The notes under the pieces are model-generated. The model worked only from the letters and a program-made list of their open reading frames with translations, did not search any database and was not told the DNA's origin. Below, piece after piece: positions 1 to 64,000 of a stretch of DNA of 64,000 bases. The position numbers and the translations under genes were made by a program. Origin of the DNA: a virus; the IMG/VR virus record IMGVR_UViG_3300023174_000058, positions 98,188-162,187 of that record. One strand, given 5' to 3'. The stretch's first letter is position 1, and each line of letters starts with the position of its first letter.

Positions 1-330
1 ATCGATTATACAATTTTAGTTGATCCAAACTTCAATAAATTGGATGTATATAATTTAGTTCAAAAACAATTACAATTTGTGTTTTCTTCAAAGCCACAGA
101 TTGGAGAATCTTTTAATAAATTAGATATTTATAGAGAAATTCAAAAAATTGAAGGCGTTTTAGATATAAAAGATATAAATATACGTAATATTACAGATTC
201 TGGGTATTCACAAACCACTTTTAATATAGAAGAAAATACAACTGAAGATGGCAATGTTATTTTAATGCCACGAAATGCTATATACGAAGTAAGATTTCCT
301 ACAATTGACATAGCAGGGAAAGCTATTTAA
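1..330 (+). CDS. Baseplate wedge subunit (T4 gp6-like), C-terminal fragment, 5'-truncated by the window
   Basis: Frame is open from base 1. It ends with IGE..(I)..IEGV.D and YEVRFP.IDI.G motifs typical of gp6/baseplate-J C-termini, and its stop overlaps the next ATG (TAATG). Confidence 0.6.
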   Translation: MDYTILVDPNFNKLDVYNLVQKQLQFVFSSKPQIGESFNKLDIYREIQKIEGVLDIKDINIRNITDSGYSQTTFNIEENTTEDGNVILMPRNAIYEVRFPTIDIAGKAI

Positions 331-1739
331 TGCCAATTACAAAATATACTGCTTCGGCAGACACAACAATAGTTAATGCTTATTATCCTGATAGTTTAAA
401 TAGGGCTATATATGCAAACTTAGGAGCAGCCGACTCTTTAGAGGTATTTTCTATTTATATTTCTGGCACTGAAACACAAAAAGCAAGAACTCTTGTTCAA
501 TTCCCAATTAGTGCCATATCATCAAGTAGAGTAGCCGGTTCAATACCAAGTTCAGGTAGTGTTAATTTTTATCTAAAGTTATTTAACGTAGAGCATCCTG
601 AGACTTTACCTAAAAAATATTATGTTTCAGTAGATCCAATAACTGGTTCTTGGGATGAAGGATTCGGTTTAGATCTTGAAAACTATAGCGACAAAGGTCA
701 AAGCGGCTCTATTGGCTATGGCTCCAACTGGAAATATAGATCGACAACTAATTCACCATATGTATGGGCAAGCGAAGGCGGTGATGTTGTTTCTGGCTAT
801 AACAAAACCTTTTATTTTGATGAAGGTACCGAAGATTTAGACGTAAACATAACAGATATTGTTGAAGCTCAAATAAACGGCGTAATACCAAACAATGGCT
901 TTATGATTAAACTATCTGGTGCATATGAGGATGGTACAAACGCTACAACATATTATACAAAAAGATTCTCAGCAAGAAGCTCAGAATACTTTTATAAAGT
1001 ACCAGTCATTGAAGCACGCTGGGAATCTGTTATAAAAGATGATAGAAATAACTTTTACTATGCAACGCCAAACTTAAGTTCAACCGATAATAATCAAAGC
1101 GTATATTTTTATAATAAAGTTAATGGTATTTTAAAAGATATCCCAAGCTCAGTTGTTCCATTGGTTAATGTATATAATGAATCAGGAAATTTATTAACCG
1201 GTTCCATACAGTCGGTAAAAGTCTCAACTGGTACTTACAAAGCAACGATAAACATTACTGGGAGCTCAGAAGAATTACTACAAGATGTATGGTTTTCCGG
1301 TAGTAATGCGTATTTTACGGGTTCTATTGATGCTAAGATTAGACAATTTGATGATTCAGCGATCCAGCCAGAATATATATTTGCTGTTACCAATTTAAAA
1401 AGCGTATATAGCTCTGAAGAAAAGCCAGCGATAAGAATCTTTGGAAGACAAAGAGATTGGTCGCCTAATATATATAAAGTTGCCTCTAAAGAAATTAATA
1501 CCTTAACTTTTAATAATTTATATTATAAAATAATAAGAATAGTTGATAACTCCACAATTATTGATTATGGCATTGAGCCAATTGCTTACACCTTATGTTC
1601 TTATGATAAAAATGGTAATTATTTCGAGTTAGATATGTCAATGTTAGAACCGGGATACGCATACGGTATTAAGCTAATGTTATTAAATGGCGAGTTAAAG
1701 ACAGAATTTAAAGATATATTTAGATTTAAGGTTCAATAA
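330..1739 (+). CDS. Baseplate-associated virion protein with DNRLRE-like domain
   Basis: 469 aa with ASADTTI..N.GAADSLEV..RTLVQF..NNGFMIKL..F.AR..P.IEARW pattern; baseplate gene context. Confidence 0.5.
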   Translation: MPITKYTASADTTIVNAYYPDSLNRAIYANLGAADSLEVFSIYISGTETQKARTLVQFPISAISSSRVAGSIPSSGSVNFYLKLFNVEHPETLPKKYYVSVDPITGSWDEGFGLDLENYSDKGQSGSIGYGSNWKYRSTTNSPYVWASEGGDVVSGYNKTFYFDEGTEDLDVNITDIVEAQINGVIPNNGFMIKLSGAYEDGTNATTYYTKRFSARSSEYFYKVPVIEARWESVIKDDRNNFYYATPNLSSTDNNQSVYFYNKVNGILKDIPSSVVPLVNVYNESGNLLTGSIQSVKVSTGTYKATINITGSSEELLQDVWFSGSNAYFTGSIDAKIRQFDDSAIQPEYIFAVTNLKSVYSSEEKPAIRIFGRQRDWSPNIYKVASKEINTLTFNNLYYKIIRIVDNSTIIDYGIEPIAYTLCSYDKNGNYFELDMSMLEPGYAYGIKLMLLNGELKTEFKDIFRFKVQ

Positions 1740-4153
1740 TGGCAAGCACAATAGATATTTTTAATTCCGCTAAGATAGATCAGGCTAAATTAACTGGTAG
1801 CCAAGGTTTTTATAATAATATAGGTGAAATAACTGAATCAGCCAAACTGCAAGACAAATTTATTTCTAACGTAGACTACTCTGATCCGGCTAATTTTGCT
1901 AGATTTGGCTCCGCTGAAGAATATTATAAAAATGCAATTACATATATTGCGACAGATTATCCATACGATTCATCTTTTTATGAAAAAACAAAGTGGATAA
2001 ACAATTTAAATGAATTAGAATACTATATTTTTAAAGAAGAATTCCCTAAATATAAAGGTTACGTTGAACTAAGCTCATCTCAATATATTGGAACATTTTC
2101 TCCATCAAGAGACATCCCAGATACTGACACAAAAAGCATTTATGTTAACGGAGAAAGATACTTTGTTAACGAATCATTAAACTTTAGTGATGGCTTTACG
2201 TTTGAAAGCTGGTTGAAATTTGATAACGTAACAAACACTCCAAACATTCTAACAATTAATACTGTTGTTTCTGGCGGTTCTGGCATTAATAACGTTGTTT
2301 TGCTTAAAGTATTTGCTAGCGCCAGTAATCTTTATGTTTCCGGTAACATTTCTCAGACTAATTTTTCATATAATTTACAAAATGGCAGCTGGAATCATTA
2401 TGCAATTTCATTTAATGCAAACAGTTGTTCATTATATGTAGATGGGGAACGCACACAGCAAATACAAACAGACACTTTATTAAATACTGGTAGTTCCTAT
2501 GTTTTTTATAGAGCTGGTTTAGTCCCTACAACTCAAACTTCAAGCTATTCCTCACTTGGGACATACATAACTTCCTCAGTATTTACTTTAGGAAGTGGGT
2601 CATTGTTATCATTAGATGAAACAAGATTCTGGAATAAGGAAAGAACTCTTGAAAACGTAGGCCGTTACTGGTTTACGGCTGTTGATGGAAATGATTTTTC
2701 GGATCCAAATACAAGTAATCTTATCCTTTATTATAAATACAATGAAGGCTGGGATGATGTAAATGGAAGCATTTGCTTAGATTATTCCGGTTTTAAGAAA
2801 GATGCAATCATTTATAATTATAATTTATACGATTGTAGAAAAAGCGGATCAGCAATAGATGATTCTGGTTTGATTGAAGATTTAGAGCCTTCAAGTATTA
2901 TCTATGCGCCTGCTATAAGTTATTCAACAGCATCACTAGAAGCGTTTTATGATCAAAAAGTACAATCTGGTACTGATTATGATGAGTTAAATGGCAACGC
3001 TTTATATAAAAAGTTTCCATCTTGGATACTTGAAGAAGAACAATTAAACGAGACAAAGCACTTAAAGCAAGTTATACAGATAGTTTCTTCATATTTTGAT
3101 GATTTATACAATAAAATATCAGAAATATCTAACTATAAGCATCAGCAAATAACAACAGATGTTAATAAGCTGTATCCATTTTATGATAAAATATTAACTT
3201 CAACTGGATTTGATGTAACGGAACTATTTAACAACTTAGATATTATTGAAAAGATCTCATCAAGATCGGAAAATAATATTTTTGATCAAGATATTCAAAA
3301 GATAAAAAATAGTATATTCCAAAATATATATAACAATTTATCCTTCATACTAAAGTCAAAAGGAACTGAGAAATCTATTAAAAGTTTTCTTAGAAGTTAT
3401 GGCATAAATGAAAACTTGGTTCGTGTTAATCTTTATGCCGATAAATCAAATTACGTTATTAACGATAAATACGTTGAAACAACAGTAAAAAAGAAAACAA
3501 TAACTCTTACAGATAACAAGAATATATTTTTATCTGGTACTGCCGTTGACGCACCAGTAAGCGGCAACTATTTAACGCTTGAAACTTCTGTTATATTTCC
3601 AAAAATACTTTTGTCAAATGCCCCAGCAACAGCATCCATACTTGGGTACTATATTGCCAACAATTCAACAACATTTGCTACAAGTAGTACAAAGCATAGA
3701 GCGCTTATAACAGCAGAAACAGATCAATATGGATCTACTATTTGTTTTTATACAGGTTCAAATGGTACTTCGAATTTTAATTTAGTTGCCTCATCGTCAA
3801 AGATTCCAAATTTATATGATGATACTGTATGGAATTTCGCTATAGGGCAAAGACCAGACGTTGACACTACGCTTGGAGTGCCTAGCTACCCGTATAAAAT
3901 AGATTTTAGAGCAGTTAATACTCAAAAAGAGAACACTCCGATCATAACAGCGTCAGTTGGCTCAATATATGCTAGCGGGTTTCTTTCTGACTACGCCAGA
4001 TATTTTATTGGAGCTTTTAATCAAGAAATGACAGGTTCCACGATATATAATTCAAATGCCAAATATTTATATTGTAATTATTGGACAAAGTATTTGAGCG
4101 ACGATGAACTTATTGCGCACAACAAGGACATATTAAGCTATGGCGTTGAATAG
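1739..4153 (+). CDS. Baseplate wedge-like protein with LamG/concanavalin-like domain(s)
   Basis: 804 aa. LamG motifs FTFESWLKF, WNHYAISF, LYVDGE, LDETRFWN; LKSKGTEKSIKSFLRSYG resembles the wedge (gp7/gpI-type) KGT motif. Confidence 0.6.
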   Translation: MASTIDIFNSAKIDQAKLTGSQGFYNNIGEITESAKLQDKFISNVDYSDPANFARFGSAEEYYKNAITYIATDYPYDSSFYEKTKWINNLNELEYYIFKEEFPKYKGYVELSSSQYIGTFSPSRDIPDTDTKSIYVNGERYFVNESLNFSDGFTFESWLKFDNVTNTPNILTINTVVSGGSGINNVVLLKVFASASNLYVSGNISQTNFSYNLQNGSWNHYAISFNANSCSLYVDGERTQQIQTDTLLNTGSSYVFYRAGLVPTTQTSSYSSLGTYITSSVFTLGSGSLLSLDETRFWNKERTLENVGRYWFTAVDGNDFSDPNTSNLILYYKYNEGWDDVNGSICLDYSGFKKDAIIYNYNLYDCRKSGSAIDDSGLIEDLEPSSIIYAPAISYSTASLEAFYDQKVQSGTDYDELNGNALYKKFPSWILEEEQLNETKHLKQVIQIVSSYFDDLYNKISEISNYKHQQITTDVNKLYPFYDKILTSTGFDVTELFNNLDIIEKISSRSENNIFDQDIQKIKNSIFQNIYNNLSFILKSKGTEKSIKSFLRSYGINENLVRVNLYADKSNYVINDKYVETTVKKKTITLTDNKNIFLSGTAVDAPVSGNYLTLETSVIFPKILLSNAPATASILGYYIANNSTTFATSSTKHRALITAETDQYGSTICFYTGSNGTSNFNLVASSSKIPNLYDDTVWNFAIGQRPDVDTTLGVPSYPYKIDFRAVNTQKENTPIITASVGSIYASGFLSDYARYFIGAFNQEMTGSTIYNSNAKYLYCNYWTKYLSDDELIAHNKDILSYGVE

Positions 4154-7100
4154 TGACTTATTAGTATCATGGAATTTTGAGACTGTTACCGGATCAAATA
4201 GTAGTGGTCAATTTGAAGTTGCTGACGTGTCAACCACATATAGTGGTATAGGTACCGGCTTCGACGCCAATTCGCAAAATTTTATATTAAAAGAAGATAT
4301 ATTAACTGGTAAAAAACAACATTTTGAAACTCTTGAGGGATCTGACACAATACAGATTGTGGACTTTGATGACGAAAGAACCTCACAAATAAATAAACCA
4401 AGCTCAGTTAGACTAGCGATTGAAAACAGCATGTATCAAATCGTTTCTGACGAGATGATGAACCTTTTTACCACAGTAAATTCGTATGCTTTCAAGTTTT
4501 CTGTACCAGATAACAAATATCAACCAGAATACGATAAGCTTATTGAATTAAGAAAAGGCTTTTTTGAAAACATAGATGGCAAACCAGATTTAGAAAGATA
4601 TATTGAATTTTATAAATGGATCGATTCCTCACTAGGTGCGCTATTAGACCAATTAAAACCAGAAAATTCATCAGATATATCTGGATTAAAGGTAACTGTC
4701 GAAAGCCATATTTTAGAAAGAAACAAATATCAGCATCAATTACCTGTTACTATCGAGCCAAATAAAATTTTTTCTTCTGGAATTCAAGTAATAAAATCAA
4801 ATGCTACAACTAGCTCAAATAAACAGGATTATTTAACTACTTCTGCCGATAATATTGCGGTTGATAATGATAAAGTTATCTCTGTTGGAAATATTTTAAA
4901 CAAAAACTACTCCAGTAATACAGAAATTATTCAAACTGCTGGTAAGATTCATAATAATCGTGGTACAAAAGAAAATAAAACGGTTATACAAACAAAATTT
5001 AGCGCTGGTGACGGTCTTTCTGAGCAATTTAGAGATTCTTCGGAAGAATTTTCAGTATACAACGATACAAATCAACGCGCATTAAACCTTAGAACTGAAT
5101 TTAATTTGTCCCAATCGCAAGATAGAAGAATAGACCAAGGTACAAGCTCTAATGTTGATTTTGAAGATAATGCGTTTGTGCAGAGAAACGTACCTTATGC
5201 TGCTAGAAATTATGCTCATACTGAATCAATAGATTATACAAGCATACCAAGCGAAGATATTTTACAACTAAGATATAATAATAGACTTATTTATGATCTA
5301 ACAAACGGCAAAGAAGTAATAGAGCCTCCAATTCGATTTGCTGTATCAGCAAAACATAAAGTTAGAATGGTTGGTGCGTTTGAAGATATGGATATTGAAT
5401 CTCCATATTATTCAAAGATTGATACTTTTACACCAAGAACACTAAACGCAACTGGTACTTCTGTTTATTTTGATAGAAGTGAGTTTGGTAGATTAGACGA
5501 CGCTGATACATTTTATAAAAAAATTGATGGAGCTTCTACAAGCTCTATTGATATTAAACGTGTGGAAATTTTAGATAACATATTTCCACGTAAAGATATG
5601 ATGGGACGCGCAGTAATACGTACTAAGTCAGACTATGAAGAAGAAAAAGGTACGTTTAGCAGCACAGAATTAACTTGGTCACAAAATAGCTATAATAATA
5701 ACAGTGCAGATATTAGAAGTTTTTGGAGAGATAATTATGAAGATCGAAAACGTACAAGAGGAGCAGATAACCCTACAAGTTACACTGGTTCAATAAATGC
5801 TCTTGGAAGTTATAATTTGTCTGAAAGTAATTCATATCAACTTTCAAATCCCTCTAACTATTTGGTATTAACAGGTTCTAACTACTCTGGGACTTGCAAT
5901 TTTACCACAAACATATTTAATAATTATTATGATTTATTATCGACAGTAGAAGCAAGTAGTTCTGTGTCCGACAGGGCTGATCCTAGGATTTATATTGATT
6001 TAAGGTCTTCTGGGATTGGTGATATTTCTGCTTATTCACATGGGGAATTGAGCAAGTTTATAGTCTCTTCTTCTCTTGTCCCAAGAGCAAAACCAACTTT
6101 TATATTTAATAACTTTCCAAGTTATATCTCTGATCGATATTACTATCCCGGCAGTTTTATATTTTCTGCGGGATACTACCCATCGGCTTCATTTGGATTT
6201 AATTTATCTTATCAAACAGGTTTAGACAGTAGAATAAAACCTTTTTATGATTCTTATAAATTATATTTTGAAAATATAAAGGGAAAATCTCATAATAGTT
6301 CCATAATCCCTGAATTTCAAGTTTCAAATTTTGATAAACTGCTTTCACAAGATTTTAACGACCCATATGATAATGGAGAATATCTAAAAATACTAGGTAG
6401 AGAAAATACAGATCAATATTATTCAAATATTTCCGATGCTCTTAATATAGACTTTAACAAATTTTTTGATAAAGACTCAAATAAGATAAAATTTAAATTT
6501 AATGGTATAAAAAAACTATTACCATATAATGGTTTTTATCCACAACAAGCATCTGCAAAGATTGTAAATTTATTTTCTTCTTCTTATTTTTCAGGCTCAT
6601 CATTAGGAGAAGCACAAAAGCAAACACTATTACAACCACTATTCGCCCCCGGTGTATTGTTCAACACAATAAAGGCCGGTATAGCAATGGATTATCCTGT
6701 TTGTATAACTTCAAGCTTAATTACAACAGCTAGTATTTATACCAACGTTTATAATAATACAAATACAGCTTCTTGCGATGAAAATATTAGAGTAATAAAG
6801 TCTGGTTCTATTACAGATAGAGCGGCTTTTGAATCGTTGCTAGACCCAAAGAAATTTTATTTTGACTTATTTAGCGATTCGGATAAAAGACTTATTTATT
6901 TAGATCCGACTCACTATAGCGATATTTTTACATATAATTCAGCTTCAAACGCTATTATTCCTTCGGCTTCTTATGCGGATATACAAGATTCATTTATAAA
7001 CAATAAAGATGATCAGTATAAAGCATATATAAACAACTTTTTATCAGAAATTCCAAATTTTTTCTTAAAAAATAACAATCTAACCTACTTCATATCACGC

Positions 7101-8639
7101 CCAGAAAGTGAATTCCAAACACTAACAAATGGAAAAGAATACTCTTTTAATATTAGAATAAGAAAAAATAATAATTTTTCTATGTTCAAAAGAATTTCTA
7201 GTATTGGCAGTAACGATCTACCAATCGAAAGTATATTTGGACCGCCAACACAAATTAAAAGTTCTGTTGTTAATAAAAACAATTTATTTAATAGAATAAG
7301 TTATTATCCATTTTGTCCTCCATATTTTGCGGATCGTTTTCTCGACATAGCATCAACTAATCCAAGCACAGATGTTTTAGATGTTCCTGTAACAGTATCA
7401 TTTATTGCGAATGACACAAGAAAATATTCGCTTGAAGATATTTTTAGTTCGGTAACATGTAAAACGTACATAGGTCCAGAGTATGGGCCTCCCGCTTATT
7501 ATCCATATTCAAATGGCATTAGGACGCTACTAGAAAATCTTTTAAATTTAAAAAATAAAATAAACTCAAAGCAAATTACTTTCAGCACAACTACTGGTTT
7601 ACCAACTGATACAGTTGATAAAGATGATTTTAGATGGGTAATACAAACAAAGTTTGAAACGCCTCTTATTGATTATGACGATACAACAGAAGCGTCTTCT
7701 TCGGTAGGTTCTGCGCACGTAGGCACATATAGCAGCGCAGGATCCACGAACACTGGGCCTTTGTCTACTGAATTTCGATATAATTTGCTTGAAGGTATAT
7801 GGTCTTCCTATGGAAATGTTCCAAAAGACGGTCAAAGTGTACAGATAATCATAGATGATGATGGAGCCGAAAATTCATTATTAGAAGCAGTAGGATTTAG
7901 ACGAGAATCCAAATCAATCGGTCAGCTAGCGACAAACAAAACAATACAAGAAGCAATTGTTTTAGCGCCTTTTGCTGTTAAAAATGCTGATACAAATATA
8001 TTCACATATAACACAACAGAGGATAAATATTTTATCAAGATCCCAGAATCAACCATAAACAGACTACTAAAAGTCCCAAATTATAGATTGATAGATAGAA
8101 ACAACAATAGGCGTATGGATAAAATAAAAACAATCCTAAACACAAATCTAGAAATTGATAAAAACAATTCTATAGTAGATTTGATGATTAAAATGGTTAA
8201 TTATAATATTCCACCGCATCTAAATTGGCTGTTCGATACTAATATCGAACCATTTGTAATGTATATTGCTGAATTTAATCATGTATTATCCAAACAAGAC
8301 CTAGCGGATATTTGGCAAGGAACAATGCCACAAATTGCTCAAGTTCCAGAAGAACAGCAAGTGACGTTGGAACATTCATTAGGGCCAGATCAGCTATTGG
8401 GGAATCTTGATTTGGGTAAATATGATCTAAAAATGAAAACGTTCAAAATCAAATATAGAGCAAATGGTAGCTATTATGATATGTTAGACGATATCGAAGA
8501 TAATAAAAATTATAAATATGTAAAAAGCGATACATCTATCCCTTGGTATACATATAACTGGCCTTATGATTACTTCTCCCTTGTAGAACTAGTTAATATA
8601 CAAGCGGGCGAAGTATACGAAAAATCAGGTAGCGTATAA
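4140..8639 (+). CDS. Large baseplate/virion structural protein
   Basis: 1499-aa ORF overlapping the upstream gene by 14 nt; VESHILERNKY motif; S/T/N rich; structural context. Confidence 0.5.
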   Translation: MALNSDLLVSWNFETVTGSNSSGQFEVADVSTTYSGIGTGFDANSQNFILKEDILTGKKQHFETLEGSDTIQIVDFDDERTSQINKPSSVRLAIENSMYQIVSDEMMNLFTTVNSYAFKFSVPDNKYQPEYDKLIELRKGFFENIDGKPDLERYIEFYKWIDSSLGALLDQLKPENSSDISGLKVTVESHILERNKYQHQLPVTIEPNKIFSSGIQVIKSNATTSSNKQDYLTTSADNIAVDNDKVISVGNILNKNYSSNTEIIQTAGKIHNNRGTKENKTVIQTKFSAGDGLSEQFRDSSEEFSVYNDTNQRALNLRTEFNLSQSQDRRIDQGTSSNVDFEDNAFVQRNVPYAARNYAHTESIDYTSIPSEDILQLRYNNRLIYDLTNGKEVIEPPIRFAVSAKHKVRMVGAFEDMDIESPYYSKIDTFTPRTLNATGTSVYFDRSEFGRLDDADTFYKKIDGASTSSIDIKRVEILDNIFPRKDMMGRAVIRTKSDYEEEKGTFSSTELTWSQNSYNNNSADIRSFWRDNYEDRKRTRGADNPTSYTGSINALGSYNLSESNSYQLSNPSNYLVLTGSNYSGTCNFTTNIFNNYYDLLSTVEASSSVSDRADPRIYIDLRSSGIGDISAYSHGELSKFIVSSSLVPRAKPTFIFNNFPSYISDRYYYPGSFIFSAGYYPSASFGFNLSYQTGLDSRIKPFYDSYKLYFENIKGKSHNSSIIPEFQVSNFDKLLSQDFNDPYDNGEYLKILGRENTDQYYSNISDALNIDFNKFFDKDSNKIKFKFNGIKKLLPYNGFYPQQASAKIVNLFSSSYFSGSSLGEAQKQTLLQPLFAPGVLFNTIKAGIAMDYPVCITSSLITTASIYTNVYNNTNTASCDENIRVIKSGSITDRAAFESLLDPKKFYFDLFSDSDKRLIYLDPTHYSDIFTYNSASNAIIPSASYADIQDSFINNKDDQYKAYINNFLSEIPNFFLKNNNLTYFISRPESEFQTLTNGKEYSFNIRIRKNNNFSMFKRISSIGSNDLPIESIFGPPTQIKSSVVNKNNLFNRISYYPFCPPYFADRFLDIASTNPSTDVLDVPVTVSFIANDTRKYSLEDIFSSVTCKTYIGPEYGPPAYYPYSNGIRTLLENLLNLKNKINSKQITFSTTTGLPTDTVDKDDFRWVIQTKFETPLIDYDDTTEASSSVGSAHVGTYSSAGSTNTGPLSTEFRYNLLEGIWSSYGNVPKDGQSVQIIIDDDGAENSLLEAVGFRRESKSIGQLATNKTIQEAIVLAPFAVKNADTNIFTYNTTEDKYFIKIPESTINRLLKVPNYRLIDRNNNRRMDKIKTILNTNLEIDKNNSIVDLMIKMVNYNIPPHLNWLFDTNIEPFVMYIAEFNHVLSKQDLADIWQGTMPQIAQVPEEQQVTLEHSLGPDQLLGNLDLGKYDLKMKTFKIKYRANGSYYDMLDDIEDNKNYKYVKSDTSIPWYTYNWPYDYFSLVELVNIQAGEVYEKSGSV

Positions 8640-9472
8640 TGGCAGCATTTTTAGATCAAAAAGAGGAAGTTTTATCAGTTGAGCTTACAAAACACGGCAG
8701 AAAGTTGCTTGGTTTGGGCCAACTTGAACCAGAATTTTTTTCTTTTTTTGATGATTCTGTTATTTATGACGCAAATTATGGCGATTTAACCGAACAACAA
8801 AACGAAATTCAAAACCGTCTTTTAAACGAAGATCTAACTTTACGCGCATTAAATGTTACTGACGACATACAACTAGCCCCACTGGGGCGTTCAAGTCCGT
8901 CCTCAGATTATGCACCAGCTTGGAATCTAAAAGTGTTAAATGGTTCTATAGATTCTTACAACTCTTCTAGTTCAAACTATCTTCAAAAAGAGTTTGATAT
9001 GAAGGATATAACATATACCGTTTCTCTTGAAAAAACAAACGTATCAAATATTCCAAATTTTAATCTCTCATCGTTTGAGCTAGAGGACGGAAGAATTGTA
9101 AAAGTTGATGATGATTATATCTTACTAGAATTAATAGAAGAGAACGTGGAAGATGAATTTCAAAACTTTACAATAGAACTTTTCACATATGATGAGTTGG
9201 CTGGCGGTAAAAACGGAGGTTTGGAGCGCCAGTTAATGTTTTTGCCAAAACAGACCAACATAATTGATGGTATCATTTATGATGAAAGCGAGCTTCCAAA
9301 TAGATTCGCAGATATAAAATTAACAAAAAATGATGCAGAATTCTATTTAGATGTGCTTGTAGATAATGAGATAGATCAAGCGATCATTACAAAAGCCGCT
9401 AAAGCCGTCAACGAAGTTGTTAAAGCAACCTACACCACTACGTTTGAAGGCCCAACAGGATCAGACTGCTAA
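8639..9472 (+). CDS. Virion structural protein, N-terminal paralog of 13919..14845
   Basis: N-terminus MAAFL..LTKHGRKLL..G..F.FFDD..Y matches the 13919 ORF. Confidence 0.5.
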   Translation: MAAFLDQKEEVLSVELTKHGRKLLGLGQLEPEFFSFFDDSVIYDANYGDLTEQQNEIQNRLLNEDLTLRALNVTDDIQLAPLGRSSPSSDYAPAWNLKVLNGSIDSYNSSSSNYLQKEFDMKDITYTVSLEKTNVSNIPNFNLSSFELEDGRIVKVDDDYILLELIEENVEDEFQNFTIELFTYDELAGGKNGGLERQLMFLPKQTNIIDGIIYDESELPNRFADIKLTKNDAEFYLDVLVDNEIDQAIITKAAKAVNEVVKATYTTTFEGPTGSDC

Positions 9473-11691
9473 TGTTTACAGTTGCTACAATTAACGACTC
9501 ATCGCAAAATTTAATAGCACCATCTGTATACATTGATGGTGTTGAAAAAGAAAACAATACTTACAAAATACACTATTCTCTTGTTGATAACAATAATTCT
9601 TGGATGAACAATGAAGATATTTTAAGTAATCTAAGCGTGTATATAAGCGATGGTATTTCTACAGAAAAAAGACTTTTAAATACAACAATTGCCGCAAATC
9701 AAATAAAAAATAATACTGTAAAAGATTACGCTATTCTATTCAACACTGCTTCAACCGTAACTATAACCGCTTGGAGCGGAAATGAAAATATAAGCAGCAG
9801 CGTAGTCACGCAGTCTGTATTACTTCAATCTAATATTGTAAAGGCATCATATAACGGCGTAACGTATGATTATGTAAATAAAATAAAAGATTTTGATATT
9901 CTAAACTTTATAAATACAATAAACTTAAATACAGGTTCGCAAGTAACTTCAAGCACACCACTAGAAAGCGAGCTATTGATATCTTATAATCCAATTAAAA
10001 AAGCTTCACTTGGTTTTATAATAAATTTAGAAAAGCTATTTACACAAAAATCATCATTTTATAATATTTTAAAAGGTAACGAAAATTATAAAAAGTTAAT
10101 TTTAACAAATTCTAAAATTAATGATAATTTAAGCTATTTTTCGAAGAAAAACTTAACAAAAAAAGCAAAAGACTATACAAAAATAGCCAACCCTATTTCA
10201 GCAAGTATAATAGATGCACAAACGTTTTTATATTATGTTGGCGTCGTTGATGATAACACGCAAATAGACGACAAAAGCTATTATGATATTAGCGCGCATA
10301 TAGAATTTAATGATTTTTCAAATGAATTTATTGGTGATAATATTAGAGAAAGTTTAAAGCAAGCGCAATCATTTTTAGAAAAATACAAAAATAGCTTTAT
10401 AATATCTTGGAATGATACTTCAATAAATGATCCAAATACTTTTGTATTTGAAAATTATTACGAGCAATATACCAAAAATATAGAATCATATATTAATGAT
10501 TTATCACCTCTATGTGCGTTGTTGTCTGGTCTTAGTACACAGAAGTTTGCTAGTTTATTTATGTCACTTTTGCACCCGCTAATGACAACACCAGAATTAT
10601 TAAATAAACTAACTGATTTTACTACGAAATTACAAGACACGATTGAATCTATATCTTCTTTGACGGCAAGAGGCGATGCAATTACAAAAAGTAATGTTAT
10701 ATATGATAAGATTTTTGGTAATTCGGAAGAAAATATCTTTTCTGCTGATTTAAATTATGATTATGACGCTAACACAGGCATTGAATTGCTATCTGCTGAT
10801 AGTGTTTCTGATAGAGCAAAAGAAACAATAACGCCGTTAAAAGAGCTAACGCAAACTGATTTTGAAAGCAGAAAAATATTAGAAGCACGAAAATATTTTA
10901 GTAACCCAAGCGTTTCAACAATTAATCAGATAAATCTATTTTCAATAGCAAGTTTTGACATAAAAGGTACATCATTTCAATCTCTTATTGGATTAACGCA
11001 GACAGATGTTTCCCCATATAATGATGTTTACTTATCAATAAAAGAATATAATGATTTTAATTTTAGCTATAAAAAACCAGAAACTTATTTCTTTCAAATT
11101 TCAAAAGATGGCATAAACATAAAAACATTATCTAACAGAGACAATAAATCTATTAATTCCTTGCAGAAGAGTACATTATTTGATTCAAACCGAGATACAA
11201 AACAATCTTCGCTTAAGTTTATGACTGATACAAACATTAAAAGCCTTTATTATGTATTAGATAATGAAATATTTATTTCTCTTGAAAACATAAAAGATAC
11301 ACAGCACTATAGAGCAGCCAATAACGATGGCACAGGCGAAGCCTCAGTGTTTAAGTACGCAGAATCTTATTTAGAAAATCCTGACTTAAAAGCAAAGACT
11401 TTCATATATTATAATAATCTTTTTAGTATAACAAGCCTAACGGAAGCGAATACAACAGATTTAGACATTTATGAGCTACAAGATAATAAAACTAGCTGTG
11501 TTTCAGATCTTTTTACTAAAAAATTAAGACAATTTAATCGTTTTTTTGCCGTTCGTAAAGCCACTACTAAGCCAACGTACGTATTACCTGTATTAAATTT
11601 ACAAAATGATATTAAATTAAATGTTCCCGCTATTTATCTTAGCAGAAGCACAACGCCAGCAAAAATTAATATATCAACATCTGAATTATAA
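9472..11691 (+). CDS. Hypothetical virion protein
   Basis: 739-aa ORF with TAATG coupling on both sides; no recognised motif. Confidence 0.4.
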   Translation: MFTVATINDSSQNLIAPSVYIDGVEKENNTYKIHYSLVDNNNSWMNNEDILSNLSVYISDGISTEKRLLNTTIAANQIKNNTVKDYAILFNTASTVTITAWSGNENISSSVVTQSVLLQSNIVKASYNGVTYDYVNKIKDFDILNFINTINLNTGSQVTSSTPLESELLISYNPIKKASLGFIINLEKLFTQKSSFYNILKGNENYKKLILTNSKINDNLSYFSKKNLTKKAKDYTKIANPISASIIDAQTFLYYVGVVDDNTQIDDKSYYDISAHIEFNDFSNEFIGDNIRESLKQAQSFLEKYKNSFIISWNDTSINDPNTFVFENYYEQYTKNIESYINDLSPLCALLSGLSTQKFASLFMSLLHPLMTTPELLNKLTDFTTKLQDTIESISSLTARGDAITKSNVIYDKIFGNSEENIFSADLNYDYDANTGIELLSADSVSDRAKETITPLKELTQTDFESRKILEARKYFSNPSVSTINQINLFSIASFDIKGTSFQSLIGLTQTDVSPYNDVYLSIKEYNDFNFSYKKPETYFFQISKDGINIKTLSNRDNKSINSLQKSTLFDSNRDTKQSSLKFMTDTNIKSLYYVLDNEIFISLENIKDTQHYRAANNDGTGEASVFKYAESYLENPDLKAKTFIYYNNLFSITSLTEANTTDLDIYELQDNKTSCVSDLFTKKLRQFNRFFAVRKATTKPTYVLPVLNLQNDIKLNVPAIYLSRSTTPAKINISTSEL

Positions 11692-13883
11692 TGAGTAAAA
11701 AAGGCAAAAGAGCAATTTATATTAATTCAAATATATTTGCTCAAAATGTAAAACCAGAAAACTTTAATAAAGATTCGGCTGGATCGCAGATCCCTGATCC
11801 AATCCGTTATTATTCTGGTAATTTTTGGACATTTAAGAATAACAATCTTACAAAAACAGACGTTGCTCCACTTTTCAATATCGCCAAAGAAAATTTTAGT
11901 CCTGACACAATCACGCTAACTGTTGATCAAAGCAAATTTTATGAAGACACTTTTGAAAACGGCATACTTATAAAAAAATTTAATAAATCAAGTTGGTTAG
12001 ATTTTATTGAACAAACCGTTCCAGCGCAAGAGCAAATATTTGAAGACTACTATGTAAATTTTGCAGAACCTATAAATATAGCAGAAAGTGGGCAAATTGC
12101 GGAAGGTGATATAAGTTTTTTAAATAGAGAATTTATATTTAATTTTTATTCTCCTTCTTACGAAGCTCTTCTATCCGACCAAACTTTTGATGTAACAATT
12201 TTACCAACAGTATATAACGTATTAAGAAACAATCAGGTCGATATAAGAACTGAGGAAGAAAATCTAATCTTATCTCTTGGTGGGTTTATAGAATCAAATT
12301 ACGTTGATTCACTCACTACATCTAATAAAACAAACGATTTATTAAAAGAATATTTTAATCAATACGCAGAAACTTTTGTCCTACCAGACGTTGCACCTGT
12401 AAAAAAGCGCATAAGACAAACAAATTCAATTATTAATTTAAATACAGAAACATTATCACTAGTAAAAAAATTAAACAATAAATATGTTCCGTTTCCATTT
12501 TATATGCAGACAGAATTTAGTAATCTAGCTTCAGAATATAACAATCTAATTCATGTTTTAGATGATTTTGAAGGAACAAAAGACAATCTACTTTCATATA
12601 TACAAAATCAATTCAGCATTAAAACAAAAAATTTTTTGTACAGTAGCGATGATGTTACACCAACAGAATTACAATTACAAGAGTTAGATATTAAAACTTG
12701 GATAGACAGTAATATAGCAAGAACCACAGCGACTGACGTTAATATCACTCCATCTGTTGCTATATCATTTAGCCAATTAATCGATTATCTTAAAGATAAT
12801 ATAAAAATAAAAAATCGTAAATATGAAAATTTTGTAAAAGAATCATGCTTCTACGATGTTCTTTTTTATAAAATTGAAAAAAGGCAATTTAACTACAATA
12901 AACAAAATAAACCAATAAATACGTACTTTGTAACTCCAGATAAAGGTGATTTAATAAAGTTTATCGATACTCAAATAAAGTATGGGGTAGATTATTACTA
13001 TACAATCACCGCCTATACAATGGTTATCGGTTCAGAATATAATTATACGCCATATTATAACGAAACAAACAAGCTAGAAAAGCAAAGGGATATAGAAAAA
13101 GGTAAATACAAACTAAATGTAACTGCTAAACCAGCGTATAAAATACTTGAAATCCCATTTGCCAAATTCACAGGTGCAGTACATGAAAAACCATACACAA
13201 AACCTGTTATGAGCGTTTCACAGTTAGAAAATGAATTATTCTTTAGACTATTAGATTCGGATTTACAAAGCTCAGAAGAGTTTGAGATTGTTGAAAATAA
13301 TGATTTTAAGTTATTTGAAAATATAAGACTCTCTCAAGATAACGAAAATCCAAATGAAATTGTTTCTTCTATCAATAATAATGCTAATGTAAGATTACAA
13401 ATTTACAAAACAACAAATTATCCAACAAATTATTTATCTTTCCAAAATAAATTATATAAAACACTAATATTAGAAAATAACAATAAAAGCTTTATAGATA
13501 CAATCCTAGACAATACAAAATATTATTATATGTTCCGTTTTTTAAACGAGCATAATGTGCCTTCTAATGTTTCAAAAATTATAGAAGTTAAATTAATAAA
13601 TGAAGAAGGCTATTATTACTTAGAAACAAAAGACATAGATGTTAAGACGCCATATCCTAAGAAGAATTTTAAGGCTATGAAAAGATATCTTCTTGTTAGG
13701 CCAAGCGTTTTACAAGTTCAGCCACATTTCGATAAAGACATAAAAACAATAGATGATGTTTATTTAGGAACAAATCAGCAAAATGTATGGGACAAACCGT
13801 TTGTTCTTAAAATAACATCAAATAAAACAAATAGAGTTTTAAAATTTAACTTTACGGCAACATTAGATAAGAAAAAAGAATAA
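11691..13883 (+). CDS. Hypothetical virion protein with FN3-like C-terminal repeats
   Basis: 730 aa; FIDTQIKYGVDYYYTITAY and FIDTILDNTKYYYMFRF..N..PSN.S resemble fibronectin-III strands. Confidence 0.4.
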   Translation: MSKKGKRAIYINSNIFAQNVKPENFNKDSAGSQIPDPIRYYSGNFWTFKNNNLTKTDVAPLFNIAKENFSPDTITLTVDQSKFYEDTFENGILIKKFNKSSWLDFIEQTVPAQEQIFEDYYVNFAEPINIAESGQIAEGDISFLNREFIFNFYSPSYEALLSDQTFDVTILPTVYNVLRNNQVDIRTEEENLILSLGGFIESNYVDSLTTSNKTNDLLKEYFNQYAETFVLPDVAPVKKRIRQTNSIINLNTETLSLVKKLNNKYVPFPFYMQTEFSNLASEYNNLIHVLDDFEGTKDNLLSYIQNQFSIKTKNFLYSSDDVTPTELQLQELDIKTWIDSNIARTTATDVNITPSVAISFSQLIDYLKDNIKIKNRKYENFVKESCFYDVLFYKIEKRQFNYNKQNKPINTYFVTPDKGDLIKFIDTQIKYGVDYYYTITAYTMVIGSEYNYTPYYNETNKLEKQRDIEKGKYKLNVTAKPAYKILEIPFAKFTGAVHEKPYTKPVMSVSQLENELFFRLLDSDLQSSEEFEIVENNDFKLFENIRLSQDNENPNEIVSSINNNANVRLQIYKTTNYPTNYLSFQNKLYKTLILENNNKSFIDTILDNTKYYYMFRFLNEHNVPSNVSKIIEVKLINEEGYYYLETKDIDVKTPYPKKNFKAMKRYLLVRPSVLQVQPHFDKDIKTIDDVYLGTNQQNVWDKPFVLKITSNKTNRVLKFNFTATLDKKKE

Positions 13884-13918
13884 AACGACCTAATTATAAA
13901 CAGTAAAGAGGATAAATT

Positions 13919-14845
13919 ATGGCATCATTTCTAAATAATAGCGGCGATATCATCTTAGATGCCGTTTTAACAGATTACGGTAGACAACTATTAGCCAAAG
14001 GCGATGGTTCTTTTAACATAACAAAGTTTGCTTTTGGTGATGATGAAATCGATTATTCATTATGGGATGCAAATCAAACTACGGCCCTTAAAGATGTAGA
14101 GATACTAGGAACCCCAATTCTTGAAGCTTTTACAAATAATGCTGCTTCTATGAAAAGTAAGTTACTAACACTTAATATTGAAAATCTTTTATACCTCCCA
14201 ATTCTTAAATTAAATACAAATATCTTTAATACATCAAGTTTTAATTCTCAATTTACTGGTTTTGTTGTCCCAATCGATGACTCAAACAATACTACTACAA
14301 CATCATTTACGCCAACAAATTCAGTTTATTTAACTGAGGGTCTAGTTAATTACAGCAATCTATTAACGATAGACCAAGGTATTGATTCAAGCGATACCGA
14401 CAACAGAAAAAGCCTTGAGCAAGAAATTCCAGAGTTATATGAAAAAGAATATAACATTATTATGGATAATAGATTAGGTACTTTAGCATCTTCTATAAAT
14501 GGCACACCAGAGACGCCAGTAAGCATAGACGACGATAATATGGCAACATATAAAGTTTCTCTAACAAGCGCTGGCGGGTTTGTAACAAAAATCCCTGCAA
14601 ACGGAACAAGCCCAACACAAAATGCAATTATAAATGGTTATCAAGGCACAAGACTACAATTTACTGTGTTACCAACAAGAACAGTTGAAAATAACAATAT
14701 ACTCGATAGATTGGGTGAACAGTTACAAATTAATCCAATTGACCCAACTGCTTATTATAGAACTGTTCGTACATCAGTCACAGTAGTCGGTATAACAACT
14801 GGTTATTCAGTAGAAATACCTGTTTTATTTGCTAAAAAAGTTTAA
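13919..14845 (+). CDS. Virion structural protein (baseplate/fibre-attachment-like)
   Basis: LDAVLTDYGRQLLAKG..F.ITKFAFGDDEIDY motif; SD GAGG and late-promoter motif upstream. Confidence 0.55.
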   Translation: MASFLNNSGDIILDAVLTDYGRQLLAKGDGSFNITKFAFGDDEIDYSLWDANQTTALKDVEILGTPILEAFTNNAASMKSKLLTLNIENLLYLPILKLNTNIFNTSSFNSQFTGFVVPIDDSNNTTTTSFTPTNSVYLTEGLVNYSNLLTIDQGIDSSDTDNRKSLEQEIPELYEKEYNIIMDNRLGTLASSINGTPETPVSIDDDNMATYKVSLTSAGGFVTKIPANGTSPTQNAIINGYQGTRLQFTVLPTRTVENNNILDRLGEQLQINPIDPTAYYRTVRTSVTVVGITTGYSVEIPVLFAKKV

Positions 14846-14857
14846 TAGGAATATAAT

Positions 14858-15928
14858 ATGGCATCTTCATATAAATATCTTGGCACCAATGACCGTGTTG
14901 TTTCAACAACAAATTTAACTGAGCAAGTAACAGAAGCGCAAGGATCCGCATGGTCTGCAACTGGCTTACCAGTGAGCTCTCCTGTTTTTGTTAAATATGC
15001 TTCCAGCAGTTTAAATGTATTTGACGTAACAATTGGTAGAAGCAGCGAAACAACAAGCTCAAATTCAACAACGTTAGCAAGAGAACAGGCAAACTATAAC
15101 CAAATGGCAAAAGTGCTCCTTGGACACGATGCTAGCGGACAGATACTAAAGTTTAGCCTTGATGCCGATGCTAGCATCTCAAACAATATTTTGCACAATG
15201 CTATATTCCTAAATTTCGCAAGAACGCAATTTAAAGATAAAATTAAAAGCGGCACATTTAAAATTTTAGTAAATGTAAGCGGTGCATCAGATGTATATCT
15301 TTCTGATACAAGCGGAACGGTTGGTCCAACTGTCAGAGAAGCGCAAACTGGGGAAGTTGGTCTTCTTTATGTAAGCGGTGCGGCTACAACTTCTGGCCTT
15401 ACTTCATCACTAAATGTTACTGGTGGGCTTGTATTTTATGAAGCCGGTATAGCAGTTATATCTCCTTATATCTTTTCTAAATATGGAATTAATGCGCCTC
15501 CCTCTTCTTCAAATGATACTTTTGATACAAATTCAAGCGGAATATTAACTAATATTGGATATTTTAGTGGCAGTACTACGGTCGGTGCCACATTCGTAAG
15601 CAGCAGTACCCCAATTTCTGCTTCCGCTTACGGTTTCAGTAGTAATCTATTAACTGCCAGCTTCCAAGCAGTAACAGAACTAAATTCAACTGTTTATTTC
15701 TGCCGTGCATTTAATAATGAGTTTAACTATTCATCAAACCCAACCTATCTTAGCAGCAGCCAAATAATTGTCAAAGAAGGTGATCCAATGAACCAACCTG
15801 TTTCATATATAACAAGCGTTGGTTTATATGATGACAATAACCAGCTCTTAGCGGTGGCTAAGTTATCAGAACCAATCAAGAAAACCCCAGATACAGAATT
15901 AATCGCGAGAGTTCGTCTGGACTTCTAA
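14858..15928 (+). CDS. Virion structural protein, C-terminal paralog of 16194..17099
   Basis: C-terminus YITSVGLYDDNNQLLAVAKLSEPIKK..RVRLDF. Confidence 0.55.
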   Translation: MASSYKYLGTNDRVVSTTNLTEQVTEAQGSAWSATGLPVSSPVFVKYASSSLNVFDVTIGRSSETTSSNSTTLAREQANYNQMAKVLLGHDASGQILKFSLDADASISNNILHNAIFLNFARTQFKDKIKSGTFKILVNVSGASDVYLSDTSGTVGPTVREAQTGEVGLLYVSGAATTSGLTSSLNVTGGLVFYEAGIAVISPYIFSKYGINAPPSSSNDTFDTNSSGILTNIGYFSGSTTVGATFVSSSTPISASAYGFSSNLLTASFQAVTELNSTVYFCRAFNNEFNYSSNPTYLSSSQIIVKEGDPMNQPVSYITSVGLYDDNNQLLAVAKLSEPIKKTPDTELIARVRLDF

Positions 15929-15929
15929 A

Positions 15930-16115
15930 ATGAAAAACATTAACGCAACAATAAAAAATGCAGCAAAAAATACAAATACAATAAAGTTTAATAAATGGAA
16001 AGGGGTAGTCAATGGTAACATTTTTGATCCCACTCCTTATCCAACCGCTGCTGGCTGTGAAATACAACTAGATTTTAGCTGCGAAGACAATAGCCAATAT
16101 ATTGGGGTTGTTTAA
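15930..16115 (+). CDS. Small hypothetical protein
   Basis: 61 aa, starts 1 nt after the upstream stop and is followed by a terminator; C-terminus LDFSCEDNSQYIG. Confidence 0.5.
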   Translation: MKNINATIKNAAKNTNTIKFNKWKGVVNGNIFDPTPYPTAAGCEIQLDFSCEDNSQYIGVV

Positions 16116-16132
16116 AAAGAAATAAAATATAG

Positions 16133-16168
16133 TAAGCGGTGCCCACAAAGCACCGCTTATTTTATTTT
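16133..16168 (+). terminator. Rho-independent terminator
   Basis: TAAGCGGTGC-CCACAAA-GCACCGCTTA stem followed by TTTTATTTT. Confidence 0.8.
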
Positions 16169-16193
16169 GTGAAAACTATATATTATTAGATAA

Positions 16194-17099
16194 ATGCCAA
16201 ATTATATAATATATAAAGACTCTTCTCGCGCAAGACCGCGAAACGTCTCAGAAGAAGCGTATAATTCAGCCAGCTATGGCACAGAATATGTGTATTCTCC
16301 AAATGATTCACGATTTGATGCTTACTATTTTAGCAGTAGCGCACAATTTGCAAGCGAAGATCATAAAAAAATAAGATCATTAAAAAATATCGTAAATAGA
16401 CATTCTGCTTACGACGATATCTATAACATAAATAACTTTTATAATACAACCTCAAGTTTGTTAACAATAAATTCTTATTATTTGGGCTCCGGGATACAAC
16501 CGGGGACAGTTCAACTAACATTTTATTTTTCAGGTTCAATTTTAGATAGAGCCATTGATTCAAAAGAAAACGGTGTTTTATCAAGCAGTTTAAATGGTAA
16601 AGTAGGAATTGTTCTTTACAAAGAGGGCGTTATTCTATTAAACAATACTTCCTCTCTTACCGGCGTTTCTGTTAGCGTCAATAATTCAATTGATTATCCA
16701 AGGTGGACAAACTTTTTTGCTAATGATTCTCAAGACGACGACGGTCTATATTCAGATGTAGAATTCGCATATAACGAATCAGTACCAACAGCAATTTGGT
16801 ATGCTTCAGCCGATAAATATGATTTAAATCATTCAAATAATGAAACTTATATTCAATCTGGGAGCTATTCGTACGTAACAAACTCATTGGCATATTTTGA
16901 AAACAAAAAAATGGCAATAAAAAATGTAGTAAAATCGCCATTTACTAGTGGTTCTGCTCAATTTGAAAAAGAAACCTATATAACAAAAATAGGTTTATAT
17001 GATAAAGATAAAAAATTAATTGGAATTGCGTCTTTATCAAACCCAGTTAGAAAAACCGAAAATAGAGAGTTTATTTTTAAATTAAAATTAGATTTATAA
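16194..17099 (+). CDS. Virion structural protein, paralog of 14858..15928
   Basis: C-terminus YITKIGLYDKDKKLIGIASLSNPVRK..KLKLDL; shared VG.V.Y..G and N.S.N.TY motifs. Confidence 0.55.
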   Translation: MPNYIIYKDSSRARPRNVSEEAYNSASYGTEYVYSPNDSRFDAYYFSSSAQFASEDHKKIRSLKNIVNRHSAYDDIYNINNFYNTTSSLLTINSYYLGSGIQPGTVQLTFYFSGSILDRAIDSKENGVLSSSLNGKVGIVLYKEGVILLNNTSSLTGVSVSVNNSIDYPRWTNFFANDSQDDDGLYSDVEFAYNESVPTAIWYASADKYDLNHSNNETYIQSGSYSYVTNSLAYFENKKMAIKNVVKSPFTSGSAQFEKETYITKIGLYDKDKKLIGIASLSNPVRKTENREFIFKLKLDL

Positions 17100-17100
17100 A

Positions 17101-18183
17101 ATGGATAAAAAAGAACCTTTAATAGATTTAACTTATGCGTCATCCATAGAAAATGTTGATTTTGCTATCTACGATTGGTTAGATAGACAATTAAATTTAT
17201 CTTGCGATACAAAAGATGGTTTTAAAAAAGTTCCAGTTATCTGGGTAACACCTGAAAGAGCTTTTCAAATTAAACAAAATAAAGAATTTAGAGATATTAA
17301 TGGAACAATAAACCCGCCGTTAATGACGATTGAAAGAACAAATATTTTAAAAGATGTTAGAAATAACGGAACATATTATACAAACCTACCACCGAAAGAC
17401 AATAGGCAGATAATTTCAAGAAGAATAAATCAAAAGAAGACTTCTGAATTTGCTAATGCTGATTATCAAAAGCAATACGGTTATGTACAGTTTGCTAGAC
17501 CGCGTAAAAATGAAAAAGTAGTATATGAATTTAAAAGCATGTTATTGCCTGTGTATGCAACTTTTACATACAACATTAATGTATTTACACAGTTTCAACA
17601 GCAAATGAATGAAATATTACAGCCATTCCTCGCAAAAACTGGCAGTACAAGATATTTCTTGGTTGAACGAGATGGCTACAAATACGAATGCTTTATTGAA
17701 GGAAATATAGATAACAAAAATAATATAGCTTCTATGGAAGAAGAAGAGCGTAGATATATTTCTACTATTACTATAAAAGTATTAGCGAATCTTATTTCAG
17801 ATGGGAAAAATCAAGAAGATACCATTATTAAAACATTTGAAAATGCGGTTGAGCTAAAAATACCAAGAGAGTCATTAATAATCGCAAAAGAGGAGCTTAA
17901 AGCCCCTAAAGAAATAACTAAACCATTATCAGCAAATAGCGCACAATTAGTAACTTCAAATGTAGCAATTAAGAAAGTATTTACAATTGGTAATGGAATT
18001 GATTCTATTTATCAAGTTAATCACAATTTAGCTAGCAGGGATTTATATGTAATTGTAAGAGAAAATTTTGATGGTTATTCGACCGTTGAAGTTGCTATAG
18101 ACTATACAGACTTAAATCATATAGATATAGACATGGGCGATGTAATTAATACTGATTCATATGTTGTTACAATAATCGGTTAG
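17101..18183 (+). CDS. Tail terminator / sheath stabiliser (T4 gp15-like) with an extra C-terminal small beta domain
   Basis: KVPVIW..PERA, PLMTIER, P.Y...Y.I.V.T.FQQQMNEILQ pattern of gp15-like proteins; C-terminal FTIGNG..VNHNLASRD. Confidence 0.55.
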   Translation: MDKKEPLIDLTYASSIENVDFAIYDWLDRQLNLSCDTKDGFKKVPVIWVTPERAFQIKQNKEFRDINGTINPPLMTIERTNILKDVRNNGTYYTNLPPKDNRQIISRRINQKKTSEFANADYQKQYGYVQFARPRKNEKVVYEFKSMLLPVYATFTYNINVFTQFQQQMNEILQPFLAKTGSTRYFLVERDGYKYECFIEGNIDNKNNIASMEEEERRYISTITIKVLANLISDGKNQEDTIIKTFENAVELKIPRESLIIAKEELKAPKEITKPLSANSAQLVTSNVAIKKVFTIGNGIDSIYQVNHNLASRDLYVIVRENFDGYSTVEVAIDYTDLNHIDIDMGDVINTDSYVVTIIG

Positions 18184-18196
18184 TATAATTTATATA

Positions 18197-18206
18197 ACTA
18201 TTTATA
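18197..18206 (+). promoter_or_regulatory. Putative phage late promoter (ACTATTTATA)
   Basis: Copy of the CTAHTTA motif found in most intergenic gaps. Confidence 0.65.
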
Positions 18207-18222
18207 GGTTAGAGGAAATAAA

Positions 18223-19104
18223 ATGTCATTACCAGTAAAAGATGGAAATGGTTCGCTAACAGCACTAAAAACTACACTATCAGCCTCAGAACATCTACCA
18301 CATCACATCGTACAATCAGTCGCTAGTACGGTTTCTGTTACTGGTACTATTGGAGTAGGTAATTCATTAACGATTGGCACAATTTCTGATACTGTACAGC
18401 TAGAGGTAGATAACTACTCTTATCCGGGTGGGACTTACGGTGCTTTAGTGACTAAAATAACAGCTTCAAGCGGAGATCCCGTACATGTTTCGGCTTCTAA
18501 GAGCAATCCAGTTTTCGTTGTTTCCGATAGTGATAAGCCAGTTTATGTATATAGCGAAGACGGTAAACCAGTTTTCGTTACAAGCTCAGAAGGTCGTGTT
18601 GTTTTCGTTTCAGCTTCAGCAAACAGCCCAGTTTCAGTTACTTCAAGCGCGAATAAGCCAATTTATGTTACAAATGATTCATATTATCCTGTTTATGTTA
18701 CATCTTCAGAATCTTATCCTGTAACAACTAAAGAAAAGTTACCAAGCTTAATAGTAAGAGCCAATTTTTCAACTTTTGCTGGTACTATCAACTGGGCTGC
18801 AACCGGTTCTTCAAACATTAGCGGAACATTTATTTTAGCAGATTCTTCTTCTACTAGAAGGGGTCTTATGTTTGCCAACAACACAAACAAAGATTTGTAT
18901 ATTGCACTTGGGAATACTGATTTTGCAAGTACGAATGGGTTTTTATTATCAAATACGGCTTCTGCCCCAATAGCCTATTCTTTTGTTCTTTATCCATCTG
19001 GGACGTATTTTGCAGAGCCATCTTTTGCTGGAATAAAGCATAGTGGTTTCTTTGTTAGCTCATCTAACATAGATGTTCAAGTCAACGTATTTAAAACAGA
19101 GTAA
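18223..19104 (+). CDS. Virion fibre/decoration protein with 10-aa PVxV repeats
   Basis: About nine tandem PV[FYH]V.S repeats; C-terminal RRGLMFANNT..LYIALG domain; own promoter motif and SD GAGG. Confidence 0.5.
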   Translation: MSLPVKDGNGSLTALKTTLSASEHLPHHIVQSVASTVSVTGTIGVGNSLTIGTISDTVQLEVDNYSYPGGTYGALVTKITASSGDPVHVSASKSNPVFVVSDSDKPVYVYSEDGKPVFVTSSEGRVVFVSASANSPVSVTSSANKPIYVTNDSYYPVYVTSSESYPVTTKEKLPSLIVRANFSTFAGTINWAATGSSNISGTFILADSSSTRRGLMFANNTNKDLYIALGNTDFASTNGFLLSNTASAPIAYSFVLYPSGTYFAEPSFAGIKHSGFFVSSSNIDVQVNVFKTE

Positions 19105-19108
19105 AAAA

Positions 19109-19579
19109 ATGTCAATTTCATATCCAATCCCATCAGGCGGCGGCGGCACAGTAATTATAAGTCAACGCGCACAATATGCAATCCCCGCAACAATTAATAC
19201 TAACTTTCCGATAGTAGTAAGCGGAGCTACTACTCCAACAGAGATAGCTACAATTTTTGTTCCTCCTACTTATCTTTACCAAATGTCCGGTAGCTACAAT
19301 CTTATAGCTATTGGGTATATTACTGGCGCTTCTGGCATAACAGGCTCGCTTGAAATTACTTCATATGATACACATAACGTTTTTTTAACAGAATATGCTC
19401 CACTTGGCGATAATTCTGCTATGGCTCTTAGGTTCACGGGCAGCTCAGATTATTTTACTTTAAACTATCCACTTAACATTGGGGCTGATTACGGAGCATC
19501 CCTCCCAGTAATGTTTTCTGGTTCTGTTTCAAACTACACGGCAAGCATTTATGGCTTTTATTTAAGCCCAACCGTATAG
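19109..19579 (+). CDS. Hypothetical virion protein (likely start 19109, MSISYPIPSGGGG)
   Basis: In-frame ATG 4 nt after the upstream stop; S/T/G rich. Confidence 0.45.
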   Translation: MSISYPIPSGGGGTVIISQRAQYAIPATINTNFPIVVSGATTPTEIATIFVPPTYLYQMSGSYNLIAIGYITGASGITGSLEITSYDTHNVFLTEYAPLGDNSAMALRFTGSSDYFTLNYPLNIGADYGASLPVMFSGSVSNYTASIYGFYLSPTV

Positions 19580-19614
19580 TATATCATATCATTGGGAATA
19601 ATTTAAATTTTAAT

Positions 19615-19624
19615 ACTAATTATT
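19615..19624 (+). promoter_or_regulatory. Putative phage late promoter (ACTAATTATT)
   Basis: Recurrent motif upstream of the repeat fibre gene. Confidence 0.6.
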
Positions 19625-19694
19625 ATAACGCTGGTAATTTGCGTAAGCAAGTTCTGGCGTTTATTATTGCCTATTGGCAGGAGGATAACCATTT

Positions 19695-21689
19695 ATGGCT
19701 AATCCATTAAAAATTTTAACACAGTTATCAGCAAGTGAAGCTGCTGAATTTATGAAAGAAGTTAAATTCAATGAAAAAATTACACTAGCTAACAAGAAAA
19801 TCGTTGGCCTAGCAGAAGGTACAGTAAACGGTGATGCAGTTCGTTATGAACAATTATCATCAGAGGCTTCATTACGCGTCTCAGGCGATTCATCACTAGC
19901 TTCACGCCTATCTGTTGAAGAATCAAACCGTGAAGTAGCAGTTAGCTTAGAAACATCAAACCGTATTTCTGCTGATAATTCGCTCTCATCACGTATTTCA
20001 TTAGAAGAATCAAATCGCGCTTCAGCTGATAGCTCAGTAAGTACTTCATTAACAAACCGTATTTCATCTGAAGAATCAACTCGTGCATCAGGCGATGTTT
20101 CACTAACAAATCGCGTTTCATTAGAAGAATCAACAAGAATATCCTTAGATGTTTCATTAACAAATCGTGTTTCATTAGAAGAGTCAACTCGTGCAGCTGC
20201 AGTTAGCGTTGAACAATCAGTCCGTGCATCAGCAGATATTTCATTAACTACTCGTTTATCAACAGAAGAAAGCAATTCACTTTCAGTTGATATAAGCCTC
20301 TCTAATCGTATATCAACCGAAGAATCAACACGTGCTTCAGCTGATGGTTCAATCGCAGTTGCTTTTGCTGCAGCTGATACGTCATTAACAACACGTCTTG
20401 GTAACGAAGAATCAACTCGTGCATCAGGCGATCTTTCCTTAACAAACCGTATTTCAACCGAAGAATCAGCTCGCGCAGCTGCAATTATTGCAGCAAATTC
20501 TTCTATTGATACTCGCGTTTCAAACGAAGAATCAGCCCGTGCGGAAGGAGATGTTTCATTAACAAATCGTATATCAACCGAAGAATCAACACGCGCTTCA
20601 GCTGATGGTTCATTAACAAATCGTGTTTCATTAGAAGAATCAACAAGAATATCCTTAGATGTTTCATTAACAAATCGTGTTTCATTAGAAGAGTCAACTC
20701 GTGCCTCATCTGATGTCTCATTAGCAACACGTCTTGGAAATGAAGAAACAGCAAGAGGAAGTGCTGATACCTCGTTAACAACCCGCGTTTCATTAGAAGA
20801 ATCAGTTCGCGCTTCAGCTGACGCAAGCATCGTAGTAGCACTATCAACCGAAGCACAAGCACGTATTGCGGAAGATCTACTCTTCCTCAAGCTTGATGGT
20901 TCACGCGCAATGACCGGCGATCTTAATATGGGTACAAAGAGCATTACAAATGCTAAGAGCGGTTCATTCTCGGGTGATGTTACAATTGCTGGTCAATTAA
21001 AGGTTCAAGGTTCATTAACTTACCTAGATACACAAAATCTAAAAGTTAAAGATAACCTAATTGAACTTAACGTTCCAGAAACTGGCGCAACAAGCAATGC
21101 AAATGCTGGTATCGTAATCAAGGGTAGCACCGCAAACAAAGACGTAAGCATGATCGTTGATACAGACGGCGGCAACCTTGTTGTTAACACCAAAGTCTCA
21201 GCTTCAGCGTTTGATGCAGCTGGTGCTGTTGATGTTGGCGGTGCATTAACAGTAGATGGACAAGCAACAATTAGCTCAGATCTATTTATCTCAGGTGCTT
21301 CATACGGCGCAGCGGATACAATGATTGGTTACTCTGGCGGAGTATACAACGTTGAGAGCATGCTACGCGTATTGTTCAACAGAGGCAACACAAGCGTTGA
21401 TGGTTATTCAAAACTACGCCACGTTGCAGAACCAAGCCTTGTTGGTGGTACACTCACCTACGCTCTACCAGAAACAGCAATGTTTGCTGATAGCCAACTT
21501 GGTAAGGTTATGGTTGACGTTCTAGTAGCTTCAGGCGGCGGTTGGAGCAACGATCTAATCGCAGTCAAACTAGAAGATAAGGGCAACGGCTATCTACAAA
21601 TTGTTATCGACGCTCCAGCCCACAACAACGGTAAAGTACGTATTATCGCTGTTAACGAAGGCATGGACCTAGAGACAGCTGGTCAATAA
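19695..21689 (+). CDS. Long coiled-coil fibre protein with 18-aa EESTRASAD.SL..R repeats
   Basis: 664 aa; repeats over about aa 55-390, then LKLDGSRAMTGDLNMG and LKVKDNLIELN fibre motifs; SD GGAGG; terminator downstream. Confidence 0.7.
   Translation: MANPLKILTQLSASEAAEFMKEVKFNEKITLANKKIVGLAEGTVNGDAVRYEQLSSEASLRVSGDSSLASRLSVEESNREVAVSLETSNRISADNSLSSRISLEESNRASADSSVSTSLTNRISSEESTRASGDVSLTNRVSLEESTRISLDVSLTNRVSLEESTRAAAVSVEQSVRASADISLTTRLSTEESNSLSVDISLSNRISTEESTRASADGSIAVAFAAADTSLTTRLGNEESTRASGDLSLTNRISTEESARAAAIIAANSSIDTRVSNEESARAEGDVSLTNRISTEESTRASADGSLTNRVSLEESTRISLDVSLTNRVSLEESTRASSDVSLATRLGNEETARGSADTSLTTRVSLEESVRASADASIVVALSTEAQARIAEDLLFLKLDGSRAMTGDLNMGTKSITNAKSGSFSGDVTIAGQLKVQGSLTYLDTQNLKVKDNLIELNVPETGATSNANAGIVIKGSTANKDVSMIVDTDGGNLVVNTKVSASAFDAAGAVDVGGALTVDGQATISSDLFISGASYGAADTMIGYSGGVYNVESMLRVLFNRGNTSVDGYSKLRHVAEPSLVGGTLTYALPETAMFADSQLGKVMVDVLVASGGGWSNDLIAVKLEDKGNGYLQIVIDAPAHNNGKVRIIAVNEGMDLETAGQ
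19855..20880 (+). repeat. Coding tandem repeat (mostly 54-nt unit) including an exact 80-nt duplication at 20115-20194 and 20625-20704
   Basis: Recurrent GTTTCATTAGAAGAATCAAC units; the two 80-nt blocks are identical and 510 nt apart. Confidence 0.85.
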
Positions 21690-21714
21690 TTAAAACTAAA
21701 ATAATTTAGTTTGG

Positions 21715-21743
21715 GGAGCGGAGAGAAATCTCCGCTCCTTTTT
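21715..21743 (+). terminator. Rho-independent terminator
   Basis: GGAGCGGAGA-GAAA-TCTCCGCTCC followed by TTTTT. Confidence 0.9.
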
Positions 21744-21761
21744 ATTTATCTTGTAAAACAT

Positions 21762-21771
21762 ACTATTTATT
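21762..21771 (+). promoter_or_regulatory. Putative phage late promoter (ACTATTTATT)
   Basis: Recurrent motif just after a terminator and upstream of the GT-like genes. Confidence 0.65.
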
Positions 21772-21790
21772 TTAGTTAAAGGAGCCGAAA

Positions 21791-22921
21791 ATGAAAAAAA
21801 TAAATATTGGTATCTCTGTTTTAATTAACAAACCAACAGAATCTTTCTTTACAAATGGTATAAGACAAAATGCGATCATAATGAAAGACCTTTATGAGAA
21901 AATAGATTTTGTTAATAAAGCTTATTATATAAATTTTGGAAAACAAAAAGATTATTCACAATCACCTTGGAAACAATATGAACGAAACATTATACAATTT
22001 GAAGAAATGTTTGATAAAATAGATGTTTTAGTCGTTTCTTGCGTAACGATTTCAAAAGAAATTGCTGATGCGGCAAAGAAAAAAGGCATTAAGCTTATAC
22101 ATCACATAATGGGAAATGAATATTACTCATACGTTGAAAGCGTTTTATTTAAAAAAGAAGAAAGCACTATACTAGCAAAAGAAGATTGGTATGACTCAGT
22201 ATGGATTTCTCCACACTTATATGAAATAAATAAAGATTTATTTGAAGCAATTTATGAATGTGATGCAAATGTTGGTGCATATGTGTGGTCACCACAATTT
22301 TTATTGGAACATGTGAATGCTTTATACGATACAAAAAAAATTAAAGAAAAAATCTATATTCCAAGCGATAAAAAACAAAAAAGAATTAATGTTTTTGAGC
22401 CAAATTTAAGTTTTATGAAAAATTCTATATTTCCGATTTTAATAGGTGAAAAACTAGAACTAAAACACCCAGAAATTTTTGATAGTTTAAATTTGTTTGG
22501 ATCAGACACAATAAAAGAAAAAAAACAATTAATAGATCTTGTAAAAACTTTAAAAATACAAAAAAATAAAAAAATCTTTTTTGAAGACAGATATCCTATT
22601 GCTTGGTCACTTTTTAATCATACGGACATTGTTTTATCTCATACGCATTATTGCGACTTAAATTATGTTTATTTTGATGCTGCTTGGCTTGGTTTTCCAT
22701 TAGTACACAATTCAAAGTTTATAAAAAAGCTCGGCTGGTATTATGAAAATTTTGATGCAGATGGAGCGATTAAGCAAATTAATAAAATAGCTAACACGTT
22801 TGACAAATTGCAGGTTAGAGAAAAATATCTAAAAGATTCGCAAAAGTTTATTTCTGATTATTTTCCAACACACGTCAAGAACGTTGAAGCATATAAAAAA
22901 TTATTAGAAAAACTATTTTAA
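21791..22921 (+). CDS. DUF2827-like protein (putative glycosyltransferase), paralog 1
   Basis: IGIS..FTNGIRQN, W.SPH, YVWSP.F, FEPN, LNYVYFDAAWLGFPLVHNS motifs. Confidence 0.6.
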   Translation: MKKINIGISVLINKPTESFFTNGIRQNAIIMKDLYEKIDFVNKAYYINFGKQKDYSQSPWKQYERNIIQFEEMFDKIDVLVVSCVTISKEIADAAKKKGIKLIHHIMGNEYYSYVESVLFKKEESTILAKEDWYDSVWISPHLYEINKDLFEAIYECDANVGAYVWSPQFLLEHVNALYDTKKIKEKIYIPSDKKQKRINVFEPNLSFMKNSIFPILIGEKLELKHPEIFDSLNLFGSDTIKEKKQLIDLVKTLKIQKNKKIFFEDRYPIAWSLFNHTDIVLSHTHYCDLNYVYFDAAWLGFPLVHNSKFIKKLGWYYENFDADGAIKQINKIANTFDKLQVREKYLKDSQKFISDYFPTHVKNVEAYKKLLEKLF

Positions 22922-22930
22922 AGGTTGATT

Positions 22931-24067
22931 ATGAAAAAAATAAATATTGGTATAACTTTATCTATAGATCCAACTGAATCTTTGTTTACTAATGGTATAC
23001 GACAAAACATTCTTATTCTTAGAGAATTATATGAAAAATGCGAAGGTGTAGAAAAATCTTACATTATTAATACATCTGGAAAAAGCATCCCAGACGATCC
23101 AAAATTGCCACTTTATCCTTTTAGAGATGTCATAATAGATATCAAAGATGTAGTTAAATATTGTAATTTTGTTGTTGTTGCCCACGGTTCTTTGTTGCCA
23201 GCAGAGTATCAAGAATTGTCAAAAGCAGGAATAAAAATAACTAAACTTATTCTCGGACCATCAGTTAGTATTTTTAACGAAGGAATACTTTTTAAAGGCA
23301 ATGATCAGCAACAAGGTAATTTTTATAGAAATAAAGGTAATGTTAGTAAAGTTTGGATGTCAAAACATTACTTTAAAGATAGATATTTTTTTGAAACAAT
23401 CTATGGATGTGAAGCAAAAATTGCACCATATGTTTGGGATCCACGATTTATAGAAAAAAGCTGTTCAGATTTCCAAAATAACAATAAAAAAATAGCAGAA
23501 TATATTCCAAGCGGTTTAAAAGAAAAAAGAATTGTTAATTTTGAGCCAAATTTAAATATGGTTAAGACTTCTACGCAATCTGTTGTAACTTTAGAAAGAT
23601 TTTATCGGCAACACCCAGAATATGTAGGAGATTGCTATTTTTTTAATACAGGCGTTATTAAGCAAAAAAAGGATTTTATTGATTTTGTAAAAGATTTAGA
23701 TATTTACGTTTCAAAAAAACTTTCTTTTGAGGGCGGGATTGCGATAGTAAATGCTTTAGGTAATTATGGAGATGTAGTTTTAGCTAGTCAAAATCAAAAT
23801 GAGCTAAATTATCTTTATTTAGATGCTGCTTGGATGGGATATCCAGTTCTACACAATTCAAGCATGATGAAAGAAATAGGATTTTATTATAAAGATAATG
23901 ATGCTCAACAAGCTTCAAAAATATTATATAATATATGCAAAAATTTTGATAAAAATTACAAAAAATATAAACAAGAATCAAGAGAAAAATGTAAAAAGTA
24001 TATGATTACAAACGAACAACATATAAAAAATTATACAAAACTTATACATGAAGTAATGGATTCTTAA
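22931..24067 (+). CDS. DUF2827-like protein (putative glycosyltransferase), paralog 2
   Basis: Same motifs: FTNGIRQN, YVWDP.F, FEPN, LNYLYLDAAWMGYPVLHNS; ATG at 22931 gives MKKINIGI, identical to the paralog start. Confidence 0.6.
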   Translation: MKKINIGITLSIDPTESLFTNGIRQNILILRELYEKCEGVEKSYIINTSGKSIPDDPKLPLYPFRDVIIDIKDVVKYCNFVVVAHGSLLPAEYQELSKAGIKITKLILGPSVSIFNEGILFKGNDQQQGNFYRNKGNVSKVWMSKHYFKDRYFFETIYGCEAKIAPYVWDPRFIEKSCSDFQNNNKKIAEYIPSGLKEKRIVNFEPNLNMVKTSTQSVVTLERFYRQHPEYVGDCYFFNTGVIKQKKDFIDFVKDLDIYVSKKLSFEGGIAIVNALGNYGDVVLASQNQNELNYLYLDAAWMGYPVLHNSSMMKEIGFYYKDNDAQQASKILYNICKNFDKNYKKYKQESREKCKKYMITNEQHIKNYTKLIHEVMDS

Positions 24068-24068
24068 A

Positions 24069-24278
24069 ATGAAGAAAAAAATTACATATTTAGTAAAATA
24101 TATGGATGATGTTATCAAAGAAGTATTAACGCATACAAAAGATATAAAAACTCAAGCAGAATTATTAAAAAATAGGCAAATGTTAGATGAAGCAATAAAA
24201 AAATTAGAAAAAAAATATGACAATATTATAAAAGACATACAAAACGATATAGAGGAAGAGCAAACGGATGAAAAATAG
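24069..24278 (+). CDS. Small hypothetical coiled-coil protein
   Basis: 69-aa K/E-rich ORF coupled to the GT-like gene. Confidence 0.45.
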   Translation: MKKKITYLVKYMDDVIKEVLTHTKDIKTQAELLKNRQMLDEAIKKLEKKYDNIIKDIQNDIEEEQTDEK

Positions 24279-24519
24279 TTTTAATTTTTTACAATTTACT
24301 AATTGGTTATTAATTTGTAGAGAAAATATTGGAAAAATAAAACAAGAAATTTTAGACGAAAAAATTACAAAGCAACAAGCAATTGAAAAATTATTAGCGG
24401 AAAAAAAAAGAATATCAATCTTAAAAGATGTTTTAGATAAAAAAGTCCGACTATTTGGTATTCAATCGCATTTTTTAAAGAATTTAAATGAGTTAAAAAA
24501 AAGATATGGAGTTGAATAG
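24268..24519 (+). CDS. Small hypothetical protein
   Basis: 83-aa ORF overlapping the previous gene, SD GAGG upstream. Confidence 0.45.
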   Translation: MKNSFNFLQFTNWLLICRENIGKIKQEILDEKITKQQAIEKLLAEKKRISILKDVLDKKVRLFGIQSHFLKNLNELKKRYGVE

Positions 24520-24522
24520 CAA

Positions 24523-24532
24523 ACTATTTATT
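24523..24532 (+). promoter_or_regulatory. Putative phage late promoter (ACTATTTATT)
   Basis: Recurrent motif. Confidence 0.65.
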
Positions 24533-24552
24533 ATTAATTTGAGGATTGATAA

Positions 24553-26661
24553 ATGTCCACTGGCAATAGAAAACCGGTAAAAGTTTTGACCGATCTGCTT
24601 ACAAAAAAGCAGATCCTAAAAGAAGATTCTGACGGTAATATTCTTTTTAAAGTTTCTGGATCTCAAAATAATGGTATAATTAGTGCTTCTTTGCCAATAA
24701 CAGGTACTGATGCTTATTTTAATAATGATGTAACGATCGATGGAGTTTTACGAGCAAGTCAAATAGAAGTTACAACATTAATTAATTCGTTAAATTATGA
24801 AACTTCCATATCCGCTTCTATTAATGCGCTTTTAGACGTTTCAGCCTCTACGGCAGAAGTGGATCAATTTTTAAAATGGGATGGCTCACAATGGGTTCCC
24901 GGTAATGTTAATAATGGCTCAATAGGAGCAGCTGAGGATGGCGATTATACTGACGGTTTATTTACTGACTTTAATGATACCACGCCAGTTGGGACAGCTA
25001 TTGATAGAATAAATGAGGTTTTAAAAGGTCTAGCCCCCAAAGTTGCTCCCGATCTCACAAATTTAGAAAAAACATCCGGCGCAACTGGAACTAATATGCG
25101 TTTAGCTTTTGGTTCTTCATATTCGGTTGCAGGTTATACGAATGTCACTGCTTCAATTGGTGCAATATTATTAAATAAAGATTTTACGGAATCATTTACA
25201 ACTATTAATGGAAACGGCGGATATCCTATAAGACTAGGCGCGTATGCTACGCCTGTTGTCTTAACAATGTCGCTAAATAATAGTGTAGTATCAGACGCAG
25301 GAGCTTTTACAAATTATCCGGCTAAGTCTTTTAATGTTTCGCAAAATGGTATCGGAAATTATATTTTAGAAGTTAATGGCGTACAAATAAATCCAACTGG
25401 TTCTACAAATAATACAAGTTTAGCAAATACAGAAACTTTTGCATTATCATTGGCTAATACTGCTTCTTTTATAGGATCCGGTCAAGGATTTGATTTATTT
25501 AGGCATAGAACTGGAACTGTAGGAATTCCTACGTCCCTATGGCAAAATGGTCATAACTATGTAAAAGTCATTCATAGCTCTTCTCTTGGAACACACGTTA
25601 CCAACTATATAGATTGGGTTTATGATCCTTCGGCAGCATCTGGAGTTGATTCTTATAGTTTTACCACGCCAATTTCAGCTTCTTTTACGGCAACTGGAAC
25701 AAAACATCTATCTGGTATAAAATATTACACAAATATATCTTATAACTTTGCTACAACTGTTAGCAATTTCTTTAAAAATATATACCCAATTGCTGGTGGT
25801 TTAACTTTCAGTGGTTTAACATCAGGTTTAACTGTTAACAGCGTTACGATCCCAACTCCTACAACAAATCTTGATGATATCAATGTGAGTGTTGGACATA
25901 CATTTAATGGTGCATATAGGTTATTAGGTAGTTCGCTTGTGTCAACATTAAATTCTGCGAATGGTCTTGGAAAAGCTGGCTCTACTACATTAACAACCAA
26001 TACTATTCTTTATGACAACGTAAATACGGCAAATACGACAACAGCGGAAAATTTCTGCTTAGAAAATTATCGCGGTGAATCAGGTAGCTATGATACGCAA
26101 ACAGCAGCTTTAAATGCAATTGGGGCTTTCCCAAGCGGTTCTTCTTTAGGATCTAACGAATTGGCTGTTTATAATGATTCATTAAGATATCCAACCCAAA
26201 TCTTAAACGGTGGTAACGTTAGTGGATCCGGTATTGTCCATATGATTTCAGGGCAGCCAAACTATTCTTCAGCATCCGGTAATAGAACATATCATCGTAT
26301 CTTCCGCAATGGCTCAAGCTCTATAGCTGTATTTAATTTAGCAATTAATGGCGGAAGCGGTATTAATGTTGTACCTTTTGGCACAGCTTTAAACTCAAAC
26401 AACGTTCATGTATGGATCAAAATACCCGGAAAAACAGGCTGGCGTGATATAGCTACTGGTACCCCCGCCCCCGGCTATAGTGCCTTGGATAATAATTTAG
26501 GTGCTTTACAGGGTTCAAAAGTAACAACATCTACTTCTTCAACTCATACTATCAATTTATTAACCGAGGCGCTTGCTGTAAATGAATATTTTGTTTTAAG
26601 AATTGAAGCATCGGACGCTTGGACTAATAACATTGGTTCAATAACAATAACAGGATTGTAA
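24553..26661 (+). CDS. Virion fibre/appendage protein
   Basis: 702 aa, S/T/G/N rich; L.DV..QFLKWDGSQWVP fibre motif; own promoter motif and SD. Confidence 0.55.
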   Translation: MSTGNRKPVKVLTDLLTKKQILKEDSDGNILFKVSGSQNNGIISASLPITGTDAYFNNDVTIDGVLRASQIEVTTLINSLNYETSISASINALLDVSASTAEVDQFLKWDGSQWVPGNVNNGSIGAAEDGDYTDGLFTDFNDTTPVGTAIDRINEVLKGLAPKVAPDLTNLEKTSGATGTNMRLAFGSSYSVAGYTNVTASIGAILLNKDFTESFTTINGNGGYPIRLGAYATPVVLTMSLNNSVVSDAGAFTNYPAKSFNVSQNGIGNYILEVNGVQINPTGSTNNTSLANTETFALSLANTASFIGSGQGFDLFRHRTGTVGIPTSLWQNGHNYVKVIHSSSLGTHVTNYIDWVYDPSAASGVDSYSFTTPISASFTATGTKHLSGIKYYTNISYNFATTVSNFFKNIYPIAGGLTFSGLTSGLTVNSVTIPTPTTNLDDINVSVGHTFNGAYRLLGSSLVSTLNSANGLGKAGSTTLTTNTILYDNVNTANTTTAENFCLENYRGESGSYDTQTAALNAIGAFPSGSSLGSNELAVYNDSLRYPTQILNGGNVSGSGIVHMISGQPNYSSASGNRTYHRIFRNGSSSIAVFNLAINGGSGINVVPFGTALNSNNVHVWIKIPGKTGWRDIATGTPAPGYSALDNNLGALQGSKVTTSTSSTHTINLLTEALAVNEYFVLRIEASDAWTNNIGSITITGL

Positions 26662-26664
26662 TCA

Positions 26665-28092
26665 ATGGCTTTAACAGAAAAAAATCAGTTATTAATAGCA
26701 TTTAAAAAACTTTACGGTAAAAGTCACACAAGCGCTAAATTTGGCGTTTTCAATGAAAGTATTGGTTCATCCGTTCAATTAGGCGCTAGTACAATATTTG
26801 GTAGCGTAATACCAAGCAGCCCAAGTGGTTCGCTGTATAGTATTACGCAAAATATTGTAGAAAAAATTAAATTTGATCTCGTACCTATTTCGCTATCAAC
26901 TTACGCCAGTACATTAGGCTCTTTAGCTGGTACTACAATAGATGATGAAGGCGATACAGCGGTAAATGGTGTACATGCCTATCGTTTAGTTTTACCTTCT
27001 GATTATGTAATTAACTCTTCCAATCCAAAGAAGGGCACTGGGTATTTTATAAATTCTGCTACAGCATCAGTATCTAATGGTGCCTTGCAGTTGGTTCCAC
27101 CATCTTTTGGTGACTTGTATACAGCAGAAATTAGTAGTTCTTCTGGTATTATTGGCGGTCTTGATGACGAAGATTATTATCTAGACTATTATTCCGGTAT
27201 TTTATTTATACAAGATATTGGTAGAACTCCAACTGCCGTTACTGCTTATGCATATGTTGGCGACTTTGTTAGTGATATTATTTCGGATGTAGCAACTGAT
27301 GTAATAACAGAAGTTATTGCTGGAACAAATTTAACTGGTGGCGGCACAAGCGGTTCTGTAACTGTAAGCTTAGAGGATAATATTTCTCTAACATCTGTAA
27401 CGGCATCTTTATACGGTACTGCTTCTTGGGCTACTACATCAAGTTATGCATTAAATGCTGCTACTGCAAGTTATGTTACTGCTTCTAATATTGATAATTT
27501 TACTTCTGATGTTAGAAGTCAATTTAGTGCTGGCACAAATATAAGCATAACTAGTGGCACTATATCAACAATTAATGTTCCCACTGTAACACAAGTAAGT
27601 GGAGCTATTTCAAATTTTGCAACAAGAGCAGAAGTTACTGGTGCGCTTTCTCCATACGCTCTTTCAATAGATGTATCATCTTCGTTCACAACACCAGCAC
27701 AAGTAACGGGAGCTTTTTCTGTTGTAACTGCAAAAAATGCAGAAACTGCAAGTTATGCATTAAATACAACATTTTCTACTACTAATATACAAAATGCTTA
27801 TAACCGATTAAGATACAAAGAAGTAGGTTTTTTTGATCACACTGGTAGCGCTACAGTGCAGCTTCCAACTTCTTCTTTGGGAGGCGCAGCTTTTCCTGTT
27901 ACTTCATTAGATTATATAAATGTAAATGTTAGCGTGCTTGATGATGGTACGTGGGTTAATGATATTTTTGCTGTATCTGTATACACTGCTTCAAATCATG
28001 TTTATGTAGATTTATGGGCCCCAGATCTTCACGAAACAGATAAATACAAATTATTGGCAATCAATCAAGATCCAAGTTTATTTATAATTTAA
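26665..28092 (+). CDS. Virion fibre protein with shared C-terminal domain
   Basis: 475 aa; VIAGTNLTGGGTSGSVT and TASYA fibre repeats; C-terminal domain shared with the 19695, 28219 and 30713 ORFs. Confidence 0.55.
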   Translation: MALTEKNQLLIAFKKLYGKSHTSAKFGVFNESIGSSVQLGASTIFGSVIPSSPSGSLYSITQNIVEKIKFDLVPISLSTYASTLGSLAGTTIDDEGDTAVNGVHAYRLVLPSDYVINSSNPKKGTGYFINSATASVSNGALQLVPPSFGDLYTAEISSSSGIIGGLDDEDYYLDYYSGILFIQDIGRTPTAVTAYAYVGDFVSDIISDVATDVITEVIAGTNLTGGGTSGSVTVSLEDNISLTSVTASLYGTASWATTSSYALNAATASYVTASNIDNFTSDVRSQFSAGTNISITSGTISTINVPTVTQVSGAISNFATRAEVTGALSPYALSIDVSSSFTTPAQVTGAFSVVTAKNAETASYALNTTFSTTNIQNAYNRLRYKEVGFFDHTGSATVQLPTSSLGGAAFPVTSLDYINVNVSVLDDGTWVNDIFAVSVYTASNHVYVDLWAPDLHETDKYKLLAINQDPSLFII

Positions 28093-28218
28093 AAAATTTA
28101 ATTAATTCCTTTAAAACGATTTGTTATAATCGTTAATAATATTTTATTTCTAAAAACCATTTATTAAATTAAAAACTAATTAATTAGATAATTTGGACTA
28201 TTTTATAGGAATTAATGT

Positions 28219-29163
28219 TTGATGGAATATCAACCAGTTAGAGTTTTAGCTGATTTAGAAGCCTTACAAGACGTTGTTGTTAGTGGTTCGCTTATAATCA
28301 CTACCGATACTGCCTTTAGCGCATCTGCTATAGCAACTGGTGCGGTTGGCGAGTATTCTGTTGACGAGGCATTTCACACCCTTGATCAATCAGTATATCA
28401 AACAAATGCAAATATTGCTAATGCTATTGCTGGTGTTGTTACTGCTTATAACAACAACAGATATATTTTCAGTGGGTCATTAGATTCCAGCGGATCTGCC
28501 GTTTTAAATTTAACCACTAGTATTATTTCTGGCAGCGAAAACTTTTCTTCAACTGAATTAGCAAAAGTTACTGTTAATTTATTAATTGATACCAACGGCG
28601 ATGGTAGATATCGCAATGATTTAACTTCTTACGAAATTTATACTTCTGGTAGCGAATTATTAGTTAGTATTGATGCCCCTGCTTCTCCAAATAATAATTA
28701 CCGTTTAATTGTTTCTAATGAAAAACCATTAAATCCTATCTCTGGTAGCAATGGAATCCTTATAATAGCTGGCCCACAGGGAGTAGCTGGCCCGTCTGGT
28801 TCTACTGGTGCGGAGGGGAGATCTCATATAAACGTTGCGTCTCTTTTGTCAACAACCAATTCAATTGAAACAGTTGCGTCTAATTTCTCACTAAGCCCAG
28901 CAAAAGCACCTAATGGTTTTTACATTGACGTGACTGGTTTTACACAGGACAGCTCTTTTCCCTTGGTTGTAAAATTATATAATCTAACAACCGATTCGCT
29001 TCTTGATTCAGATTTAATAAATACTTTGTCTCCACAAACAGTTCGCTTGAACGGAGCAATCCCATCTGTTTCTAATACTCAATTTGAATTAAGATATTAC
29101 TCTTCTGGCTCTTCCAGCAACTATGTATATTTACAAACAGCAATAGTGGAAATTACAAATTAA
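28219..29163 (+). CDS. Virion fibre protein with shared N-terminal domain and short collagen-like stretch
   Basis: GPQGVAGPSGSTGAEG Gly-X-Y repeat; N-terminal half aligns with the 30713 ORF. Confidence 0.55.
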   Translation: MMEYQPVRVLADLEALQDVVVSGSLIITTDTAFSASAIATGAVGEYSVDEAFHTLDQSVYQTNANIANAIAGVVTAYNNNRYIFSGSLDSSGSAVLNLTTSIISGSENFSSTELAKVTVNLLIDTNGDGRYRNDLTSYEIYTSGSELLVSIDAPASPNNNYRLIVSNEKPLNPISGSNGILIIAGPQGVAGPSGSTGAEGRSHINVASLLSTTNSIETVASNFSLSPAKAPNGFYIDVTGFTQDSSFPLVVKLYNLTTDSLLDSDLINTLSPQTVRLNGAIPSVSNTQFELRYYSSGSSSNYVYLQTAIVEITN

Positions 29164-29177
29164 TTGGAGAAATAAAT

Positions 29178-30263
29178 ATGTCTTTAGAATTATCTTGGTC
29201 TTGTTCAGGTTCTGTTTCTGGTCAGACAGTCAACGTAATAAATCCATATACAGATGTAGTCAATGGTCCAGCATGGGAACTCTGGTGGTTTAAAGAAAGA
29301 TTAAAAGAGTTTGGTTGGACTGTTGTTAGCTCATCTAACTCCTCAACAGCTAGCGCTGGGGATCTTTGGGGGTCCACATTTGATTCTACAACATCAGATG
29401 GTGCGACTAAAAACGCCAAAATTAAATTTGGTTCAAATTCTGCTGCGCGTTCATGGATTGCTCTTGCTGCTCCAACTGGTAGCAATGCAGCAGGTCATCA
29501 TTTGATTATTGATTACGGAAATGAATCAAACGTGGCGTACAGAGCGCAGTTTATTTTTAATAAAGGCGCTATTAGCGGTGGCGCTACAAATTCAAGACCA
29601 ACTGGAAGCTACGAAATGGGGCTTTCTGTTGCTGGTGGTTTAGCGTCAAAAGATATTGCTTTTCATGATTCAACAACTAACTCTTCTGCTCAACATAGAG
29701 TTAATTTTCACGCCGCGACAAACGGCGCTTTCTATATATCAGAAGTTCAGGTTGGAAAGGGTAGGTTTACTTTCTTTTTGTCTTTCCTACCTCTACAAAA
29801 CACACACGCTGTAGATAATTACACTTGGGTTGTCGCCGGGGTAGATGTGCATACGGCAACTACATTCACTCCAGCCGATGGAAGGGCTCTTTATTACGAA
29901 TCAAGCGCGGCTATCACTGGGCGTTCTCACGATGGCTCAAATTTTACGTCATTAGCAGGTGTTATCCCAGCAGTTTCAACCGAAAGCTCTGCTGGTGCTT
30001 TATCTGCTCTTTTCCACACAAATATTTTGAGTTCCCCTAACTCTTCTGACGCGACTTATACAGATTTTCCAATATTTGTCGTTAACACAAGCACAGGTCC
30101 AATAGAATTTAAAGGCAGGCTGCCAGACATTAGCTGGACTAGCGTTTCAATTCCAAATGGGGCGGTGACTCCTCCTAAGTCTATTGCTTCTGACAAGTAT
30201 GAAAGAACAAAATATCTTTATACTTGGCTACCTTGGGTTTCTTCAAACGCGCCAGTACTATAA
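29178..30263 (+). CDS. Virion structural/fibre-associated protein
   Basis: 361 aa, S/G/T/A rich; SD GGAG; fibre cluster context. Confidence 0.45.
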   Translation: MSLELSWSCSGSVSGQTVNVINPYTDVVNGPAWELWWFKERLKEFGWTVVSSSNSSTASAGDLWGSTFDSTTSDGATKNAKIKFGSNSAARSWIALAAPTGSNAAGHHLIIDYGNESNVAYRAQFIFNKGAISGGATNSRPTGSYEMGLSVAGGLASKDIAFHDSTTNSSAQHRVNFHAATNGAFYISEVQVGKGRFTFFLSFLPLQNTHAVDNYTWVVAGVDVHTATTFTPADGRALYYESSAAITGRSHDGSNFTSLAGVIPAVSTESSAGALSALFHTNILSSPNSSDATYTDFPIFVVNTSTGPIEFKGRLPDISWTSVSIPNGAVTPPKSIASDKYERTKYLYTWLPWVSSNAPVL

Positions 30264-30275
30264 TAGGAAAATTTA

Positions 30276-30698
30276 ATGGCTGATACAGAAATTGCGCTTT
30301 ATAGCCCATTTCAAAATATAGTTAACAGCACTGCATTTGAAATACAATTTCAAATGCAGAAAACTAATTTTAGTAGCAGTTTTACAAACTTTTCTAATGA
30401 AGTAAGCACAATAAATATTTTAAAAGATGCAAATTATTTAAATTTTACAAACGAAGCAAATACGATAAAAACAATATTTACTATAAATTATATTAATAAC
30501 AGTACAACAGAGCAAAGAATATTTAGTCCAATTAGTTTTTATAATGAAAGCTCTATAAAGAAATATTCAATGAGAGCGAGAAAAGTCATCGATAATTCAT
30601 TTGTTTATTGGCGCTCAACAAATATTGATAGCGTTGGTCAATACAGCGGATTTTCTATAAATGAATTAAAAGATATATGTATTATCGCTTATAATTAA
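30276..30698 (+). CDS. Hypothetical protein in the fibre cluster
   Basis: 140 aa with an internal repeat (FTNFSNEVSTI / FTNEANTI); SD AGGA. Confidence 0.45.
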   Translation: MADTEIALYSPFQNIVNSTAFEIQFQMQKTNFSSSFTNFSNEVSTINILKDANYLNFTNEANTIKTIFTINYINNSTTEQRIFSPISFYNESSIKKYSMRARKVIDNSFVYWRSTNIDSVGQYSGFSINELKDICIIAYN

Positions 30699-30712
30699 AA
30701 TGAGGCAATTGA

Positions 30713-33070
30713 ATGTCTAGAAGAAATATTAAAATTTTAACGGATGTTGACGGAAAACAAGATTTATCAGTAAGTGGAACTCTTACAGTTAAAGCAGACT
30801 CTTCATTTGTTATTCCATCCATTTCAACTTCTTCTGACGGTTTTTATTCCATTAATAACGCAATACATAAAATTGATAAATCACTACAGGATGTAAACGC
30901 AAGAGTTGTTAGCTCAGTAGGAAATGTTCTTGGGCAATATAACGCAAGCCGTTATGTCTTTAACGGTTTTTTAAACGCCTCTGGTGCTGTTTCTATAAAC
31001 ATAACTAGAAACTCCCCGTCTGGTACTGTATATTTTAAAGAAAGCGATATATCAAATTTATCAGTAAACATTTTAACAGATTTTGATGGCGACGGAATTT
31101 TTACGAATAACCTAGTTCCTTATCAGATAAGACCATCAAATGGCGATTTGTTATTAAACATTAGTGCTCCTAGTGCTCCTAATGTTATGTATAAAGCTAC
31201 AGTTATAAATGATTCAGCAATTATTGATATACCTTCACAAAACGATGTTTATCTTGTAACTGATTCTGGCTCTTCGACTGTAGATGGACAAACTGTATTA
31301 TTAGATAACATTTCTTTATATAATAAAAACGTGAGAAATTTTTACGTTTCACCATCTGGTTCTGATGATAACGACGGCTTAACTTTGTCAAGTTCTTTTG
31401 CGACAATTCAAAAAGCTGTTGACTCTATTTCTACTTATACAAATTCAGCAACAACGAGATTACAATATCACACAGCCATAAATCTCGCTAGTGGCTCTTA
31501 TACAGAAAAAGTCAATATTTTAAATAAAGACCTTTCAGGAAAAAATAGTAATCTCCTATTAGCTTTTAAAGGAGAAAAACAAAATCTTTATGAAAATCTT
31601 AGAGTTATTTCACATATTTTAATAGATAAGGATTCTGGCGGATCTGCCGGTTTTTCACAAATAGTACTAAATTTCACCTCCCCGCCCGCAGATAATTCTC
31701 TCAAAGGGCTTTATATTAATAAAAAAACATCGCCACTATCATCTGGTATTTTAATTACAGGTAACTCTGGTAGTACTATCTATACGACTGTTGGATCATC
31801 GACTTGGTCAGCCATACAATCTGCAACAGATTTTTATATTTTTAGAAATCTTTCCACAGTTAATGGATTTTTTAGAATAGCTGGTAGCGACGGAGTTATA
31901 AGCTTTAGAAATGTTAATTTAAATGTCTCTTTAAATGAAGCAAATGGCTCAGACACATTCTTTTTTTCTTCTGTAATGAATCCAATAGGTACAATAGATA
32001 TTGATAACACTGGCGAAGTAGCTGGTACTGCTGTTCAGACACGCTATGGATCTTATAGCAATGATGAAATTCAAGTAATTAATTGCAATATTTTTAATGA
32101 TAAAACAAGTGGGCTTCCTATTAGATTGGTTGCTGGACCAAAAACATATATGTTTTCGTGCTTTATTACTAGCTCTACAAGTCACATAAGTATTACAAAT
32201 CTTAATCAAGTTGATTCATTTAATGCGCTTAGTTGCAATTTTGAAAACGCCGGGATTAGCTTAACTAGCGTACCATTAATTTCTACTTCTAACTCTAGTT
32301 TTTTAAATTCAACACTGTCATTTACTTCTTGTGATAGTGTAACTCTTCCACAAAAAGCTATTAGCACTAGAAACACCGGTGATAGAATCGGTATTTATAA
32401 TAGCTATGCAACATCTCCATCTAACGCATATTATAAAAATGTTGGATTTGATGTAGTAAATAAGTCAATGTTCATATTGGCTTCTCCTTTTTCGGCACAC
32501 GGTCCATTTAATAGTCGTTTTTTAAATATTACTAATAATAGCTTTATTGAATTCGGATCAGTAAATTCCACTTCTTCATTCTCTGGGGCATTAAATACCG
32601 ATTACTTAGTCCAAGCCACTGGTAAAAGTAATATAAATGTTAATTCTAGATTAGATGTACAAAATGTTTATAGCCCTTCAGTAAATCCTTTTTTTGCTTT
32701 TTTCGGCGCTAGCACAATGAGTTTCTTATATTATAAACCATTAACAGCCGCATCTGGAACAGCAAATTACAGATCTAATGGTGATATAAAAGCTGACGAT
32801 TATAACTATTTTTATACAGACCTTCCTGTTATAACAACTGAAGCTGTAAAAATAGATGATAGAACAAATGTATCTGCTACAAAATACGATTTTCGTTATC
32901 CATTACAGACAACAAGAGACATAACATTAACAGGTTCGGCTCAATTAATAAGTTCTTTGGTTAAGCTTAATCCATATACAACATTACCAGCTGGCTCACT
33001 TGGATTAATGGCTGTATCTGGCTCTTCTCTATATTTCCATAATGGTACAAGCTGGAACAAGGTTATTTAA
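30713..33070 (+). CDS. Tailspike-like receptor-binding protein (parallel beta-helix)
   Basis: FYVSPSGSDDNDGL..FATIQKAVD..I.LASGSYTE is the typical entry to pectin-lyase-like beta-helices; C-terminus LYFHNGTSW. Confidence 0.6.
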   Translation: MSRRNIKILTDVDGKQDLSVSGTLTVKADSSFVIPSISTSSDGFYSINNAIHKIDKSLQDVNARVVSSVGNVLGQYNASRYVFNGFLNASGAVSINITRNSPSGTVYFKESDISNLSVNILTDFDGDGIFTNNLVPYQIRPSNGDLLLNISAPSAPNVMYKATVINDSAIIDIPSQNDVYLVTDSGSSTVDGQTVLLDNISLYNKNVRNFYVSPSGSDDNDGLTLSSSFATIQKAVDSISTYTNSATTRLQYHTAINLASGSYTEKVNILNKDLSGKNSNLLLAFKGEKQNLYENLRVISHILIDKDSGGSAGFSQIVLNFTSPPADNSLKGLYINKKTSPLSSGILITGNSGSTIYTTVGSSTWSAIQSATDFYIFRNLSTVNGFFRIAGSDGVISFRNVNLNVSLNEANGSDTFFFSSVMNPIGTIDIDNTGEVAGTAVQTRYGSYSNDEIQVINCNIFNDKTSGLPIRLVAGPKTYMFSCFITSSTSHISITNLNQVDSFNALSCNFENAGISLTSVPLISTSNSSFLNSTLSFTSCDSVTLPQKAISTRNTGDRIGIYNSYATSPSNAYYKNVGFDVVNKSMFILASPFSAHGPFNSRFLNITNNSFIEFGSVNSTSSFSGALNTDYLVQATGKSNINVNSRLDVQNVYSPSVNPFFAFFGASTMSFLYYKPLTAASGTANYRSNGDIKADDYNYFYTDLPVITTEAVKIDDRTNVSATKYDFRYPLQTTRDITLTGSAQLISSLVKLNPYTTLPAGSLGLMAVSGSSLYFHNGTSWNKVI

Positions 33071-33601
33071 ATGATTTTAGGGTTGGATATAAGTACATCA
33101 ATAACTGGATATACTGTACTTGATGGACAAACGATTGTCAAATGCGACATGTTGGACTTACGTAATAAGAAATATGTTGATTTTTTTGACAAAAGCGTAG
33201 CAGCAAAAAATCTATTGACAGATATAAAAAAACAGTATAATATTACTCATATCTTTATTGAAGAAACATTAAACGTATTAAGCGGTAAAAGCAGTGCTCA
33301 TGTAATAATGACATTAAATCGTTTCAATGGCATATTATCGTGGACATGTTATGAGGTTTTTGGAATAAAACCGCAGTATATTAGTTCAAGACAAGCAAGA
33401 AAAATGGCTGGCATCACTATACCAAAAGGTGCAGATGCTAAAGAAACTGTTATAAATTTTCTTCTTGCAAACGAACCACAATTCAAGGTAGACTACTCCA
33501 AGTTTGGCAACTTAGTGCAAGGCACGGCTGACCGTGCCGATTCGCTAATTATAGCAAAGGCTGGTTATCTACTGTGTCAAAATCCAAGCTCGACATCGTA
33601 A
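33071..33601 (+). CDS. ruvC: RuvC-like Holliday junction resolvase
   Basis: ILGLDISTSITGY, IFIEE and DRADSLIIA RNase H-fold catalytic motifs. Confidence 0.8.
   Translation: MILGLDISTSITGYTVLDGQTIVKCDMLDLRNKKYVDFFDKSVAAKNLLTDIKKQYNITHIFIEETLNVLSGKSSAHVIMTLNRFNGILSWTCYEVFGIKPQYISSRQARKMAGITIPKGADAKETVINFLLANEPQFKVDYSKFGNLVQGTADRADSLIIAKAGYLLCQNPSSTS
33215..33243 (+). promoter_or_regulatory. Sigma70-type promoter candidate inside ruvC
   Basis: TTGACA at 33215 with TATAAT at a 15-nt spacer or TAATAT at a 17-nt spacer. Confidence 0.4.
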
Positions 33602-34509
33602 AAGAAATTCTTGGTGAACCACAGCGAAGTGGTCACGAATATCTTTTCTATTGCCTCTTTTGTAAGCATCATAAGAAAAAATTAAGCTTAAATCTTGAAA
33701 AAGGTAAGTATAAGTGTTGGATTTGTGATGCCGCTGGGCCTATACAGCGTCTTGTCCGCAAACATGGTACCTTCCTTCAGCTCCAATCGTGGCGAGAACT
33801 AACAGGGCAGGTAGAAATAGCGGATTTTGATGCGTTATTTGCGCCACAGCAGCAAGAAGTGATAGAAGAACAAACAATACACCTACCAGAGGAATTTGTT
33901 TCTTTATGCAATCGTAATATTTCTCTTACATCAGTCCAAGCAAAAAATTATCTTGCTGGTCGTGGTATAGAAAAAGAAGATATTTTACGTTGGAAAATTG
34001 GCTTTTGTCCAACTGGTGTATACGGCGAAAGAATTATTGTACCATCGTTTAATCTTGATGGTAAATGCAACTATTTTGTTGCTCGTACCTATGCCAAGCA
34101 TTGGAAGAAATACATGAATCCGCCAGAAAGCAAGGACATTATCTTTAATGAGTTAATGATTGATTGGGACGAAGACGTTGTACTTTGCGAAGGCGTATTT
34201 GATGCGCTAAAGATCCCGAATAGTGTCCCTATTCTTGGGTCTACACTGCGCGAAGATAGCAAGTTATTTCAACAGATTGTTAAAAATGACAGCGCCATCT
34301 ACCTTGCACTCGATCCAGATGCAGAAAAAAAGATAGAACATCTTATTGAAAGTTTACTTCGCTACGGGATTGAAATTTATAAGGTTGAAATTAAGCCATT
34401 TAAAGATGTAGGTGAAATGAGCAAAGAAGAATTTTTGAGACGAAAAGATTCTGCAAAGCTAATTAAAAACACAGACAGCTTACTTTTACAAAAAATAATG
34501 AGTATTTAA
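33574..34509 (+). CDS. dnaG: DNA primase (DnaG-like: zinc finger plus TOPRIM)
   Basis: CLFC..H..CWIC zinc-binding domain; YL..RGI, RIIVP, Y.NP, LCEGVFDAL, LDPDA, KDVGE motifs; GTG start. Confidence 0.85.
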   Translation: MSKSKLDIVKEILGEPQRSGHEYLFYCLFCKHHKKKLSLNLEKGKYKCWICDAAGPIQRLVRKHGTFLQLQSWRELTGQVEIADFDALFAPQQQEVIEEQTIHLPEEFVSLCNRNISLTSVQAKNYLAGRGIEKEDILRWKIGFCPTGVYGERIIVPSFNLDGKCNYFVARTYAKHWKKYMNPPESKDIIFNELMIDWDEDVVLCEGVFDALKIPNSVPILGSTLREDSKLFQQIVKNDSAIYLALDPDAEKKIEHLIESLLRYGIEIYKVEIKPFKDVGEMSKEEFLRRKDSAKLIKNTDSLLLQKIMSI

Positions 34510-34510
34510 C

Positions 34511-34882
34511 ATGAAAAAATTAAACAAAATAGCTCTAAAAGAATTAGTTGTTGAATCGCTTAAAGAAATGAAAATTTCACAAGACGAAATGACAGGAACT
34601 GGTTACGAAGATGTTCGTGCTGGCCTAGAGAGTGAACCAACGCCAGAAGAATTAGCTCCATTAGATATTAGTGCTTATTTTAAGCAAGTTGGGGAAGAAC
34701 TAAAAAATAGAATTGAAGTTGCTAAAAACGCACCTAGTATAAAAGCGATGCCAGTAATGACACCAGAGCAATTAAAAAATGCAATGGAAGAAATGAAACG
34801 TGTTAAAGAAGAAATGGATATTCTTCAAAAAGAGCTAGAAGGATTGCAAAGTAGATTAAAAACAACTACATCTAAACAATAG
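34511..34882 (+). CDS. Small acidic/coiled-coil protein, candidate internal head protein
   Basis: N-terminal MKKLNKIALKELVVESLKE resembles the leader of the 38098, 47283 and 54335 ORFs. Confidence 0.45.
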   Translation: MKKLNKIALKELVVESLKEMKISQDEMTGTGYEDVRAGLESEPTPEELAPLDISAYFKQVGEELKNRIEVAKNAPSIKAMPVMTPEQLKNAMEEMKRVKEEMDILQKELEGLQSRLKTTTSKQ

Positions 34883-34911
34883 TTGAATTCATATGTAGCT
34901 TGTAGTATACT
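34883..34911 (+). promoter_or_regulatory. Sigma70-type promoter for the Mre11-Rad50 fusion gene
   Basis: TTGAAT-17 nt-TATACT. Confidence 0.65.
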
Positions 34912-34943
34912 TGGCCCTGTTAGTAGCAGGGCCATTTTATTTT
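34912..34943 (+). terminator. Terminator-like hairpin overlapping the predicted transcription start
   Basis: TGGCCCTG-TTAGTAG-CAGGGCCA followed by TTTTATTTT. Confidence 0.6.
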
Positions 34944-34952
34944 GAGGTATCT

Positions 34953-37900
34953 ATGCCTAAAATCGCACATATAAGCGATACACACATTAAAACTCTAAAG
35001 CAACACGACGAATATAAAGAAGTTTTTGAAAAAATTTATAGCAAGTTAAAGCAAGAAAAAGTAGATTTTATTGTTCATACAGGGGATATCGCTCATACAA
35101 AAACACAAATCAGCCCAGAATTTGTTGATATATGTAGTCAATTTTTTACCAATTTAGCAGATATTGCACCATTACATATCATTCTTGGTAACCACGATGG
35201 AAATCTTCGTAATAGCAATCGACAAGATGCTATCTCTCCAATTGTTACGGCATTAAATAACCCTAGAATCAATCTTTATAAGAACAGTGGAGAGTATGTT
35301 GTCGATAGCACACTATCGTTTAACGTACTTAGTGTTTTTGATAAAGAAGGCTGGGTAAAGCCAAGTTCTCAGGATCGCATTAATATTGCTCTTTATCATG
35401 GTTCTATCAACGGTGTCATGACTGACACCGGTTACATTATTGAACACGGCGATGATGTTATCGATATTTTTGAAGGGCACGATTATGCTCTTCTTGGCGA
35501 TATTCATCTTGCTAATCAAATTGTAGACCCAGATGGCCGGATGCGTTATGCTGGTTCTACTATTCAGCAAAACTTTGGCGAAACCGATGATAAAGGTTTT
35601 CTTATTTGGGATATTAAAGACAAAGATATTTTTAATGTTGAGCATATTCGTATTCCAAACCCGAAACCTTTTATTACTATTGAGCTAGGTCTTGATGGTG
35701 AAATTGGAGATAGTGTTAGAGCATCAAAAGGCTCACGTATTCGTCTTATCGCACGCAATAATCTATCTGTCGATAAGGTTAAAAATGCTATTGATACTGC
35801 AAAAACGCGCTTCAAGCCTGAGAGCGTCACTTTTGTAAACAAAACGCTTGATAGTAAAGAAAATCTACAAGAGGTTTCGCGTCTTTCGCAAACTCTTAAC
35901 TTGCGTGACCTTTCTATTCAAGAAGAGCTTATTACTAGCTATTTAAAGGATTATAAGCCAGATAACGAAACTCTTGAAAAAATTTATGATATGAATAAAC
36001 GTTTTTCTTCTCAGGTAGAGCAAGGTGAAGAAGTAGCTCGTAATGTTAATTGGAAAATTAAATCACTTGAATGGGATAATCTTTTTAATTATGGTGAAGG
36101 CAACAAGCTTGATTTTGAAAAGCTTAATGGAGTTGTAGGTATATTTGGCAAAAATTATACAGGAAAATCATCTGTAATTGATTCTCTTCTTTATACTGTT
36201 TTCAATACAACTTCAAAAAACAATCGCAAAAATCTAAATATTATTAATCAAAATCGAGACAAAGGTCGTGGAAAAATTATATTTGATATTGAAGGTAATG
36301 AATATATTATCGAGAGAACAAGCGAAAAATATACAAAAAAGAGTAAAGGCGTAGAGACAGTAGAGGCAAAAACTGATGTTACGTTCAACACCGAAGGGGA
36401 CGAAGCCGTTTTTAATGGTTTGGACCGCAGTGATACTGATAAAAATATTCGCAGATTTGTTGGGACAATTGATGATTTCCTATTAACATCAATGTCTAGC
36501 CAACTTAATTCATTGGCTTTTATCGGTGAGGGCTCAACACAACGCAAAGCAATTCTTGCTAAGTTTCTTGATCTAGATATGTTTGAGGTCAAGTTTAAGC
36601 TAGCTAAGAGCGAGGCAGCTGAAATTAAAGCTGTATTAAAAAAATTAGAAGGGACTGATTTTGAAGCGCAAATAACTGCTGCCAAATTAGCTATTCAGTC
36701 TAATGAAAATAATATTTCTACTACGAAATCTGAACTAGCATCATTGCAAGACAACCTTAAAAAACTACAAGAAGAATTATTAGATATATCTTCTTATTTG
36801 CGTAACATTAAAAAAGATCAAGGTAACTTAACTGACATTTACGCTATTATGGCGCAGCATCAATCTATCAGTGATAATTGTACAAAACGTATTACAGAAT
36901 TAGATAAAAAGATTGAAGAATTAAATATAAAAAAATTAGAAACATCTAAAAAACTAAACATTGATTATGACGCCTTATTGTCAAGACGAGAAGAATTAAA
37001 AAATAAAAATGATCAATTTACGCAGCTTATTAGTGAATTCAATCTAATAAAAAAATCAATACTTGATCTTGAACGTGATAGCAAAATTCTTGATGAAGTC
37101 CCATGCGGTGATGAATTTCCATCTTGCAAATTTATTAAGAATGCCTTTGAATCAAAATCTGAACTACCAGAGTTTAAAGTTAAACTTGTCCAACTAACAA
37201 AAGAAAAAACAGAATTAGAAAAGTCTATTGAAGAATTTAAAATAATAGAAGATAGCATTAATACTTATAAGAATAATCAAGTGTTGTTGGATAAATTACT
37301 TATTCTTCAAAAAGATCTTTTACTCGAACGTGAAAAAACTGTAACAAAACAAAATGCTGCTCGTGATACAGTTGAATCATGCCGAGAGCGCTATGAAGTG
37401 CTTAAGATACAATCTCAAGAAAATTCTGAATTGTCATCTAAGATTGATCGTGAAAAAGAATTAAAAATTCTTATTAATGATAATGAAATGAAGTTAAATT
37501 CATTGCAACAAAAAATTACAGGATTTTATAAAGAAAGCGGCTATCAAATATCAACACTTGAGACGCTTGAGGAACAGCAATTAGAACTAGCGGAAAGACG
37601 TAAAGAATTTGCAGCGTATGATCTATACTTGAAAGCAATGCATCCAAACGGTATCTCTTACCAAGTCATTAAAAATAAACTACCAGTTATCAATTCTGAA
37701 ATCAATAAACTTCTCGCTAACGTAGTAGATTTTAGCATATTTCTTGTAAATGATGACGATAAGCTAGATATTATGATTAAACATCCAAAATATGACGCTA
37801 GACCACTAGAAATGGGAAGTGGGGCTGAGAAATCATTAGCTTCGATTGCTATTCGTTTAGCTTTTTTAAACGTTACATCTTTACCAAAATGTGATGTTTT

Positions 37901-38087
37901 TGTGTTAGATGAACCGGGAACAGCATTAGATAACGATAATCTAGCTGGTTTTATTCGTATCCTAGAACTAATTAAGGGTAGCTTTAAGACCGTACTCCTT
38001 ATTTCGCACCTTGACGCGCTTAAGGACACAGTCGATATGCAAATTAATATTGATCGACAAGGTAACTTTGCTTTTGTAAATCAATAG
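34953..38087 (+). CDS. Fused Mre11/SbcD nuclease - Rad50/SbcC ATPase (T4 gp47-gp46 fusion)
   Basis: HISDTH, TGDIAH, GNHD, YHG and LGDIH phosphoesterase motifs, then Walker A GKNYTGKSS, a coiled coil, signature-like MGSGAEK, Walker B VLDEPG and ISH; ATG at 34953 has SD GAGG. Confidence 0.9.
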   Translation: MPKIAHISDTHIKTLKQHDEYKEVFEKIYSKLKQEKVDFIVHTGDIAHTKTQISPEFVDICSQFFTNLADIAPLHIILGNHDGNLRNSNRQDAISPIVTALNNPRINLYKNSGEYVVDSTLSFNVLSVFDKEGWVKPSSQDRINIALYHGSINGVMTDTGYIIEHGDDVIDIFEGHDYALLGDIHLANQIVDPDGRMRYAGSTIQQNFGETDDKGFLIWDIKDKDIFNVEHIRIPNPKPFITIELGLDGEIGDSVRASKGSRIRLIARNNLSVDKVKNAIDTAKTRFKPESVTFVNKTLDSKENLQEVSRLSQTLNLRDLSIQEELITSYLKDYKPDNETLEKIYDMNKRFSSQVEQGEEVARNVNWKIKSLEWDNLFNYGEGNKLDFEKLNGVVGIFGKNYTGKSSVIDSLLYTVFNTTSKNNRKNLNIINQNRDKGRGKIIFDIEGNEYIIERTSEKYTKKSKGVETVEAKTDVTFNTEGDEAVFNGLDRSDTDKNIRRFVGTIDDFLLTSMSSQLNSLAFIGEGSTQRKAILAKFLDLDMFEVKFKLAKSEAAEIKAVLKKLEGTDFEAQITAAKLAIQSNENNISTTKSELASLQDNLKKLQEELLDISSYLRNIKKDQGNLTDIYAIMAQHQSISDNCTKRITELDKKIEELNIKKLETSKKLNIDYDALLSRREELKNKNDQFTQLISEFNLIKKSILDLERDSKILDEVPCGDEFPSCKFIKNAFESKSELPEFKVKLVQLTKEKTELEKSIEEFKIIEDSINTYKNNQVLLDKLLILQKDLLLEREKTVTKQNAARDTVESCRERYEVLKIQSQENSELSSKIDREKELKILINDNEMKLNSLQQKITGFYKESGYQISTLETLEEQQLELAERRKEFAAYDLYLKAMHPNGISYQVIKNKLPVINSEINKLLANVVDFSIFLVNDDDKLDIMIKHPKYDARPLEMGSGAEKSLASIAIRLAFLNVTSLPKCDVFVLDEPGTALDNDNLAGFIRILELIKGSFKTVLLISHLDALKDTVDMQINIDRQGNFAFVNQ

Positions 38088-38097
38088 AGGTGTTAAT

Positions 38098-38349
38098 ATG
38101 CAATTAACAAAAGATAAATTAAAAGAAATAATCAAAGAAGAATTAGAAAATGAATTTTCTCTATTCCATAAAGATATTGAAAGATCTTTCTTGTATATGG
38201 CTTCAAAAGATAAAATCTTTAAAAGTAACTTAGGACAGTTTATGATGATGAGCCCAGAAGAAAGAGAACAAATCATTGAAAACATTAAGCAAAAAATGGG
38301 AAAATGGGAAAAACCATATCCAAAAACAGATAAAGACGTAGAACTTTAG
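38098..38349 (+). CDS. Small protein, candidate internal head protein
   Basis: MQLTKDKLKEIIKEELENE leader; SD GAGG. Confidence 0.5.
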   Translation: MQLTKDKLKEIIKEELENEFSLFHKDIERSFLYMASKDKIFKSNLGQFMMMSPEEREQIIENIKQKMGKWEKPYPKTDKDVEL

Positions 38350-38357
38350 GAGGAAAT

Positions 38358-38612
38358 ATGCAGATGGGAATAATTGACGATATGAAAAAAGAAGTTAAAA
38401 AAGAATTAAAAGAACAAGAAAACGATCGTGGTGTTCTTGATATTATTACAGCTAAAGCTATTTCAAGAAAACTGTTAGTATGGATTACTGCAAGCGCATT
38501 TCTTGGTCTAGGTAAAATCACAGCAGACGAATGGACTGCTATTTCTCTTGGCTATGTAGGCGTTGAAGGTTTTGCGGATCTTGCTGTCAAATGGAAAGGG
38601 GCAGGCAAATAA
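38358..38612 (+). CDS. Holin-like small membrane protein
   Basis: 84 aa; SRK followed by two short hydrophobic segments and a basic C-terminus; SD GGAGG. Confidence 0.5.
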   Translation: MQMGIIDDMKKEVKKELKEQENDRGVLDIITAKAISRKLLVWITASAFLGLGKITADEWTAISLGYVGVEGFADLAVKWKGAGK

Positions 38613-39001
38613 TGGAAAAACTTAAAGAATTTTTATCAAAATTTAAAAAATGGATTATTGCTGGCGTTGTTGGTATCGCAGTTGCTTTTCTAGCTTGGAA
38701 GAAATTCTTTGCAGAAGAGGTAAAACTTAACGAGCCTTCTAAAAAAGAAGAAGAAGCAAAAGACAAAGCTAAAAAACAATTAGAACAGGAACTTGCTGCT
38801 CTTGAAGCTGAAAAGAAACAAAAAGAAGCAAAGCTAGAAGCAGAAAAGAAAACTAAAGAAGAAGAAATAAAGAAGCAAGCAGAAGAAGAAAAGAAAAAGC
38901 TAGAAGAGCTAGCGAAAAAAGATAAAGAAAAATACAAAAAAGAAGTAACTGCCAAAACTGGCATACCAGAAAAAAAGAAAGGCCGACCAAAGAAAAGATG
39001 A
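38612..39001 (+). CDS. Membrane-anchored K/E coiled-coil protein (spanin-like candidate)
   Basis: N-terminal TM WIIAGVVGIAVAFLAW then a charged coiled coil; ATG overlaps the holin-like stop. Confidence 0.4.
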   Translation: MEKLKEFLSKFKKWIIAGVVGIAVAFLAWKKFFAEEVKLNEPSKKEEEAKDKAKKQLEQELAALEAEKKQKEAKLEAEKKTKEEEIKKQAEEEKKKLEELAKKDKEKYKKEVTAKTGIPEKKKGRPKKR

Positions 39002-39450
39002 TAAATAAAAAATTTCTGTTTTCTTTCCTTACGCTACTTTTATTAGTGGTGCGATCTCCTTTTGTTTTTGCTGAGGATGTTTCAGAAGAAACTGGCTATA
39101 TTGATTTAAAAGCCGGTGAAAAAGCCCCAGTGGATGGACTGCTTTTTGATCCTCCTGCTCTCTCAAAATTAATAGCAAATCAGCAAACTAAGTTAAATTT
39201 ATTAGCTTTAGAAAAAGATACTGAGATTGGCAAAATAAAACTAGAATTAGAAACTGTAATAAAGAAAAAAGAAGCAGAAATTAAAGTAAATAAAGAACTT
39301 AGTGAAGATTTAATAAAGATAAAACAAGAAAGAATAGAGCAATTAAGTAAAGAAATGAAATGGAATAATTTATACTTTGTTGGCGGATTTACAGTTGGAG
39401 TTGTAATTTCTATAGTTATTTTCTATGCAGCAGTTCAGGTGCCACAATGA
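38998..39450 (+). CDS. Secreted coiled-coil protein with C-terminal TM (spanin-like candidate)
   Basis: Signal-peptide-like N-terminus, coiled coil, C-terminal TM LYFVGGFTVGVVISIVIFYAAV. Confidence 0.4.
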   Translation: MINKKFLFSFLTLLLLVVRSPFVFAEDVSEETGYIDLKAGEKAPVDGLLFDPPALSKLIANQQTKLNLLALEKDTEIGKIKLELETVIKKKEAEIKVNKELSEDLIKIKQERIEQLSKEMKWNNLYFVGGFTVGVVISIVIFYAAVQVPQ

Positions 39451-39791
39451 AAAAAGATCTAAATTATATCGCAGCATTAGAAAAAGCAGTAAGAGAAAAG
39501 TATGGCGAATTAGCTATAATAAATCCAAAAAGCAACTGGAATCCAGAAAAAGAGCAAATTTATATAGAGCAAACAAAAGAATCTTATAAAAAAGAATCAA
39601 TGGCTGAAAAATCCCAAGAGAAAGTAGACTTAGGAGGGGTTTTAATATCCAAGAAACTAATTAATAGTAATAATAATAGGCAATGTAAATATTGTAAAAA
39701 ATATTCATTCAATAGAGATGATGATGTTTACCTTACAAAGTATTTAAGTTGCCACATTTGTTATATTCAGCAAATTGAAGGTAGAAAATAA
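39447..39791 (+). CDS. Hypothetical protein with C-terminal Cys4 zinc site
   Basis: CKYC ... CHIC. Confidence 0.55.
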   Translation: MKKDLNYIAALEKAVREKYGELAIINPKSNWNPEKEQIYIEQTKESYKKESMAEKSQEKVDLGGVLISKKLINSNNNRQCKYCKKYSFNRDDDVYLTKYLSCHICYIQQIEGRK

Positions 39792-41599
39792 TGTCTTCAG
39801 CACTAAAAATAGTTAATAAAACAAACACACAAAACAAAAAAAGTCTAGATGAGGGCTTAGGAGTTCTTGTCGCTGGTATGATACTTGGTCTTCCGTTAGG
39901 GCTGATTGCACAAAAAATAGGAACTATTCTTGGCAAAAATCTTAGAAATAAAAAAGATGGACAAACCATACTAAATAAGGAAACCGAACAGCTACATTTT
40001 GATTTAAAAACAATTTTAAAAAAATATAAAGTAGATGAATCTGATGAAATAGCAAAAGAAATTGCTGATTTATTTAGAGAATCGTTTATCAATCCTCCTA
40101 AATTTGAAGAAAATTTTAAAACTATCGATGCTATTTTAAAAAAAGGGTTTTCCGTTGGGAACACCAACACTGTAGAAAATTCTATTTCTGAAATTAACTA
40201 TAATAAATTAAATGAAATTATAAAAAATCAATTAGTATCTGAACTTGGAAAGATTATAAAAGCGGCCACCGATAAAACAACTAAAAAGCTATCTGGACTT
40301 AGTATTGGGCAGCTTAAACAAACACAAGAAAAAACGAAATCACCAGTGCAACAAGCTTCACAAGAAACTGTAGATGAACCAACAAAAACTCCTGAAAGCT
40401 TTACAGATTTTAACAGAAAACAACAATCTGATTATTTAGTTTATCTTGTTAGAGCTTCTAGACAAAAAAATTTACAAATAGATGCAAAAGCTTTAGATAA
40501 TTTCACAAATAAATTTGATGAAATACTTAAAACTGGTAAAGCCCCGACTGAAGAGCAATTAAAACAAATCGCTGACCAATCTTTTGCGGCACAACAGGCT
40601 GTACAAAAAGAACCAGAAACTACAACTAAACAAGAAAAAGCAGTAGAGCCAGAAGAGACTAAACAGGAAAAAGTTCCACCTTCTGAATTTATTGATAAAC
40701 TTAATAAAATTAAAAAAGCATTTAAATTAAACAAAGAACAAACATCTGTTATAAAAAATTTAAATGCTCTTTTTATGCGCGCTACTGCTACACTTCAAGA
40801 ACAAAAATGGTCTAAAAAATATGTTTTAGATAAAATTAAAACAGCCGTTGAAGGTTCCGAATTTAGTGATTTTGACGAATTAGGAAAAAATAATCTTATA
40901 AAAATTTTAAGTAGCGTATTTACGACTATATATTTTCCAGTGGAAGCAACTCCTGCCGATAAAGAAATAACTAAAAAAGTTGAAGCTGTTGCAGAGAAGG
41001 CGGCAGAAGAAAGTCCAAAGCAATCTTCCGAGGAAGCAGAAGAATTAAGCGATGACGATATAGAAGAAGTAAACCCAAAGAATGATGCTAAAAATACAGA
41101 AACAGCAGCAGAACCTGAAAAAAATATAAGCGATAGTGATAAAGAGACGATAAAAAATATTAAAGAAATATCAACAAAAATAACAGATGAAGTTATAAAT
41201 AAAATTATTAATATAATTAATTCAGAATTTGTAGAAGATGAAGCAGCTGCATCACTAAACGAAGGAGCAAGCAGCTCAAAAGCTAAACAAATTATTAACA
41301 TAATAAATAATTTACAATTAACAGATTTGGAAAAATATAAGCTTTATGACGAATTGCAATCTTTTGTTAATAGTAAATTAAAAGATGACAAAGAAGCGCA
41401 AGTAGACAATTATAGTTTTTATAGTATTCTTGGCGATGAGCGGAGAAAATATAATCAAGCATTCTTAGAGGACTTTAAAACAAGAAAAAGAGTAAACGAA
41501 AATTTATTTTCCAAATTTATAAACAATCAAAAAACATTAAATAAAAAACAAATATTTAAATTTGATGGGGATACTTTTAAAAAGTATAACAGAGGATAA
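39791..41599 (+). CDS. Large acidic/coiled-coil protein, candidate internal head or ejection protein
   Basis: 602 aa, K/E rich, with an N-terminal hydrophobic Gly-rich segment after SLDE and several L/I-X-E sites. Confidence 0.4.
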   Translation: MSSALKIVNKTNTQNKKSLDEGLGVLVAGMILGLPLGLIAQKIGTILGKNLRNKKDGQTILNKETEQLHFDLKTILKKYKVDESDEIAKEIADLFRESFINPPKFEENFKTIDAILKKGFSVGNTNTVENSISEINYNKLNEIIKNQLVSELGKIIKAATDKTTKKLSGLSIGQLKQTQEKTKSPVQQASQETVDEPTKTPESFTDFNRKQQSDYLVYLVRASRQKNLQIDAKALDNFTNKFDEILKTGKAPTEEQLKQIADQSFAAQQAVQKEPETTTKQEKAVEPEETKQEKVPPSEFIDKLNKIKKAFKLNKEQTSVIKNLNALFMRATATLQEQKWSKKYVLDKIKTAVEGSEFSDFDELGKNNLIKILSSVFTTIYFPVEATPADKEITKKVEAVAEKAAEESPKQSSEEAEELSDDDIEEVNPKNDAKNTETAAEPEKNISDSDKETIKNIKEISTKITDEVINKIINIINSEFVEDEAAASLNEGASSSKAKQIINIINNLQLTDLEKYKLYDELQSFVNSKLKDDKEAQVDNYSFYSILGDERRKYNQAFLEDFKTRKRVNENLFSKFINNQKTLNKKQIFKFDGDTFKKYNRG

Positions 41600-41604
41600 T
41601 ATAA

Positions 41605-42153
41605 ATGGCACTTTCAATATATGATGTTGTAAAAGGTATTTCACAAGCAATCCACAACAAACACCACGGCGCAATTGATGCAAACGGTGAACTTGTAGAA
41701 ATTGGCCTAAAACGCGAAGACCAACCAATAACAGACCAACGTATCATGGATGGGTTTGGTGTTTCCATGCAAGGTAATCTACTTATTATTAAATATAACA
41801 GCTTTGAACCATTAGCAAACTTACATGAAAAGCGTTTTGAAAAAGAAATTGAACGCCGCATGGAAGAAGTTAAAAAATTTATTGTTAAAGAATTTAGCAA
41901 AGTAACAGGTAGTAATCTTAGATTAAAAGAAGTTGGCGAAGTTAAAGTATTAGTAGAAACTTCCAATCGCATAAAAGCTCTTGTAAAGGCTATGATGCCA
42001 TTTGAAGTGCTTAATTTAAAAGAAGTAGAACCAGTCGGCAGTCGCGGTAATGTCGCTACAGGCAATTTAGAAAAAATGAAAGAATATTTTGGCAAGCAAG
42101 AAAAAATGATTAAAAAAGCCAAATCAATAAACGTAACCCGTAAAGAGAAATAA
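41605..42153 (+). CDS. Hypothetical protein upstream of the terminase
   Basis: 182 aa, SD GAGG; no recognised motif. Confidence 0.5.
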   Translation: MALSIYDVVKGISQAIHNKHHGAIDANGELVEIGLKREDQPITDQRIMDGFGVSMQGNLLIIKYNSFEPLANLHEKRFEKEIERRMEEVKKFIVKEFSKVTGSNLRLKEVGEVKVLVETSNRIKALVKAMMPFEVLNLKEVEPVGSRGNVATGNLEKMKEYFGKQEKMIKKAKSINVTRKEK

Positions 42154-42165
42154 AAGAGTGGCCTT

Positions 42166-43740
42166 ATGTCAGATGAGCTTTCGATTGAGGAGATAAAGAA
42201 AGAAATTATTAAGTGTGGCAAAAATCCTGCCTACTTTTTAAAGAATTATGCCAGAATTACCCATCCCGATAAGGGCGCAATACCTTTTAAGACGTATGGT
42301 TTCCAAGACGACTTATTAGATAAATTCCGTGATCACCGTTTTAATGTTATAGTAAAAGCCCGCCAGCTTGGTATTTCAACCATCTGCGCGGGCTATATTG
42401 CTTGGCTTATTTTGTTCTATAGAGAAAAAAACGTACTTGTTATGGCTACAAAATATAGTACAGCAAGCAATATGGTAAAAAAAGTTAAGTTCTTAATTAA
42501 GAACGTGCCAGATTGGCTAAAAATTGCAACTGTAAGCGTTGACAACAAACATTCATTTGAATTAACAAATGGTTCACAGATAAAGGCTATCCCCACTTCA
42601 GAAGATGCTGGTCGTTCTGAAGCGGTATCTTTGCTTGTAGTTGACGAAGCTGCGCACATTGATAACATGGACAGCATCTGGACAGCTCTATATCCTACTA
42701 TTTCAACTGGTGGTCGCTGTATCGCTCTTTCCTCTCCAAATGGTATAGGCAACTGGTTTCACAAAACGTATGAAGATGCTGAAAATAATCAAAATCTTTT
42801 CATTCCAACCAATTTGCCTTGGGATGTCCACCCGGACCATGATCAAGAATGGTTTGATAACGAAACCAAGAACCTTTCAAAAAGAGAAGTAGCACAAGAG
42901 TATCTTTGTAGTTTTAATGCATCTGGCGAAACAGTTATCGACCCAGATGACATGGAATACTTAAGAAGTAATGTATCAGAACCAAAGCATAAATCTTGGA
43001 TAGATAGAAATTATCATATTTGGAAACCCTATAATCATCAAGGCAAATATTTAATGGTCGCAGACGTAGCACGAGGAGACGGCGAGGACTATTCAGTTTT
43101 CCATATATTAAATGTTTCTACTATGGAACAGGTTGCGGAATATCAAGGAAAATGTGAACCGGATCAATTTGTAAAATTATTAATCGATGCTGGTAAAGAA
43201 TATGGCAACGCTTTACTTGTTATAGAAAACAACAATATTGGTTTTACGGTAGCGCAAAGAGTCGCAGAGTTTGGATATAGAAATCTTTATTATTCAAATA
43301 AGTCTTCACATGAATATGTTGAACCAAATGCGGCGATAGGTAATAGTAATGTTGTGCCGGGATTTACAACATCCGTAAAAACAAGACCATTGATAATTGC
43401 TAAACTTGATGAAATTATAAGAAACAAGGCAATTACAATTAACTCAGCAAGACTAATTAGGGAATTAGAAAAGTTTATTTGGGTTAATGGCAGACCTGAA
43501 GCTCAAAAAGGTTATAATGACGATCTTGTTATGTCATTAGCTATTGCTTGCTGGGTTAGAGATACTACTATAATTAACAATCAAAAAGATGTAGAATTAA
43601 GTAAAGCAATATTGAACAGCATTGGAAAAAGCAATAGCATTTTAAACAGCAGCATAAAAGGAATGCATAATCACAAAGAAGTTGAATTCAATAACGCTAG
43701 AAATACTTATAAAGATTTCTTGTGGTTAATAAAAGGATAA
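42166..43740 (+). CDS. terL: Terminase large subunit (T4 gp17-like)
   Basis: KARQLGIST Walker A, LLVVDEAAH Walker B, SSPNG coupling motif, ADVARGDGEDYS, IENN and NDDLVMS nuclease motifs. Confidence 0.95.
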   Translation: MSDELSIEEIKKEIIKCGKNPAYFLKNYARITHPDKGAIPFKTYGFQDDLLDKFRDHRFNVIVKARQLGISTICAGYIAWLILFYREKNVLVMATKYSTASNMVKKVKFLIKNVPDWLKIATVSVDNKHSFELTNGSQIKAIPTSEDAGRSEAVSLLVVDEAAHIDNMDSIWTALYPTISTGGRCIALSSPNGIGNWFHKTYEDAENNQNLFIPTNLPWDVHPDHDQEWFDNETKNLSKREVAQEYLCSFNASGETVIDPDDMEYLRSNVSEPKHKSWIDRNYHIWKPYNHQGKYLMVADVARGDGEDYSVFHILNVSTMEQVAEYQGKCEPDQFVKLLIDAGKEYGNALLVIENNNIGFTVAQRVAEFGYRNLYYSNKSSHEYVEPNAAIGNSNVVPGFTTSVKTRPLIIAKLDEIIRNKAITINSARLIRELEKFIWVNGRPEAQKGYNDDLVMSLAIACWVRDTTIINNQKDVELSKAILNSIGKSNSILNSSIKGMHNHKEVEFNNARNTYKDFLWLIKG

Positions 43741-43744
43741 TTAA

Positions 43745-45619
43745 ATGGCAGATCAATACGGAAGAAAACCAGTAAAGTTTAATAAAAATATAAAAAACCC
43801 AGAATCACAATTATTCAAAAGTCTAACAAGACTTTTTTCTGGTCCTCTTGTTAATTTTCGTCAACAAGCACAAATACGTTTTCGCCGTCGTGATTTAAAT
43901 AAATTTAATTTTACTAGTGCAACCGGTAAGCAATTTCAAAAAAGTAGTTATAACCCATTTGATGCCATACAAGCAAATATTATGGCAAACCAAACTCGCG
44001 CAGAACGTTACAGCGATTTTGATCAGATGGAATACACTCCAGAAATTGCGTCAACGCTTGATATCTATGCGGACGAAATGACAACACATAGCAGTATAAG
44101 CAAGATGTTGCACATTAAATCTTCTAATCAAGAAATACGTGGTATTTTAGAGTCACTATATTATGATGTTCTAAATATTGAATTCAACCTATTTGGCTGG
44201 TGTAGAACAATGTGCAAGTTCGGAGATATGTTCCTATACCTCGATATAGACCCAGAGCTGGGTGTTAAAAATGCTATTGGTTTACCATCGCCAGAAATTG
44301 AACGTCTTGAAGGGCAAGATAAGACAAATCCAAATTATGTTCAATTTCAATGGAATAGCGGTGGTTTAACCTTTGAAAGCTGGCAAATTGCTCATTTCCG
44401 TATTCTTGGACAAGATAAATATGCACCATACGGTACAAGCGTTCTAGAACCAGCGCGTCGAATTTGGCGTCAATTAAATCTGTTAGAAGATGCAATGATG
44501 GCTTACCGTATTGTTAGATCCCCAGATCGCCGTGTTTTTTATATCGATGTTGGAAATATAGCCCCAGAAGATGTTGAACAATACATGTTAAAGATTCAAG
44601 CACAAATGAAACGCAACATGATTATTGATCCAAACACTGGTCGTGTTGATTTACGTTATAATCCAATGAGTATCGATGAAGACTATTTCGTTCCAACACG
44701 CGGTACATCAAATACAAAAATTGATACTCTACAAGGTGGTACTTTTGCAAGCGCAATTGATGACGTTAAATATTTAAGAGACAAGCTATTTAGCGCTCTT
44801 AAGATTCCACAATCTTATCTTGCGCGTGACGATAAAGCTAGCGAAGACAAGACTACGTTAGCACAAAAAGATATACGTTTTGCTCGTACCATTCAAAGAC
44901 TACAAAGAGCTCTTATTGCTGAATTAGAGAGAGTTGGTATTATCCATCTTTTTACTCTTGGTTATCGAAACGAAGATTTGTTAAATTTTAGTCTTTCGCT
45001 AAATAATCCATCAAAAATTAGTGAATTACAAGAACTTGAACATTGGAAAACAAAGTTTGAAGTAGCCTCACAGGCAAAAGAAGGTTTTTTTAGCAAACGC
45101 TGGATTTCAGAAAATATATTTAATCTATCTGAAGTAGAATTTAAGAAAATACAACGTGAAATCTTCTACGATAAACAATTTGAAGCTTCATTAGAAGCGG
45201 CTGGCGGCGCATCAGCATCAGCCGGAGCCGAAGCTAGTGCTCTTGGCGGTGCAGCGGGCGGAGAAACACCAGAATTAGGCGGCGGTACAGAAAGCCCACC
45301 AGCTGAACCTGAAGGTGGCGAAGGAGCAGAATTAAAACCAGTTACAGAATTACCAGCAGCTAAACGTCGTGATGATAAAAAAGCTGTGGATATGCGCTCA
45401 TCGATGTCGAAGGGCGTAGCTTCAGGTATGAGATCAGAAGCATATCCAGAAGGAGCTAGAAGAGATACATTTAGAACTATGATCCCCGGTTATGATAAAT
45501 TATCTTCTATGTATGAAGCAACTAATTATACAGAAGACGAAAATGAAAAAAGATTGCATGAGGTCAATCAGGATATAAAAAATCTGTTGGCAGCTTTGGA
45601 GAAAAAGGATGCAAAATAA
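43745..45619 (+). CDS. Portal protein (T4 gp20-like)
   Basis: QLNLLEDAMMAYRIVRSPDRRVFYIDVGN, EDYFVP.RG, DDVKYLRDKLFSALKIP.SYL. Confidence 0.95.
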   Translation: MADQYGRKPVKFNKNIKNPESQLFKSLTRLFSGPLVNFRQQAQIRFRRRDLNKFNFTSATGKQFQKSSYNPFDAIQANIMANQTRAERYSDFDQMEYTPEIASTLDIYADEMTTHSSISKMLHIKSSNQEIRGILESLYYDVLNIEFNLFGWCRTMCKFGDMFLYLDIDPELGVKNAIGLPSPEIERLEGQDKTNPNYVQFQWNSGGLTFESWQIAHFRILGQDKYAPYGTSVLEPARRIWRQLNLLEDAMMAYRIVRSPDRRVFYIDVGNIAPEDVEQYMLKIQAQMKRNMIIDPNTGRVDLRYNPMSIDEDYFVPTRGTSNTKIDTLQGGTFASAIDDVKYLRDKLFSALKIPQSYLARDDKASEDKTTLAQKDIRFARTIQRLQRALIAELERVGIIHLFTLGYRNEDLLNFSLSLNNPSKISELQELEHWKTKFEVASQAKEGFFSKRWISENIFNLSEVEFKKIQREIFYDKQFEASLEAAGGASASAGAEASALGGAAGGETPELGGGTESPPAEPEGGEGAELKPVTELPAAKRRDDKKAVDMRSSMSKGVASGMRSEAYPEGARRDTFRTMIPGYDKLSSMYEATNYTEDENEKRLHEVNQDIKNLLAALEKKDAK

Positions 45620-46427
45620 TTTAGAAAAACCAAAATTTAAACACAATAAAAAACGAAATAGTGCTTTTTTGTTTGAATCATTGGTTAAAGAATTAACAAA
45701 AAGCGTTGTTTATGACGATAAGGAAAAACAAAAATTATTATCATCATTAATAAAACAACACTTTAATAAGAATAATGTTTTATATAAAGAATTAAGTCTA
45801 TATAAGCAATTATACGAAACAAAAGAGTTTCCAAAAGAAATAGCAGAAAAGCTTGTTGACACAATTAAAAGTGAACACGAAAAACTAAATGAAACAGAAA
45901 TTTATAATGAACAAAGTAAATTAATAGCAAAAATTAATAAGTTTATTGGACCACAAGTTTTCAATAACTTTGTTCCAAATTATAAAAATTTAGCTACAAT
46001 TTCACAAATTTTTAATAAAAATATAGAAACAAAGCAAAAAATTTTATTAGAGCAAGAGCTAATTAATAGTATTACCGGTAAAATAATAACAGAGATTAAA
46101 GAAATTAAATCTGTTGAAAATTCTGTAATTAATAGATTCGTAGAACGCTTTAATGAAGCATACAATGAATCTCTTTTAAAAGAACAAAAAGATTTATTAT
46201 CAGCTTATATTAATTCTTCCGAAGATAGCATTGACCTAAAAGTTTTTATCCATGAAGAATTATTGCGTTTAACAAATGAATTAAAATCAATTGAAGAAAA
46301 AGATAATTCTGGTAATGCAAAAAAAGTGTGTGAATCTTTAGAAAATCTAAAAATTGAAAGCATAAACGATGATTTAATTAAAAAAATTATGTATGCTCAA
46401 CAATTCTTATATGAGGTAAAAAACTAA
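45609..46427 (+). CDS. Hypothetical head-region protein
   Basis: 272 aa helical; KHNKKRNSAFLFE; directly follows the portal. Confidence 0.55.
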   Translation: MQNNLEKPKFKHNKKRNSAFLFESLVKELTKSVVYDDKEKQKLLSSLIKQHFNKNNVLYKELSLYKQLYETKEFPKEIAEKLVDTIKSEHEKLNETEIYNEQSKLIAKINKFIGPQVFNNFVPNYKNLATISQIFNKNIETKQKILLEQELINSITGKIITEIKEIKSVENSVINRFVERFNEAYNESLLKEQKDLLSAYINSSEDSIDLKVFIHEELLRLTNELKSIEEKDNSGNAKKVCESLENLKIESINDDLIKKIMYAQQFLYEVKN

Positions 46428-46987
46428 TGCCAATAGCCTTAAAAATCAAGGGACCGGATGTTAGTGATTTAACCTTAAAAATAAAAGAAAAGAATGTAAA
46501 AAAAGTTACGCTTGCCATCCGTAAAACTCTTGATGGAAACATTTTAATACAAGATCATCACAACATGAATATTGTTGTTATGCCTGATAAGGGAAAGATA
46601 TTATCTTTTCCAAAAGGAGAGTTTAGCCAAGATTGTTATGCTGACCAAGATCAGCTGTTTCAGTTTTTAGTACAAAATGGCGTAATAATGCCAGACACGA
46701 TTATAGGTAGCAACATATATGGTTCTTTGGAAGCAAAATTTAACACACAAAAATCTGGCGAAGAAGAACCTTTAGAAGTTGTAATATTAAATATTAGTAA
46801 TTTCTTAACTAAAGATAAAGAAGAATATAGTATTCGTAAGAAGTTTATTGACGATCTTGAGAAAGAGCTTCTCCACCCAGACTACGAAAATAGTACTGAT
46901 CTTGGTGAAGTCCCACAAGAAAAGTTCAAGGGCAGCATACCAAAATATGGCTTCCCAACTCGTGGCATTTATCGTTACAATTATTAG
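46427..46987 (+). CDS. Hypothetical protein
   Basis: 186-aa coupled ORF. Confidence 0.55.
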   Translation: MPIALKIKGPDVSDLTLKIKEKNVKKVTLAIRKTLDGNILIQDHHNMNIVVMPDKGKILSFPKGEFSQDCYADQDQLFQFLVQNGVIMPDTIIGSNIYGSLEAKFNTQKSGEEEPLEVVILNISNFLTKDKEEYSIRKKFIDDLEKELLHPDYENSTDLGEVPQEKFKGSIPKYGFPTRGIYRYNY

Positions 46988-46995
46988 GAATAAAA

Positions 46996-47265
46996 TTGCA
47001 ATTATCAACATTTATACTGGCTTGTTATGGAATGACTATGATTGCGGTTTATGGCAAAATTTTTGATGCCATAAGGCCGCAACATCATTTTTTTAAATGC
47101 CCTATGTGCATGGGATTTTGGGTTGGTATTATAAACTGGTTTTTAATCGATGTAAGTTTTAATTTCTTTGTTGCTGGCTGTATTGGCTCTGGTGCGAGTT
47201 ATTTTATTAGTCGTCTTGTTGATGATGACGGAATAATCATAAAAATAAAAACTAATAAAAATTAA
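46996..47265 (+). CDS. Small membrane protein with CPMC motif (DUF1360-like)
   Basis: Hydrophobic segments and FKCPMCMGFWVG; TTG start with SD AGGA. Confidence 0.5.
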   Translation: MQLSTFILACYGMTMIAVYGKIFDAIRPQHHFFKCPMCMGFWVGIINWFLIDVSFNFFVAGCIGSGASYFISRLVDDDGIIIKIKTNKN

Positions 47266-47267
47266 TC

Positions 47268-47277
47268 ACTATTTATA
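47268..47277 (+). promoter_or_regulatory. Putative phage late promoter (ACTATTTATA)
   Basis: Recurrent motif. Confidence 0.6.
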
Positions 47278-47282
47278 TTAAC

Positions 47283-47708
47283 ATGAAAATTACAAAAAAG
47301 CTTATCGAGCAATTAATAAAAGAAGAAATTGGTGGCGTTCCACAATATAGTGGTGATGGAGTTTATCCCGGCTATGGATATATGAAAAATGCGCCAGACG
47401 GAAAGCTACCAGATAACAATACTTACGAACCATATAAAGGTCGCGAACCTTATCCAACTGATGCTGAAACGCCAAAAATGGAAGAAGGTCAAATGTTTGT
47501 TGCTCAAGGAAAAAATGTTTATTTACTTGAATTTGTACCCAATTCAGACCGAATGGCGGGAAGATTAACGCCTGTTGGATATTTTGAATTTACAGTAAAC
47601 GAAGTACAAAATGCACTCAATTGGAATGAGTCAGCTCCAGCAAACGTTAAATTTGATGCTAAATTAGAAAAACAAATCCTCGAATTTAGAGGTGTAGACA
47701 AGGGTTAA
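47283..47708 (+). CDS. Candidate internal head protein
   Basis: MKITKKLIEQLIKEEI leader; late-promoter motif 5 nt upstream. Confidence 0.5.
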   Translation: MKITKKLIEQLIKEEIGGVPQYSGDGVYPGYGYMKNAPDGKLPDNNTYEPYKGREPYPTDAETPKMEEGQMFVAQGKNVYLLEFVPNSDRMAGRLTPVGYFEFTVNEVQNALNWNESAPANVKFDAKLEKQILEFRGVDKG

Positions 47709-47710
47709 AT

Positions 47711-47812
47711 ATGCGCTCACAAATCACTTATACACGTCGTTATATGCTTCAACCAGTACGTCGTTGCTGCTCTGGACAAATAAACGTGCGGGTTGCGCCC
47801 GCTAATATTTAG
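47711..47812 (+). CDS. Unannotated 33-aa basic peptide MRSQITYTRRYMLQPVRRCCSGQINVRVAPANI
   Basis: Fills the gap before the protease gene; CGT/CGC Arg codons typical of this genome. Confidence 0.4.
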   Translation: MRSQITYTRRYMLQPVRRCCSGQINVRVAPANI

Positions 47813-47821
47813 GTAAAATAT

Positions 47822-48424
47822 ATGTCACAAGAATTACTTAGAGAATTTTTTGAATTATGCCCAAACGGTACATGTCAAGATCTTTTAACAGAAGCAGAAA
47901 AGCTTGATGTTAAAAGTAATGGCACTATGTATCTTACTGGTAAAATCCAAGAAGCAGATGTAAAGAATGGTAATGGTCGTAAATATAGCGAAAGAATACT
48001 TCGTCGCGAAATTGAAAAATATCAATCTGTTATCAGCGAAAATCGTGCTCTTGGAGAGCTAGATCACCCAGAAAGTTCTGTAATTAATCTTAAAAATGCG
48101 TCGCATCTTATTGTTAAAACTTGGTGGGATGGACCTGCCGTTATGGGTAAATTAAAAGTGCTACCAACCCCAAGCGGACAAATTCTTAAATCTCTTGTAG
48201 AAAGTGGCGTTAAGCTTGGGATTAGCTCTCGTGGACTTGGTTCTACCCATCAAATCAATGGCGTGACAATGGTGGATGATGACTTCCAGCTTATTTGCTT
48301 TGATATGGTAAGCGAACCATCAACTCCAAATGCCTACATGATGAAAGAAGCAAAAGATCGTTTGGTAAAAGAAGCAAAAAATAATAAATTAGCTGAATTA
48401 GCTTTAAAAATATTAGGCGGCTAG
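47822..48424 (+). CDS. Prohead protease (T4 gp21-like)
   Basis: N.NGRKY, ALGELDHP, INL.NASH, LPTPSG, GISSRGLGS, FDMVSEPS. Confidence 0.95.
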   Translation: MSQELLREFFELCPNGTCQDLLTEAEKLDVKSNGTMYLTGKIQEADVKNGNGRKYSERILRREIEKYQSVISENRALGELDHPESSVINLKNASHLIVKTWWDGPAVMGKLKVLPTPSGQILKSLVESGVKLGISSRGLGSTHQINGVTMVDDDFQLICFDMVSEPSTPNAYMMKEAKDRLVKEAKNNKLAELALKILGG

Positions 48425-48425
48425 A

Positions 48426-48806
48426 ATGAATACAAAAGAATTAAAAGCTACTATAAAACCATTAATTAAGCAATGTATTAAAGAAGTTTTAATGGAAGAA
48501 GGGCTTGGTAAATTAATTGCAGAATCGATTGAACAACCTGTGGTTAAAAAGCAAGAGCCAATAAAAGAATCAAAAGCACATACAGAAAATCGTAAAAAAT
48601 TATTAGATCAAATTGGTAAAGAGGGATATGTAAATACAAAATTTGATCCTTTTTCTGGCACCAAACCTCTAACAGAGGCTCAAGCAAGTAATATTACTGG
48701 ACCGGCTCAAACAATGGATCCATCTGATCCCGGTGTAGATGTAAGTAAATTAATAGCAGGTAACAAACAAGTGTGGAAAACACTAACTAATGGAAAGAAA
48801 GGTTAA
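48426..48806 (+). CDS. Hypothetical head-associated protein
   Basis: MNTKELKATIKPLIKQCIKEVLMEE leader; several L/I-X-E sites. Confidence 0.5.
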   Translation: MNTKELKATIKPLIKQCIKEVLMEEGLGKLIAESIEQPVVKKQEPIKESKAHTENRKKLLDQIGKEGYVNTKFDPFSGTKPLTEAQASNITGPAQTMDPSDPGVDVSKLIAGNKQVWKTLTNGKKG

Positions 48807-48810
48807 ATAA

Positions 48811-49083
48811 ATGTCTAAGCACTCCCCAACACACGCAAGCGCAGCGCTACCACCAGATGTAAAACCATCTTTAGAGGCTAATGAACTATTAATTAAAAAG
48901 TTTTTAAAGAGTTGCAAAAAAGAAGATTTACAAAATGTAGTTTTTGAAAACAGCTCTGGTGTACGTCGTTTTGAGACTAAATCACAACGTGAACGCCGAG
49001 AGCGCCGCGTATCAAAAGAAAAAGCATTACGTGAGTACAAAGAGTCAGAACGTATGTCACAAGATGATAAAAAACGTAAATAA
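48811..49083 (+). CDS. rpsU: Divergent phage-encoded ribosomal protein bS21
   Basis: ELLIKKFLKSCKKEDL..RRFETKSQRERRERR matches the bS21 pattern E..L.RF...K.G....R..[YF]EKPS..RR; small and basic. Confidence 0.6.
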   Translation: MSKHSPTHASAALPPDVKPSLEANELLIKKFLKSCKKEDLQNVVFENSSGVRRFETKSQRERRERRVSKEKALREYKESERMSQDDKKRK

Positions 49084-49095
49084 GAGGTTATTTAA

Positions 49096-49500
49096 ATGTC
49101 AGATCAATCAGTCGCATTAAAGCCCGGAATCAATCACGTTGGCAATTACCAAGTAAGCGGTATTCCGTTTGCCAGTTCATCTATTGTGGCTCCTGCAACT
49201 TCAAGCACACCAGTTGAAGTTATATTCCCAAGTGTTACTAAATTTGTTGTTGTAAAAAACGTAAATCCGACAAGTGGAACATTGAGAGTTGGTTTTAGTT
49301 CAAATGGTGTAAAAACAGGAACTAATTATTTTCTTCTAGATAAAGGCGAATCCTTTTCAGGAGATTTAAAATTAACTTCTATATTTTTATTAAGCAATAA
49401 CGGTACTTCCATAAGCGCCTCAGTTATTGCTGGTTTAACTGGTATAGTTCCCGGCTTTAACCTAACCTCCGTTTACAGCGGATCCAGTGGTATTGGCTAG
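49096..49500 (+). CDS. Small virion beta protein (possible head decoration)
   Basis: 134 aa S/T/G rich; VGNYQVSGIPF; located in the head module. Confidence 0.45.
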   Translation: MSDQSVALKPGINHVGNYQVSGIPFASSSIVAPATSSTPVEVIFPSVTKFVVVKNVNPTSGTLRVGFSSNGVKTGTNYFLLDKGESFSGDLKLTSIFLLSNNGTSISASVIAGLTGIVPGFNLTSVYSGSSGIG

Positions 49501-49501
49501 T

Positions 49502-50527
49502 ATGAAAGTTTTAACCACACTAAGCGTATCTGGCGGTCTTGAAGTTGGCTCATCTTTACAAGATGTTTTTACTATTGGAACAGCTGGAATAGAGAACAAC
49601 GGTAATTCGGTAGATACGCTTAATGTTTGGGCAAACACAGAATTTAAAAATAACGTTATCTTAGGTAGTAGCAGCTCCGATACAATTATCGCAAATGGAA
49701 CGTTTGCCGCTAAATCAAATATAACAATTGAAAACTCAAGCCTATACTTAACTGGATCTGGCTCTACGATTTATTATAATGGCATGGATCTGTTAGCCAG
49801 CATGAACGGGGGCGGCGGTAGCAATAGTGGAAATGAAAGCGGCGGCGGCAATAAAGAACCATCTTATATAAATGATATATACGCTGGTAATAACATTACA
49901 ACTGCTCGAAGTGGTTCCGTTGTAACAGTATCGGTTGATAGAAATATTACTGATGGATACACTTTTTTGTTAAATAGCAGCAGTTATGTTCCGCAATATA
50001 ATGATAGAACAATTTATTTTAGTTTTAGCCCACATTATAATAATATAACTTATTTTCCGTGGGCAGCACAGTCAGCAAAACTAAAAAGCATAGATTATGC
50101 TATTTCTGACATAAGCATGTCGGTGTATCTACCGCCAGCGCAAACTCATTTAGGAAAGATGTTTACTTTTGTAAACGCAACCTATGTTGGGACTTCCTCA
50201 ATTGATATAATTGGATATGATGATTTACAGGGCAATACAACAACTGTAAATGGAAAATACTCAGTTCATAAACTTAAATTTTACCCATATTCAAGCGGCA
50301 ATTATACTGATTATATTGGCTCTGGAAAAATAACTGGGAATAACACTCTTGAAGTTTATTTAATAACAAATCAAGTAAAGGATTTTAAAACAATAGTTGG
50401 GCATAATTACGAAACTGATCAGCATAGCTTTATTACATTACAGGCAGTTTCGTCAAGCCAATATGGATATACATGGATGATTAGGGACATAAATGATTAT
50501 CAACCATACACCATAACAGCAATTTAA
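49502..50527 (+). CDS. Fibre-like virion protein (likely start 49502, MKVLTTL)
   Basis: LGSSSSDTI and IYAGNNIT fibre motifs, Gly linker; shares the KVLT N-terminal peptide with the fibre cluster. Confidence 0.45.
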   Translation: MKVLTTLSVSGGLEVGSSLQDVFTIGTAGIENNGNSVDTLNVWANTEFKNNVILGSSSSDTIIANGTFAAKSNITIENSSLYLTGSGSTIYYNGMDLLASMNGGGGSNSGNESGGGNKEPSYINDIYAGNNITTARSGSVVTVSVDRNITDGYTFLLNSSSYVPQYNDRTIYFSFSPHYNNITYFPWAAQSAKLKSIDYAISDISMSVYLPPAQTHLGKMFTFVNATYVGTSSIDIIGYDDLQGNTTTVNGKYSVHKLKFYPYSSGNYTDYIGSGKITGNNTLEVYLITNQVKDFKTIVGHNYETDQHSFITLQAVSSSQYGYTWMIRDINDYQPYTITAI

Positions 50528-50559
50528 TAATCATTTTGTAGTTTTTTGAAATGTATAGC

Positions 50560-50569
50560 ACTATTTATT
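50560..50569 (+). promoter_or_regulatory. Putative phage late promoter for scaffold and MCP (ACTATTTATT)
   Basis: Recurrent motif. Confidence 0.7.
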
Positions 50570-50599
50570 AACAAAGTTATAAATATATGAGGTAGTTAA

Positions 50600-51730
50600 A
50601 TGTCTTCATTGCTTGAACAAGCCATTATTGACGCCAAGACTCTTAAAGAGACAGCGCGTAAAAATGCAGAATCTGCAATATTAGAGAAATATTCAAACAA
50701 AATAAAACAAAGTATTGAAATGCTTTTAGAACAAGATGAGACGGACGCCGCTGCGTTAGTTGACTCTTTAGGAGAAGCAGAAACGACAGCCGCAGCAACA
50801 CCAGTTGCACAAACTGAAGTCCCAACTGCTACATCGCCAGAAGTTAAAAAAGTTATGGATAAAATTCCGCCTTCATATCTTGGTGAAAACAACTTAGACG
50901 AAATCGAGCTTGATCTTGATTCTTTAGTCGAAGAAGTTGACAATATGAAAAAAGAATTAAATATTGAAGAAATGCCAAAAGAAGATTCAAATGTCGTTCA
51001 GCAACCAACAGCTAGAATCGCTTCAGATACATTAGCTGAAAGCGATATGCCAGAAGCGGCCGAAGAGTCTCTTGAGGAAGAACTTGAAGAGCAACCAGAA
51101 GAAATGGTTGAAGTTGATGAAAAGCTTGAAGAAGAAATTCAAATTGATATTAAAAATGTTGCTCCCGGTGGTATCAATGCAAACACAATTGAATTAGAAA
51201 AACAAATGAGTATTGCTAAAGTTTTAGCTGCTCAACTTGAAGATTTAAAAGAACATCTATTAGTAAAAGATAATCAGATTGCACACATGGAAGCTGAACT
51301 CACCGAAGCAAAAGTGATGGTAAGCGAAAAAGCTACACAATTAAAAGAAACAAAAGAAAAACTTAAGAAATCAATGTCTGTTAATGTTCATCTAAAAGAA
51401 AGCTTTGAACAATTCAGCCAAAAACTTAATGAAGTAAACCTTATCAACGCACGTTTACTTTATTCAAATAAGGTGCTTAGAAATGCCTCACTTAATGAGC
51501 GGCAGCGTGATCAAATTGCCGAAGCCATTTCTAGCGCCGCATCGGTAGAAGAAGCTAAGACTGTTTATGAAACCCTACAAAAGTCAATGCAAACTGTAGT
51601 TGAAAAACGTACAGCCCCACAATCATTGTCTGAGGCCGTAAACAAAGCTAGTAGCCCATTCTTACCAAGAAATCAAACAACAGTTGATCCAACAAAGGAT
51701 CGCTGGAAGATTCTAGCAGGAATCAAATAA
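50600..51730 (+). CDS. Prohead scaffold/core protein (T4 gp22-like)
   Basis: Acidic coiled coil directly before the MCP; LNEVNLINARLLY, RWKILAGIK terminus; many L/I-X-E sites. Confidence 0.8.
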   Translation: MSSLLEQAIIDAKTLKETARKNAESAILEKYSNKIKQSIEMLLEQDETDAAALVDSLGEAETTAAATPVAQTEVPTATSPEVKKVMDKIPPSYLGENNLDEIELDLDSLVEEVDNMKKELNIEEMPKEDSNVVQQPTARIASDTLAESDMPEAAEESLEEELEEQPEEMVEVDEKLEEEIQIDIKNVAPGGINANTIELEKQMSIAKVLAAQLEDLKEHLLVKDNQIAHMEAELTEAKVMVSEKATQLKETKEKLKKSMSVNVHLKESFEQFSQKLNEVNLINARLLYSNKVLRNASLNERQRDQIAEAISSAASVEEAKTVYETLQKSMQTVVEKRTAPQSLSEAVNKASSPFLPRNQTTVDPTKDRWKILAGIK

Positions 51731-51760
51731 CAACTATCTCATACGAGAGGAAAAATAATT

Positions 51761-53596
51761 ATGGCTAACATTTTAGAACGCCTTACAGAAGGCACAGTAT
51801 TTCACGACAAGAAGCGCGAAAGCGCAGCACTAGTAGGTAAATGGGAAGCTTCAGGTCTACTCGAAGGTATCAGCGATGAATTCCAACGTGGTTCAATGGC
51901 TGTTCTTCTCGAAAACCAAGCAAAAGAACTACTTCGCGAAGCTAACACAATGTCAGCTGGCGACGTTCAAGGTTTCGCAGCAGTTGCGTTCCCAATCGTT
52001 CGCCGCGTATTCGCTGGCCTAATCGCCAACGACCTCGTCTCAGTACAACCAATGTCACTACCAAGCGGTCTTGTATTCTTCATGGACTTCAAGCACGGCA
52101 ATGATCTTGGTCTATCAGATGACAAAGTAATCACTTCCGGCGAGTCAGTATACGGTGATCGCGTTGGCGAAGAAATTCGTAAAGGCGTTCGCGTTGATGG
52201 CAATGCTTATGCAGAAAAAGGTTATTTCGCATTAACATCAGGTTATGGTACAGCGCGTTACGCTGAAACAGTTGCTGGTACTTCAGTAGTTGCAATCACT
52301 GCTTCAGTAGACCTCTCTGCTCCATCAGATCTAGGTGCAGCTCTATTACGCAACGACGCAGACTTACTTGCTGAAACAACCAAGAAAGCAGTTGTTGTTC
52401 GTTTCCCAGTATCAGCCCTAACCACCGCTGGTGGCCTATTAGCTGAACAAGATTTAACCTCAATCTCAATTGCTTCAGGTTCAGCAACTGCTGGCATTGG
52501 TACATCAGCTGCCTCACTTGCTTCAGCCGCTGGCCTATTAGCACAACCAGTTCGCCGTTTAACCAAAGTTGTTGAAGGCGCAGGTACCTTTGCTGCCGCT
52601 GATACACTCGGCACCAAGTACGTCGAAATGGTATTCCTACACTCATCATCAGTATCATTTGCTGCTGGCGATGATTTCGCAACCGGCTCAGTTGCTTCAC
52701 TCGTTGTCGAAGTTCCAGTTAAAGACAAACTTGCTGGCGTAACCGACAGCATGGGTAACAGTGTACTTGGCGCTCTTGCAGGTCAATCACCTTGGTCATT
52801 AGAAAACAGCGCAAACATCTCAGAAATCCAACTCAAAGTTGATTCATTCCAAATCTCAGCTCGTACCCGTAAGCTCAAGGCTGCTTGGACCCCAGAATTA
52901 GGCCAAGATCTAAACGCTTACCACAACCTTGACGCCGAAGTTGAATTAACTTCAATCCTCAGCGAAACAATCGGTCTTGAAATTGATCAAGAAATTCTTA
53001 ACGATCTAATCAAGGGCGCAACCGCTGGCGTTAAGTACTGGTCACGTCGCCCCGGTAAGTTCGTAAACCGCAACACCGGTGTTGACCTTGCAACCTCACT
53101 ATACGGTGGCACCAACCCAGCGTTCCCACCAGACTTCACTGGTAACGTTTCAATGTGGTACGAAACCCTCATCGAAACAATCAACGACGTTTCAGCTAAC
53201 ATCCACCGCAAGACACTACGCGGTGGCGCTAACTTCATCGTTGTTTCACCAGAAGTTGCAAACATCCTTGAATTCACTGCTGGCTTCCGCGCTACCGTAA
53301 CACACGATAGCGAAAAAGGCTCAACCGGTGCAATTAAGGTTGGCGCTCTAAATGCCAAGTTCGACGTAATCGTTGACCCATACTTCCCACGTAACGTAAT
53401 CCTCGTTGGTCGTAAGGGTGCCTCATTCCTCGAATCAGGTTACGTTTATGCTCCATACGTACCACTACAAACCACACCAACCATCTTCGATCCTAACACC
53501 TTCACACCACGTAAGGCCGTTATGACTCGTTATGGTAAGGCTATGGTTCGCCCAGATATGTACGGGCTTTGTGTGGTTCAAGACCTATTAGGCTAA
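51761..53596 (+). CDS. Major capsid protein (T4 gp23-like) with a large internal insertion
   Basis: KW..SGLLEG, LLENQ, PIVRRVF..LIANDLVSVQPM..PSGLVF, TRKLKAAWT.E..QDL.AYH.LDAE.EL, YAPYVPL, TRYG. Confidence 0.95.
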   Translation: MANILERLTEGTVFHDKKRESAALVGKWEASGLLEGISDEFQRGSMAVLLENQAKELLREANTMSAGDVQGFAAVAFPIVRRVFAGLIANDLVSVQPMSLPSGLVFFMDFKHGNDLGLSDDKVITSGESVYGDRVGEEIRKGVRVDGNAYAEKGYFALTSGYGTARYAETVAGTSVVAITASVDLSAPSDLGAALLRNDADLLAETTKKAVVVRFPVSALTTAGGLLAEQDLTSISIASGSATAGIGTSAASLASAAGLLAQPVRRLTKVVEGAGTFAAADTLGTKYVEMVFLHSSSVSFAAGDDFATGSVASLVVEVPVKDKLAGVTDSMGNSVLGALAGQSPWSLENSANISEIQLKVDSFQISARTRKLKAAWTPELGQDLNAYHNLDAEVELTSILSETIGLEIDQEILNDLIKGATAGVKYWSRRPGKFVNRNTGVDLATSLYGGTNPAFPPDFTGNVSMWYETLIETINDVSANIHRKTLRGGANFIVVSPEVANILEFTAGFRATVTHDSEKGSTGAIKVGALNAKFDVIVDPYFPRNVILVGRKGASFLESGYVYAPYVPLQTTPTIFDPNTFTPRKAVMTRYGKAMVRPDMYGLCVVQDLLG

Positions 53597-53620
53597 ACCC
53601 TAAAGCTCTAATGTAAGAGG

Positions 53621-53650
53621 AAAACCCGCTGAAAGGCGGGTTTTCTTTTT
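53621..53650 (+). terminator. Rho-independent terminator after the MCP
   Basis: AAAACCCGCT-GAAA-GGCGGGTTTT followed by CTTTTT. Confidence 0.9.
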
Positions 53651-53667
53651 AATAAACTACTTACAAT

Positions 53668-54246
53668 ATGCAAGCAATCTATCAAATAAAAAATAAAATA
53701 AATAACAAATTTTACATAGGCAGCACCAATAACATAAAAAAGCGCTGGAATAATCATCGTTCCAAACTCCGAAACGGGAAGCATGAAAATGCTTATTTGC
53801 AACAGGCGTGGAATAAATACGGGGAAAACACATTTGAATTTATTGTTCTTGAAGAAGTAAATGATAATAATAGAATAGAGAGAGAAATTTATTATTTAAA
53901 TGAAACAAAGTGTTATGAAAGATCTATTGGATATAACTTCGATAAAAATCCAACAGACAAAAGTGGTTCAAAAAATCCTTTTTATGGTAAAAAACATTCA
54001 CAAGAAGTAAAACAAAAAATAAAAATTGCTGCCAATAATCGAACGGAAGAAACTAACAAAAGGATATCAGATTCACGTAAAGGCGAAAAAAGCAACACTG
54101 CTAAATTAACTTGGGAACAAGTTAGAGAAATAAGGAAACTATATGCAAACAGTAATGAAACATACAGATCGTTAGGAAAAAAATATAATGTTACAAAAGG
54201 TACTATTCAAGCAATATTAGAAAAAAAATCTTGGAAAGAAGAATAA
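53668..54246 (+). CDS. Free-standing GIY-YIG homing endonuclease with NUMOD3 and HTH-like tail
   Basis: AIYQIKN..FYIGST..RW..H, LQ.AWNKYG, GYN, NPFYGKKHS, AKLTWEQVREIR. Confidence 0.9.
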   Translation: MQAIYQIKNKINNKFYIGSTNNIKKRWNNHRSKLRNGKHENAYLQQAWNKYGENTFEFIVLEEVNDNNRIEREIYYLNETKCYERSIGYNFDKNPTDKSGSKNPFYGKKHSQEVKQKIKIAANNRTEETNKRISDSRKGEKSNTAKLTWEQVREIRKLYANSNETYRSLGKKYNVTKGTIQAILEKKSWKEE

Positions 54247-54266
54247 AAATTAAATGCTGAAAAGCA

Positions 54267-54296
54267 GCCCCGCCTCCAAAAGAGGCGGGGTTTTTT
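54267..54296 (+). terminator. Rho-independent terminator
   Basis: GCCCCGCCTC-CAAAA-GAGGCGGGGT followed by TTTTT. Confidence 0.9.
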
Positions 54297-54307
54297 ATTA
54301 TTTAAAA

Positions 54308-54317
54308 ACTATTTAAT
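54308..54317 (+). promoter_or_regulatory. Putative phage late promoter (ACTATTTAAT)
   Basis: Recurrent motif right after a terminator. Confidence 0.6.
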
Positions 54318-54334
54318 TCCATAGAGGTTGCTTT

Positions 54335-54601
54335 ATGAAAATTACAAAAAGCTATTTAAAACAAATCATTAAAGAAGAGTTAGAAAAAATTGACGAGCAA
54401 CAATTAGAACTACCATTTGGCTCTCAAATCCCACAGCAACAGATTGTGGATCCAAAACCTACATCGAAAAGTGAAGAACAAAAAAAACAAGAGCAAGAAC
54501 AAATAAAGTTAATTAATAATCAAATAAACACAAAACAAGATGAAATTAAGCTTTTAAAAAAACAATTAAATTCTTTAATGCAATCACAAGCTGGAGTTTA
54601 A
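54335..54601 (+). CDS. Candidate internal head protein
   Basis: MKITKSYLKQIIKEELEKIDE leader; own promoter motif and SD GAGG. Confidence 0.5.
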   Translation: MKITKSYLKQIIKEELEKIDEQQLELPFGSQIPQQQIVDPKPTSKSEEQKKQEQEQIKLINNQINTKQDEIKLLKKQLNSLMQSQAGV

Positions 54602-54609
54602 AATATTAA

Positions 54610-55884
54610 ATGGCATATCCCGTCCTCACACCAGTATCAAATACAAGCAAGAGTATATTATCTCCAACCGGCAGCGCAGCAGCCGTTACAACATCATCAC
54701 TACCATTTGGTGTTTATGTAAACGATAATTACTGGTCAGCCGATCAAATAAATCTATTTAAACAAGGTGCAGCAGAACAGGTAGCCTTTGTTTATAAAAA
54801 GCTTGGTGGCGACGTACTTGATATTGAATTGGTTGATTCACAAGTTTACGCAGCATATGAAGAAGCGTGTCTTGAATATTCTTATTTATTAAACCTACAT
54901 CAATCAAAAAATTCATTATCACGCGCTCTTGGTGCAAAAACAGGTTCATTTGATCAAAAAGGCCAATTAACTGGCTCTGAATATGACACGTCTGAACATA
55001 TAGAATTAAAATATCCAAAATTTTCTCTAGGCTATGCTCAAAGAGTCGGTCAAGGCTATTCAGATGTTGTGTCGTTAAACGGCACTACAGACACATATTC
55101 TGCGTCATTTGATATTGTTGCTGGTCAACAGGATTATGATTTACAAGCAATCTTGATGGCATCTGATATGAGTGCATCAGTCGCAAATAAAAAAGTATTA
55201 GTTAAACGTGTGTTTTATAAAACAACAGCTGCTTCTTGGAACTTTTATGGTTACTTCGGCGGCCTTAACGTTGTTGGCAACTTAAGCACATATGGTCAAT
55301 ATGCGGATGATAGCACGTTTGAGGTTATCCCAACGTGGCAGAATAAACTTCAAGCAATGGCATACGAAGACGCTATCAAGACTCGTGTAAGTGATTACAG
55401 TTATCAACTCCGTAACAATAAAGTGCGTATTTTCCCAACCCCAGCATCAAGCAGCCCGATCAAGTTTTGGTTTGAATACCAGATTCCAGAAGGCCCTTGG
55501 GCAGAACAAGCTGATAACGTTACTGATGCAAACACTGATGGTGTAAACAATTTAAATACATTACCATTCCAAAATATACCATATGATAAAATAAATTCAA
55601 TTGGTAAGCAATGGATACGCCGCTTTTGTTTATCGCTATGCAAGGAAATGCTTGGCTATATTCGTAGTAAGTTTGCAACAATTCCAATTCCCGGTGAATC
55701 TGTTACATTAAATGGCACAGCGCTTGTAACAGAAGCAAAAGCAGAACAAATAGCATTACGCGAAGAGCTAACTAAAGTTCTTGATGAAACAACATACGAC
55801 AAGCTCCTTGAAAAAGATGCAAGTATTTCAGAAAACTCTTCTAAAATACAGAACTTTGCTCCAAATCTTATATATGTGGGGTGA
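54610..55884 (+). CDS. Neck protein / head-tail adaptor (T4 gp13-like)
   Basis: KLGG.V.DIEL..Q, QWIR.F.L.L.KE.LG..R.KF..IPIPG..VTLNG. Confidence 0.8.
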   Translation: MAYPVLTPVSNTSKSILSPTGSAAAVTTSSLPFGVYVNDNYWSADQINLFKQGAAEQVAFVYKKLGGDVLDIELVDSQVYAAYEEACLEYSYLLNLHQSKNSLSRALGAKTGSFDQKGQLTGSEYDTSEHIELKYPKFSLGYAQRVGQGYSDVVSLNGTTDTYSASFDIVAGQQDYDLQAILMASDMSASVANKKVLVKRVFYKTTAASWNFYGYFGGLNVVGNLSTYGQYADDSTFEVIPTWQNKLQAMAYEDAIKTRVSDYSYQLRNNKVRIFPTPASSSPIKFWFEYQIPEGPWAEQADNVTDANTDGVNNLNTLPFQNIPYDKINSIGKQWIRRFCLSLCKEMLGYIRSKFATIPIPGESVTLNGTALVTEAKAEQIALREELTKVLDETTYDKLLEKDASISENSSKIQNFAPNLIYVG

Positions 55885-55899
55885 TTTTTGGCGTACATA

Positions 55900-55909
55900 A
55901 CTATTTATC
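55900..55909 (+). promoter_or_regulatory. Putative phage late promoter (ACTATTTATC)
   Basis: Recurrent motif upstream of the endonuclease. Confidence 0.6.
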
Positions 55910-55924
55910 ATAAAGGAGAAATTT

Positions 55925-56746
55925 ATGATAAAGTGTGAAATCTGTAATAAAGAGTTTAATTTTATTCCCGGTCATTTGAAAAAACATAATCTAACTGTAG
56001 AGCAATATAAACAGCAATATGCTTGCGCTAAACTGACGAGCGAAGAAATGAATAAAAAAACGTCGGAAAGCACAAAACTAGCAATGAGACAGACTGAGAT
56101 GCTAGAGAAAATGAAAGAAGCTAGAAAAAAAATAGACTATTCCAAAAATAAACCTATCTTTGATAGGAACGATCAACAAATTAAAAAACGTCAATATAGT
56201 TTAGAGAGAAATAAAAAAATATCTGATGCTAAAAAAAAGTTTTGGGAAAGCAAAAAAGGAAAAACTGTAGAACAATTATTTGGTGAAGAAAAAGGTAAAA
56301 AAATTAGACAAATAAAAAGCCTACAGAACAAAGGAGAAAATAACCCAGCCTATGGAAAAGTCTATACAAAGATAGGAAGGAAAAGAGGATTTTACAAAGG
56401 ATTTTTCTTTAGAAGTTTATGGGAATATTCATATATAAAATTTTTAGAACAAAATGGAACTTTTTTAGAAGACATACAATATGAAACGATTAAAATAAAA
56501 TATACAAATAAGGGTAGTGGAAGAACCTATACCCCAGATTTTTTCCTACCTAAAGAAAAAAAATTAATAGAAATAAAATCTAAATGGTTTCTTCAAACTG
56601 ACAAAGAATTAATAGATATAAAAAAACAAGCAGCGGAAAAATGGTGTTTAGAAAACAATATAAGTTATCAAATTTTGACAGAAGACGATTTTCCTATATT
56701 GTCTTATAAACAAGCAAAAGAAGATAAAGATGTCAAATTTATTTAG
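55925..56746 (+). CDS. Free-standing PD-(D/E)XK (TnsA-N / gp4-like) endonuclease with N-terminal zinc finger; probable homing endonuclease
   Basis: CEIC..HLKKH zinc finger, GENNPAYGK, FRSLWE, YTPDF, LIEIKS; inserted between neck genes with its own promoter motif; very A rich. Confidence 0.7.
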   Translation: MIKCEICNKEFNFIPGHLKKHNLTVEQYKQQYACAKLTSEEMNKKTSESTKLAMRQTEMLEKMKEARKKIDYSKNKPIFDRNDQQIKKRQYSLERNKKISDAKKKFWESKKGKTVEQLFGEEKGKKIRQIKSLQNKGENNPAYGKVYTKIGRKRGFYKGFFFRSLWEYSYIKFLEQNGTFLEDIQYETIKIKYTNKGSGRTYTPDFFLPKEKKLIEIKSKWFLQTDKELIDIKKQAAEKWCLENNISYQILTEDDFPILSYKQAKEDKDVKFI

Positions 56747-56759
56747 GAATATAATTTAA

Positions 56760-57254
56760 ATGGCTAAGAAAAAAGATAAATGGACGCAGCCTGAAGCCCC
56801 GCCGCCGCCACTATTTACCGGTCAAAAAGAAAAAGACCTTGTAAAACAAGTAAATGATGAACTTATTGAACGTGTGATAGGTCAGGCGGTTGTTTATTAT
56901 CCTATTAGTTTAGAGCATACTAATTTTCATCCCCTATACGGTGAAGCATTAAATAAAACGTTCCTACCGCCTGTGCATATAAATGCTCTTGTAGAGTGGG
57001 AAGGCTATAAAACAACAACAAATAATTTTGGCGTTGATCGCCGTCCATCCATTATTGTGCATTTTCATAAACGTCGTCTTGTAGAAGATCAAGATGTTTA
57101 CGTACGAGAAGGTGACTTTCTTTTTTATGATGATGCGTATTTTGAAATCGTAACATTATTAGAACCAAAGCGCCTATTTGGTGATGCCAAATACAAGATG
57201 GAAATAGCAGCAAAATGCATTAAAGCACGCCAAGGCATATTTGATGCTAAATAA
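56760..57254 (+). CDS. Neck/head-closure protein (T4 gp14-like)
   Basis: ELIE..GQ.V.YY, HPLYGE, FG, F...L, EGD pattern. Confidence 0.7.
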   Translation: MAKKKDKWTQPEAPPPPLFTGQKEKDLVKQVNDELIERVIGQAVVYYPISLEHTNFHPLYGEALNKTFLPPVHINALVEWEGYKTTTNNFGVDRRPSIIVHFHKRRLVEDQDVYVREGDFLFYDDAYFEIVTLLEPKRLFGDAKYKMEIAAKCIKARQGIFDAK

Positions 57255-57276
57255 ATGGATTTTCATAAATTTTCTA

Positions 57277-57286
57277 TCTACTTATT
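57277..57286 (+). promoter_or_regulatory. Putative phage late promoter for the sheath (TCTACTTATT)
   Basis: Variant of the recurrent motif. Confidence 0.55.
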
Positions 57287-57332
57287 ATAAGTTTTCACAC
57301 ATATAGAAATTTAGTTTTAGGAGACTATTTTA

Positions 57333-64000: not shown

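What the first reader, a model, noticed from the sequence alone, without database searches (positions are those of the whole stretch)
21791..24067. Candidate virion glycosylation system: two late GT-like paralogs inside the fibre cluster
Seen: two tandem paralogs sharing FTNGIRQN, YVW.P.F, FEPN and NY.Y.DAAW.G.P..HNS sit between fibre genes, behind a terminator and their own copy of the structural-gene promoter motif (21762). Knowledge: these motifs match my recollection of DUF2827, and the late NY..D....G.P..HN segment resembles the donor-binding end of GT-B glycosyltransferases; virion glycosylation by phage-encoded GTs is known in some actinobacteriophages. Inference: late timing and position argue for modification of virion proteins rather than DNA or host surface, with two enzymes adding successive sugars.
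Basis: partly seen in the sequence, partly recalled or inferred. Interest (0 to 1): 0.8.

Follow-up and report, generated by a model that had tools for sequence, protein, structure and literature searches.

The report
Phage fibre-linked DUF2827 glycosyltransferase pair
An uncultured lake-water phage carries two copies of an uncharacterised sugar-transferase-like enzyme right behind a serine-rich tail-fibre gene, and because bacteria keep the same enzyme family next to their own serine-rich fibre adhesins, the enzymes probably coat the fibre with sugars, though no experiment has shown this.

Summary
ORFs 21791-22921 and 22931-24067 are full-length DUF2827 (PF10933) paralogs, 36% identical, and all the quoted motifs are present. 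They follow the strongest terminator in the region and a copy of ACTATTTAT. That motif occurs 13 times in the genome, all on the + strand, mostly just upstream of structural genes.

The new result is a conserved link to the upstream gene, a 664-aa Ser-rich helical-repeat fibre:
- 41 of 80 DUF2827-centred viral loci contain a homolog of it, 22 of them within 300 nt.
- The link occurs in two gene orders and in at least three deep clades.
- In reverse, 16 of 25 records with a strong fibre homolog encode DUF2827.
- In bacteria the family sits in arrays beside trimeric autotransporter adhesins with Ser/Thr-rich repeats of similar period.

The best reading (about 0.55) is late-expressed, dimeric protein O-glycosyltransferases that act on the fibre rod. 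No data show the acceptor, donor or timing. One phage subgroup has lysis genes as neighbours instead. None of 50,697 deposited phage genomes has the family.

Another reader of this scan flagged the same stretch.

The parts
19695..21689 (+). 664-aa Ser-rich fibre protein and candidate acceptor. It has about 16 repeats of consensus D-x-SL-x-x-R-[IV]-S-x-EES-x-R-x-S-x-D spaced 18/22/29/11 residues apart, predicted as one long helix (residues 46-401), followed by a C-terminal domain of about 260 aa.
   Evidence: Repeat spacing is. The AF2 secondary structure is (low pLDDT, modelled as a monomer). SL[ST] occurs 14 times against 2.3 expected, the only such protein in the genome. Homologs lie next to DUF2827 in 41 of 80 viral loci. 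Weak tblastn hits reach annotated tail-fibre or host-specificity proteins.
21713..21740 (+). Intrinsic-terminator-like hairpin with a T-run that ends the fibre transcript.
   Evidence: It is the top-scoring terminator in 15-31 kb. The same hairpin is kept in L003 upstream of that contig's GT pair.
21762..21770 (+). ACTATTTAT, a candidate late or structural promoter element 21 nt before the GT1 start.
   Evidence: The window has 6 copies against 2.3 expected, all + strand and intergenic. The genome has 13 on + and 0 on -. Other copies precede the head-closure gene and the gene upstream of the major head protein, and a CCTATTTAT variant precedes the tail tube gene.
21791..22921 (+). DUF2827 paralog 1 (P0001, 376 aa), a GT-B-fold predicted glycosyltransferase.
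22931..24067 (+). DUF2827 paralog 2 (P0002, 378 aa from the ATG). It keeps every invariant family residue.
   Evidence: PF10933 E 2.4e-71. It is 36% identical to paralog 1. The invariant columns include this row. It is predicted to pair with paralog 1.
24069..24519 (+). Two small Lys/Glu-rich ORFs (69 and 83 aa) that complete the cassette; function unknown.
   Evidence: ORFs are. They are conserved at 83% and 78% in L003. They have no family hits.
24523..24531 (+). Next copy of ACTATTTAT, 22 nt before the following gene; it closes the cassette.
24553..26661 (+). 702-aa S/T-rich protein with no known family, taken to be a further fibre or baseplate-distal protein.
   Evidence: It has no Pfam or PHROG hit. 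Orthologs lie in L003, L073 and L074 beside the fibre and GT genes.

Best explanation
The two genes encode cytoplasmic GT-B (GT4-like) glycosyltransferases of the uncharacterised DUF2827 family. They form a separate cassette inside the tail-fibre module, bounded by a terminator and two copies of the promoter-like motif found before structural genes, so they are probably made together with virion proteins. The enzymes are predicted to pair through a pseudo-symmetric interface. They most likely transfer sugars from host nucleotide-sugars to Ser/Thr hydroxyls of the long Ser-rich helical rod of the fibre encoded just upstream (19695-21689), before or during fibre assembly. The virion would then carry glycosylated fibres. 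Shown here: family membership, fold, conserved residues and conserved gene linkage. Inferred: catalytic activity, protein acceptor, O-linkage, donor sugar, timing, and any effect on adsorption, stability or protease resistance.
For: (1) Both proteins match PF10933 end to end.
(3) Seventeen residues are invariant across 29 sequences down to 24% identity, including the N291/Y294/P303/H306/N307 block, which implies a conserved active site in both paralogs.
(4) Fused relatives carry GT2, GT25, DXD sugar-binding, PLOD-GT or methyltransferase domains, which implies a glycan-building role.
(5) Linkage to the fibre: 41 of 80 DUF2827-centred viral loci hold a homolog of the fibre repeat (E<1e-10), and 22 lie within 300 nt. 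Two gene orders occur, 13 co-directional and 10 convergent. The linked members fall in at least three deep clades of the family tree.
(6) Reverse test: 16 of 25 records with a strong fibre homolog encode DUF2827. The 9 without it are fragments of <=32% completeness. The background is about 208 hits in 2.9 million contigs.
(7) Independent parallel in bacteria: arrays of 2-3 DUF2827 genes abut trimeric autotransporter adhesins (preprint 10.64898/2026.01.22.700529). I re-checked this here: 7 tested large neighbours carry YadA-type domains, 5 of them with a YadA_anchor hit above Pfam's cut-off. Their stalks are 55-67% Ser+Thr 'SLST' repeats with periods 14/18/25/32, and the phage fibre has Ser period 18.
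(8) Terminator, promoter-like motif and cassette layout.
(9) The complex model supports P0001-P0002 pairing. The score is 0.88 in three runs and the best of 3 controls is 0.00. That mark was reached by 58 of 80 solved complexes and 2 of 110 mismatched pairs. The runs share at least 91% of contacts and the partner's pLDDT is at least 90. Because the two are paralogs and GT-B dimers are known, the pass may reflect a family homodimer interface.
Against: No member of DUF2827 has been tested biochemically, and there is no sequence-level link to any solved enzyme. The fold cannot tell the acceptor: wall-teichoic-acid, LPS, small-molecule and DNA glucosyltransferases score within 3 Z units of the top hit. 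The canonical GT4 E-x7-E motif and the Glycos_transf_1 profile are not detected. Fourteen related phage loci place the gene behind Peptidase_M15 and lysozyme genes with no coiled-coil fibre homolog in the fetched flanks (up to 10 kb each side, less where the contig ends). In at least one near-complete genome the fibre homolog lies more than 10 kb from the gene. Linked genes in one structural module can stay together by descent alone. Timing rests on a motif only.
Confidence: 0.55

Rival explanations
1. The enzymes modify a host envelope glycan or its precursor (LPS or O-antigen, capsule, peptidoglycan or teichoic-acid-type polymer) during infection. This could block superinfection or stop progeny from re-adsorbing to lysing cells.
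For: The closest solved folds include TarM, WaaG, PimA and BshA. Fourteen related loci have endolysin-type neighbours, Peptidase_M15 and Phage_lysozyme. The same genome has a 13-kb sugar-nucleotide and GT cluster that could serve such a purpose.
Against: It does not explain the tight, repeated abutment to one fibre family in two gene orders, nor the bacterial link to TAAs. No tyrosine integrase (PF00589) was found, so classic lysogenic seroconversion is unlikely. The sugar cluster does not co-occur with DUF2827 in other near-complete phages. Lysis genes commonly sit next to fibre modules anyway (general knowledge).
Confidence: 0.2
2. The proteins are non-catalytic or only partly catalytic fibre assembly factors. 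They would be GT-fold chaperones that bind the Ser-rich rod, as GtfB does for GtfA in serine-rich-repeat adhesin systems.
For: The genes are tightly linked to the fibre. The paralogs are predicted to pair. The GtfA/B complex is among the structural matches.
Against: Both paralogs keep all 17 invariant residues of the family. Most phages have a single copy. Fusions to other GT domains point to enzymatic glycan building.
Confidence: 0.1
3. The enzymes glycosylate phage DNA, like T4 alpha- and beta-glucosyltransferases, to evade restriction.
Against: The 89%-complete genome has no thymidylate-synthase or dCMP-hydroxymethylase family gene and no Tet_JBP match (where the control also stayed silent). 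The genes sit in the fibre module behind a structural-type motif, not among nucleotide-metabolism genes. The bacterial members sit beside adhesins. None of 50,697 deposited phage genomes, including those with glucosylated DNA, has the family.
Confidence: 0.05

Closest known systems
DUF2827 arrays next to trimeric autotransporter adhesins in Burkholderia, Veillonellales and Pasteurellales (bioRxiv 10.64898/2026.01.22.700529)
   Same: The Pfam family is the same and the proteins are cytoplasmic with a GT-B-like fold. Tandem paralogs directly abut the gene of a long, Ser/Thr-rich, periodic fibre.
   Different: Here the host is a phage and the neighbour is a tail-fibre-like protein with no ESPR, YadA head or membrane anchor. 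The repeat sequence differs: D-x-SL-x-x-R-x-S-x-EES-x-R versus SLST-type. Function is untested in both settings.
Serine-rich-repeat and SD-repeat adhesin O-glycosylation in Gram-positive bacteria (GtfA/GtfB; SdgA/SdgB)
   Same: These are GT-B/GT4-type cytoplasmic enzymes, encoded as paired paralogs beside the adhesin gene, that modify many Ser residues in a repeat region. SdgB and GtfA/B are among the structural matches. The paralogs here are predicted to pair.
   Different: There is no detectable sequence relation. The acceptor here is a helical-repeat phage fibre, not a disordered SRR or SD region. The resemblance is in how it would work, not in membership.
Mycobacteriophage virion glycosylation (Freeman et al. 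2023, cited as ref. 80 in PMC12582341; paper not held here)
   Same: Phage-encoded glycosyltransferases modify virion structural proteins (plus my own knowledge of that paper).
   Different: As I recall, those systems modify capsid and tail-tube subunits of actinobacteriophages using other GT families. Here the enzyme family is DUF2827, the candidate acceptor is a fibre rod, and the phage is an uncultured freshwater myovirus. I could not check details because the paper is not held.
T4 alpha-glucosyltransferase (DNA hmC glucosylation)
   Different: No hydroxymethyl-base pathway was found, and the gene sits in the fibre module. See the rival explanations.

Membership tests
DUF2827 (Pfam PF10933) | A full-length match to the family HMM above the gathering score of 25 bits. 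| tested here: met
   The scores are 263 and 240.9 bits, covering profile positions 1-362 of 362 for both proteins. The genome search finds exactly these two copies.
GT-B fold glycosyltransferases | Two Rossmann-like beta/alpha/beta domains with a C-terminal helix crossing back. | tested here: met
CAZy GT4 / Pfam Glycos_transf_1 | A sequence match to the Glycos_transf_1 profile and the E-x7-E donor-site motif. | tested here: not met
   No PF00534 hit appears at E<=1. At the corresponding place the family has N-Y-x-Y-x-D-A-A-W-x-G-x-P-x-x-H-N. The likeness is in fold only.
Catalytically active glycosyltransferase | Demonstrated transfer of sugar from a nucleotide-sugar donor. | not testable with these tools
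   No characterised or solved member exists. Activity is inferred from the fold and from invariant residues.
TAA-associated DUF2827 system | The gene lies adjacent to a trimeric autotransporter adhesin (ESPR, YadA head/stalk/anchor). | tested here: not met
   The neighbouring fibre has no Pfam hit at E<=0.01. It is a phage protein with helical Ser-rich repeats. Bacterial loci do meet this feature.
Phage DNA glucosyltransferase systems | Co-occurrence with a hydroxymethyl-pyrimidine synthesis gene (thymidylate synthase/dCMP hydroxymethylase family). | tested here: not met
   PF00303 is absent from the 162-kb record, which is 89% complete, while the control rang in 10 of 14 genomes.
Late (structural) transcription unit of this phage | It shares the promoter element used by structural genes and is expressed late. 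| tested here: inconclusive
   The motif is shared with genes in the head, neck and tail modules and is strictly strand-specific. No RNA data exist.

The most novel reading that the evidence does not exclude
DUF2827 is a dedicated family of enzymes that O-glycosylate Ser-rich, periodically repeated rods of trimeric surface fibres. The same enzyme-and-acceptor module serves bacterial trimeric autotransporter adhesins and the tail fibres of a large, so far uncultured group of phages, and possibly giant-virus fibrils: a Pyramimonas orientalis virus protein is the closest viral structural match, and a giant-virus MAG carries the fibre repeat. This would make glycosylated tail fibres common in environmental phages.
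Probability: 0.4. Interest if true: 0.8.

Novelty: new variant of a known kind. Interest (0 to 1): 0.66.

Why it matters
Virion glycosylation by phage enzymes is documented for only a few actinobacteriophages. Tail-fibre glycosylation would bear directly on host recognition, on fibre stability and on how phages are seen by antibodies or proteases. The result gives an uncharacterised Pfam family a concrete, testable acceptor: an 18-residue repeat that can be made as a peptide or a recombinant rod. It also ties that family to two unrelated kinds of fibre, phage and bacterial. The family is absent from all deposited phage genomes searched but present on at least 208 viral metagenome contigs, so a whole group of environmental phages may use it.

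Tried and rejected
- PHROGs has no family for either protein.
- megablast of the 8-kb region and tblastn of P0001 against 50,697 deposited phage genomes found nothing.
- Single-sequence and profile searches against PDB sequences gave only chance-level hits.
- The search for related loci with the fibre alignment failed because no stretch was conserved enough. The single fibre protein returned only 12 loci.
The third worked.
- The AF2 model of the fibre monomer has low confidence (pLDDT 48), so I used only its secondary structure and ran no fold search on it.
- ESM Atlas look-alikes of the fibre C-terminus are unnamed viral proteins.
- Sequencing runs: no RNA holder is listed, and the only holder is the probable source, a lake-water metagenome.
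- I tested whether the phage's own sugar-nucleotide cluster travels with DUF2827 and found that it does not: two near-complete DUF2827 phages lack epimerase genes, and one phage without DUF2827 has three.
- The SL[ST] tripeptide as a shared sequon is enriched in the window fibre and in many TAAs, but only 22 of 80 phage loci have a protein with 5 or more copies. I keep it as a lead only.
- The Freeman 2023 paper is not held.

Full report
**What is there.** The stretch holds two co-directional ORFs, 21791-22921 (P0001, 376 aa) and 22925/22931-24067 (P0002). The ATG at 22931, preceded by AGG, gives the same MKKINIG start as P0001 and is the likelier start. The two proteins are 36% identical over their full length (E 4e-75). 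Both match Pfam DUF2827 (PF10933) from the first to the last profile position (E 4.7e-78 and 2.4e-71). PHROGs has nothing for them. The window is the last 64 kb of a 162-kb IMG/VR virus record that is 89% complete. It also encodes large terminase, portal, major head protein, sheath and tube, so the phage is a myovirus. The only sequencing run holding the stretch is a lake-water metagenome.

**Cassette layout.** The upstream gene ends at 21689. It is followed by the strongest terminator-like hairpin of the 15-31 kb region (21713-21740). The closest related contig, L003, keeps the same hairpin upstream of its own pair. At 21762 sits ACTATTTAT. This 9-mer occurs six times in the window against 2.3 expected, always on the + strand and always in the few intergenic gaps. 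Genome-wide it occurs 13 times on + and never on -, although 95% of the genome is coding. Other copies precede the head-closure gene and the gene just before the major head protein, and a one-base variant precedes the tube gene. The next copy, at 24523, precedes the following large gene. So the two DUF2827 genes and two small ORFs (24069-24519) form a unit bounded by terminator and motif on one side and motif on the other. A late, structural-type promoter is a reasonable reading, but no transcript data exist. The cassette is also AT-richer (28% GC) than the fibre gene before it (about 40%).

**The neighbour.** The 664-aa product of 19695-21689 has about 16 repeats with consensus D-x-SL-x-x-R-[IV]-S-x-EES-x-R-x-S-x-D. 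They are spaced 18, 22, 29 or 11 residues apart, which are sums of 7 and 11 as in coiled-coil rods. Residues 50-400 are 32% Ser+Thr. The AF2 monomer model has low confidence but draws residues 46-401 as two long helices. No Pfam family matches. tblastn finds weak similarity of the repeats to proteins annotated as tail fibre or host-specificity protein in a few cultured phages.

**Linkage across phages.** DUF2827 is absent from 50,697 deposited phage genomes by tblastn, but at least 208 IMG/VR stretches encode relatives. I examined 80 loci centred on the gene:
- 69 have one copy and 11 have a tandem pair.
- 41 contain a homolog of the fibre repeat region (E<1e-10). 22 lie within 300 nt and 33 within 3 kb.
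- Two arrangements recur: fibre then GT on the same strand (13 loci) and GT facing the fibre convergently (10 loci).
- On a tree of 136 family members, fibre-adjacent genes fall in at least three deep phage clades whose members are only 25-33% identical to P0001.

For the reverse test, a degenerate DNA pattern for two repeat units hit 111 viral stretches. I counted the 25 distinct records with a strong fibre match (tblastn E<=1e-40). Sixteen encode DUF2827, one of them cut by the contig end. The nine without it are fragments of <=32% estimated completeness. Complete genomes with only weak repeat matches lack the family. Shared descent within one structural module contributes to this pattern. 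Even so, persistence through rearrangement and deep divergence argues for functional coupling.

**Exceptions.** A subgroup of 14 loci in the P0002-type clade places the gene behind Peptidase_M15 and phage lysozyme genes. Some of these have a variable beta-rich protein in between, and none has a coiled-coil fibre homolog in the fetched flanks, which reach 10 kb on each side at most and less where the contig ends. In one near-complete genome the fibre homolog lies more than 10 kb from the gene.

[quoted passage not shown] I checked this on 36 bacterial loci. Arrays of two or three copies abut very large S/T-rich proteins. All seven tested large neighbours carry YadA-type domains (head, stalk or anchor, some with ESPR). 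Five of them have a YadA_anchor hit above Pfam's cut-off, one has a hit just below it, and one has none. Their stalks contain 55-67% Ser+Thr 'SLST' repeats with periods 14, 18, 25 and 32, the same heptad/hendecad arithmetic as the phage repeat with its Ser period of 18. The tripeptide SL[ST] occurs 14 times in the phage fibre against 2.3 expected. It never occurs more than twice in any other window protein, and no other ORF of the genome has four or more. Not all phage fibre homologs share this enrichment, so it remains a lead.

**The two paralogs.** P0001-type and P0002-type genes are sister clades, each with members from other phages, so the duplication is old. The complex model supports pairing. 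The score is 0.88 in each of three runs and the best of three controls is 0.00. That mark was reached by 58 of 80 solved complexes and 2 of 110 mismatched pairs. The runs share at least 91% of contacts, and the partner's pLDDT is at least 90. The interface uses equivalent segments of both chains. Because they are paralogs and GT-B dimers are known, this may simply be the family's homodimer interface, which single-copy phages would also use. The prediction cannot show whether the two add successive sugars.

**Rivals.**
- DNA glycosylation is unlikely. The genome has no thymidylate-synthase or hydroxymethylase family gene, the genes sit in the fibre module, and the bacterial members sit by adhesins.
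- Host-glycan modification remains possible. The fold neighbours include wall and LPS enzymes, one subgroup has lysis-gene context, and the genome carries a separate 13-kb sugar cluster. But no tyrosine integrase (PF00589) was found, that cluster does not travel with DUF2827 in other phages, and this reading does not explain the fibre and TAA linkage.
- A non-catalytic chaperone role is disfavoured by the invariant residues in both copies.

**Verdict.** The DUF2827 and GT-B assignments are confirmed. The virion-glycosylation reading gains a specific, testable acceptor from comparative evidence. Activity, acceptor, donor and timing remain inferred. I rate this a new variant of a known kind: phage virion glycosylation, and adhesin-linked glycosyltransferases. 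The confidence that fibre O-glycosylation is the function is about 0.55.

Noticed in passing
L242:2400-15519 (G000:C1:72400-85519, about 13-26 kb before the window start): The phage carries a 13-kb sugar cluster. It has two GDP-mannose/dTDP-glucose dehydratase-like genes, RmlC, an RmlD-like gene, a DegT aminotransferase, WbqC, a methyltransferase, a hexapeptide acyltransferase, two GT1 genes, three GT2-type genes, a GH130-like gene, a PhyH dioxygenase and a cytidylyltransferase. It could supply unusual donor sugars, but it is not linked to DUF2827 in other phages.
   Followed up: partly
L125:11-1354 (IMGVR_UViG_GVMAG-M-3300001352-47_000001) and the BFVD hit A0A7L9AXF5: A contig labelled as a giant-virus MAG carries 15 matches to the fibre-repeat pattern (tblastn E 8e-79). 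The closest viral structural match of P0001 is an uncharacterised protein of Pyramimonas orientalis virus 01B (TM 0.84, 20% identity). The enzyme and the repeat may also exist in Nucleocytoviricota. The record is not held, so I could not check it.
   Followed up: no
for example L029:9429-10004, L036:9417-9992, L062:9447-10004: A protein of about 190 aa with only a sub-threshold DnaJ hit sits directly upstream of DUF2827 in 13 loci and within three genes in 25 loci. It may be a further partner. I did not look for a homolog in the window.
   Followed up: partly
L009:7164-9374, L018:7725-9374, L012:8102-9379, L014:1705-2697: In the lysis-context subgroup, a variable protein with a conserved MFFY N-terminus is inserted between the Peptidase_M15 and lysozyme genes just before DUF2827. 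Its length and sequence differ between otherwise syntenic contigs.
   Followed up: partly
window 18197, 21762, 24523, 47268, 50560, 55900; genome-wide: ACTATTTAT occurs 13 times on the + strand and never on the - strand of the 162-kb record, mostly 6-51 nt before gene starts. It is a candidate late-promoter element distinct from T4's TATAAATA, which shows no strand bias here (18 versus 16).
   Followed up: partly
window 22001-24000 versus 20001-22000: The GT cassette has 27.6% GC and a GC skew of +0.15, against about 40% GC in the fibre gene before it. This may reflect the Ser/Ala-rich coding of the fibre or a separate origin for the cassette.
   Followed up: no
L218 (MAG labelled Bifidobacterium breve), L241 (Prochlorococcus), L224 and L240 (Flavobacteria): Several short MAG contigs with DUF2827 look like phage or misbinned DNA. 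L218 has a fibre-repeat homolog directly upstream of a split DUF2827 gene.
   Followed up: no
window 34911-38087: A single 1058-aa ORF matches both the SbcD-like (N-terminal) and SbcC-like (C-terminal) nuclease subunits, so it appears to be a fused SbcCD.
   Followed up: no
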